A stretch of 48,442 nucleotides of DNA from an uncultured Pseudomonadota bacterium (lineage in GTDB: Bacteria; Pseudomonadota; Alphaproteobacteria; RF32; CAG-239): contig CASFMW010000004.1 in the NCBI GenBank assembly GCA_949295935.1, forward strand, positions 1-48,442, written 5' to 3'. The position numbers were made by a program, and so were the translations under genes. Below the pieces are notes generated by a model that saw nothing but the letters and a program-made list of their open reading frames with translations, was not told where the DNA came from and ran no database searches. How positions within the stretch are numbered: position 1 is the first letter of the stretch; the number at the start of each line of letters is the position of its first letter. Positions 1-48,442 of this stretch are shown in pieces.

Positions 1-94
1 CCCGTCAGACCGTCATACGCCCTTAAGGCGTTCGCTGGCACCGTTAGGGTTACACCCGCTTGTGAAGAACCACCGGCTAAGCCGGTGGGTTACT
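1..94 (+). mobile_element. Probable right end of an IS200/IS605-family element (tnpA would lie left of the window)
   Basis: Hairpin CCACCGGC-TAA-GCCGGTGG (70-88) preceded by small hairpins ACGCC/GGCGT (17-31) and GGGT/ACCC (47-57). A near-identical hairpin occurs at 48362-48384. Layout resembles IS200 right ends from gut bacteria; no transposase is visible in the window and the exact boundary is uncertain. Confidence 0.65.
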
Positions 95-97
95 TTT

Positions 98-448
98 TTA
101 TTGTAAATTTATGCTTTCTATATATTGGTCACAGAGGTTTCCTTCGTAGTTCCAATTATCGACTCTATCTTTATACAAAACAAAAATTAATTTGCAGAAT
201 GATGGAGCATAGCTGCCCATATTGGTATAGCCTGTTCCTGCCTTTATGTAGGTTAAATATCTTTCTTTGCCGAGCTCATAGATTTGGTCCGGTGGACCAA
301 GTCTGAAGACCAGTTCGCCCTCCTCTAGCCCTATATAGCTCCAAGTGTCGGTTCTTATATATTCTGTTCTGGTACAAGAGGTCGCAACGACAAGAGATAT
401 TGCGGCCAACAACTTTTTCCATTGCATTTCTTTTTTCCCATTCTGCAT
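98..448 (-). CDS. Hypothetical lipoprotein (small, SmpA/BamE-like fold possible)
   Basis: 116 aa; basic N-terminus, hydrophobic stretch and lipobox-like VATS-C; LGPPD motif. Confidence 0.6.
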   Translation of the reverse strand: MQNGKKEMQWKKLLAAISLVVATSCTRTEYIRTDTWSYIGLEEGELVFRLGPPDQIYELGKERYLTYIKAGTGYTNMGSYAPSFCKLIFVLYKDRVDNWNYEGNLCDQYIESINLQ

Positions 449-504
449 TTATTTCTGATTTGATTTTATATTTTATTTGTTAATAAACCCTTATTTTCAG
501 AAAT

Positions 505-519
505 TTAATTTAATTTTAA
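505..519. promoter_or_regulatory. Candidate CtrA box TTAA-N7-TTAA between divergent genes
   Basis: TTAA tttaatt TTAA is an exact spacing match, but the region is very AT-rich, so a chance match is plausible. Confidence 0.25.
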
Positions 520-563
520 GTAATTCATTTTAGTATAATTTATATGTTTTTTATGAGAGGTTT

Positions 564-1037
564 ATGATGGGTATTCCTTTTTCTAAGTTTGTTGTTTTTT
601 CTGCCGCTTTTTTAGCTTATGCTTCGCCTGATATCGTTTATGCTCAGGCTTCTCAGCAAGCGCCCAGTCAAAATTTTGATTTTAAGCAATGCATGAACAA
701 AGCCTCTTTAGTGGGAGAAGATGCTTCGGCGGATTGTATGCGTCAAGAAAATATGAGAATCGAACAGCTTATTTATGCCGAGTATGAAAACATTTTGAAT
801 GATGAAAATTTTAAAGAATGGAATGAAAACGGCACAATGTTTCGCGGCAAGCTTCGCTCTCTTTATGAAACTTGGAAAGCCTACCGCGATACTTTTTGCT
901 CTTTATATGCTTTTTCAATGGATGGGTATCTGGGCTCGGAACAATATAATACTCAGCGCTGCCTGCTTGATTTGTCTCGCAAGCATTATGATTATGTTAA
1001 AGTTCTTCGCCAAAACAAAATTTCTACCCCAGACTAA
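564..1037 (+). CDS. Secreted LprI/DUF1311 lysozyme-inhibitor-like protein
   Basis: Signal peptide ending VYA-QA; Cys pattern C-x13-C ... WKAYRDTFC ... RCLLDL; SD GAGG upstream. Confidence 0.7.
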   Translation: MMGIPFSKFVVFSAAFLAYASPDIVYAQASQQAPSQNFDFKQCMNKASLVGEDASADCMRQENMRIEQLIYAEYENILNDENFKEWNENGTMFRGKLRSLYETWKAYRDTFCSLYAFSMDGYLGSEQYNTQRCLLDLSRKHYDYVKVLRQNKISTPD

Positions 1038-1746
1038 AGCTAAAGCTTGTTCCTTTGCCGACTGATGTATCTACCCTTATTTTGGTATTTATTAAGTCGG
1101 CAATTTTTTTGACGATGGCCAAGCCTAACCCTGCTCCATGGCGTTTATTTTCCGGATTTTGGCCGCTTTGATAAAACTCGTCAAAGATGTAAGGAATATC
1201 TTCGCCGTGGATGCCGCAGCCGTTGTCTATTATGCTAATCAGGACTTTGTTTCCCTTTCTTTTGCAGCCAAACACAATTTTGTTTTTAGTATATTTGATT
1301 GCATTTGTCAGCAGGTTTCTCAGCATTCTTTCCACTAGAAGCGGATCGCTTTTAATCTTTAGGCTGCAAGGAATGTACTGGAGTTTTACGCCATGCAAAC
1401 GGCAGATGAAAGAAAATTCTTCTGCCAGTTTATCGGTTAAATGTCTTATGCAAAACTCTTTTTCCTCATATTTGAATCCGCCATAGTCAAGTTTTGATAA
1501 ATCAAGATAATTAGAGAGCAAGTCTCTCATATTTACGGCCGAATATTCTATTTTTTTTGCGAGATCCTCTTGCTCCTCGGTTAAATCTGTTTCCAAAAGC
1601 ATTGAGGTAAAAATATGCATTGCTTGCAAAGGCTGTCTTAAATCATGGGCGGCTTGTGCCAAAAAATAAGATTTTGAATTGCTTATTTTTTCACAATTTT
1701 TTAAGTCTTTTATCATTTTGCGATATTTTTCTTTTATTTTTTCCAT
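1024..1746 (-). CDS. Soluble histidine kinase (HisKA + HATPase_c only)
   Basis: H-box FLAQAAHDLRQPL, N-box NLLTNAIKYT, G1 DNGCGI, F-box IFDEFYQ, G2 GAGLGLAI; no TM, sensor or receiver domain; SD GAGGA. Confidence 0.9.
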   Translation of the reverse strand: MEKIKEKYRKMIKDLKNCEKISNSKSYFLAQAAHDLRQPLQAMHIFTSMLLETDLTEEQEDLAKKIEYSAVNMRDLLSNYLDLSKLDYGGFKYEEKEFCIRHLTDKLAEEFSFICRLHGVKLQYIPCSLKIKSDPLLVERMLRNLLTNAIKYTKNKIVFGCKRKGNKVLISIIDNGCGIHGEDIPYIFDEFYQSGQNPENKRHGAGLGLAIVKKIADLINTKIRVDTSVGKGTSFSFSLG

Positions 1747-1758
1747 AAATTTATTCCT

Positions 1759-2706
1759 CTACATTATATTTTCCAGCCAAAGTCTACGTCCTGTCATTTG
1801 TGACAATTTGAAATACCAGTAATCATATAAAAAAGCATTGTTCTTTACATATTCATTCGATGAGGTTGTTGGTAGGGCTGATGTGGAAATTTTTTGTTTT
1901 ACCCAATATTCGTCATCGTTTTTATAAAGCGTGATATTGACAATAACGCCGTCAAAGGTTGTTATCTTCATTGTTTTTTGTTCTGAGAACTTGCTTTCAT
2001 CAAAATTTTGGGCTGATAAAACTTTTGTAAAAAGCAAAAATTCTAATGTTTTCAACAATTCATCGGCTTTATATACTTGGTTGTCTTTAGTGAAAAAAGT
2101 TCCGTCCTTTTTATCTCTGAGGGCTATTTTTTCATTTATTTTTATTGATTCAATCATATTTTTGGGCAGAGCCAATAACGGTTGCTGAAGCCAGAAAGCT
2201 TTATCTAAAGGAAAATCCATATTATTTTCAATAACATATACTCCATCTAATCCTTTGATTTTAGCATAAGACAAGTTATTTCCGGCCGGCAGCATTGATA
2301 TGCTTATTTCAGAAAGTGTTTTTCCGTTAGCGGAAAGTAATTTTATGTCTCTGCTGTTTTCGTCAAAATATTTGGCCTCATCTTCGGCATTCATTTGTTC
2401 TTGACGGAGTATTTTGCTATTTTTTATAAAACCTTCAAAGGCGTTAATAAGCTGATATCCAGCATAGTAAGAATCTGCCTCGCGGAGAAGCCAAACGCCA
2501 TCGGATTTGTCAAAAGTTATTTTGCCTTTAGGGGTATTCATTTCTATGGTCGAAATACGCTCGAATTCGGCGGCGGTGTTTCCGAATGAGGATTTACCCT
2601 GAACATTTTCATTAATCCCGTCATAATGAGAAATATAGGCAACCAGAGCCAGCAGTGCGCTGGCAAAAAACATTAAGAAGGCTTGTTTTAATGTTTTGCT
2701 ATTCAT
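1759..2706 (-). CDS. DUF4340 domain protein (Gld-like ABC accessory)
   Basis: Single N-terminal TM then a periplasmic beta-rich region (GVWLLREADSYYA, WLQQPLL); lies after gldG-like gene with 8-bp overlap. Confidence 0.7.
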   Translation of the reverse strand: MNSKTLKQAFLMFFASALLALVAYISHYDGINENVQGKSSFGNTAAEFERISTIEMNTPKGKITFDKSDGVWLLREADSYYAGYQLINAFEGFIKNSKILRQEQMNAEDEAKYFDENSRDIKLLSANGKTLSEISISMLPAGNNLSYAKIKGLDGVYVIENNMDFPLDKAFWLQQPLLALPKNMIESIKINEKIALRDKKDGTFFTKDNQVYKADELLKTLEFLLFTKVLSAQNFDESKFSEQKTMKITTFDGVIVNITLYKNDDEYWVKQKISTSALPTTSSNEYVKNNAFLYDYWYFKLSQMTGRRLWLENIM

Positions 2707-4540
2707 CTGATTTCTCCTTATAACTGCGGCGATGCTTTAGTCTTTTTCTGAAAATCAAAGCTATGATTGCGGCATAAAGCAGCATTGCGCCAGCACTTGC
2801 CCCCATAAATATATTCATTTTCTTTTTATAAGCCTGTTCTGCCTGATAATCTAGCTGTCTTATTGCTTTTTCAGCAGTGGTTATCTCTTCTTGCAAGCGA
2901 TTTATTTGCTGCATGTTGCCCATTGAATAATTTTGAAAATTCATTCTTTCAGCTTTGGCGATGCTGGCTTTCAAGTCTTGTTGTTTTTGCTCTTTTTCCT
3001 GAAGAAAGTTTTTCTCTGCCTCTTGCTTAAACTTTGTTCCGAGGCTATCTTGCGGAAGGTTGGACTGTATTTTTAGCGCAACTAATTCTTCATTGCCATT
3101 GATTTTATTTAATATTCTTTCAAGCAGAAGGCCATTTTCGCTCCATGGGACAAAGCCATAGGTGGTATTTTTGTTTTTATAGCTGTTATCTGACCAGGTA
3201 GAATCATAAAGAAAATCAATATCGGCAATTATGAAAATTTTGCCTTTTTTCATTGACTGAGGTAAAAATGACAGCATTTGATTTTCGTATTTTGTGCCTT
3301 TCATGATATTGTCTTGAAATATAGAACGAAACTTTCCTTCTACTTCGGCAGCGATAATATAATCTTTATTTGTTTCCGTAAAATTGGCAGCAGAAATTTC
3401 TTTATATGTTTGTTTGGCGACAGAGCTTTCTATAGTTCCTGTTTTTCCAGAAATGGTTATCAGCGGCGTGAAGGAAAATTCTTCGGCTTTGCCTTTCTTT
3501 GCATTAATTGCGGCCGGTGAGCGTAAAGATATTGAGTTTAGGCCTTGGGTTAAATCGTTTTCTTGGTTAAAGCTCTCTGAACTTAAGTTCATCCAAGGCA
3601 TGTATGAAAATCTTTTGGAGCCGGAGATAACTTCAATGGCTTTGTCCTTACTGCCGATGGTGTTTTTTGATGAATAATCAATTCCCCAGTTATTCAACAG
3701 ATTATTTATTGCTTTTTCGTTATTGATTTTGTTATTTTTTTCATCAATGGCATCTACAAACACTATCAGATTTCCTCCACGAAGGATAAACTGATCCAAG
3801 GCATATTGCCCAATATTTGAGAGACCTTCATTGGGATTTATTAAAATGACCGTGTTGATATCTACCCCGATTTGCACTGAATAATCAGATATCGGAACAA
3901 GCTGATATTTATTTTTTAACTGATTAAAAATATTAAGATTATTGCTCAAATCAAGGCTGCCGTCTTTATTAACTTTCGTGTCTAAATCAGGCGCGATGAC
4001 GCCTATTTTTGGCATTTTTTGCGGCTGCGAAAGTTGTTTGATTGCAGAGGTTATGTCATATTCAAGATAAGGACTGCGCAATTCTACAAAGTTTGGAATG
4101 GCAATATATTGACCTTGCTCATTGGTAATAACACCGCCCAAGTACAGGCTTATTTTTCCGTCTTTGCTGGCAAAGGATTTTAGTCCGTATTGTTCAGCCT
4201 CATGCTCTTGAGGGCCGAATGGTTCTATTTCAATAATCTCAGCCGTTATTTTCTTTGGGTTCTCTTTTTCATATTGTTTGACCAATTCTGCAATATATTT
4301 GCCATATTCAGCCGTTTGAGGATAGTCTTTTGCTATTTGCGGAGAAATATATATCTTTATGCTTTGGGTTGCATTTAATTCAGAAATTATTTTTTTTGAG
4401 GCAGAGGACAGGCTATATTTGTTATTGCCACTAAGATCTATATATTTGTTTTCAAAAAAAACAGACATACTATAGTTAAACAGGTAAAAACAACCGATTA
4501 CCAGAACAAAAAATAAAAATATACTGAGTTTCTTTTTCAT
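2699..4540 (-). CDS. GldG-like ABC transporter auxiliary protein
   Basis: IDLSGNNKYSLS, LEYDITSAI, YALDQFILRGGNLIVFVD, IADIDFL; N- and C-terminal TM helices plus a coiled coil. Confidence 0.85.
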   Translation of the reverse strand: MKKKLSIFLFFVLVIGCFYLFNYSMSVFFENKYIDLSGNNKYSLSSASKKIISELNATQSIKIYISPQIAKDYPQTAEYGKYIAELVKQYEKENPKKITAEIIEIEPFGPQEHEAEQYGLKSFASKDGKISLYLGGVITNEQGQYIAIPNFVELRSPYLEYDITSAIKQLSQPQKMPKIGVIAPDLDTKVNKDGSLDLSNNLNIFNQLKNKYQLVPISDYSVQIGVDINTVILINPNEGLSNIGQYALDQFILRGGNLIVFVDAIDEKNNKINNEKAINNLLNNWGIDYSSKNTIGSKDKAIEVISGSKRFSYMPWMNLSSESFNQENDLTQGLNSISLRSPAAINAKKGKAEEFSFTPLITISGKTGTIESSVAKQTYKEISAANFTETNKDYIIAAEVEGKFRSIFQDNIMKGTKYENQMLSFLPQSMKKGKIFIIADIDFLYDSTWSDNSYKNKNTTYGFVPWSENGLLLERILNKINGNEELVALKIQSNLPQDSLGTKFKQEAEKNFLQEKEQKQQDLKASIAKAERMNFQNYSMGNMQQINRLQEEITTAEKAIRQLDYQAEQAYKKKMNIFMGASAGAMLLYAAIIALIFRKRLKHRRSYKEKSDE

Positions 4541-4555
4541 ATTTCCTCCGGTTGT

Positions 4556-5263
4556 TTATATTTTGTTTCGATTGCTGATTATTGCGACGGTGGCCCAGAG
4601 CCCTGCTCCGGCCATGCTTATATAATAGATTACCGAAGACAACTCTATTTTTCCATTTATCAGGTTTTGATAGTTTTCGTGAAAGCTTAAGGCTGAAAGT
4701 TCTGTGCTTTCAGTCAAAACATCAGGGGCAAACATGGTAATACTCCAGATCACAAATATGCTTCCGAGATATGCTATCATAGGCTTGTTGCTTATGGAAG
4801 AAACTAACTCTCCGATTGCGCAAAATGATAATGTAATCAGCAAACAGCTGACAAAAGCTGACGTAACGGCGCTGAGGTTAATGCCATTATACAGCATTAC
4901 GACTATTGTTTGTGGTATGATGGTTGACAGCATTAGCAACGAAAAAGAAGCCGCAGCCAGATATTTTCCGATAACGATATCTTTATATTTTATGGGTTGT
5001 GTTAAAATAAATTCTATTGTTCCCGAGCGATATTCATCTGCCCATAGGTGCATAGTTATTCCGGGGATTAAAACCGCCAAAATATCCGGTTGATATTTGA
5101 AAAAAGATATCATACTTTGGTTATCTATCTCAAAAAAATTACCAAAAATAAAGCTGCTCAAGAGGCTTAAGGCGATGTATAGCCCGATGATGAAGTAAGC
5201 TGATATGCTTCTGAAATATCCATAAAATTCTTTGGCAAAAATGGCTTTTATCTGTTTGTTCAT
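4556..5263 (-). CDS. GldF-like ABC-2 permease
   Basis: KEFYGYFRS, PGITMHLWADEYRSGTIEFILTQP, GKYLAA; about 6 TM helices. Confidence 0.88.
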   Translation of the reverse strand: MNKQIKAIFAKEFYGYFRSISAYFIIGLYIALSLLSSFIFGNFFEIDNQSMISFFKYQPDILAVLIPGITMHLWADEYRSGTIEFILTQPIKYKDIVIGKYLAAASFSLLMLSTIIPQTIVVMLYNGINLSAVTSAFVSCLLITLSFCAIGELVSSISNKPMIAYLGSIFVIWSITMFAPDVLTESTELSALSFHENYQNLINGKIELSSVIYYISMAGAGLWATVAIISNRNKI

Positions 5264-5277
5264 TTGCTCAGCTTTCT

Positions 5278-5997
5278 TTATTTGTTGTTTTCGGTAATAC
5301 GGCGGAAGGCGCTGCTTAAATCTCTTTCCGGCATTTGATATTTTAGCCGCATCGGGGTTGTGTCGGCAACAAGATTGCCTTTGTTTATCATAACTATTCT
5401 GTCTGCAATGGCGTCAACATCTTCCATAATATGTGTTGATATAATTACGGCGCCTTGGGTAGAAAAATCTTTGATAAATCTTCTCAAGCCATATTTTTGG
5501 TTTGGATCAAGGCCTTCTGACGGCTCATCCATGATTAAAATTTTGGGGCCATGAATGAGTGCTCCGGCAATAGCTACGCGATGTCTATAACCTTTGGATA
5601 GGTCTCCTATCGGGCGGCTCATAACCGTTTTTAGCTCTAGTTTGTTTATTAATTGTTCAAGCCGGTCTGAAAAAATTTGTTCTTTTATATCCCAGATATC
5701 AGAAGTGAATTTTAAAAATTCATATGGGGTCATTTCATTATATAATGGAGCATTCTCCGGTATGTATCCGATTTTTTGCAGAACTTTAACTCTGTCGGCG
5801 GAGATGTCTTCTTCATCATATTTTATTTTTCCGGCATCTGGGGACAACAAGCCTGTCATTAATCTTATCAGGGTGGTTTTTCCGGCGCCGTTTGGCCCGA
5901 GCAAGGCAACTATTTCTCCATAATTTATTTTGAAGCTGATGTCTTGTAATGCGCTTACTGCTCCAAAGCTTTTGCTGATTTTTTCTATGCTTATCAT
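5278..5997 (-). CDS. GldA-like ABC ATP-binding protein
   Basis: Walker A GPNGAGKT, signature LSKGY, Walker B ILIMDEP, H-loop STH. Confidence 0.92.
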   Translation of the reverse strand: MISIEKISKSFGAVSALQDISFKINYGEIVALLGPNGAGKTTLIRLMTGLLSPDAGKIKYDEEDISADRVKVLQKIGYIPENAPLYNEMTPYEFLKFTSDIWDIKEQIFSDRLEQLINKLELKTVMSRPIGDLSKGYRHRVAIAGALIHGPKILIMDEPSEGLDPNQKYGLRRFIKDFSTQGAVIISTHIMEDVDAIADRIVMINKGNLVADTTPMRLKYQMPERDLSSAFRRITENNK

Positions 5998-6153
5998 TTT
6001 GTCCCCTAATAAATGAATCGCTTAACGCCTTCTTATTCTACCAATTTATTTTTAAATTTTAACAATTTTTTTATTTTCTTTAAAAGTTGGTGACAAAATC
6101 TTTATTTTGTTCTATCACTATATATGAATTTTTGTTTTTTAGGAGTGTTTCAG

Positions 6154-6639
6154 GTGCCTGAATTTTATTCAAAAGAAGAAGCCAAAGCCATTAAAACCGG
6201 TCTTTATGCCGCATTGGTTATTGCTGTTGTGGTTTTGCTGACGGTTTTTGGTCGGCATGATACTGCCGAACTTGATAATGGCGAATCTTATGAAGTTAAT
6301 GCTCGATTTGGTCGAACAGACGGATTGTTGGTTGGTGACTTGGTGCGCATGGCCGGCGTTAATATCGGAAAAGTGGTTAATGCTCAGCTGGATAAAGACT
6401 TTAGAGCAATTCTTACCCTTGATATTAATGAAAATGTCAAAATTCCCGATGACAGCAGCGCCTCTATTGTCAGCTCAGGTATTATGGGTAAAAAATATAT
6501 TGAAATCGAGCCTGGTGGCTCTTTTGACTTTATTATGCCTGGGGGCGAATTCTCCTATACTCAAGATGCTATGGTTATTGAAGAGCTCATTGACCGCATC
6601 ATCTCTATCGGTAAAGCTAATAAATCAGAAAATAAGTAA
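6154..6639 (+). CDS. mlaD: MCE/MlaD family protein (copy 1)
   Basis: ARFGRTDGLLVGDLVRMAGVNIGKV, IPDDSSASIVSSGIMGKKYIEIEPG; GTG start at 6154 follows SD AGGAG (ORF track starts at 6124). Confidence 0.88.
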   Translation: MPEFYSKEEAKAIKTGLYAALVIAVVVLLTVFGRHDTAELDNGESYEVNARFGRTDGLLVGDLVRMAGVNIGKVVNAQLDKDFRAILTLDINENVKIPDDSSASIVSSGIMGKKYIEIEPGGSFDFIMPGGEFSYTQDAMVIEELIDRIISIGKANKSENK

Positions 6640-6657
6640 TTTTGAAAGGTTTGTGTT

Positions 6658-7119
6658 ATGAATAAAAGACCTATGGAAACTATTATGGGTGTCGTTGTTC
6701 TCTTTGTTGCGGCGTTCTTTCTCTACTTTGCTTATAAGGTTTCTGATTTGCAAGTGGTTAAAGGTTATGAGGTTACCGCTCGTTTTCTTAAAGTCGGTGG
6801 TTTAACCGTCGGTTCTGATGTACGGATTAACGGCATTAAGGTCGGAACGGTTATTTCGCAAAAGTTAGATAACGAAAATTATGATGCTCAGATTGTTATG
6901 AGTTTGGCCTCTGACATTAAGTTGCCTAAAGACAGTACGGCTGTTATCGTCGGTGATGGCTTGGTTGGTGATAAATTTATTAAAATCGAGCCGGGACACA
7001 GCTCTGAGTTTTTGCAAAATGGTGATGTTATCACTAATGTCAAAGACTTTAAGACAATAGAAGATATGGTTGGTGAAATTATCTTTATGGTGACCGACAA
7101 TGGTAAAGAAAATAATTAA
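6658..7119 (+). CDS. mlaD: MCE/MlaD family protein (copy 2)
   Basis: ETIMGVVVL TM, GGLTVGSDVRINGIKVGTV, LPKDSTAVIVGDGLVGDKFIKIEPG. Confidence 0.9.
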   Translation: MNKRPMETIMGVVVLFVAAFFLYFAYKVSDLQVVKGYEVTARFLKVGGLTVGSDVRINGIKVGTVISQKLDNENYDAQIVMSLASDIKLPKDSTAVIVGDGLVGDKFIKIEPGHSSEFLQNGDVITNVKDFKTIEDMVGEIIFMVTDNGKENN

Positions 7120-8134
7120 TTTTTCTGCTGCGCTAGCGCTTTCTTTGAGCGCTGTGGCTCTTAATGTTCAAGCAACCGAAATTGAAACAAACACGGCTAA
7201 GCTTCAAGCCATGAATAAGCTGACCGGTCGTGTTTCGGTTATTGATGTTCCGGTTAACGGAGAAGCTCAATTCGGGAGTTTTTCTATTGTTGTTCGTGCT
7301 TGCAAAACGAGACCGCCCGAGGAAGCTCCTGATAACTTTGCTTTTGTTGATGTCGTTGACAAGCAAGAAGACGGAACTGTTTCTAATATTTTCAAGGGGT
7401 GGATGATTTCTTCCAGTCCGGCGCTGAATGCGATTGAACATCCGATTTATGATGTTTGGTTGTTGCAATGTGTTGATACTGAAGTTGATAAGACGAAGCT
7501 TTTAACACCGGAACATTTGGCTGCTCGTGATGAGATTATTCCGGTTGCAGATACAAGCTCTGAATCTGCTAACAAAGAGGAAACAGCACCTGCGAAAGAT
7601 GTTTCGGCAGAACAGAAAAATGATGAACCGGAAAATATTTTACCGGCTGAGGCTTCGGCTCCTTTATCTTCAGAAGCAAATGTTGAAACGACTTCTAAGC
7701 CGAATCCTCCGGCTCAGCCGATTGAGATTCCTGCTGATAATGCTGAAATTCAGGTTAAATCTATCCAAGAAGATTTGCCGCTGAAAATAGAAGAAAATGT
7801 CTATGAAACAGAAGATGTTTACATTCCTGATGAAATGCAGCAAGATGGTCCTCAAAATCTTATTCCAGATGTAGAAACTCCGGCTCCAGCGCCGCTTCTT
7901 GATATCCAAGCTGAACCGCAAAATATGCCGGTGGTTGTACCGGAAATTCAAGCTGCTCCTATTCCTCAAGATATTAGTAATCAATTGCAAAAAGCTATTG
8001 ATTCTGAGGTTGTCGAGCCAGTTGATCCTGTCGCTAATGTATCAGTCGAAGAAGCGTCTGACATTGTTCCTCAGCAGTTGATTTCTTTTGAAAACAGTGA
8101 AGAACCTTCTTTGCCTTCTTTTCTTCAACAATAA
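7100..8134 (+). CDS. DUF2155 domain protein with long acidic/Pro-rich C-terminal extension
   Basis: Signal peptide; LQAMNKLTGR, FGSFSIVVRAC, IFKGWMISSSPALNAIEHPIYDVWLLQC; then about 200 aa of E/D/P/Q-rich low-complexity sequence. Confidence 0.85.
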   Translation: MVKKIINFSAALALSLSAVALNVQATEIETNTAKLQAMNKLTGRVSVIDVPVNGEAQFGSFSIVVRACKTRPPEEAPDNFAFVDVVDKQEDGTVSNIFKGWMISSSPALNAIEHPIYDVWLLQCVDTEVDKTKLLTPEHLAARDEIIPVADTSSESANKEETAPAKDVSAEQKNDEPENILPAEASAPLSSEANVETTSKPNPPAQPIEIPADNAEIQVKSIQEDLPLKIEENVYETEDVYIPDEMQQDGPQNLIPDVETPAPAPLLDIQAEPQNMPVVVPEIQAAPIPQDISNQLQKAIDSEVVEPVDPVANVSVEEASDIVPQQLISFENSEEPSLPSFLQQ

Positions 8135-8152
8135 ACAAAAAATACGGTAACG

Positions 8153-9112
8153 ATGATGCAAAATAATAAAAATATTGATGTCAGCTTTGTTATGACGGTT
8201 TATAACAAAGAATATTATCTGCCCTCTGTTCTAAAGGCTTTGTTAAATCAAGACGGGCTTGAGAATCCTTAATTTATTTTTATTGATGATTTGTCAACCG
8301 ATCGTTCCGTAGATATTATCAAACAATATACCAAAGATGTTCCTAATGTCATTTTGGTAGAAAATAAGGATAATCGCGGTATTAGCCCAAGAATTAACCA
8401 AGGAATCGCCCTCGCCCATGGCGAATATGTGCGAATGCTTGATTCTGATGATATTTTTCCGATTAATTCTACAAGAAAGATGTTAGATATTGCCAAAGAG
8501 CTTGATGCAGATATGGTTTATGGTTGTTTTTCTAAGACAGGAAAGCTTCCCGAAGAATTGACCAACGAAACAATTGGTGAATTTTCGTATTCTTATAATC
8601 AAGATGCATTGCTTGGAGTACTTAACGGACGTTTTACCCGTATGGGACAGCTTATCAAGACTTCGGTTTTGAAAAAAGCCAAAGGCGCTGATGAACGCGT
8701 ATTTATTCAAGACGAATCTATTCCGCTGCGTTGTGCCATTCATGCTCATGGCGTGGTTAAAATAGATGCTGATGTGGTTTTGGTTCCAAAAGAAATTGGA
8801 AATTTTTCAGGAAACAAGCTTCAACTTGATCATGATCGCTTTTTAGCCTATTGCGATGCAATTCTGGATAATCCAAATTTGCCGGAAACAGCTCTGCGCC
8901 TTATGTATCGCAAAGCGGTTTCGGCTTATTGGAAAATGACGCGTAAGACTTCTCTTCTTCCTTATTTTTCTAAGGTATTTGTGGTTTATTTGGTAAACAA
9001 AATTTCTCCACAATATCCGAACAAAGCCTTTTTAGAAAAGATGAAAAGTGATTTCTTAGCATTAAAAAATGTTAGACGCGTCACTAATCCTTTGTATTCT
9101 TTAGAAAAATAA
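8153..9112 (+). pseudogene. Family 2 glycosyltransferase interrupted by an in-frame TAA at codon 40
   Basis: From ATG 8153: MMQNNKNIDVSFVMTVYNKEYYLPSVLKALLNQDGLENP*FIFIDDLSTDRS, in frame with ORF 8291..9112; TAA at 8270-8272; DxD motif LDSDD. Confidence 0.85.
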
Positions 9113-9114
9113 AT

Positions 9115-9999
9115 TTATGCAATTTTAGCATTAAATTTCTTTATAAAACCGCAAGGTTTATTGCTGCACCTTAGTCGTCTGAGTTCGGCTTGTCCAAAAT
9201 CTTGTCCCCAGTTGATATATTTTGCTTCGGGAAAAGCTTGAGCAAAAAGTTTGCAATTGGTCGGACCTGCTCCTTTGATATTACTCAAAGATTTTTCAAA
9301 CAAAATCTGTAGATTATTATTATTTTGCTTTTCGCCGATTATAAAGCTGACCGGTTGGTTTTGAACGATTAGAATTTTTCCTATCAAATGAGGTTTGAAA
9401 ATTTTCCAGTTTTTTAAAATTCTATTCAACGCGATATATTCTTCCTCAGAAAATTCGGGATCATATTCTCCTAAGGTTTGTCGTTGTTCAAACTGGAAGA
9501 GCATTTGAATATCTTTGATATCATCTTCTTCTATTTCTTTTTGTTCGTATTCATAAATTTTTTCAAAAAAATTAACATGCTGTCTTTTAACATGAAATTT
9601 TTTTCCAGGAAGTTCTGTTATATCTTGTCTTTTATAGATATATTCCATTGTGTCAGGATCTTCACGAAAAGTGAAATGGTCATTATCCTTTCGGAGCAGC
9701 CTTAAGGCAAAGTCTTCACTGACATTGCGTAATTCGGAATGAGGCGGTAACTTTCTGGCAAAGAGGTTTATCCAATTTTTTTGTTTCCATATTCCTATTG
9801 GGATTTTGTAATAGATTTTTCCGTCGTAATAATATCTTACCCAACACATATTGCCGGAAAAAGCCCATTCGTAATTATATAATTCTTTCCATGCCCACAT
9901 GAAAAAAAATGAATCATCCGCGTTTTTGCTGGGGCATCTTTTTTTAATGTCTAAATACTGGTCCATTTTTTCAAGAGATATTGCCTCAAATTTTAGCAT
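9115..9999 (-). CDS. DUF2156 / aminoacyl-phosphatidylglycerol synthase-like (GNAT-type) domain protein, divergent
   Basis: EYIYKRQDITELPGKKFHVKRQHVNFF, ILFEKS, YINWGQDFG; the usual family motif YINREED.G..GLR is altered. Confidence 0.75.
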   Translation of the reverse strand: MLKFEAISLEKMDQYLDIKKRCPSKNADDSFFFMWAWKELYNYEWAFSGNMCWVRYYYDGKIYYKIPIGIWKQKNWINLFARKLPPHSELRNVSEDFALRLLRKDNDHFTFREDPDTMEYIYKRQDITELPGKKFHVKRQHVNFFEKIYEYEQKEIEEDDIKDIQMLFQFEQRQTLGEYDPEFSEEEYIALNRILKNWKIFKPHLIGKILIVQNQPVSFIIGEKQNNNNLQILFEKSLSNIKGAGPTNCKLFAQAFPEAKYINWGQDFGQAELRRLRCSNKPCGFIKKFNAKIA

Positions 10000-10081
10000 A
10001 AGCTTTACTCCATCATTATTATTTATCTAATTTAGCAAAGCTTGATATAATCTGTTTAATTTGTTTTTGGAGTGGCTGAGC

Positions 10082-11383
10082 TTAATTTTTTTGCAGCATT
10101 TTTTCTAAGCGGGCACAATTTTTGTTAGAAATTTTACAAGTGAAAGAAATGTTTTTTCCTTTAAGATTGCTACTGATTACCTCAGAATTTTCGTATAACC
10201 ACGCAATCTCTTTACCTTTTTCTGCCGCTATGTTAATTTCAAGAATTTTTTCTTCTCGGCTGAGTTTTTCGGCTATGGTTTGCAAAAATTCACCAAGCCC
10301 CAGCCCGCTTACTGCCGAACATACAATCAAAGAAGAATTTCTTTCTGATAGTTCTTTGTAATAAGTTTGTTGTTCAGGCGTTAATAAATCCGCCTTATTT
10401 AAAAGCTCAATATAATTTTCTTCTGTTTCAATATGTTTTAGTCCCAAATGTTCCAAAACATTCAAAACATCTTTTTTTTGCGTTTGTGTTTCCGGATTAG
10501 CCACATCACGAACATGAACAACAATATCAGCGGCTAAAACTTCTTCTAAAGTGGCGCGAAAGGCCATTATCAATTCATGAGGTAAATCTGAAATAAATCC
10601 TACTGTATCTGAGAGGATAACTTCTTGTCCGGTAGGAAGCTTCATTTTTCTCATGGTGGTGTCAAGTGTGGCAAAGAGCAGATCTTTGGCAAAGACATCT
10701 GCTTGAGTTAGGCTGTTAAACAAAGTTGATTTTCCGGCGTTAGTATACCCTACCAAAGCCACTACAGGATAAGGAACTTTTTGTCTTGCGCTTCTTTGCA
10801 AGGCTCTAGTCTTTTTGACTTTTTCCAGCTCTTTTTTTATACGAACAATTTTATCGTCAATAATTCTTCGGTCAAGCTCGATTTGGGTTTCTCCGGGGCC
10901 GCCTAAAAATCCAGCGCCGCCGCGTTGGCGTTCCAAGTGGGTCCAGCTTCGGACAAGACGGCTACGTTGATAAGTTAAATGAGCCAGCTCTACCTGTAGT
11001 TTTCCTTCTTTGGTTTGGGCTCTTTCGCCAAAGATTTCAAGAATTAGCGCCGTGCGGTCAATGACCTTTGTTTTGAGTTTTTTTTCAAGATTTCTTTGTT
11101 GTATTGGACTCAGGCCAGCATCAACAATCAATAGTTCTATATTTTCTTGACTGAATTTTTCTGCCAATTTATCAATATAGCCTTGTCCGAAATAAGCTCC
11201 TGACTTAATTTCTCTCAATTTTACAATTTCGGCACCGGCGATATCCAAGCTTATGGCTCGCGCCAAGCCAACAGCCTCTTCTAATCTGGCTTCGGGAGAA
11301 AGCTTTTGTTCCGAATTTGTGATATTCGGAAAGACAATATAGGCTTTTGCCGCCTTTTTCTCCTCTATCTGAAAATTACTCAA
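10082..11383 (-). CDS. hflX: GTPase HflX
   Basis: GPGETQIELDRR, G1 GYTNAGKS, FATLD, G3 DTVG, G4 NKAD; directly follows hfq. Confidence 0.97.
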   Translation of the reverse strand: MSNFQIEEKKAAKAYIVFPNITNSEQKLSPEARLEEAVGLARAISLDIAGAEIVKLREIKSGAYFGQGYIDKLAEKFSQENIELLIVDAGLSPIQQRNLEKKLKTKVIDRTALILEIFGERAQTKEGKLQVELAHLTYQRSRLVRSWTHLERQRGGAGFLGGPGETQIELDRRIIDDKIVRIKKELEKVKKTRALQRSARQKVPYPVVALVGYTNAGKSTLFNSLTQADVFAKDLLFATLDTTMRKMKLPTGQEVILSDTVGFISDLPHELIMAFRATLEEVLAADIVVHVRDVANPETQTQKKDVLNVLEHLGLKHIETEENYIELLNKADLLTPEQQTYYKELSERNSSLIVCSAVSGLGLGEFLQTIAEKLSREEKILEINIAAEKGKEIAWLYENSEVISSNLKGKNISFTCKISNKNCARLEKMLQKN

Positions 11384-11402
11384 GACTTTGTCAGCCTTGT
11401 GT

Positions 11403-11630
11403 TTATTTTACTTCAGGAAGTTCGATATTAACGGCTGTTCCCGGCATTATGGTTGATACGGCGTGCTTATATATCAACTGGGTGTGCCCGTCTCTTCTTA
11501 ACAAAAGTGAGGTTTCATCAAACCAAGTGATTATTCCCTGCAGCTTTACGCCATTTACCAAAAATACCGTAACAGCAATCTTGTTTTGGCATAAGTCTTT
11601 TAAAAAATCTTCCTGAACGTTTTGTGACAT
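11403..11630 (-). CDS. hfq: RNA chaperone Hfq (divergent)
   Basis: Sm1 [11 protein letters not shown], Sm2 [13 protein letters not shown]; hfq-hflX synteny. Confidence 0.96.
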
Positions 11631-11698
11631 TTTTTTATTCCTTATTATATTTGTTCTTTTTAATTTAAGTACATTTCTTGTTATTAGTAAAGTTTTTT

Positions 11699-13057
11699 TT
11701 ATGAAAATATTTTTTCAACTTTTTTTATGGCTTTTGAGGAGCAATAAACAATTAGTCTATCGCCTTCTAAAATTCGCTCATATATCTCCGGAAAGATAAT
11801 TTCGTCGTTTCTGATAATGGCGCAGACTTTACTGTTTTCTGGTAAATCAAGCTCAACTATTTTTTTATCTGTTATCATCGAGGTTTCATTTATATTTATT
11901 TCCCACACCTCTCCGTAGCCTTGACCTAAGGAATAAGCCTTGCTGATTTTGGCTTTGCGCAATTCTTTTAATATCTCGGATATGGTGACAGATGCGCTGT
12001 CAACAATGATGCTGTCATTCAGATTGCTTACTAATGTATTATAAGAATTTGAATTTACTAATGATATGGTCGTATGAGCTCCGTTTTTCTTGGCAATTAA
12101 AGAGGCTAGCAAATTGTCCTTATCTCGCAAAGTTGTTGAAATTGTGACATCGGTCTCTTCGACATCTGCTTCTTCAAGCATTATATCACTAAGCAATTCT
12201 CCGCAGACGACAGATGTGTGTTCCAACACTCTGGCCAGATAGGCTGCTCGGCGTCTGTCTTCTTCAATTATTTTACAAGATATGATATTATCATCTTCCT
12301 CTAACTTTTGGGCCAGATATAATGATATTTGGTTTCCACCGAAAATCACCACTTTTTCGTTGCTTGGATGATCTGTTCCAAAACTGTGCAGCGCCTCTTC
12401 AATATCTTCTTCCGCGACTAAAAAGAAAAGCTCATCTCCGGCTTCTAAGCAAAACTCTCCTGTTGGAATAAAGTTTTTGCCATTTCTGACAACGCTTACC
12501 GGTGCTAATTTTATCTCTGGTGCGGCAAGGCCTATATGTTCTATGCTGGTTTTTATCAGAGGGCAACTTTCATTGCATTTGATGGAAAGCATATAAATCT
12601 TTTTATCGCCTAAGGGCATGACTGTTGATGCTCCCGGTACTTTTATTATTCCATATATTTCCTCGGCTATTGCCATATCAGGAAAAATTATTAAATCTAT
12701 ATTGATATGATTAGGATTATATAAATCACACCAAATTGGATTTTGATAAGCTTCCGCATCTATTCTGGCAATTTTTTTTCTGATATGAAACAAATAGTCA
12801 GCAACCTGACAAGCAATCATATTAACTTCGTCCGAATTTGTCAGTGCTAATATCATATCTGCACCCTCTGCTCCGGCTTTTTCTAATATTTCAGGATGAG
12901 CTGCATTGCCTAAAATCGGTAAGACATCCCATTCTTTTGCAACCTCATCCAACTTTTGCTGATCTGTATCAATAACGCTTATATCATTATTTCCGTATGA
13001 AAGATAGCTGACTATGTTTTTGCCTATTCTTCCGGCGCCGCAGACAATTATTTTCAT
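11699..13057 (-). CDS. trkA: Trk K+ uptake regulatory subunit TrkA
   Basis: [12 protein letters not shown] Rossmann motif, [11 protein letters not shown], two RCK units, 452 aa. Confidence 0.95.
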
Positions 13058-14025
13058 CTTTCTTCTTCTCCAAAACTGTCAAAATATTTATCTATCGCAG
13101 CCATGGCCTGCTGATAGTCATTTATTTTGGTATAGGTTTCGCGAAATCTTTTGGCATCGCGCAAGTTTTTACAGTACCAACAAACAAACTTTCGAGAAAT
13201 GGCCAAGCCCATTTCTTGTCCGTAATAGCTGCTTAATTCTTCAATATGTTTCAGCATAAAGGCTTTTATTTCCGTAACAGGAATTTTTCTTGGTTCTGTT
13301 CCGGTTCTTAAATAATCATCCGTTTGACTTATTAGCCAAGGGTTGCCCAATCCGGCACGGCCAATCATAACGCCGTCAACTCCGGTCTCTTTTATCATTC
13401 TTGCCGCATCATAAGGGGTGTTTATATCTCCGTTACCAATAACCGGTATTTTAACGGCTTCTTTTACCTCTCTGATAATATTCCAATCCGCCTCACCGGA
13501 ATAAAAAGCACTGCGCGTACGCCCGTGTACGGTTATATATGAAGCACCGCTAGCTTCACACATTTTAGCAAAATCAACGGCATTTACGCTTGAGGCATCC
13601 CAGCCTTTGCGAAACTTAACACTCACTTTTAGCGGTGTGGCGTCTACGACTGATTTGATGATTTTCTCTGCTAGTTTTACGTCTTTCATTAAAGCTGAGC
13701 CAGACTGATTATTCACAATCTTCTTGACTGGGCAGCCCATATTAATATCCAAAGAATGAGCCCCTAATTCTTCTGCTAATTTTGCAGCCTCTGAAAAAAG
13801 AAACGGATCATTTCCTACCAGCTGAACCACAACAGGATAAGCCTCGTCCCTCACATCAGCTATGCGATAGGTTTTAGGATTTTTTCTTTGAATGGCATTA
13901 ATCGCGACCATCTCTGAGACCATAACGCCTTTTCCGAGTGACGACACCAGCTTTCTTAATGGCTTATCGGTTATTCCGGCCATTGGTGCCATAAAAACAT
14001 TGCTATCAAAATCTAATATTTGCAT
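13054..14025 (-). CDS. dusB: tRNA-dihydrouridine synthase DusB (NifR3 family)
   Basis: MAPMAGITD, DINMGCP, TVHGRTR, GNGDI, DGVMIGR. Confidence 0.95.
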   Translation of the reverse strand: MQILDFDSNVFMAPMAGITDKPLRKLVSSLGKGVMVSEMVAINAIQRKNPKTYRIADVRDEAYPVVVQLVGNDPFLFSEAAKLAEELGAHSLDINMGCPVKKIVNNQSGSALMKDVKLAEKIIKSVVDATPLKVSVKFRKGWDASSVNAVDFAKMCEASGASYITVHGRTRSAFYSGEADWNIIREVKEAVKIPVIGNGDINTPYDAARMIKETGVDGVMIGRAGLGNPWLISQTDDYLRTGTEPRKIPVTEIKAFMLKHIEELSSYYGQEMGLAISRKFVCWYCKNLRDAKRFRETYTKINDYQQAMAAIDKYFDSFGEEER

Positions 14026-14588
14026 TAGGCCTCAAAATTATAATTACGGTTATATTCGTGCATAAAATCTATCAGAATATGCGGTTGGCGGTTTATGTCT
14101 TGTACATAATTATATGTATTTACAGCATAATCAAGGGTTGAATATGAAAACTCTTTTGTCATATTCATGATATTTGCATTTAGTCCGGTATTTTCTTGTG
14201 GTTTTATATAGCTTTGCGCTACTTTATCATAGGCTTCAACTTTATTTTCCGTTCCAAGGCGGTTTAATATTTCTGAAAAATCAAGCCCTGATGTTTCCGC
14301 TGATTCAAGATTCTTTTCCTTATCTGGCTTGTTATACAAGCTTTTCCGATATTTTTCGGCAGCACTTTCTTGCAAGGGATTATCGGACACATATTCTTGT
14401 ACCGTGAACGAGGCTTTGGGTTCTAAATAAGCTTGTCCGAAATAAATTTCTGCTGAAATCGCTTGATTTTTTGCTTCCGGCGCAACCGAAAAGCTCTTTT
14501 TTCCGCTTAAGCGTTCGGCGGAAGCGCCTATGCTTTGCAGAAGCTTATCAATCTCAAGCTGATAACCTTGTGTTGCAGAAATTCCCAT
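14025..14588 (-). CDS. Hypothetical protein
   Basis: 187-aa ORF coupled by 1-bp TAATG overlaps to both neighbours; no recognised motif. Confidence 0.7.
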   Translation of the reverse strand: MGISATQGYQLEIDKLLQSIGASAERLSGKKSFSVAPEAKNQAISAEIYFGQAYLEPKASFTVQEYVSDNPLQESAAEKYRKSLYNKPDKEKNLESAETSGLDFSEILNRLGTENKVEAYDKVAQSYIKPQENTGLNANIMNMTKEFSYSTLDYAVNTYNYVQDINRQPHILIDFMHEYNRNYNFEA

Positions 14589-17500
14589 TAGTTAATTCTA
14601 TCCAATGCTTTTGCTAATACATAATAGAGTTTACCGACATCAGCCCCTGAAATAACAGATAACAGAAGTCCTGATTTTTCGCTGTCTTTAGCTTTTCCTA
14701 CCAGACTTTCAAAATCTGTCAGATAGCGGGTGACGACGTCTCTGAATTCTGCATTCTTTTCAAATTCAGTCTTAATGCCGACAATTTGGCTCCGGCTCAT
14801 GGTTCGGGCAAGATGTCTGACGAACACTGATGTATCTCCGTTATAATATTTTTTCCAGAGTTCTTCTTCTACGCCGGGGTTGAATATTCGGTTAATGTCA
14901 ACCGCTGCAGATTCAAGTTTTTCCAGAACATAAGAAGCGTTTCTTAAGAAGCTATCGACCCTCATGCCTTCATAAAGCTTTTCTAAATCCTTCAATTTTA
15001 GCTCAGCTTTTGATGATGTATCCGTTAAAATTTGAAGCTGCTTTTTGAACAACGCATTAAAGCCGTTTGACTTTTGGAGAATATCTTCTCCTTGCGCGGT
15101 GAACTCTTTTGACGCATTGCTTAAAGAGCCGACGACCTCAGTAACTTTACTAATAGAATCATCACTTGCTGCAACCAAGACATTTGACTGTTTTAAGAAA
15201 ATTTCTCCAGAAGAGCGGATGTCATTGGCAATTCTTTCTGCATTTGAAGAAATTTCGCCAATAGATGCTCTCAGCTTATTTCCGGCATTTTCTAAGCTGC
15301 CGGCGCTTTGTTTGGTCATTTCATCTAGCTGTATACCAAGCTTTTTCAAACTATCGCCAAGGCCTTTTACCTTGTCGTAAGCCTGATTGGCTCTGTCGGA
15401 CAAGACCATTGAGGCATCATTTAATACAGTATTAAAGTAGGTCACCAGCTCTTTGGTACCTTCTGACAAATTCAACATCTTATCATTTTGTTCTGATATC
15501 AGATTATTTATCTCAATAACACCGGTGCTGGCTTCTGCGGTTACGGTATTAAAGCCAGCCAAATACTTTTCATAATCCTTCATGACGGCGCTGACTTTTT
15601 GATTTGAAACTTCTACCGTCTTTGTCAAATCCTCAGAGCTTTGAGATAATGATAAGCCGACTTGTTCAATATTTTTAACAGAGGCTTTAGTTGCTTTGGC
15701 AATATCTTCTCCAATTTTTAGCATCTTATCACCAAGAGAGTCTATATTATATCCGGCTTTGGTGGTAATTTCTGTGATATTTTCGCCGCTATTTTTTATC
15801 TGCTCACTGATTTCATTCAGCTGTTGTGCGACGTTTGTTGACGCTTCAGACAAGTACTTATACTGCTGTGCCAAAGAGGCCTCGCCCAGTCTGGTTTGGG
15901 TTGAAACAACATTTACTACATCTTTTATGCTTTCAGACTGTTGGGTAAGGCTTTCTTTTATACTTTCTGCTTGAGATTGGGTTTTAATTAAAGCTTCATC
16001 CAAGGTCTTTATATGGCCCTCCATAATCATGGCAATGTCTTTACTGCCGGAAGCCATGCTCTCATTCGCAGCTTCAAGGCGGCGGCAATTATCCATAATG
16101 TCGGCTGAAACATTGTCAGCGCCTTCTTTAACTTGATCAAAAATCTCAGCAAAAGATGATATATTTTGGTTAAAATCATCCGTTACTTGCTGCATTTTAT
16201 CTTGCATGCCATTAATTATTCTGACAACAGCATCATTTTGCGCTTCTACAGCTTCATTAATTTTCATAAGTCGGTCAACTGACTGCTCTACGCTACTATT
16301 AATGAAGTTCGAACGTTTGCTGGCATCTTCTTCCAATATTGCTAATCTTGAGAAAACTCTATCGGCGCTTTGTTCAATGATAGAAATTTGTTTTTTCATA
16401 GCGCTGCCGATATTATTTGTATTCTCTGAAATTTTATCACAAATATTGAAAAACTCGCCTTCTTGCTGTTTAAACAATAGGTTAATCATTTCAGCTTTTT
16501 CGTCAAATGCTTTGATGACGTCAGTTACATAACCAATTGTTGTTTCAGCCATATTGCTTAACATGCTGCTTTGCTTGCTAAAGGAGTTAAGCAAATCTTT
16601 ATGTGTTTTTTCAGAAACTTCTGATGATTTGTTTATCATCTCTGTTTGCAATGACAACATATGTGTTAAGTTAGTTGTCTTGCTTTCAATACTGTCATTC
16701 AAATTGTCAATCTTTTGATAATGGCTCTCGAGATTATCGTTGACAACTTTCATTTTATCACAAGTTATATCAACCAGACTTGACATATCATCGGCTTGAG
16801 CCTTGAATTCTTGCTTGAGCTCATTTGTTTTTCCGATAATGTCTTCTGATACGGCATAAGTGGCTTCTATTTGTTCTTTTAAGCTTTTTATTGTATCTTT
16901 AGCATCTTCACCCATCATATTTGAAATGCGGCTCAATTCCTCAATTTCCCGTTTCAGTTCGCCTTTCATTTCTTCAATATGGTTGACTGATGTGCTAATA
17001 ATACGCTGTTGCTGGGTCAAAGAGTTTTCACTTATTTTGCTCTGAGTTACAACTAATGATGAAGTTTCTCCGATACTTTCGGCATTTTTCTTCATTGTCT
17101 GTGAAATTTGTTCCAAAGCTTTTACTGCTGTATTTGATGTATCTTGAAGCAATGTTACTTTTTGCTGTAAATCCTGTGCAGTAACCTGTATTCTGTTTGC
17201 GGCCTCTTGTTCTGCTTCTTTTATTTGCGCTTGGTTGCCCTTTAAAGTCTCATTGACGGAATTTAACTTCAAAATTGACTGATCTGCTGTTTCTGCAACT
17301 GCAGACGCCTCTTTTTTGAGGCTTTCTATAACAATATCAGTATTCTTCTGAGCAATATCCGTTGTTTTTTCTAAAAGTTCGCCATGTTCCTTGATATCTG
17401 ACTGAACAGCCTGCATAATATTATTGATTTCTTCTGAAACACTATTTAATTCGCGGACTTGGATGGCGATGCTTTCTTCTGCCATACCGGCTCTTGAAAT

Positions 17501-18547
17501 AATTTTATCAATCTCAGCCTTAACAACGTCTCCTTGCTCGGCAAATTTTTGCCCCAAAGTATCTGCGTTTTGGTTTAAGGTTTCAACATAGCCCTTCATC
17601 GTATTGTTTTGGCTTTGCATAACATCGGCCAGAGAATTGACACTATTATCAATGTTTTGTCTCATTTTGTCGCATTCGCTGACAGCCTTTTCTGATATCA
17701 ACGCGATTTTTTGAGCCTGAGATTCCAAAATTTCTGATGCTTTTTCAATACTGTTATGGGATTTATCTGCCAATTCCAAGATTGTTTCATTTGCTTTTAT
17801 CATGCGAGCATTGCTCTCTTTGGTGGCTTTTTCGAGCAATTCTGCCGAATATTTTACTTCATTGATATTCGGCAAAACATTTTTGACAAACATATCTGCT
17901 TCTTTGTTCATCTGGGCAAATATGCCGGAAACTTCCGCTCCGATATTCTTAAACTCGCTGCTGTGCGATAAAGCTTTATTGTTCATCATTTCAAACGAAG
18001 TCGTTAATTGTTTTAGGGTATCAGATAACTGGTTAACCGTTTGTGATGAATATTTATCCAAAGTTGAAATAATGCCGGCAAAATCTTCTACCCGCGCATT
18101 TAATTCGTCTTTTATCTTTTGGCTTTGCTCGGTTGCCAATTTGGTGGCATTTTGCAATTCAACAACCTGTGAGCGAATACCGTCAGCCATTGCCTTAGCT
18201 GTTTGGGCAGCACCCTCTTCCGGATAAACAAGCTGGTTCATATAGCTTCTCAGCAATCTGGCCTCGGTCTTGAAGCTTGTTCCACGGTCAATATAGGCCA
18301 CAACAACCCACAATATCGCCAAAGGCAGTGTTACACCGGCTAAAAATCCGCCAAATTCATCCGGCATCATCAGAAACAGGTTAGACCAACCGAAAAACTG
18401 GCTGATGTAAAACAGCACAATGCCAAACCATGCTACACTTGTCCAAATCATCAGTTGGTACAAGTTATTGCTTAGCCAAGTTTGTTTGTTATCTAATTCC
18501 GGAGTAGTCGTTATTGTCGTGTTTTTATTTGATTCATTAGTCGACAT
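14588..18547 (-). CDS. Large two-TM coiled-coil polar scaffold, TipN/GPR/RgsE-like
   Basis: Two N-terminal TM helices, about 1100 aa of helical/coiled-coil sequence, C-terminal LWKKYYNGDTSVFVRHL...EFRDVVTRYLTDFESL...DVGKLYYVLAKA. Confidence 0.7.
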   Translation of the reverse strand: MSTNESNKNTTITTTPELDNKQTWLSNNLYQLMIWTSVAWFGIVLFYISQFFGWSNLFLMMPDEFGGFLAGVTLPLAILWVVVAYIDRGTSFKTEARLLRSYMNQLVYPEEGAAQTAKAMADGIRSQVVELQNATKLATEQSQKIKDELNARVEDFAGIISTLDKYSSQTVNQLSDTLKQLTTSFEMMNNKALSHSSEFKNIGAEVSGIFAQMNKEADMFVKNVLPNINEVKYSAELLEKATKESNARMIKANETILELADKSHNSIEKASEILESQAQKIALISEKAVSECDKMRQNIDNSVNSLADVMQSQNNTMKGYVETLNQNADTLGQKFAEQGDVVKAEIDKIISRAGMAEESIAIQVRELNSVSEEINNIMQAVQSDIKEHGELLEKTTDIAQKNTDIVIESLKKEASAVAETADQSILKLNSVNETLKGNQAQIKEAEQEAANRIQVTAQDLQQKVTLLQDTSNTAVKALEQISQTMKKNAESIGETSSLVVTQSKISENSLTQQQRIISTSVNHIEEMKGELKREIEELSRISNMMGEDAKDTIKSLKEQIEATYAVSEDIIGKTNELKQEFKAQADDMSSLVDITCDKMKVVNDNLESHYQKIDNLNDSIESKTTNLTHMLSLQTEMINKSSEVSEKTHKDLLNSFSKQSSMLSNMAETTIGYVTDVIKAFDEKAEMINLLFKQQEGEFFNICDKISENTNNIGSAMKKQISIIEQSADRVFSRLAILEEDASKRSNFINSSVEQSVDRLMKINEAVEAQNDAVVRIINGMQDKMQQVTDDFNQNISSFAEIFDQVKEGADNVSADIMDNCRRLEAANESMASGSKDIAMIMEGHIKTLDEALIKTQSQAESIKESLTQQSESIKDVVNVVSTQTRLGEASLAQQYKYLSEASTNVAQQLNEISEQIKNSGENITEITTKAGYNIDSLGDKMLKIGEDIAKATKASVKNIEQVGLSLSQSSEDLTKTVEVSNQKVSAVMKDYEKYLAGFNTVTAEASTGVIEINNLISEQNDKMLNLSEGTKELVTYFNTVLNDASMVLSDRANQAYDKVKGLGDSLKKLGIQLDEMTKQSAGSLENAGNKLRASIGEISSNAERIANDIRSSGEIFLKQSNVLVAASDDSISKVTEVVGSLSNASKEFTAQGEDILQKSNGFNALFKKQLQILTDTSSKAELKLKDLEKLYEGMRVDSFLRNASYVLEKLESAAVDINRIFNPGVEEELWKKYYNGDTSVFVRHLARTMSRSQIVGIKTEFEKNAEFRDVVTRYLTDFESLVGKAKDSEKSGLLLSVISGADVGKLYYVLAKALDRIN

Positions 18548-18645
18548 AAATATAAATCCCCTGTTCCCCTAATTAACTTAAAATCTGGGAGCATTTTAAT
18601 CTTATTTTTTTTGAATTTAAAGTGCTTTAAGCGTTTATAACAAAC

Positions 18646-18837
18646 TTATTCACAGCCTTGTTCGTCGCTTCCTTTTTCCAGGATATATTTTAGGCGTCTT
18701 AATGCCTGAATTTTCATTTGTTCTTGATTTAGCGCTGCGGGAACGACGACGCTCGCCTCAATTTGTGTATTGGGCTCTATTGCCGTTACTTTTACAAAAT
18801 TTCCTTGTCGAATATATTCAAACAAAATCTCAGACAT
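18646..18837 (-). CDS. Small conserved alphaproteobacterial protein (DUF6898-like)
   Basis: EILFEYIRQGNFVKVTAIEPNTQIEASVV...ALRRLKY; abuts the parC stop codon. Confidence 0.7.
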   Translation of the reverse strand: MSEILFEYIRQGNFVKVTAIEPNTQIEASVVVPAALNQEQMKIQALRRLKYILEKGSDEQGCE

Positions 18838-21075
18838 TTATTCTTCTTTCAAGAACTTGTTGCTCTTAGGGAAGCCGAAAGGTGCTAATTTTCCAATCTG
18901 GGCACGGTGACCAAGCCAGGTCAGCAAGTCTGTTTCGGTCTTGGTTCCGCCGGCTCGCGTATAAGTAAATCCTTCGGCCTCTTTGAAAATTTGCAAATCC
19001 GACAGGCCACCATCTTTGTATTTTTGCAAAGTAACGCCGCGACCTCTAGCCATGGTCGGAATTTCTTCAATCTTAAAGACCAACAACTTACGGTTTTCGC
19101 CGATAATGGCGATCATATCGCCGGTTATCTTACGGCAGAAGCGTGCAACCTCACCTTCTGCGACATTCATTATCTTACGACCGTTTTTGGTCTGGGCCAA
19201 TATATGATTTTCATCAACGACAAAGCCGCGACCGATATTAGATGCAATCACATAGCTGGCTCCGGGTTCAAAAACAAACATAGCGCAGACAGAATCCGAT
19301 ATACCTAAATCTATCATTAAGCGCAAAGGCTGACCAAAGCCGCGACCACTCGGAATTTCATTGGCGGCAATAGTATAAAATTTTCCGGCTGTATCAAAAA
19401 TTATAATTTTATCAGTCGTTTGGGCGTGAATTGCGACTTGCAAAGCATCATCGTCTTTGAACTTAAAGTCTTCATTCAAGTCGACATAGCCTTTTAGGCA
19501 TCTAATCCAACCTTTTTGTGATAAAATTATCGTAATCGGTTCTTTTTCAATAATTGCTTCGAGCGGAACTTCCACATCTTCCGAAACTTCAGCAAACTCT
19601 GTGCGGCGGCGTCCTAAAGCCGTCTTTTTGCCAAACTTTTCTTTAATCTGCTTTATTTCTCCTGCGATAGCCTCCCAGCGTTTGACCTCGCTGCCGATAA
19701 GTTCTTCAAGTTGTTCCTTTTCGGCGCTTAAGTCATTGTATTCTTCACGAATTTCTTCTTCTTCCAGTTTACGGAGCGAACGCAATTTCATATTTAATAT
19801 GGCTTCCGCCTGATTTTCGGTCAGTCCGAAACGAGCCATCATAACGCCTTTGGAGTCATCTTCTTCGCGGATTATTCTGATGATTTCATCCAAATTCAGA
19901 TATGCAATCAAATATCCCGACAGAATTTCCAATCGTGCATTTATCTTGTCCAAACGGTATTTAACGCGCCTTTGTAAAACAATATGTCTATGATCCAAAA
20001 ATTCACGCAAAACCTGTTTGATGTCCATGACATGCGGCACACCTTCATGGTCTAACACATTCATATTCATACTAAAACGTGTTTCCAAATCTGTCTGTCG
20101 GAACAAATGCTCCATAAGCAGATTTGCATCAACCGTTCTGTTCTTTGGCTCGAGAACTATTCTAATGTCCTGCGCTGATTCATCTCTGACATCGGACAAT
20201 AACGGAACTTTTTTATCAAACAAAAGTTCAGCTATTTTTTCAATTAATTTTGATTTTATAACCTGATAAGGGATTTCTTTAACAACAATTTGATATTGCC
20301 CGTGGCCTAAATCTTCTGTTTTCCACTTGGCTCTGATACGGAAAAAACCTCTTCCCTGTTTGTAATTATTCAAAATCGTTTCAAACTTGTCGATGATTAT
20401 GCCTCCGGTCGGAAAATCAGGACCTTTGATGCGTCTGACAAGCGGTTCTATTTCACAATCAGGATTTTCAATTAAATAAAGAAGTGCATCACAAACTTCA
20501 CTCAGATTATGCGGCGGGATATTAGTAGCCATACCAACGGCAATACCGGTTGAACCATTGCAGAGCAAATTTGGCACCATTGAGGGCATAACAACCGGCT
20601 CTTCTTCTTCTCCATCATAAGTTTCTCTGAAATCAACGGCGTTTTCGTTCAGTCCCTCCATTAAGGCCATGGCGAATTCGGTCAATCTGGCTTCGGTATA
20701 ACGCATGGCAGCCGCACCGTCACCATCAATATTACCAAAGTTTCCTTGTCCATCAACCAGCGGATAGCGCACTGAAAAATCTTGTGCTAATCTGACCATT
20801 GCACCATAAACAGCCGTATCGCCATGCGGGTGATATTTACCGATGACATCACCGACTACTCTGGCGCATTTCTTGAATCCGGATTTGGGATCAAGGTGCA
20901 ACTGTCTCATGGCAAACAGCAAGCGGCGGTGAACCGGCTTTAATCCATCACGAACATCAGGAAGAGAACGCGAAACTATTGTCGACATTGCATAAGACAA
21001 GTAGCGGCTACTTAACTCTTCAGCCAAGTGAACACTTTTTATTTTTTCTTCTGTTTCAATAGGTTGTTCTGTCAT
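18838..21075 (-). CDS. parC: DNA topoisomerase IV subunit A
   Basis: [29 protein letters not shown]; 745 aa with short CTD and no GyrA box; follows recO. Confidence 0.96.
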
Positions 21076-21095
21076 CTTAATATTCGCTTCGTTAA

Positions 21096-21812
21096 TTAAA
21101 GTTGCATAATATGTCGCAAATTAGCACGGTTTTCAGGAAATTTCAAGCCATGCACTTGAAAAAAATTTTTATTTAGGAAAAACTCCGTAAGCTTAAGAAC
21201 TTCCGCAATCTCTTGAGGTTTAGGATTTTCTTTCTTTTCAACAACATAGCTCGGATAAAGAAATAACCTGTCGGCATAAGGCGCTCCGGCTGTGGCACTA
21301 ACTGCTTTTCCGCTTTTCGGAGAAACATATTTTAAGTTTTCGTGACTTCCGGTTACGGCACATTCACTCAAGTCCAAGCCTATTCCAAGATACTCTAAAA
21401 GATAAAATTCAAAGTAAGAATAATATGTTTTCCAATTATCTTCAAGTATATTATTAAAAAAGTTTTCTATCGTATTATAAAACAATCCTATGTTGTCTTT
21501 TTCAGGCAAGCAAGTGTTGCATAACTCGCATAAGGCGCCTAAAGCAGAGAGCTTGGCCTCGTCTGTCATAAAATTTACGGCCTCGGCCCTTAGCAAATCA
21601 ACATGAAAGCTATATAAATTTTCTTCCAGACGAGCATAGGCATTTAAACTTACGCAATTACCAAGTTGATATATCCCATTTTTTTTCGTACTGAAGGCAT
21701 TTTTTACATAGCCGCTTATTTTGCCGTTTGAGCGGGTTAATACTGTTAATATTAACCCGCTTTCTCCATGTCGGCACGTGTTTGTAATGTATCCTTCGTC
21801 GGAAAATCGCAT
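21096..21812 (-). CDS. recO: DNA repair protein RecO
   Basis: [26 protein letters not shown]...[11 protein letters not shown] (alphaproteobacterial RecO). Confidence 0.93.
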
Positions 21813-22666
21813 ATTTTTTTATTCTCAATTTCCATAAAGTGTTTTGTCAGTTGGTCATAAGCTTGCAATTCACTTAATACGCGTTTCATATCGTGTAACG
21901 GTATCATATTAGGTCCATCTGATAAAGCCTTATCTGGATTGTCATGCGTTTCTATAAATACAGCAGCGACACCTACCGCGACAGCAGCGCGGGCAAGTAC
22001 AGGAGCATATTCTCGTTGTCCGCCAGAGCTTCCTCCTAAGCCTCCTGGCTGCTGTACAGAATGGGTTGCATCAAATATTATCGGACATCCGGTATCTTTT
22101 GCCATACGAGGCAATCCTCTAAAATCTGTTACAAGTGTATTATAGCCAAAGCTAGCACCTCTTTCAGTTACACAGACATTCATATTGCCGCTGTCTTCTG
22201 ATTTTTTGACAATATTCTTCATATCCCAAGGCGCTAAGAACTGCCCTTTTTTAATATTGACGACTTTGCCTGTTTTAGCAGCCGCAACTACCAAATCTGT
22301 TTGTCTGCACAAAAAGGCTGGAATTTGAAGCATATCAACATATGGTGCAACAATTGCACACTGTTCTTTTTCGTGAATATCGGTTACTATTGGAACATGA
22401 TTATATAATTTTTTAATTTCGTCAAATGTTCTTAAACCTTCTTCCAGCCCCACTCCTCTCGGACCATCGATTGATGTTCGATTAGCTTTGTCAAAAGATG
22501 CCTTGAATACATAATTCATGCCTAATGACTTTGTGATTTCAATCATGCTTCCAGCCATATCAATAGCGTGTTGACGGCTCTCTATTTGGCAAGGCCCTGC
22601 CAATATAGCCATAGGAAGATTGTTTGCAATTTCAAAATTACCAATTTTTATCTTTCTTTGTTCCAT
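21752..22666 (-). CDS. kdsA: KDO8P synthase (metal-dependent type) with a C-terminal extension running into recO
   Basis: [50 protein letters not shown]; start 22666 after SD AAGGA (ORF track starts at 22684). Confidence 0.96.
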
Positions 22667-22725
22667 TGTATTGTCCTTTTTCATTTCGACGTTTAACTTT
22701 TATATCAAAAAAATTTTTTGTCAAC

Positions 22726-22755
22726 AAAAAAACAGGGGTTTCCCCCTGTTTTTTT
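22726..22755. terminator. Intrinsic terminator (bidirectional form)
   Basis: A7-CAGGGG-TTTC-CCCCTG-T7 directly after the stop of 22754..23494; GAAA loop on the minus strand. Confidence 0.85.
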
Positions 22756-23494
22756 AAATCTCATACAGAAGTCCAAGCTTCGGTAAATGTTCTGCAATAA
22801 GTGTGTTTATTGTTTGAGTTGCATCTACAGATTGAGCTTTATTTTCAGAAAAGTGTTCTCGCAAAAATCTTTTCCAATCAGCTACATCTGTCTGATGTTG
22901 ATTTCTTCTGAGGAATATTTCCATTCCACAATCTACGTAATAAATAGCTAAATCACCATCATAAATTCGAACCTCTTCTTCCGGTATTGTGTAAATATCA
23001 GTTGAGGTTGAGATGTTTTCTTTAGCATGAATCACTCGATGCTGCGGAACAAACAACAAATTTCGACTACTATCCATCTCGTCGAGTTCTTCGTCATCGA
23101 TTATTGCGGCTACTTTTGCACCCAATCGCTCTAGCATTTGCTTGGCAGCCAGGCTGTCTTTTCTTTTTTCGGTAGCATGGTGCTGCACGATGACTATTTC
23201 AGCCTTTTCTCCATACAAACGTTGTATTTCACGCTGGGCATAGACTGCATATACTCCGGAGACTAGCGCGTCGCCATAGACTATCAGATATTTGTAATTT
23301 TTGATTTTTCCTGACGGATCGCTTTGCTGTTGTTCCAGAACCTGAAGAAACTTGCTTTTTACATCTTCCTGCGGGATATTCTTCAGTTCCTTTAGATAAT
23401 CTCCTGAATAATCTGAAGACTCATAGCATTTTTTCTCTATCGGGAAAAGGTGTTTCATTTGTTCAAGCATTGTTGCTAATGTTCTTTTTTCCAT
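22754..23494 (-). CDS. Hypothetical protein (ORFan-like)
   Basis: 246-aa ORF with its own candidate promoter and terminator; no recognised motif. Confidence 0.7.
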   Translation of the reverse strand: MEKRTLATMLEQMKHLFPIEKKCYESSDYSGDYLKELKNIPQEDVKSKFLQVLEQQQSDPSGKIKNYKYLIVYGDALVSGVYAVYAQREIQRLYGEKAEIVIVQHHATEKRKDSLAAKQMLERLGAKVAAIIDDEELDEMDSSRNLLFVPQHRVIHAKENISTSTDIYTIPEEEVRIYDGDLAIYYVDCGMEIFLRRNQHQTDVADWKRFLREHFSENKAQSVDATQTINTLIAEHLPKLGLLYEI

Positions 23495-23513
23495 AATCTT
23501 AATATAAAATAAT

Positions 23514-23569
23514 TAGACATAGTGATAATTAAACACTATGTCTATAGCTCTTTATTTATTTTTAATCAA
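23514..23569 (-). promoter_or_regulatory. Candidate sigma70 promoter overlapped by a perfect 11-bp inverted repeat
   Basis: Minus strand TTGATT-17-TATAGA (23569-23541); IR TAGACATAGTG-N9-CACTATGTCTA (23514-23544). Confidence 0.45.
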
Positions 23570-23576
23570 GCAAAAT

Positions 23577-24176
23577 TTAATTTATTCGGAACCTAAACCA
23601 CGAAAACAGGACGTTTCCATCATTTTTGATACCTGGAACATAGGCTGCTTGCAAGGCAAATCTTCCGTATTCAATGCCTGCTATCGGCAGTGGCAGAGGT
23701 ACAGGAATATAACTGTATTCATGACGTTGGGTGACGCCAACCGTAAAACCTAACCCTACTCTGAAGTCTCGATTGCAATTTACAAACCAGTTTTTTTGAT
23801 AAGCATAGCCAAACATTGTTTCCAGATAAGAGTTGGAATCCTTAAAGGCGATGGCGTATAAGCCGTGCCAATCACCGTCTTTATCATAACGATATTTTCC
23901 TATTCCTAATCCCCAAGCTTCTTCATTATATTTTTCAATATGCTCATCATCGTAAGCTAATCTATTGTGCCAAGCATAAAAAGGCACATATAGGTCATAA
24001 GTATCTGATTGCCATGTTTCGGATACATTATATTTTGCTTTATTCCAGAGATTTTCTCTGCCTTGCTCCGTGAACGGATTTAGCGTATCTTCTGTAGCAA
24101 CTTCTTCAGCTTGAGCTTTTGGCAAAAAGCCCAACATTATTAACATCAAAACAACAGCAAATTTTGATTTTTTCAT
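23577..24176 (-). CDS. pagP: Lipid A acyl (palmitoyl) transferase PagP/CrcA
   Basis: Signal peptide; YDLYVPFYAWHNRLAY, YNEEAWGLGIGK, GDWHGLYAIAFKDS, YIPVPLPLP, YVPG...GNVLF; catalytic His/Asp/Ser conserved. Confidence 0.93.
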   Translation of the reverse strand: MKKSKFAVVLMLIMLGFLPKAQAEEVATEDTLNPFTEQGRENLWNKAKYNVSETWQSDTYDLYVPFYAWHNRLAYDDEHIEKYNEEAWGLGIGKYRYDKDGDWHGLYAIAFKDSNSYLETMFGYAYQKNWFVNCNRDFRVGLGFTVGVTQRHEYSYIPVPLPLPIAGIEYGRFALQAAYVPGIKNDGNVLFSWFRFRIN

Positions 24177-24250
24177 TTTTACCTTCTTTTTTATACCCCT
24201 ATTTTTGTTTTTATTTATCAGATATTTTTTTCTTTAGCAACAGCTTAAAT

Positions 24251-24290
24251 AAGAAAAATGCCTACATCTTTCGATATAGGCATTTTCTCT
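24251..24290 (-). terminator. Intrinsic terminator after pyrG
   Basis: AAAATGCCTA...TAGGCATTTT stem (24255-24286) with T-rich tails on both strands. Confidence 0.7.
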
Positions 24291-24305
24291 TTTTCTTTCA
24301 AGCAA

Positions 24306-25973
24306 TTATATCAATCTACTGTTGTTAATTGATGCTTTTACGAAAGATACAAATAACGGATGTGGTGCCAAAGGTCTTGACTTTAATTCCGGATGGAATT
24401 GTACACCGATAAACCATGGGTGATCCTTTATTTCTACGATTTCAGGAAGTTTACCGTCCGGTGAGCGTCCTGTTATGCTCATGCCACTTTTGTTTAATAC
24501 GCTTTCGTACTTCATATTAACTTCATAGCGATGACGGTGTCTTTCTGAAATTTTATTGCTGCCATATATTTGGGCTACTTTTGAACCACTTTCAAGTTCG
24601 CATTCATATGCGCCCAATCTCATGGTGCCACCTAAATCTCCGTCTTTATGACGGATTTGCTTGGCACCATCTTTATCCCACTCGGTCATTAAGCCGACAA
24701 CAGCTTCGCAATCCGGAGAAAATTCTGTTGTTCCGGCATTTTTTATACCGGCAACATCTCTCATTGTTTCAATAACAGCCATTTGCATTCCGAAGCAGAT
24801 TCCTAAGAATGGAACTTTATTTTCTCTGGCATATTTGATGGCTTTTATTTTTCCTTCCGTTCCGCGTTGACCAAATCCTCCGGGGACCAAGATGCCGCTA
24901 ACATCACTTAATTCAGCTTCTGCATCTTCTCCTTCGAGTTTTTCGGAATCAATCCATTTGATTTTCACTTTATAATTATTAGCAATACCACCATGGACAA
25001 GCGCTTCGTTCAGAGACTTATAAGCCTCAAGTAACTGTGTGTATTTTCCGACAACGCCGATTGTGACCGTTCCTTCCGGATTTTTCAAAACATTTACGAT
25101 ATGTTCCCATTTGCTTAAATCTGCTGCCGGAACATCTTTCAAGCCAAAATAACGGCAGACTGCATCGTCCATTCCTTCTTTTGAATAATTTATCGGAACT
25201 TCATAGATACTGCTTGCATCTAAAGCTGCAATTACATTTTCTTCCCGAACATTACAGAATAATGCGATTTTTCTTTTTTCATTTTCGGGAATCTGTATCG
25301 GGCTGCGGCACAAAATCATATCCGGCTGGATACCATATTCTTGCAACTGTTTAACCGAGTGCTGGGTTGGCTTGGTTTTTAACTCTCCGGCAGCTCCGAT
25401 ATAAGGCAACAGTGTGACATGGATAAACATAATTCTTTCTCTGCCCAATTCATAAGCGAGCTGTCTTATGGCCTCCAAGTAAGGTTGTCCTTCGATATCA
25501 CCGACTGTTCCCCCGATTTCACACAGAACAAAATCTTCGTCAGTAATATCTGATAAGATAAAATCTTTGATTTCATTTGTAACATGAGGAACTACTTGAA
25601 TGGTCGCGCCTAAGTAATCACCATGACGCTCTTTATCTATTACTCTTTGATAAATAATTCCGGTGGTCACGCTATCTGCTCTTTTGGCAGGAACTCCCGA
25701 AAAACGCTCATAGTGTCCTAAGTCTAAGTCTGCTTCCGTACCGTCATCGGTTACGAAAACCTCACCATGTTGGTATGGGCTCATGGTTCCGGGGTCAACA
25801 TTCAGATAAGGATCCAGCTTGCGCAGTCTTACCTTAAAACCTCTGGACTGTAAAACAGTTGCCAGAGATGCCGAGGCTAACCCTTTTCCCAGAGACGAAA
25901 CCACACCGCCGGTGATAAAGATAAACTTGGCTTTATTTGATAAAATATTTTTGATTTTTTCGTTGATTGTCAT
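24306..25973 (-). CDS. pyrG: CTP synthase
   Basis: [34 protein letters not shown]. Confidence 0.98.
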
Positions 25974-25995
25974 TTCTTATTCCTGTGTTTTAAAG

Positions 25996-26031
25996 TGACA
26001 AAGGCACCTTATTTTTTCGGTGCCTTTGTTA
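25996..26031 (-). terminator. Strong hairpin between secG and pyrG (terminator or processing/stability element)
   Basis: ACAAAGGCACC-N10-GGTGCCTTTGT; weak U-tract on the minus strand. Confidence 0.5.
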
Positions 26032-26056
26032 TGTTTGTTTGATTTTTCATCTTTAA

Positions 26057-26377
26057 CTATTTTTCAGCCGTCGGAACGTTAGGAACTTCAGGCATTGTCT
26101 CTGTAGCTGCCGGCGGGGTATCAATAATTGAATTTGCCTTGCGTTCAACATTCTTATAATACAAAGACAATGAAATACTGGTGATGAAAAATATGGTTGC
26201 TAAAATGGCCGTCGTTTTGGTCAAGAAATTGCTGGTTCCTCTTGCGCTTAAAAAGTTGCTTGCGCCAGAACCGCCGCCCAAGCCATCTAATGCACCGCCG
26301 CCTGAGCGCTGCATTAAGATGAAGCAAACCAAAAAGATTGCCGTCAGCAAGTGCAATACGAGTAATACTGTTTCCAT
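26057..26377 (-). CDS. secG: Preprotein translocase subunit SecG
   Basis: ILMQRSGGG, NFLTKTTAILATIFF; two TM helices; tpiA-secG-pyrG synteny. Confidence 0.95.
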   Translation of the reverse strand: METVLLVLHLLTAIFLVCFILMQRSGGGALDGLGGGSGASNFLSARGTSNFLTKTTAILATIFFITSISLSLYYKNVERKANSIIDTPPAATETMPEVPNVPTAEK

Positions 26378-26394
26378 CTTTATTTTTCCTTATT

Positions 26395-27159
26395 TTAGCA
26401 AGCGCCAGAATTTTTGGCGATGTTAATAAAATCTTCTACTTTTAAGCTGGCGCCGCCGATTAATGCTCCGTCAACATCTTCCAGACCCAAAAGTTCCTTA
26501 GCGTTATTGGGTTTTACAGAGCCGCCGTACAAAATTCTCATGCGGTTAGCATTGCCTTTGCCCAACTTTTTAGCCAGAGTTTTACGAATTGCGGCATGAA
26601 CTTCTTCAACGTCTTTGGTGGTCGGAACTTTGCCAGTGCCGATTGCCCACACAGGTTCATATGCAATAACGGTATTTTGCCAAGTAGCACTTTCGGGAAC
26701 AGAATCTAAAATTTGACGTGTGCAAACATCAAGAGCTTTTCCGGCATCTCTTTCGGCCAAAGTTTCACCAACGCAGATGATGGCTTTAAGGCCTTGACCA
26801 TAAGCAGCCTGAGCCTTAGCATTAACCAACTCACTGCTTTCGCCATGATCGGCTCTTCTTTCAGAGTGTCCGAGAATCACATACTGACATCCGCAATCTT
26901 TTAACATTACCGGACTAATGTCACCGGTATGAGCGCCCTTCTCTGCTATGTGGCAATCTTGTGCACCAAGAGCAACTTTTGAGCCTCTTAACGCCTTTTT
27001 AATCGTGGTTAACAAAGTAAACGGCGGGCAGACCAAAAATTCGCATTGAGGTTTACCCATCTTTTTTACTTCTTCGGCAACGCCTTTTGCAAGGGCTGCA
27101 CCATCCGCCAATAAGCCGTTCATCTTCCAATTTCCGGCAATAAGCATTTTTCTAGCCAT
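26395..27159 (-). CDS. tpiA: Triosephosphate isomerase
   Basis: AGNWKMN, GHSERR, AYEPVWAIGTG, YGGSVKP, GGASL; start ATG 27159 after SD AAGGA. Confidence 0.98.
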   Translation of the reverse strand: MARKMLIAGNWKMNGLLADGAALAKGVAEEVKKMGKPQCEFLVCPPFTLLTTIKKALRGSKVALGAQDCHIAEKGAHTGDISPVMLKDCGCQYVILGHSERRADHGESSELVNAKAQAAYGQGLKAIICVGETLAERDAGKALDVCTRQILDSVPESATWQNTVIAYEPVWAIGTGKVPTTKDVEEVHAAIRKTLAKKLGKGNANRMRILYGGSVKPNNAKELLGLEDVDGALIGGASLKVEDFINIAKNSGAC

Positions 27160-27343
27160 GTGTTTTTTCCTTCTTCTTTTATCTATGATTGTGTGTTCTA
27201 TCACATCTTTTTTTTATTTTCCAGTAAAAAAATCGTTTGTTCTACTATATTTGTTGTGAACGCTTCTTTATTTTGTGTTGAAGATTGTTGCTTTTTATAT
27301 TAGAGTCTTTCCAGTTTATTTTATTGTATAGGATTTTAATGCC

Positions 27344-29209
27344 ATGATGAGCAAAATTAGAAAAATGCAAGACAGTTGGGTTGCTAAAAGTATTTTTATC
27401 CTTACTGCGCTTAGCTTTATGTCGTTATTTGGAATTTCGGGTTATATTTACAATGCAGGTCAGAATCGGACTGTTATTAAAGTTGATGATATTGAAATTT
27501 CGCAAGGTGAAGTTTCTTTTATGTATGAAAAAGAGCTTGCCAATGCACGCAAAATGTTTGGTGACAACCTCGAAATTAATGACTCAATCAAAAGCACTTT
27601 GCTTCTTGGTATAGTTCAACGCGAAGTTGCTGATGCTATTTTGCAAACAACTGCTCAGAAAAATAATATTGTTATCGGAGATGAGCTTATTCGCAAGATT
27701 ATTTATTCTCAAAACGAATTTATGAATGCTCAAGGCCAGTTTGACCGCAACCGCTTTAATTTGATGTTGTCTGCAACGGGGTGGACTGAGCAAGAATACA
27801 TTCAAGCTTTACGCTCTGATGTTTTGCGCCAAATGTTGGTTCAGAATCCGGTCAGAAGAATTGAGGTTCCTGCTTTTCTGACAGATTGGCTCGGAAAAAT
27901 CGAAAATCAACAACGCGTTTTCTCTTATGTTAAAATCGTTCCGCAGAAGCTCACCATTACTCGCAATATTTCTGATGACGAAGTCGAACAGTATTACAGC
28001 GATTTTGCTGAGAACTTTATGGCTCCAGAAAAACGCGATATTTCTTACTTTACGCTTTCTTCAGAAGATATTGCCGAGGCTTATAATCCGTCTAAAGAAG
28101 AAATAAACTCCTATTATCAGCAAAATATCTCTTTGTTTGAAACACCGGAAAAGCGTGATGTTTTGCAGATGGTATTTGATTCTGAAGAAACGGCTCAGAA
28201 GGCCAGCAGTGAGTTAGCTTCCGGTACAGATTTCTTTGCTGTTGCAAAATCTTTGGCTCAGCAGACTTCTCAAGACACAAAGCTAGGCGCTGTTTCTAAA
28301 GATATGCTTCTGGCGGATGTGGCTGATGATGTGTTCTCTGCCCCGCTTAATAAAGTTATCGGACCTATTAAATCAGAATTCGGATGGCATATTTTCAAAG
28401 TTACTGCCGTTACTCCGGCCGAAAAAATGAATCGCAAAGAAGCAGACAAAAAAGCAGCTGAAGCTATCCGCAAAGAAAAGGCTTATGATACAGCTTATGA
28501 ATTTGCAAATTCTATCGAAGATAAAATCGGGGCCGGTCAGAGTTTTGATCTGATTGCTAAAAATCTCGGAGTTAAAATTACTTCCGTAAAAGGGCTGGCT
28601 GAAGACGGTTCTTATAACGGTTCCTCTTCAAAACTTTCTACGGATTTGGTTGATACAGCATTTTCTTATAATGTTGGTGAAATCAGCCAAGTTATTGAAA
28701 CAGACACCGGTTATGCAGTTTTGACCGTTAACAGCATTGTTGAATCTCATCTTTTACCACTTGAGGAAATTCGTCCTCAACTCGTTAAAATCTGGGAAAA
28801 TAATGAGCGCGACGCTCTTGCTCAAGAGATGATTAACGACATTACCTCTAATCTTGAAAACGGTGAGAAAATATCTGATGTTGCTGCTCGTCTGGGACTG
28901 AGGCTCTATGTTTCAAAACCAATCAAGAAGTCAGAAAGCTTTGAAATGATGCCGTCTTCTCAGATTGCTGAATTGTTCCAAGAAGAGCCTGGAACACCTC
29001 ACCTTTTTGATAATGGTGAGGCTAAAATTATTGCTGTTACCTCTGAGGTGGTTAAAGATACGCACAAACTTACTCAGCAGGAAAAGGCCGATATCCGCAA
29101 CAAAGTTCGTAATGAACTGGTTGCCGAAGCAGCCGAAACTCTGACCCAGAGTTATGCTCAAGGCTATGATGTTCGGGTTAAGTACAAGCTCCTCGGCTTG
29201 GCTGACTAA
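27344..29209 (+). CDS. ppiD: PpiD-like periplasmic chaperone (SurA N-terminal + parvulin rotamase)
   Basis: N-terminal TM, GQFDRNRF, FMAPEKR, GPIKSEFGWHIFKV; divergent from tpiA, as is usual in alphaproteobacteria. Confidence 0.88.
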   Translation: MMSKIRKMQDSWVAKSIFILTALSFMSLFGISGYIYNAGQNRTVIKVDDIEISQGEVSFMYEKELANARKMFGDNLEINDSIKSTLLLGIVQREVADAILQTTAQKNNIVIGDELIRKIIYSQNEFMNAQGQFDRNRFNLMLSATGWTEQEYIQALRSDVLRQMLVQNPVRRIEVPAFLTDWLGKIENQQRVFSYVKIVPQKLTITRNISDDEVEQYYSDFAENFMAPEKRDISYFTLSSEDIAEAYNPSKEEINSYYQQNISLFETPEKRDVLQMVFDSEETAQKASSELASGTDFFAVAKSLAQQTSQDTKLGAVSKDMLLADVADDVFSAPLNKVIGPIKSEFGWHIFKVTAVTPAEKMNRKEADKKAAEAIRKEKAYDTAYEFANSIEDKIGAGQSFDLIAKNLGVKITSVKGLAEDGSYNGSSSKLSTDLVDTAFSYNVGEISQVIETDTGYAVLTVNSIVESHLLPLEEIRPQLVKIWENNERDALAQEMINDITSNLENGEKISDVAARLGLRLYVSKPIKKSESFEMMPSSQIAELFQEEPGTPHLFDNGEAKIIAVTSEVVKDTHKLTQQEKADIRNKVRNELVAEAAETLTQSYAQGYDVRVKYKLLGLAD

Positions 29210-29227
29210 TTAAGTTGATATCGCTCT

Positions 29228-29263
29228 AATCCGCTTTTGAGTTTTCAAAGGCGGATTTTTTTT
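29228..29263 (+). terminator. Intrinsic terminator of ppiD
   Basis: AATCCGCTTTTGA-GTTT-TCAAAGGCGGATT followed by a T-run. Confidence 0.8.
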
Positions 29264-29272
29264 ATAACCATC

Positions 29273-29305
29273 AAAAAAAACAGCCCGATTTGCTCGGGCT
29301 GTTTT
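29273..29305 (-). terminator. Intrinsic terminator of clpPX
   Basis: A8-CAGCCCGA-TTTGC-TCGGGCTG-TTTT. Confidence 0.85.
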
Positions 29306-29323
29306 AGTTTTAGCTTATTGCTT

Positions 29324-30613
29324 TTATGCGCTGCGTTCTTTGGTTGTTTTTTCTTCCGAATTTTCTTCTCTTTTGCCGCGAACGAGCTTAGGTTCGGCGC
29401 CGTCATTGATGACTTTCTCATCAACGATAATCTCGACAACATCTTTCATATCAGGAATTTCATACATCAATTCCAAGAGATTGTCTTCCATAATGGCTCT
29501 TAAGCCACGTGCTCCGGTTTTGCGCTCAATTGCCTTTTTAGCAATAGCGGTTAAAGCGTCATCAGTAATGGTTAACTTGACATTTTCCATTTCAAACATT
29601 GCTTTATACTGCTTAACCAAAGCGTTTTTCGGCTCGGTCAGAACACGGACAAGAGCTTTTTCATCTAAATCGCCCAAAGTTGCAATAATCGGCAAACGCC
29701 CAACAAATTCCGGTATTAAGCCATATTTGAGCAAATCTTCCGGCTGGACATCTTTCAAAATATCACCAACACCTCTGTCTTCCGGAGCTTCTACTTTTGC
29801 GCCGAATCCGATTGAGGTTTCACTTCCGCGATTTGCGACAATCTTTTCCAATCCGGCAAAAGCACCGCCGCAAATAAACAGAATATTAGTGGTATCAACA
29901 TGCAAGAATTCTTGCTGAGGATGTTTTCTTCCCCCTTGTGGCGGAACATTGGCAACCGTACCTTCAATGATTTTTAGCAAGGCCTGTTGAACACCCTCAC
30001 CTGATACATCTCGCGTGATTGACGGGCCATCAGTTTTGCGGGTAATTTTATCAATTTCATCAATATAGACGATACCTCTTTGAGCTTTTTCAATATCATA
30101 ATTAGCGTTTTGTACTAATTTCAAAATGATATTTTCAACATCTTCACCAACATATCCGGCTTCGGTTAATGTTGTGGCGTCAGAAATAGCAAACGGCACA
30201 TCCAATATTTTTGCCAGAGTTTGAGCCAACAAGGTTTTTCCGCTTCCGGTTGAACCAATCAAAATAACGTTTGACTTTTGGATATCAATATCTTTATTGA
30301 CCTTCTTGCTGTTTAATCTCTTATAGTGATTATAAACAGCAACAGAAAGAACTTTTTTGGCATATTCCTGCCCAATTACATATTGATCTAAAAACTCTTT
30401 TATTTTTGATGGGGTTGGCAACTTGTCTAAAGATGTTCCGGTTGCGCCTTCTTCCATCTCGCTGAGTTCGTCGGCAACAATATTAATGCAAACTTCAATA
30501 CACTCATCGCAGATATAGACACCGCGGCCGGCAACGAGCTTTTTGACTTCGTCCTGACTTTTTCCACAAAACGAGCAATGCAGGGTTTCGTTGCTATCTT
30601 TTTTATCACTCAT
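29324..30613 (-). CDS. clpX: ATP-dependent Clp protease ATPase subunit ClpX
   Basis: C4 zinc finger CSFCGK...ICDEC, Walker [22 protein letters not shown] loop, GARGLR. Confidence 0.98.
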
Positions 30614-30623
30614 TTTTTATTCC

Positions 30624-31256
30624 TTATTTTTGAATTATTTCTTCACGACTGGTTACAATCTGGTCAATAAGCCCAAACTTTAAGGCTTCTTCCGGAGACA
30701 TAAAATTATCTCTATCCATGGCTTTTTCAATAACGCTCAATTTTTGACCTGTATGTTTTACGTATAAATTATTCAAGGATTTTTTCATTTTCAAAATCTC
30801 ATTTGCCTGAATTTCAATATCAGAGGCTTTACCCTGAGCGCCACCGCTGGGCTGATGAATCATAATACGTGAATTTGGCAAGGCGTTACGTTTGCCTTTT
30901 TCTCCGGCAGTTAACAGCAAAGATCCCATTGAGCAAGCTTGACCGATGCACAATGTGTTTACATCACAACGGATATATTGCATTGTGTCATACATTGCTA
31001 ATCCGGCAGTAACAACGCCACCGGGGGAGTTAATATACATATAAATATCTTTTTTAGGATTTTCTGATTCCAAGAACAAAAGTTGTGCGCAGACCAAAGA
31101 AGACACTTCATCATTAACCTCTCCGGTCAAAAAAATGATTCTTTCTTTTAATAGGCGTGAATAAATGTCAAAAGAACGTTCTCCGCGTGAGGTTTGTTCA
31201 ATAACCATCGGCACTAACGTATTGTTATATACTTCCAGAGCGCTTCTGTATCCCAT
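30624..31256 (-). CDS. clpP: Clp protease proteolytic subunit ClpP
   Basis: [21 protein letters not shown], catalytic ACSMG, MIHQP, DRDNFM. Confidence 0.98.
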
Positions 31257-31337
31257 GTTTTTTGTCCTTAATAAATTTAAATTTCGGTTTATTTTAACAG
31301 CAGTTATTCAATAAAGAGTTAACAATCTATCAAATTA

Positions 31338-31808
31338 TTAAAAATTTGCAAGTCTTTGCGCGATTAAATTTAGAGTTTCAGCAACCGGCTTGGTGAAGTC
31401 TAAAGTAAGGCCGTTTTGCAGAGTGCAGCTTTTGCTGTTTTCATCAAAATGGCAGTATGGGGTTGAAAATCCGTTTCCGTAAATTCCGCTATCATCAATT
31501 TGGACATCTATCTTATTGTCTTTACAATATTTTCCCTTAATGGTATTCCACAAATCTTCATCTACAAAAAACTTTTCGCCCTCTTTTTTTACTTTGCCCA
31601 ATTTATCGTAATAATCATATATGGCAAAAATCTCGCTATATGGAATCTGCCATTTTTCTAATAAAATTTTCACTTTTTCATAAGGGCCTCCGGTTATGAT
31701 AAAGATCTCCCACCCAATGGATATCGCTGCTGAGCAAAACTCCTTAAAATAACTTGGATTTGTATCAATTACGCCATGAAAATCCAGCCCAATTCTAATT
31801 TTTGACAT
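31338..31808 (-). CDS. HAD-like hypothetical protein
   Basis: IGLDFHGVID (motif I variant), IITG, K...IDVQIDDS; start probably MSKIRIG. Confidence 0.6.
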   Translation of the reverse strand: MSKIRIGLDFHGVIDTNPSYFKEFCSAAISIGWEIFIITGGPYEKVKILLEKWQIPYSEIFAIYDYYDKLGKVKKEGEKFFVDEDLWNTIKGKYCKDNKIDVQIDDSGIYGNGFSTPYCHFDENSKSCTLQNGLTLDFTKPVAETLNLIAQRLANF

Positions 31809-34800
31809 TGTCTTGGCTTCCAAATAGTGAAGAGAACAGGTCTTTTAAAGACCCAGGGCTTAACGCAGACAGCGGGTTTATGCTGACTTTTACATCGTCG
31901 ATTTTGCCTTTAATTGAGTAATTGGCCGCAAATACGGTACCGTCTTTGCCGGCTAACAAATTGCCGACCAGAGGAATGCTTCCTAAAAAGCTGTTAATGC
32001 TATATGCCGGTGCAATAACGCCTTTTCCGCTGACTTCTTCTTTGCCCCAATTATACTCACCGGTCATTGTAATCCCCAAAACATTGCCAAAAGCGCGGGC
32101 GTCTGTGACACTCAATATTTTGTTTTTATATTCAAAGGGAGCGTCCAAATGAGAAAAAGCTATTCCCTCACCTGATAACATTCCGACAATACCGGTCAAA
32201 GAGGCCATACTTAAAACTTTTGCCAGTACCGGCGTGTTATGCAAGTTAAAATCTCTGATTGAGGCATGTCCGATAAACTTTTTATCAGCGCCTTTCTTGG
32301 CCTCAATCTTAAGGTTTCCGCCGCTTATATCATCATATATTCTTAACACCTTAAAAGTACTGCCGGCATTATTACTTGTGATTGAGAGGTAATATTCATT
32401 ATTGGGTTTTGGCACATAGTCGGCTTTTAGTTTGACTTCCTTACTGTTTCCATAATTTCCTATCATGTGAAGCTCGTGCAACCCTATGTTTTTCCTGACT
32501 TTTGCAGTGCCGGCAAAGCTGCTGATTGAGACAAACTTATTGGTCCACAAGCGATTAACCGCAATATTTATATCTGTATCCGTAATATTCTCAAGCTCCA
32601 GTTCTTCTTGTTCTGCTTGTTTTTTTTCGTCTTGAACGGCTTTTTTCTTGCTGTCGGCTTCGCGGCGCTCAAAAAACTCGGCCAAATCATAGCTGTTTCC
32701 GGATACATTGACTTTTATCAGCGGTTTTTTATTTTCTTCTGCCCATTCTATTTTGGCACGTGCGTTTGTTTTTGGGCCTTTTATGGTATCAATGTCAATT
32801 ATTTTTACACTTCCGGATTTATCCAGTTCAATTTTTCCGCTCAAATTAAAGTCCGGCTTTGACAACGAAAATGACGGTATTCCGCTGAGTTTATTGCCAT
32901 TAATCTCAATTTCGGCCATAATATTTCCGTCTGAGCCAGATAATTTTCTAAAGCCCAAAAACGAGTAATCAATAGCGGCATTTTTTATATCGGCATTCAT
33001 ATCTATTTTTGTTTTTTTATCATCTGATATGCTGATTTGGGCAGCAACATCGGCATAACCTTCAATATAAGGCGGATTTATATATTCAATTTTATCCAGA
33101 CCTAATTTTTTCTTGACTTTATCATCTAGCTTAAAGCTGATGTCGTATTTTGTTTTTTCAGCCTTTTGTTTGAAGTTTTCATTCCACTCAAAGGTTAACG
33201 GAATGCCATCTATTTCTGCGGCTCCGCTTAGCAAAAGCTCGTTATTATTTACGCTTAATTCCAGCGCCTGAGATGTTAAATTTTTTCCGTCAATAACATC
33301 TTTCATTGTGACGTTAGTCAAGGTTGATTTAACATCTGCTTTTACCTCGTCTGCTTCTATATCTTCTTTTAGCTCCAAATCAAGCTTGACTGTGGTTGAG
33401 GCATCGCCGCTTAATCTATCTGCCGGAATTTTCATGTCTTTTACAAAATTTAGCGGCGGATTATCAATTAACCTCAAGGCATCAGTCACGGAAGATTCTG
33501 TTTTTAGCTCAATATCGGCATAGTTATTATATTTATCTAAATCATAAAGTCGGACATAACCGCCAGTTAAAATCACACCGTCTGATTTTCCCTTATCAAT
33601 ATTTACCGTGATGCTGTTTGAATCAAACAAAGCCTCACCATAGACATTTGTTATAACCGGCATGGTGTTTATGTATCTGACAGTTAAATCTTCGGCATAG
33701 ACTTTTCCTTTCAACTCTTGGAAAACAACGGCTTTTTTCTTTTTATCATATCCAAAATCAAAGCGAAACTCGCCGTCTTTGGCGGTGCCTACAAACAGGC
33801 TGTCTTCGCACCATTTCCATGCGCTTTCGCCAATATATCTCGGCCAATATTTTGGTAAGTCATCAAACTTTAGGTTTTTGATATTAGCGGTAATTACGGC
33901 TTTGATGTCTTTTAGAGAATCTTCTAAAATATAATTTTTTAATCCGCTGACCTCAAACCCAAGAGTCATTTTTTGCCCTCCAAGGTCAAATTCTGCTCCT
34001 GATACCTTGAGCTGTTTTAGCCCGCCTTCTATGGTTCCATCCAACGTGAAAGACGAAATATCATACTTGAAGGCCTCGTCTGAGGTGAACATGATGTTTC
34101 CCTGCCCGCCTTCTAACTGCAGCTTTATTTTTTTTACCGCGTTATCCAAATCATCTAATATTTTTTTGCGCTCATTAATAATTCCTTTTAGCGCAATATT
34201 TGTTTCAAGAGAACCGCTTAGCGGTAAATTTATTTGATAAAGTTCTTTTCTTTGTTTTTCTTCAACAAAGCTATTCACAATATCTGACGGAATAACATCG
34301 GAGAAATAGCTCTTTAAATTTAAGTCCTTTTTGTTGTTATCAAAAGCAACTTCTATCCCAACGGAAGATGTGTTGTTGTTTATTGTAAACAAAGCATTGG
34401 CTTCGGTATAAATTTGTTCACCTTCACGTTCAAAATGATAGTTTACATCGTTAAGGGTCCACTTGCGGCCTAAGTCAACTTCATGAAACTCGAAGCTTGC
34501 ATTTTTTATGGAGATTTCATTTATATAATTTTCTACAAAATATTTATCGCCGGAGTTATATCTTTCTAAAAAATCTTCCAACATATTGGAATAATATTCG
34601 ATTTTCTTTTTATTAGCTTCATTGGTTTTTCCTGCCTCTATTCCATAACTGGTAAAGGCATAAATATTCGGAGAATCGACTTCTATAGCACTCGGCGCAA
34701 TAATACCGCGCAGCAAAGCTCTTAAACTAAAGGATACGGAAGTGCGCGGCGCATTAATAACAAAGCTGTCATCGGCCTTTTTATAGACAATGTTATTGGC

Positions 34801-35034
34801 AATAATTTTTATCGGCTGAATGGAGCGGACCAGCTCTATGTTAACAGAATCCAATGACACCTGATAATCTTCACTGCCGTTTAAGGCCTGTATGATGTAA
34901 GGTTTCAAAAACGGTACGGCTATCGGTCCTTTATACAAATGCCAGACAAAGAATAAAAATAAGCTGAGAAAGATTACACCGAAGTAATCTAACAGCTTAT
35001 ATTTTTTATATTTTTTTACCGTTTCTTTTGCCAT
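31795..35034 (-). CDS. AsmA-like / YhdP (DUF3971 + AsmA_2) envelope lipid-bridge protein
   Basis: N-terminal TM + GPI, YWP...AWKW, C-terminal PVLAKVLSMASLTG...GEGIAF...PAYSINSFLGSIPLVG...NPLSALSPG. Confidence 0.85.
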   Translation of the reverse strand: MAKETVKKYKKYKLLDYFGVIFLSLFLFFVWHLYKGPIAVPFLKPYIIQALNGSEDYQVSLDSVNIELVRSIQPIKIIANNIVYKKADDSFVINAPRTSVSFSLRALLRGIIAPSAIEVDSPNIYAFTSYGIEAGKTNEANKKKIEYYSNMLEDFLERYNSGDKYFVENYINEISIKNASFEFHEVDLGRKWTLNDVNYHFEREGEQIYTEANALFTINNNTSSVGIEVAFDNNKKDLNLKSYFSDVIPSDIVNSFVEEKQRKELYQINLPLSGSLETNIALKGIINERKKILDDLDNAVKKIKLQLEGGQGNIMFTSDEAFKYDISSFTLDGTIEGGLKQLKVSGAEFDLGGQKMTLGFEVSGLKNYILEDSLKDIKAVITANIKNLKFDDLPKYWPRYIGESAWKWCEDSLFVGTAKDGEFRFDFGYDKKKKAVVFQELKGKVYAEDLTVRYINTMPVITNVYGEALFDSNSITVNIDKGKSDGVILTGGYVRLYDLDKYNNYADIELKTESSVTDALRLIDNPPLNFVKDMKIPADRLSGDASTTVKLDLELKEDIEADEVKADVKSTLTNVTMKDVIDGKNLTSQALELSVNNNELLLSGAAEIDGIPLTFEWNENFKQKAEKTKYDISFKLDDKVKKKLGLDKIEYINPPYIEGYADVAAQISISDDKKTKIDMNADIKNAAIDYSFLGFRKLSGSDGNIMAEIEINGNKLSGIPSFSLSKPDFNLSGKIELDKSGSVKIIDIDTIKGPKTNARAKIEWAEENKKPLIKVNVSGNSYDLAEFFERREADSKKKAVQDEKKQAEQEELELENITDTDINIAVNRLWTNKFVSISSFAGTAKVRKNIGLHELHMIGNYGNSKEVKLKADYVPKPNNEYYLSITSNNAGSTFKVLRIYDDISGGNLKIEAKKGADKKFIGHASIRDFNLHNTPVLAKVLSMASLTGIVGMLSGEGIAFSHLDAPFEYKNKILSVTDARAFGNVLGITMTGEYNWGKEEVSGKGVIAPAYSINSFLGSIPLVGNLLAGKDGTVFAANYSIKGKIDDVKVSINPLSALSPGSLKDLFSSLFGSQDNVKN

Positions 35035-35859
35035 TTATTTGTTCTTTAACCACTCAATAAGCTCGTTATAATTCTCTAGGTCATACAAATCGTTATGCCC
35101 ACCTTCTTCGTAAATAATTATATCTTTGGGTTCCGGTGCTTCGGCATATAATCTTTTGGCCAAGGTTATCGGCACAACCGTGTCTTTTTCTCCGCCCATA
35201 ATCAAAATCGGGCTTTTTATCTCTTTTATTGCGGCGACATTGTCATATTTATCTTTAATAATTGTCTCCAGTGGCAGCGGAACAAAGACAACCTCTTTTA
35301 CCACATTCAAAAGACTGTCAAAAGGAACTTCCAGTACGACTGCGGCAAATATTCCGTCTTTTTGCAGTTTTTCTGCTGTATTAACCGCCATATGTGAGCC
35401 AAGCGACATACCGTAAATGATGATTTGATTATTTTTCCAGCCTTGTTGATGCAGATATTCAACCGCAGCTATAGCGTCTTGCTCCAATCCGGCTTGGGTT
35501 ATTTTTCCTTTTACACCGCCAAAGCCTCTATATTCTCCGGCAAATATGCTGTATCCGGCATCGAGCAAAGGCACAAGCTTTTTGTAAAATTTTCCGACAT
35601 TATAAGAATTTCCATGCATAAAGGCGATAACCTTTTTGCTGCCTTTTTGCGGAACATACCAACCACTCAACTCTGTTCCGTCGGCTGAGCGAAATTTGAC
35701 TTCCTTAATGTTATATCCATATTTTTCAATCGCTATTGCGCTGTCTGAGGCTTGTTTATCCGGATTATAAAAAAAATACTGCGGATAGTAATATACCGTT
35801 GCGCAAAAAGCGATGTATAATCCAATTACAATCCCAATAAACACAACCATTTTTTTCAT
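35035..35859 (-). CDS. Alpha/beta hydrolase (ABHD13/Bem46-like)
   Basis: N-terminal TM, HGN, EYRGFG, nucleophile GMSLG, D-TVVP, GGHND. Confidence 0.9.
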   Translation of the reverse strand: MKKMVVFIGIVIGLYIAFCATVYYYPQYFFYNPDKQASDSAIAIEKYGYNIKEVKFRSADGTELSGWYVPQKGSKKVIAFMHGNSYNVGKFYKKLVPLLDAGYSIFAGEYRGFGGVKGKITQAGLEQDAIAAVEYLHQQGWKNNQIIIYGMSLGSHMAVNTAEKLQKDGIFAAVVLEVPFDSLLNVVKEVVFVPLPLETIIKDKYDNVAAIKEIKSPILIMGGEKDTVVPITLAKRLYAEAPEPKDIIIYEEGGHNDLYDLENYNELIEWLKNK

Positions 35860-35861
35860 AC

Positions 35862-36960
35862 CTAGCCTACCTTTGCTGCCAAAGCTGCGGATAAAAACAT
35901 ATCAATATCGCCATCAAGCACAGCTTTGCAATCAGATGTTTCAACCTCTGTTCGTAAGTCTTTTACCATTTTATAAGGCTGAAGTACATAAGAGCGGATT
36001 TGATATCCCCAACCGATATCGCCTTGAGCGTCTCTCATGTCTTGTTCCTTTTGCTCGCGCTTTTTTAATTCCATTTCATACAAGCGTGATTTTAGCATTT
36101 TCCATGCGCTCTCGCGGTTTTGGAACTGTGAGCGCTGGGTTTGGCATTGGACAACAATTCCGGTCGGAATATGGGTTATTCGTACCGCCGAATCGGTTTT
36201 ATTAATATGTTGTCCGCCGGCACCGGAAGCTCGATAGGTATCAACACGGCAATCTGCCTCGTTAATATTTATCTCAATATCATCATCAACAACCGGATAA
36301 ACCCCGATTGAGGCAAAGCTTGTGTGTCTTCTACCGGCGCTGTCAAACGGCGAAATACGCACCAGACGGTGAACGCCGCTTTCTGACTTGAGCCAGCCGT
36401 AAGCATTATGTCCGCTTATCTTTATGGTGGCAGACTTCAAACCGGCGACCTCGCCTTCCGTTTCTTCAATATATTCAACTTTATAGGCGTGTTGTTCGGC
36501 CCAACGTGTATACATTCTTAAGAGCATTTCGGCCCAGTCTTGTGCCTCGGTTCCGCCACTGCCGGCATGAACCTCTAAATATGTATCATTGGCGTCAACT
36601 TCTCCGCTCAAAAGGGCTTCAAGCTCTTGATGTTTGGCATTTTGTTTTAAACTTTCTAACTGCGCCATTACATCGGCTTGAAGAGCCTCATCGCCATCTT
36701 CTTCTGCCAAGACTGCCATCTCGCTCATCTCGTCAAGGCTATGGCATAGATGTTCGTAATTTTGAAGTTTTTCTTCCAAAGCTGTTTTTTCGCTCATCAG
36801 CTTTTTGGCACGTGCGGCATCTTCCCAAAGCTTTGTATCTTCGGATAAAGCGGTGAGCTCATCTAATCTTATTTTTGAGTTTTCGTAGTCAAACCGACCT
36901 CCGTAATAATTCGGTCGAGTGTTTTATTTCATCAATAAGTTCTTGTGTTTCGGCTTTCAT
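35862..36960 (-). CDS. prfB: Peptide chain release factor 2, expressed through a +1 programmed frameshift (365 aa)
   Basis: ATG 36960 MKAETQELIDEIKHSTELLRRSV-TGA; the +1 frame continues DYENSKIRLDEL...LWEDAARA into ORF 35862..36797; SPF and GGQ motifs present. Confidence 0.96.
36888..36902 (-). other. prfB frameshift cassette GGAGG-TCG-GTT-TGA-C
   Basis: Internal SD at 36902-36898, 3-nt spacer, GTT at 36894-36892, TGA at 36891-36889, C at 36888. Confidence 0.9.
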
Positions 36961-36980
36961 CTGTTTATTTTTCCTTATTA

Positions 36981-39437
36981 TTAATATTGTGTTCCAAGCT
37001 GAAAATCATCATTGCTTTGTTCATTATAAACCGCATTGCTTGATTGGTTTCCGCCTTCGGCATTATCATCACCGATAACGCGCTGGCGATTGTTGAAATC
37101 AAAATCAGGCTTCAGAGCCTCGGTTATGACCGATTTGTCTTGCGGGACGGCCGGCTTTCCGGTTTTGTAATTGATTCTGACTAGTCTTATTCCATTCGGA
37201 ATACGGAACGGAACATCAGGTTTGCCTTTTAAGGCTTGTTCCATAAAGTCATAGAATATCGGAAGAGCAGCGGTTGAGCCGGTTTCGCGGCGGCCTAATG
37301 TTCGCGGTTCATCAAACCCGACATAAGTTCCGACAACCAGATCCGGCGAAAAGCCCATGAACCAAGCGTCGTTGCTATCATTTGATGTTCCGGTTTTGCC
37401 TGCCAGATGTTTTTTTAACCAACGCAATCTGGCTGCTGTTCCTCTTGTGGCAACACCTTCAAGCATGCTCACCATTTGATAGGCCGACAGCGGGTCGATG
37501 ACTTGTTCTCTGGCATCTGTAAGCTGCGGAACATCTTGATTTTCCCACTTTTGGGCTTTGCAATCGGTGCAAACACGGGTATCATGCTTATAAATTGTTT
37601 TGCCGTTACGGTCTTGAATTTGCTCAATAAAATATGGTTCAATTTTTTTGCCGCCGTTGACCATCATGGCATAAGCCGTTGACAAGTCAATCAGTCTTGT
37701 ATCTCCTGCCCCCAAAGACATAGAAAGCAATTCAGGCAAGTGATCATTCACGCCAAGCTTTTTGGCGTATTCACAAACTTCTTTCATGCCCAAATCCTGA
37801 GCTAATCTTACGGTCATTAGATTGCGAGACTTTTCCAAGCCCTGACGCATGGTGGTTAAACCGTCAAACTTTTTGGAATAATTAACAGGTTTCCATTTCG
37901 GCAAGCCAGCACCTTGATCCAACACAAACGGCGCATCCAAAATCAAATCGGTTGGAGAATAACCGTTTTCCAATGCAGCTAAGTAAACAATCGGCTTAAA
38001 TGAAGAACCGGTTTGACGTCTTGCTTGGGTGGCACGGTTAAACTGAGACTTATCAAAATCATAACCACCGACAATGGCCAAAACCTTACCGGTATGTGGG
38101 TCTAGCGCTATTAATCCTCCCTCAACATCGGGAACTTGACGCAGTTCATAGCTATCCTCGCTTACCTTCTTGTCTTTTATGACTTTATCTGTGGCTTTTT
38201 CAACCAAGATGACATCGCCTTGCTTTAAAACCGTTTTAACCGATTTGGGTGCATCGCTTATTCCTTGATTTTTAAGATTTTTTCTAGCCCATCCAATCAA
38301 CGCTAACGGAACTTCTCCTCTTCCGCCGTCGCGAATTTTTATCTCGGCTCTGTCTGCATAAACCTCTGTTACCAAAGCGATTTGCCAATTTTCCTTAGCC
38401 CCTTTAGGTTTTTGAATTTTCTTAAAATCTTCGGCATAATCGCTGTTGATGTCAAGCTCTGCTATCGGGCCTCTGTAGCCATGGCGAATATCATAATTTT
38501 CGATTTCTTTACGAAAAGACTCTGTAGCGATTTTTTGCAGTTTTGGATCCAAAGTTGTTCGAACAATCAAGCCGCCTTCATACAAAGCGTCTTCGCCAAA
38601 CATCTCTTTAACCTCGCGGCGGACTTCTTCACTGAAATAATCAGCGTCTTGCACAAATTCTGCACCACGGTCTACGGTTTTGAGCGGTTTACCTTGCGCG
38701 ATTATCATTTCGTCTTCGGTAATATAGCCATCTTCATGCATGCGGCCCAAAACCCAATTTCGACGAGCTACGGCAGCGTCATATTTGGTCTTTGGATTAT
38801 AATTATTCGGGCCTTTGGGCAAAGCTGCAAGATAAGCTATTTCTTCCAGCTCCAAATCATTTAATGATTTTCCGAAATAATTAAGAGCAGCAGCGGCCAC
38901 ACCATAAGAGCGGTTGCCTAAATAAATTTCGTTCAAATACAACTCTAAAATATGTTGTTTGCTAAATGTTTGCTCCATTCTGGTTGCCAAAACCGCTTCT
39001 TTTAACTTTCTGGTTATTGACAACTCTGAGCTCAGCAAAAAGTTTTTTGCAACCTGTTGAGTTATGGTTGAAGCGCCTGAAGGTCTTCTGCCCGACCCCA
39101 GATTTTTTAAGTTACTGATAACAGCGCGTGCTATACCAAAAAAATCTATACCCGCATGGTTATAAAAGTTTTTATCCTCTGCCGCAATAAAAGCTTGTTT
39201 TACTTTTTCGGGAATCATACTCTCCGGCACAAATAATCTTTTTTGCGCAGCATATTCCATCAGCAGTTGTCCGTCACCTGCATACAGACGTGTGGTTACC
39301 GGTGGCTCATATTTTTCGAGCTGATGAAAATCAGGCAAATCCTGTGTTATTTTCCAAAACACGGTAATAGCGACTATCACTCCGATAACCGCAAAAAAGA
39401 ACATTGTACTGATTAATGATGACAGAGTTTTAAACAT
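36981..39437 (-). CDS. mrcA: Penicillin-binding protein 1A
   Basis: TG motifs EDKNFYNH, GASTITQQVAKN, RKLKE; TP motifs SSFK, SRN, KTG; mrcA-prfB synteny. Confidence 0.96.
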   Translation of the reverse strand: MFKTLSSLISTMFFFAVIGVIVAITVFWKITQDLPDFHQLEKYEPPVTTRLYAGDGQLLMEYAAQKRLFVPESMIPEKVKQAFIAAEDKNFYNHAGIDFFGIARAVISNLKNLGSGRRPSGASTITQQVAKNFLLSSELSITRKLKEAVLATRMEQTFSKQHILELYLNEIYLGNRSYGVAAAALNYFGKSLNDLELEEIAYLAALPKGPNNYNPKTKYDAAVARRNWVLGRMHEDGYITEDEMIIAQGKPLKTVDRGAEFVQDADYFSEEVRREVKEMFGEDALYEGGLIVRTTLDPKLQKIATESFRKEIENYDIRHGYRGPIAELDINSDYAEDFKKIQKPKGAKENWQIALVTEVYADRAEIKIRDGGRGEVPLALIGWARKNLKNQGISDAPKSVKTVLKQGDVILVEKATDKVIKDKKVSEDSYELRQVPDVEGGLIALDPHTGKVLAIVGGYDFDKSQFNRATQARRQTGSSFKPIVYLAALENGYSPTDLILDAPFVLDQGAGLPKWKPVNYSKKFDGLTTMRQGLEKSRNLMTVRLAQDLGMKEVCEYAKKLGVNDHLPELLSMSLGAGDTRLIDLSTAYAMMVNGGKKIEPYFIEQIQDRNGKTIYKHDTRVCTDCKAQKWENQDVPQLTDAREQVIDPLSAYQMVSMLEGVATRGTAARLRWLKKHLAGKTGTSNDSNDAWFMGFSPDLVVGTYVGFDEPRTLGRRETGSTAALPIFYDFMEQALKGKPDVPFRIPNGIRLVRINYKTGKPAVPQDKSVITEALKPDFDFNNRQRVIGDDNAEGGNQSSNAVYNEQSNDDFQLGTQY

Positions 39438-39547
39438 TTAGAGTTCCATAAGTTAATATATTCTATTCCTATTCGGCTCTAAGATATTACATTTCTGCAA
39501 AAATGCAAAAGAAAATTACACTTTGTCAAACATTCTCTTCTTACAAC

Positions 39548-40876
39548 TTATGCTTTTATGCCTTTGAGTCTTTTTTGAGCCTTATTCCAACCGATTAGCG
39601 GCAGTAAGACTTTAAGCTCCGGACCGTCTTCCATGCCGGTTAAGGCTAATCTGACCGGATGATAAAGTTCTTTACCATTTTTTCCGCTCGCTTCTTTTAA
39701 GGCCTTAATCCAAGAGCCAAAGGTCTCTTCATTCCATGGTTCCGGCGGTAAAAGCTCTGCCCCTTTATTGGTCAGCTCCGAATCCTCAATTTTAGGAGAT
39801 AACTCATCCTGACAAATTGACTTCCAAAGTTTGACATCATCAGCGATTTTTATATTTCCTTTGATTGCATTCCAGAAGCTTTCACTTATGTCATAGCGCG
39901 ATTTTACTTCTGCATAAGGCAGATTGTGAACTAATCTGGTGTTAAAATGCTTTAACTCTGCTTCATCAAATTTTGGTTGTGAACGCCCAATCTTTGAAAA
40001 ATCAAGGCTTTGTGCCAATTCATCAAGGCTATAATAAGGTTCAATGGCTTCTGAGGTGCCCAGTTTTGCCAAAAATGAGCAGATTGCCATTGCCTCAACA
40101 CCCTCGGCGCGTAATTCTCTTACACCCAAGCTGCCCAAACGTTTAGATAATTTTCCTTCTTTTCCGGTCAGTAATGGTAAATGTGCAAAGCTTGGAACTT
40201 TTCCACCGATAGCCTCAAACATTTGTATCTGCGCGGCGGTATTAGTTACATGGTCTTCACCACGAACAATATGTGTAATACCAAAGTCAACATCATCAAT
40301 TACCGACGGCAAGTGGTATAAAAAACTGCCGTCTTCTCTGATGATAACCGGATCACTCAGATTTTTTTCACTATAGCGGCACTCTCCACGAACTAAGTCG
40401 TTCCAAAAGATTTCACCGTCTTCTAATTTAAAACGATAGTGCGGGCGGCGGCCTTGTTTTTCATATTCTTCTTTTTGTGCTTGTGTCAGCTTTAATCCTG
40501 AGCGATCATAAATCGGCGGTAAGCCTTTGTTTAAAAGTCTTTTTCTCATAAACTCAAGCTCTTCCGGAGTTTCATAGCATGCATATATGCGGCCTTCTTG
40601 CTTTAGCTTTTGCGCTACTTCTTTATATCTTTCGGTTCTGGCTGATTGTCTGGCCTCTTCACTCCAATCAAGTTTTAGCCAAACCAAAGCCTCTCTTATG
40701 GCATCTTCATATTCTTTTTTAGAGCGCAAAATATCCGTATCATCAATTCTCAGCATAAATTTGCCACCAAGCTTTTTAGCCAACAGCCAGTTAAACAATG
40801 CTGTTCTGGTGTTTCCGATATGCATAAATCCGGTCGGACTCGGAGCAAATCTTACTTTTATCTGTTCATTACTCAT
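39548..40876 (-). CDS. gltX: Glutamate--tRNA ligase (short alphaproteobacterial paralog type)
   Basis: RFAPSPTGFMHIGN, RIDDTD, RGEDH, KLSKR; YACYET where the Zn cluster would be. Confidence 0.95.
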   Translation of the reverse strand: MSNEQIKVRFAPSPTGFMHIGNTRTALFNWLLAKKLGGKFMLRIDDTDILRSKKEYEDAIREALVWLKLDWSEEARQSARTERYKEVAQKLKQEGRIYACYETPEELEFMRKRLLNKGLPPIYDRSGLKLTQAQKEEYEKQGRRPHYRFKLEDGEIFWNDLVRGECRYSEKNLSDPVIIREDGSFLYHLPSVIDDVDFGITHIVRGEDHVTNTAAQIQMFEAIGGKVPSFAHLPLLTGKEGKLSKRLGSLGVRELRAEGVEAMAICSFLAKLGTSEAIEPYYSLDELAQSLDFSKIGRSQPKFDEAELKHFNTRLVHNLPYAEVKSRYDISESFWNAIKGNIKIADDVKLWKSICQDELSPKIEDSELTNKGAELLPPEPWNEETFGSWIKALKEASGKNGKELYHPVRLALTGMEDGPELKVLLPLIGWNKAQKRLKGIKA

Positions 40877-40949
40877 TTTAAAGCCTTTGTTATTTATTTT
40901 TAATCTGTCGCGATAATAGCTTTACTCTATCATAATTTCAAGGTTTTTA

Positions 40950-41627
40950 TTACATATAATTACCAGCATCTTGATATAATTTGAGTTTTTGTTCGTTTTT
41001 AGCCTCCATTGAGCGAACCAAAACTTCAAAATCTTCTAAAAACCATGTAATTTCCTCGTCATCTTCCATCATCATTTGATAAAATTTATTGCGATAAGAA
41101 ATACTCAAGCTGCTTTCTGCTATTTTTATATCTGTCAACAAAAGCGCACTTCCCTCACGCCTGATATTAAACTCTACGAGTATATCTTGAAGAGCATCTT
41201 CCTGAGACACATTTTTCTGATGAATTTGAGCATATACGCTGATACGGCCATTTTCGTCACGAACATTTGTGATATTAAAGCTAATGCTATTACCAAAATC
41301 CAGCGGGTAAGTTTTATATAACGCCAAGGCATAGCGATGAAACAAAGCCTGAAATGTCTGCTGCTCAGAAGTTGTCATTCTGCGCCAATATTTGCCCATA
41401 ACAAAGCGGGCTATATAATCCGAATCGACATATTGTCCATACAAATCATCCAGCATTTTATATTTCTTAGGCAAGTCATTTTCTTTTAATGCACCCAAGA
41501 GCTCATCGCCTCTGGACTGGGCCCAATTTTTTATCTCTTGCTCCTGAGGAGACATTGCTGCAACTGAAAAGCTCCATAAAATTGAAAAACAATATATGAT
41601 AAGTTGCAAAAAAGTCTTACTTTTCAT
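40950..41627 (-). CDS. mlaC: MlaC/Ttg2D phospholipid-binding protein
   Basis: Signal peptide; IARFVMGKYWR, QQTFQALF, DIKIAESSL...YRNKF; start probably MKSKTF after AAGGT. Confidence 0.75.
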   Translation of the reverse strand: MKSKTFLQLIIYCFSILWSFSVAAMSPQEQEIKNWAQSRGDELLGALKENDLPKKYKMLDDLYGQYVDSDYIARFVMGKYWRRMTTSEQQTFQALFHRYALALYKTYPLDFGNSISFNITNVRDENGRISVYAQIHQKNVSQEDALQDILVEFNIRREGSALLLTDIKIAESSLSISYRNKFYQMMMEDDEEITWFLEDFEVLVRSMEAKNEQKLKLYQDAGNYM

Positions 41628-41688
41628 AAAAAATACCTTATTATGTTTCTTAGCTTGTTCAATTATAGTCATGAATTGGTTAAAAAAA

Positions 41689-42726
41689 ATGAAATTTAAG
41701 CATTTATTCGCTCTCTATTCTCTGTTTTTTATTGCTACACAGTCTAATGCAAACGCGGCCGATGCAGGTTTGCGCTTTATTAACAGTCGTGGAGAAATTC
41801 GCTGCGGAACAGATTTATCGGCTCCGGCTTATGCCGCAAAAACCGAAGACGGAAAATGGAAAGGATTTGATGCTGATATTTGCCGCGCAATGTCTTATGC
41901 CGTTTTTGGGCGCGGCGACAGGTTTTCTATGGTTGATGTTAAAGCTGATAATGTTTCTAAAGCGCTTAAATCAGGAAAAATTGACTTTATGCTCGGCGGA
42001 TTAGCCAATTCTGCAAAAGCAGACTCGACTTCAAGTTATTCTCCGGCTGTTTTGCTTTATTATGATCAGCAGGCTTTTCTTGCACGCAATGCACAAAAAA
42101 CAAAATCTATGGAAGACTTCAAAAATGCAACAGTCTGTGTTGTTTCTGATTCTCCGGAACTCAATAATCTTGAAGAATACAATAATAAATACGGCCTCAA
42201 CCTCAAGCCACTCACCTTTTCTTCAAAAAACGCGGCTCTCCAATCATTCTTGCTCAATCGTTGTCGACTGCTTACCGGAAACAGAATTTTTCTTTCCGGT
42301 GTAAAAGAAACTCATTTTGGAGACTATGATGATGAAGAAAGCGGAATCAAGCTTCTTCCTGAGCCGGTTGCTCTCGTCCCTGTTTATTTATATGCTTCAA
42401 ATGAAAATCTTAAGCTTCAAATGATTGCTCGCTGGGTAGTTAATGCCTTGCAGCTTTCTGACGTTTATGGAGTTAATTACCATAATGCCGCGGTAAAAGT
42501 CGGTCTCAGAAACACGTCTCAAAGAAACCTTTTTGGTGAAGATCCTAAACTCTGGCTTTCTTTCGGGCTGACACCAGACTGGGTAAAAAAAGCTCTTGCC
42601 GATGTTGGAAACTATAGTGAAATTTATGACAGAAGTTTTGGTCGTTTCAGCCCATTAAAGCTTGAGCGGGCGGAAAATAATTATCTTAAAGACGGTGGCT
42701 TAATTAATCCGGCGCCATTCCTGTAA
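41689..42726 (+). CDS. AapJ/BztA-like amino-acid ABC substrate-binding protein (divergent, orphan)
   Basis: RGEIRCG, GKWKGFDADICRA, YYDQQAFL, VGNYSEIYDR, GGLINPAPF; start probably MKFKHLF. Confidence 0.85.
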   Translation: MKFKHLFALYSLFFIATQSNANAADAGLRFINSRGEIRCGTDLSAPAYAAKTEDGKWKGFDADICRAMSYAVFGRGDRFSMVDVKADNVSKALKSGKIDFMLGGLANSAKADSTSSYSPAVLLYYDQQAFLARNAQKTKSMEDFKNATVCVVSDSPELNNLEEYNNKYGLNLKPLTFSSKNAALQSFLLNRCRLLTGNRIFLSGVKETHFGDYDDEESGIKLLPEPVALVPVYLYASNENLKLQMIARWVVNALQLSDVYGVNYHNAAVKVGLRNTSQRNLFGEDPKLWLSFGLTPDWVKKALADVGNYSEIYDRSFGRFSPLKLERAENNYLKDGGLINPAPFL

Positions 42727-42731
42727 CAGGC

Positions 42732-43418
42732 TTATTTTTCAATAAATTTTAGCGCAGCGGCAAGTCCGTCTTCGGTTATGCGGTGCTGTCCGCCTTTGAC
42801 AACATAAGTTTTTACCGGAACATTCAGAGCTTTAAGCTTTTCTTTGGTAAAGTTCATCGCCTCAAAGCGAACAAGGTTATCTGCGTCACCATGAATTAGC
42901 AAGGTTTTAGGGTGGCTTTTGATATGTTTTTCAATATATTTACTAGCTGCTAAAATTCCGGAAAAGCTAACACATCCGCCGATTTTTTCTTCCATCATCA
43001 AAGATGTATGCAAAGCCAGCATTGCACCTTGAGAAAATCCACAAATATACAAATCTTTTGCTTCAAGCTGATATTCGTTCAATAAATTTTCTATATAGGG
43101 CAATAAGTAAGCATTTGCCCCTGCAAACCCCGGCCGCATTTTATTGTATAAAGCAGAGCACTCTTCCATAGTCGGAACGGTTTTACGGTCATCATTTGGG
43201 TCAAAACGATGCATTGAATACCACTGGCGCTTTCTCTCATGAAGTTCACAAACCAGGGGTGCTTGGGGAATGTGCAAAGCGCAATCTTTGAGTTTTGAGG
43301 TAAAACTTCCGATAACTCTTTCCAGCCCTGTATCACTATCGATATAACCATGCAAAAAGACTATAAGCTTTTTCGGAACTCCTTGAATATGCGCTATTTC
43401 TTCCGTTATTTCGAGCAT
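42732..43418 (-). CDS. Phospholipase/carboxylesterase
   Basis: VFLHGY, RQWY, GFSQG, HGDADNLV, GQHRI; start MLEIT after GAAGGGG. Confidence 0.9.
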   Translation of the reverse strand: MLEITEEIAHIQGVPKKLIVFLHGYIDSDTGLERVIGSFTSKLKDCALHIPQAPLVCELHERKRQWYSMHRFDPNDDRKTVPTMEECSALYNKMRPGFAGANAYLLPYIENLLNEYQLEAKDLYICGFSQGAMLALHTSLMMEEKIGGCVSFSGILAASKYIEKHIKSHPKTLLIHGDADNLVRFEAMNFTKEKLKALNVPVKTYVVKGGQHRITEDGLAAALKFIEK

Positions 43419-43601
43419 TTTTACCCCTTCCACGCGTGCGATATTACAAAAAAAATGTTAATTAATTCTAAATATTTTTTCCTTTTGCCATTGCTATTTT
43501 AAATTGATATATTATTTTTTATATGCTATTAATTTGTAAACAACTACTTATCTTTGAAAAGCCATTTTTAATACAACCATAATATTTTTTGGAATAAAAT
43601 T

Positions 43602-44213
43602 ATGCAATATGAAAAAATTTGGGACGCCATTGATAAACTTGCAAAACAAAACGGACTTTCGTTATCCGGTCTGGCTAAAAAATCCGGTCTTGACTCCACA
43701 ACTTTTAATAAAAGCAAACGATTGCGTGATGATGGCAAAAAAAGATGGCCATCTTTGGAAAGCTTGAACAAAATTCTTTCAACTTGCCACATGGATTTTG
43801 CTGATTTTTACTTTTTGGCAGAAAACAAGCCCATTCGACAACCAAGCACTCTGCCCTATGTTTATCTTTCTGCACTGGGACAGTCTGATTGCAATGCTTT
43901 TGGTACTTCGGTTTGGGGAAAGATTGATTCTCCGTCTTTTTCTGAGAATACCTATGTGGTTAACCTTGACTCGCGCAGTTATGAACCGCTGTATAATTTT
44001 GGAACGACTTTGGTCTTGGAAAAGCGCTCGGAAATTCGGCAAAAAGACAGAATTTTGATTTTGTTAAAATCAGGAGAAGTCATGATTAAAGAGTTTTTGT
44101 ACCGGACAGATAATGTTATTACTGTTTGTTCTCTGACCAAACATTCTAACATTTCTGAAATCAATATCAGTGATATTAAGTTACTAAACCGTATTATTTG
44201 GGCCAGTCAATAA
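43602..44213 (+). CDS. HTH + S24-peptidase-like transcriptional regulator (conserved alphaproteobacterial family)
   Basis: IWDAIDKLAKQNGLSLSGLAKKSGLDSTTFNKSKR...RWPSLES; SYEPLY; GEVMIKE. Confidence 0.85.
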   Translation: MQYEKIWDAIDKLAKQNGLSLSGLAKKSGLDSTTFNKSKRLRDDGKKRWPSLESLNKILSTCHMDFADFYFLAENKPIRQPSTLPYVYLSALGQSDCNAFGTSVWGKIDSPSFSENTYVVNLDSRSYEPLYNFGTTLVLEKRSEIRQKDRILILLKSGEVMIKEFLYRTDNVITVCSLTKHSNISEINISDIKLLNRIIWASQ

Positions 44214-44224
44214 TTTGTTTTCAC

Positions 44225-44259
44225 AAAAAAGCAGCCTCATTCTGAAGCTGCTTTTTTTT
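44225..44259. terminator. Bidirectional intrinsic terminator between convergent genes
   Basis: A6-GCAGC...GCTGC-T8. Confidence 0.8.
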
Positions 44260-44275
44260 ATTACTTTGGCAGATG

Positions 44276-47095
44276 TTATTCTGCGGAATCAACCTCCGGT
44301 TCATTGACTTCTTCAACGGCGACGTCATCAATATCGGCAACGCTTTCACCCAAAGGTTCGGTTCCGGTCTCGTCCTCAAGCTCTTCATCATCGCCCTCAT
44401 CGGCTTCAAGCTTGGTGACAGATACAACCTTCTCGTTGTCAACCATGCGGAACAAAATAACACCTTGGGTTTTTCTTCCGGCGATGCGGATGCCGTCTAC
44501 GGCCATTCTAATCAGTTTGCCGCCGTCGGTTACCATCATTATCTGTTGGTTGTCTTCAATCGGGAATGAGCTTGCAACTTCTTTGTTGCGGGCAGACATT
44601 TCCATATTGGCGATACCTTGTCCGCCGCGACCGGTAATGCGGTATTCGTAAGAAGAGGTTCTCTTGCCATAACCGGTGGTGGTTACGGTTAAGATAAACT
44701 GTTCTTTTTCCTTCATTTCTTCATATTTTTCGGCGGTCAAGTCTTTGAGTTCAATGCCAGTTTCTTCCAGCTTGATTTCACTGTCATCACCACGCTCAGA
44801 CTGCAAGCGCTTGATTGCAGAAGAGATTCTTGAATATTCGTCTCTTTCTTCCATTGTTGCTTGAACATGGTCTAAGATTGACATTGAAATAACACTATCG
44901 CCTTCGCTCAGCTTAATGCCGCGAACGCCTGTTGAATTTCTGCCGACAAACATTCTGACCTCAGGTACCGGGAAGCGAATGCATTTACCGCTCTTGGTAG
45001 CAAGCATAACATCTTCATCTTCCGTACAAATACGAACATTTACCAGTTTGTCGCCTTCATCAAGTTTCATCGCAATCTTACCATTGGACTGAACGTTTAC
45101 AAAGTCCATCAGAGAATTGCGGCGGACATTACCTTGAGCCGTGGCAAACATAATTGACATATTCTCGCAATCAGCCTCATTCTCAGGCAGCTTCATAATT
45201 GTCGTAATGTTTTCGCCATCACTCAACGGCAGTAAATTAATGAACGGCTTACCTTTTGAAGTAGGAGAACCAAGCGGCAGTTTATAAACCTTCATTTTAT
45301 AAACTTGGCCTTTTGAAGAGAAGAACAAAACCGGCGTGTGGGTTGAAGCCACAAACAATCTGGTTACAAAATCTTCCTCCTTCGTGGTCATGCCGGATTT
45401 TCCTTTACCGCCGCGACGCTGTGCCTTATAAGCATTAAGCGGAACACGTTTGATATAGCCGGCTTCGGTTACAGTTACGACCATTTCTTCACGCTGAATC
45501 AAAGCCTCAATATCGGTATCATATTCGATATCTTCAATCTTGGTGCGGCGCGGGGTAGCGTATTCATCCTTAATGGCGACAAATTCATCACGGATGATGC
45601 TGAAGAGCTTTTCGCGTGAGGCCAAAATTTCAAGGCATCTCTTAATTTCTTCGCCTAAGTCTCTCAATTCGCCATGAATTTTGTCTCTTTCCAAGCCGGT
45701 CAAGCGTTGAAGTTTCAAGTCCAAAATGGCTCTGGCTTGATCTTCTGACAGATGATAATAGCCGTTTTCAACTTTTCTATCCGGTTCATCAATCAGCTGA
45801 ACCAGGGCTTCAACTTCTCCGGCAGGCCAAGCTCTTGAAATCAAAGCATCTTTGGCATCTTGCGGCGTGGGTGCAGAACGAATCAACTCAATTACAGGAT
45901 CAAGGTTTTCAACCGCAATTGCTAAACCAACCAAGACATGAGCTCTGTCGCGGGCTTTGTTTAGTTCAAATATCGTCCGACGACGAACAACTTCCTCACG
46001 GAAATTAACGAACGCCGAGATAATGTCCTTTAAGTTCATCATCATCGGGCGGCCGGCGTTAATGGCCAGCATATTCATACCAAAGCTGGTTTGCAGCGGT
46101 GTGAATTTATAAAGCTGATTCAAAATAACATTTGCCTGAAAATCACGCTTTATTTCAATAACGACACGGACACCTTGGCGGTCTGATTCATCTCGAATTT
46201 CAGAAATGCCTTCGATTTTTTTGTCTTTGACCAACTCGGCAATGCGGGCAATCATTGCGGCTTTATTGACCTGATAAGGAATTTCGTGGACAATAATTGC
46301 TTCTTTATCCTTATGCAGCTCCTCAATCGTGCATTTTGCACGCATCATAACCGAGCCACGTCCGGTGTAATAAGCTGACTTGGCGCCGCCCTGCCCCAAA
46401 ATTAAACCTCCGGTCGGGAAGTCCGGCCCTGGAACAATGTTAATCAGGTCATCAATCGTGATGTCCGGATTATCAATATAAGCACAGCAAGCGTCCAAAA
46501 CCTCGCCCAAGTTATGCGGCGGGATGTTGGTTGCCATACCGACAGCAATACCATTGGCGCCGTTTACCAAAAGGTTTGGATAACGGGCTGGCAAGACTGA
46601 TGGTTCTTGCAAGGTTTCATCATAGTTTGGAACAAAATCAACCGTGTCTTTATCAATATCTTCAATCATCGCATGGGCGACTTTTTCCAAGCGAGCCTCG
46701 GTATAACGCATGGCTGCAGCGCTGTCACCGTCCATAGAGCCGAAGTTTCCTTGCCCGTCGACCAAAGGTAATCTCATTGAAAACGGTTGTGCCATACGAA
46801 CCATGGAATCATAAATTGCGGCATCGCCGTGGGGGTGATATTTACCCATTACATCACCCACGATACGGGCTGATTTACGATAAGGTTTGTTGTAATCATA
46901 ACCGGCTTCATACATGCCGTAGATAATGCGGCGGTGAACCGGCTTTAATCCGTCTCGGACATCCGGCAAGGCACGCGCAACAATAACGCTCATGGCATAA
47001 TCCAAGTATGAACGGCGCATTTCTTCCGAAATTTCAACCGGCATAATTCCTTCCGCATTGCTTGGAGCGGACAGGTTTTCTGTTTCTTCTGTCAT
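44276..47095 (-). CDS. gyrA: DNA gyrase subunit A
   Basis: [24 protein letters not shown], GyrA box QRRGGKG, acidic tail. Confidence 0.98.
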
Positions 47096-47307
47096 GGTTT
47101 TCCTTTTCTTTTACTTTAATTCTGACGCTAATATAGCAAAAATCACTTTGCTTAACCAGCACTTTTACCAACTTATGAACAGCAGTTTGCTCTCTGTGGG
47201 CAAAAAAAGTGCCTTATTTTTGATTTTTAAAATTTTACTCCTGACAAAAGTTAATAAAGAATCTCTCTGTGAGCCTTAAAACGCGATTTAGAGCCTTATG
47301 TTTTTTC

Positions 47308-47336
47308 TTGCCATTTTTATCTTACCGTGTTAGATT
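47308..47336 (+). promoter_or_regulatory. Candidate sigma70 promoter (extended -10)
   Basis: TTGCCA-17-TAGATT with TG one base upstream of the -10. Confidence 0.5.
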
Positions 47337-47392
47337 GCCCTTAATTTACTTATTATTAATTCTCAATTTTTATGCTTATGGACAATAATTTT

Positions 47393-48317
47393 ATGACACA
47401 ACGCAAGTTTGTGATTAAAAAAATCAAAAAAGTTGACGATGGTTGGAATTTGTATCCCGTTGATGATCCGCGTTTGCCGATTTTTATCAGCAACAAGTAT
47501 TATTCCGGTAAGATGCCGCCTTTTTTTCGGTGGCCGTGGGAAAAAAATTCAGGTAGAAGTTCTCTTTTGGGGGGATTTTATCTCCTTGTTGAAAATGAAT
47601 GATAAGCTCGTCTTTAATGTCGGGGAAAAAGATTATCCTGATGAATTAAAGAAGCTTCTTGAGCAGGTGCGACTTGAACAAGAAGAGAGAAAGAAAAAAA
47701 ATGAAGCGACCATTGCCCAAATAAAAGTCTCTTTTGACGATTATCTTGTTGATTTTCCTATAAATCAAAATCTTGAAGATGATATTCAAAAAATGCACCT
47801 TTGTTTGCGGGCTTTCTTAAAGTTTCATTTTTACAAAAAGTACAGTCACAAAATTGATGCCCAAGATTATCTCAGGCGTCTTTCTTTATTGACTATTCTT
47901 TCTTCCTGTGCCGAAAAACTTTTGAGGCGACGCTATCCTCTTAATGGAAAAGATGCTGCGCTTATTAATCCTTTTTCTTGTTTTCCATTCCATCTTTCTG
48001 ATCCGGAGTTAATTGAGAAAGAGGCTCATAACTTGATGTATCCGACTACATTTCGCGAGTTTTTGGAAGTTGAGGAAATGCTTTCTACTTCCCTTCCCGA
48101 AATTAAAGATAAGCGTTTGAAGCATTATCTGAACTATGTGGTTTGTTGTTTGACTTTTTATCTTGCCAAAGATTATAACACGTTATGCCGAGGCAACAGA
48201 GCTTCGTATAAATCTCTTTATAAAGAGATGGCACTGTTCAAACAAAGCTCTCTTATTTTTTGGGAAGAGCCATCGGAAGATGACTTGGAGGACTTTATGT
48301 CAATTTACACCTTGTAA
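47393..48317 (+). pseudogene. Hypothetical gene split by a one-base frameshift in a T7/A7 tract region
   Basis: The frame of 47372..47602 looks protein-like up to ...PPFFRWPWEK; the +1 frame looks protein-like from KIQVEVLFWG; T7 at 47521-47527 and A7 at 47541-47547. Confidence 0.6.
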
Positions 48318-48358
48318 CAAAAAAGCACACTCTTTAAAGTGTGCTTTTTTTGTAACAA
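48312..48358. terminator. Bidirectional intrinsic terminator
   Basis: A6-GCACACT-CTTTAA-AGTGTGC-T7, flanked on both sides by TTGTAACAA. Confidence 0.8.
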
Positions 48359-48442
48359 GAAAACTACCGGCTAGGCCGGTAGTTCCAAAGAGCTTACAGC
48401 TTTACAGATAAAAAACTCCTTTGCTAGAATAAAGTGACGGTC
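48355..48442 (+). mobile_element. Probable left end of an IS200/IS605-family element (truncated by the window edge)
   Basis: Hairpin AACTACCGGC-TAG-GCCGGTAGTT (48362-48384), then AAAAACTCCTTTGCTAGAAT, an anti-SD arm of the kind that sequesters the tnpA RBS in IS200 leaders; exact boundary uncertain. Confidence 0.65.

Follow-up and report, generated by a model that had tools for sequence, protein, structure and literature searches.

The prfB gene of an uncultured alphaproteobacterium of the RF32/CAG-239 lineage carries the frameshift cassette of release factor 2 (RF2) with a valine codon, GUU, at the place of the leucine codon CUU. The gene lies in the 48,442-nucleotide stretch of DNA analysed here (contig CASFMW010000004.1 of assembly GCA_949295935.1), which is referred to as the window. 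The presence of GTT in this gene is real and is due neither to chance nor to error. The site probably operates as a working autoregulatory +1 frameshift, GUU_UGA_C in place of CUU_UGA_C, in which tRNA-Val would slip from GUU to UUU.

The local prfB sequence on the minus strand is CGG AGG TCG GTT TGA C, and the elements of the cassette are collected in Table 1. An earlier note on this DNA, made from the letters alone, had located the recoding site at 36888-36902; these positions hold exactly GGAGG-TCG-GTT-TGA-C, and the 23 codons, the RF2 frame at +1 and the 3-nt spacing of the Shine-Dalgarno (SD) sequence that it had described are indeed read from the sequence. The RF2 body contains SPF and GGQ, which we take to be the motifs defining RF2, and scores 509.2 bits on the NCBIfam profile TIGR00020 prfB (cut-off 370). 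The product predicted after the shift has 365 amino acids, with the junction ...LLRRSV-DYENSK. The +1 frame is closed by a TAA 11 codons 5' of the GAC codon, and the first ATG, GTG or TTG found in it is Met32 of the +1 part, so that full-length RF2 cannot be made without a +1 shift at GTT-T. The run of T at the shift site is just three bases long. Frameshift cassettes of prfB have an ORF0 of roughly 20-30 codons closed by UGA or, rarely, by UAA. The gene shows the short ORF0 ending in UGA, the +1 body devoid of a start, the SD at 3 nt and the C after the stop; the slippery CUU_U is absent, GTT being present in its place with UU_U retained.

Table 1. Elements of the prfB frameshift cassette in the window.
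Element	Position	Strand	Remarks
prfB ORF0	36889..36960	-	ATG at 36960-36958; 23 sense codons (MKAETQELIDEIKHSTELLRRSV) ending in GTT (Val), then TGA
Upstream hairpin position	36905..36923	-	-29..-11 from the shift codon; position conserved in most relatives; stem disrupted here, with 4/6 pairs and internal mismatches
SD-like GGAGG	36898..36902	-	context CGGAGGU; 3 nt 5' of the shift codon; invariant in 10/10 GTT-clade genomes
Spacer (E-site) codon TCG	36895..36897	-	TCT in the CTT sister clade
Shift (P-site) codon GTT	36892..36894	-	Val, replacing CTT (Leu); GUU_U with the next T
TGA	36889..36891	-	RF2-specific stop closing ORF0
C 3' of TGA	36888	-	weak UGA-C context
RF2 body, +1 frame	35862..36890	-	GAC (Asp) at 36890 up to the stop TAG; 342 aa; SPF and GGQ present

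The genome to which the window belongs is a metagenome-assembled draft of 1.54 Mb in 78 contigs, 100% complete. Release-factor matches in the whole assembly amount to one prfB and one prfA; a second intact prfB, whose existence elsewhere in the genome the earlier note had regarded as damaging to its proposal, was not found in this 100%-complete assembly, the sole other match being prfA. A sequencing error, for which the same note had suggested looking, is excluded by metagenome contigs that span the site and come from three DNA studies independent of one another (X5 record 8; X6 record 18; X8 records 21 and 26), since among the differences listed none lies at 36889-36906. Strain differences are plentiful elsewhere in prfB in these same contigs, and the run records of the contigs covering the site indicate bird and chicken gut metagenomes as their source. 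In the RNA run X18 no contig spans the site. Use of TGA as a stop, argued previously from dusB, holds for the whole genome: dusB (13054-14025, minus strand) extends over the full profile length and ends in TGA, this codon terminates 138 of the 1169 ORFs of at least 150 aa in the window genome, and no tRNA with a UCA anticodon was found there by ARAGORN.

RF2 was found in 40 of 41 related genomes, and cassettes were taken from 30 loci. CGGAGG-TCG-GTT-TGA-C is present in 10 of these 30 loci, all of them from the window's genus, with an RF2 82-100% identical to that of the window. The genus is split, with GTT in 10 and CTT in five of its 15 species genomes, and CTT is found in all 15 loci from other genera, families and orders, most of the CTT cassettes reading (G)AGGAGG-TCT-CTT-TGA-C. 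The GTT rows of the 30-row RF2 tree share one side of a 99/93 branch and are nested within the CTT-bearing genus; GTT seems to have had one origin within it. Of the 219 RF2 codons whose amino acid is invariant in the GTT clade, only 23 are invariant in their nucleotides too, and yet all ten genomes share the 21-nt block CGGAGGTCGGTTTGACTACGA without a difference. This identity amid nearly saturated synonymous sites shows selection acting on the site at the nucleotide level. The alignment of related prfB genes that the earlier note had proposed therefore answers its question, GTT being fixed in one supported clade with an identical cassette in 10/15 genus genomes; this distribution, together with the contigs of the three studies, bears out the description of a natural, fixed and non-canonical shift codon in an RF2 cassette that is otherwise canonical. 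Compared with the CTT sister, the focal clade has at least four fixed changes within about 30 nt, affecting the Leu codons of the stem, AGG to CGG, TCT to TCG and CTT to GTT. TCT to TCG left aside, none of these changes would be expected to raise shifting.

The variant is not confined to this genus. A collection of 185,579 species was scanned with A or G as the first base of the shift codon and with GACT..GA and Arg-Leu..Glu required downstream; with the first base left free, the whole-collection pattern recovered 24 of 30 known cassettes. The scan yielded 11 loci, all with GTT and all from uncultured Alphaproteobacteria, nine of them belonging to the focal clade. The other two (L032 and L034) read AGGGGG-TAT-GTT-TGA-C and encode an RF2 just 55-57% identical to that of the window, and sampling of their relatives added L074 (f10), with the ORF0 MKYEIIEISNKIKVFLENLRGFV followed by its stop, the cassette AGGGGG-TTT-GTT-TGA-A and RF2 again in the +1 frame. 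A looser scan at the level of the class, in which 401 evenly drawn Alphaproteobacteria genomes were searched and YTNNGGRGG was required upstream, gave about 169 matches, mostly due to chance. From the 150 matches listed 74 were evaluated (70 fetched and four known cassettes recognized by their coordinates), 19 more lying outside the list. Among those fetched, five are true prfB GTT cassettes, namely L106, L107 (f10), L108 (f187), L109 and L110 (f132), and the remaining 65 of the 70 have no RF2 downstream and were discarded as chance look-alikes.

GTT is present in at least nine of the 401 class genomes, distributed over five families (f1, f10, f95, f132 and f187), and counting the focal clade the total is 18 species genomes in five families, four besides the focal one. 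The 61-row RF2 tree needs five label changes, of which at least two are imposed by branches with good support. Since every sampled member of f10 (3/3), f95 (2/2) and f132 (2/2) has GTT, the variant outlasts divergence at the family level. Shift codons with ATT (Ile) were not verified in any case, with 0 of the 11 whole-collection loci and none of the class matches checked. In the searches made here the GUU variant was found only in Alphaproteobacteria. All GTT cassettes retain the SD at 3-nt spacing, UU_U and UGA, and the stop is followed by C in four of the five lineages, f10 having A instead. Among 57 compiled cassettes of the frameshift type the shift codon differs at its first position alone (C, G or U), with UU_U constant; this count cannot test positions 2 and 3, since NTT-TGA was a requirement of both scan patterns and of the script that compiled the set. 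The UUU-type case, L075, comes from a genome of 0.5 Mb and also has the first base of the shift codon changed.

The mechanism that we favour can be described as follows. The ribosome would read the 23-codon ORF0 and pause at its end, with GUU and its peptidyl-tRNA-Val in the P site and with UGA-C, at which termination is poor, in the A site, while the GGAGG located 3 nt upstream would pair with the 16S tail. With RF2 scarce, tRNA-Val would move by +1 onto UUU, keeping A35:U and the wobble pair and tolerating a C36:U mismatch at position 1; Asp-tRNA would then decode GAC, leading to full-length RF2. With RF2 plentiful, the factor itself would terminate at UGA. The slip would be assisted by the SD, which is retained, and by the weak context of the UGA-C. 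The re-pairing arithmetic put forward previously is correct: at position 1 of UUU tRNA-Leu(GAG) makes a G:U pair and tRNA-Val, either GAC or UAC, a C:U mismatch. With either valine anticodon A35:U and the wobble position are retained and the mismatch is limited to position 1, so the lack of any standard pairing with the +1 codon that defines the non-re-pairing type (Ty3, OAZ1) does not apply to the GUU site. We infer that the shifting itself would proceed via slippage with two of the three pairs restored.

The tRNAs of the window genome include tRNA-Val(GAC), tRNA-Val(UAC) and tRNA-Leu(GAG) with ordinary anticodon loops, of the standard 7 nt in both valine tRNAs. The tRNA-Val(GAC) of G000 (GTT) is identical to those of G001 and G008 (CTT), and tRNA-Val(UAC) is identical across most genomes of the GTT and CTT clades. 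The differences in tRNA-Leu(GAG) between GTT and CTT genomes are confined to the D-loop and the variable arm, the anticodon arm being the same. Hence, co-evolution of a tRNA with the switch to GTT was rejected, as the valine tRNAs and the anticodon arm of tRNA-Leu(GAG) are unchanged between the sister clades. Both Val(GAC) and Val(UAC) are also present in G242, G339 and G455. A tRNA-Phe(AAA) with loop TTAAACA called by ARAGORN (G000:C1:31923-32005) was rejected as a special tRNA; it is a false positive with 36% GC, no CCA end, overlap with a terminator-like hairpin and no Rfam tRNA match (E up to 1).

A strong SD had been suggested in the earlier note as a possible compensation for the valine codon. 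This part of the proposal found no support: with the anti-SD taken as the canonical motif, given that the assembly is without a 16S 3' end, the predicted SD:anti-SD duplex is weaker in the focal GTT clade (CGGAGGU, -10.7 kcal/mol) than in the CTT sister (AGGAGGU, -13.3 kcal/mol), and the upstream hairpin is lost in 10/10 genomes. The duplex energies overlap when all GTT and CTT lineages are considered. The mean fold energy of the upstream segment is -0.85 kcal/mol in the focal GTT clade (n=10) versus -4.9 kcal/mol in the CTT sister (n=5), and -6.36 kcal/mol in other CTT sequences (n=33). Upstream refolding hairpins have been reported to stimulate +1 shifting (PMC6321510), and a conserved RNA structure lies 5' of the CUU UGA motif in cyanobacterial prfB (PMC12873609).

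In most alphaproteobacterial relatives a hairpin of 6 bp with a 7-nt loop adjoins the SD, positions -29..-24 pairing with -16..-11. Over 54 distinct sequences 83.3% of the cells are paired versus 70.0% in shuffles, a value reached in 0 of 500, and the covariation score is 0.419 versus 0.207 (again 0/500), figures to be read considering that the hairpin was derived from the same sequences used to test it and that the stem lies within coding sequence. All six pairs change on both sides, and slid controls gave 19-52% paired. The six pairs are kept in 22 of 38 CTT sequences. Within the GTT lineages the hairpin has 6/6 pairs in f132 (2/2 genomes) and in two of the three f10 genomes and 5/6 in f95, and the stem is disrupted in f187 and throughout the focal clade (10/10 genomes). 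No new compensating RNA structure was found in the GTT clade (alifold z from -2.0 to -0.4); the sole structure predicted, a 4-bp stem across the shift site, is also predicted in the CTT relatives.

Lower TGA usage as an accompaniment of the switch was rejected, the share of TGA among stops being 11-13% in the GTT members of the genus and 12-14% in the CTT members. Loss of RF3, which would relax the quality control after a P-site mismatch, was likewise rejected for the focal clade, as prfC scores above the cut-off in 10/10 GTT and 5/5 CTT genomes (15/15 in the genus); it does not exceed the cut-off in G033 (f10). Altogether, no offset for a possible loss of shiftiness was found among SD, upstream hairpin, tRNAs, RF3 and TGA usage. 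It is a reasonable inference that the intrinsic efficiency of GUU lies below that of CUU and is buffered by a feedback that would settle at another RF2 level, the lower efficiency being deduced from data on E. coli and P. fluorescens. In substitution experiments in E. coli CUU_U had by far the highest efficiency of 32 P-site variants (Curran 1993, cited in PMC5009743); those data span a 1000-fold range, with shifting up to 1000-fold lower when +1 pairing is poor (as cited by Liao et al. 2008, PMC2377451). In P. fluorescens both RF2 and growth fall sharply when CUU is replaced by CUA (PMC13245932).

That the frameshift works is supported by the single prfB, the lack of a +1 start before Met32 and the intact RF2, which together make the shift necessary. 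An artefact or a dead gene, be it an error of sequencing or assembly, a pseudogene, or RF2 produced through an internal start, transcriptional slippage or a second gene, might be thought of in a metagenome-assembled draft of 78 contigs, but is extremely improbable: 10 species genomes and contigs of three independent studies carry identical letters, RF2 is intact and conserved, a second prfB was not found in the assembly, no in-frame start precedes Met32 and the T-run has three bases only. A less drastic view is that the change from C to G is a neutral or slightly harmful weakening, fixed by drift in lineages with small genomes and low TGA usage, buffered by the feedback and possibly a step toward the loss of autoregulation. 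Three elements of the focal clade, the shift codon, the shorter SD and the lost hairpin, have indeed changed toward what would be expected to be weaker shifting. The GTT genomes are all small (1.3-1.8 Mb) and of low GC (29-40% where measured), with TGA at 11-25% of stops versus the 31% reported for frameshift-bearing species, and in minimal medium a weak site impairs growth less (PMC13245932). However, not one nucleotide of the remodelled cassette varies among 10 species whose synonymous sites are close to saturation, and GTT persists through family-level divergence in f10, f95 and f132; this invariance and persistence indicate a cassette that is held by selection and is not decaying. Moreover, the CTT sister clade shares the genome size range and the TGA usage, and small genomes are common in the class sample anyway (1.8 Mb or less in 20 of its first 48 rows). 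Weakening by drift is, consequently, quite improbable.

A different question is how the shift would take place. Peptidyl-tRNA-Val might stay on GUU or lift off, with Asp-tRNA taking GAC out of frame during the slow decoding of UGA, a +1 route without re-pairing that has been proposed for yeast Ty3 (GCG_AGU_U) and antizyme OAZ1 (GCG_UGA_C) and that a 2025 yeast study supports as a separate route, including the shifty stop GCG_UGA_C (PMC12661321). In favour of it, the C:U mismatch leaves the slipped tRNA with one Watson-Crick and one wobble pair, the latter being U:U with tRNA-Val(UAC); this tRNA and Val(CAC) are the only valine tRNAs found in G010 (GTT), and in G033 (f10) Val(UAC) alone was found. 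Nevertheless, the SD is placed at exactly 3 nt in all five GTT lineages, and in yeast an upstream stimulator that pulls the mRNA helps only sites with a re-pairing P-site tRNA, being useless at the others (PMC12661321); by analogy, retention of the SD favours slippage. Nor is it obvious why UU_U should be needed without re-pairing. The support for this point comes from the published CUU_U and UUU_U sites and not from the 57 compiled cassettes, and variation restricted to position 1 is consistent with re-pairing at positions 2 and 3. The conservation of UU_U, SD spacing and UGA in five lineages with position 1 varying therefore fits slippage better than a mechanism with no slip, which we regard as unlikely at this site. 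It is equally doubtful, as a more general proposition, that GUU_UGA_C works without any first-position re-pairing, be it by a two-pair slip or by no-slip capture in the A site, possibly through some property of the alphaproteobacterial tRNA-Val or ribosome. Slippage of tRNA-Val onto UUU in an autoregulated cassette remains the preferred interpretation.

The RF2 site is a textbook bacterial recoding signal, and its CUU_U has been described as almost universally conserved. In 12,753 RefSeq genomes CTTTGA was found in nearly every prfB motif, the exceptions including TTTTTGA in 21 of the 12,753 genomes, and 1.4% have TAA (Prince et al. 2025, PMC12421855); CUU_U has been reviewed as highly conserved, with UUU_U in a small minority (Atkins et al. 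2016, PMC5009743). In the portions covered of the RF2 surveys and reviews there is no mention of a GUU prfB site, and the same applies to a GUU shift codon in the text covered of Naeem et al. 2024 (PMC10798248). A text search of the literature for the GUU/GTT-TGA motif returned no report of frameshifting among the matches listed. GUU appears to be a new variation on the known prfB cassette, of which we found no printed mention, UUU_U being the sole natural alternative named in those portions of the surveys and reviews. The variant may be contained, unremarked, in published data sets.

A shift codon that is fixed, selected and recurrent in spite of being mismatched at the re-pairing position would imply that the first-position G:U re-pair is not obligatory in nature. 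The GUU site bears on whether +1 shifting requires re-pairing in the P site (PMC12661321). The GTT and CTT sister clades of one genus, with identical tRNA-Val genes and identical anticodon arms of tRNA-Leu(GAG), offer a comparative handle on it. If the reading independent of the first position were true, the focal genus would constitute a natural allelic series separating two bacterial +1 models, since between the sister clades the shift codon (CUU or GUU), the length of the SD and the upstream hairpin vary and these tRNAs do not. In practice, tools and curators expecting CTTTGA may misjudge GTT prfB genes as broken.

The prfB cassette of the window resembles the canonical one of the E. coli type in its short ORF0 (23 codons here), the SD at 3 nt, UU_U and UGA-C, and in the RF2 body placed at +1 in a single essential gene. 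The canonical cassette uses CUU, with G:U at position 1 after the slip, whereas the window has GUU for valine, with C:U, and the focal clade also has an SD shorter by one pair and no intact upstream hairpin. The UUU_UGA variant of prfB is, like GUU, a natural change of the first base with SD, spacing and UGA kept. Nevertheless, tRNA-Phe re-pairs perfectly on UUU, which the tRNA-Val of the GUU site cannot do, and the UUU variant has been reported in Aquificota and Gammaproteobacteria, the GUU variant having been found here in Alphaproteobacteria only. The cyanobacterial prfB hairpin, with a 7-nt loop and close to the motif (PMC12873609), recalls the covarying 6-bp hairpin of alphaproteobacterial prfB, although it belongs to another phylum and its equivalent is disrupted in f187 as well as throughout the focal GTT clade. 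The yeast OAZ1 (GCG_UGA_C) and Ty3 (GCG_AGU_U) sites share with GUU a +1 shift at a shifty stop or slow codon with incomplete re-pairing (PMC12661321). Those eukaryotic sites, however, have zero re-pairing potential and are not helped by a pulling element upstream, whereas at the GUU site two of the three positions are still pairable and the SD is retained.

prfB, encoding RF2, lies only 20 nt (window 36961-36980) from the stop of the PBP1A-family gene upstream of it, and therefore the two genes are probably co-transcribed, as judged from this spacing. The ORF directly downstream gave no NCBIfam match at E values up to 1e-20.

Features around prfB in the window
Feature	Position	Strand	Remarks
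PBP1A-family gene	36981-39437	-	upstream of prfB
274-aa ORF	35035-35859	-	directly downstream of prfB
Position of upstream prfB hairpin (stem disrupted here)	36905-36923	-	alignment A1 columns 8-13 paired with 21-26

Among the tRNAs of the window's genome (G000), a tRNA-Phe(AAA) called by ARAGORN outside the window (G000:C1:31923-32005), whose loop TTAAACA includes the complement of GUUU, was rejected as a false positive, given its overlap with a terminator-like hairpin and the lack of any Rfam tRNA match. In the whole genome only the UGA and GCU anticodons were found for tRNA-Ser; if these are indeed the only ones, a single tRNA would have to decode the E-site codons of both clades, UCU in the CTT sister clade and UCG in the focal GTT clade. 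Neither tRNA-Ile(GAU) nor tRNA-Ala(UGC) was found in the whole genome, which probably reflects an unassembled rRNA operon.

In the GTT lineage of another alphaproteobacterial family, f10 (loci L074, L106 and L107), a run of 7-9 A residues stands directly 3' of the ORF0 stop (GTT TGA AAAAAAAA...), so that the post-stop base is A, not C. This run adjoins the shift site and is long enough for slippage by polymerase or ribosome. A further GTT prfB is carried by G455, a complete genome of 1.48 Mb, in which the samples of contig C1 (L248-L254) held only 48 ORFs at least 150 aa long in 140 kb, versus 110-153 per 140-200 kb in the other genomes sampled, suggestive of a low coding density or of numerous broken genes. 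In four members of the class (L058, L070, L071 and L073) prfB is in frame, without a stop (e.g. ...CGG GGT CAC CTT GAT TGG); the frameshift has been lost independently in these lineages within Alphaproteobacteria.

The prfB of most Alphaproteobacteria contains a covarying hairpin of 6 bp with a 7-nt loop, adjoining the internal SD (alignment A1), the stem being formed by the ORF0 codons for Lys/Gln/Ser and Leu-Leu. It is disrupted in both the focal GTT clade and f187, another family with GTT cassettes. In the prfB of a 0.5-Mb genome (G061, locus L075) the shift site is TTT-TGA-C, a known variant, preceded by GAAGAGG, a weak SD whose duplex with the canonical anti-SD motif is predicted at -7.0 kcal/mol, and the hairpin retains 6 of 6 pairs with a wholly different sequence. 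A comparable upstream structure has already been published for cyanobacterial prfB (PMC12873609).
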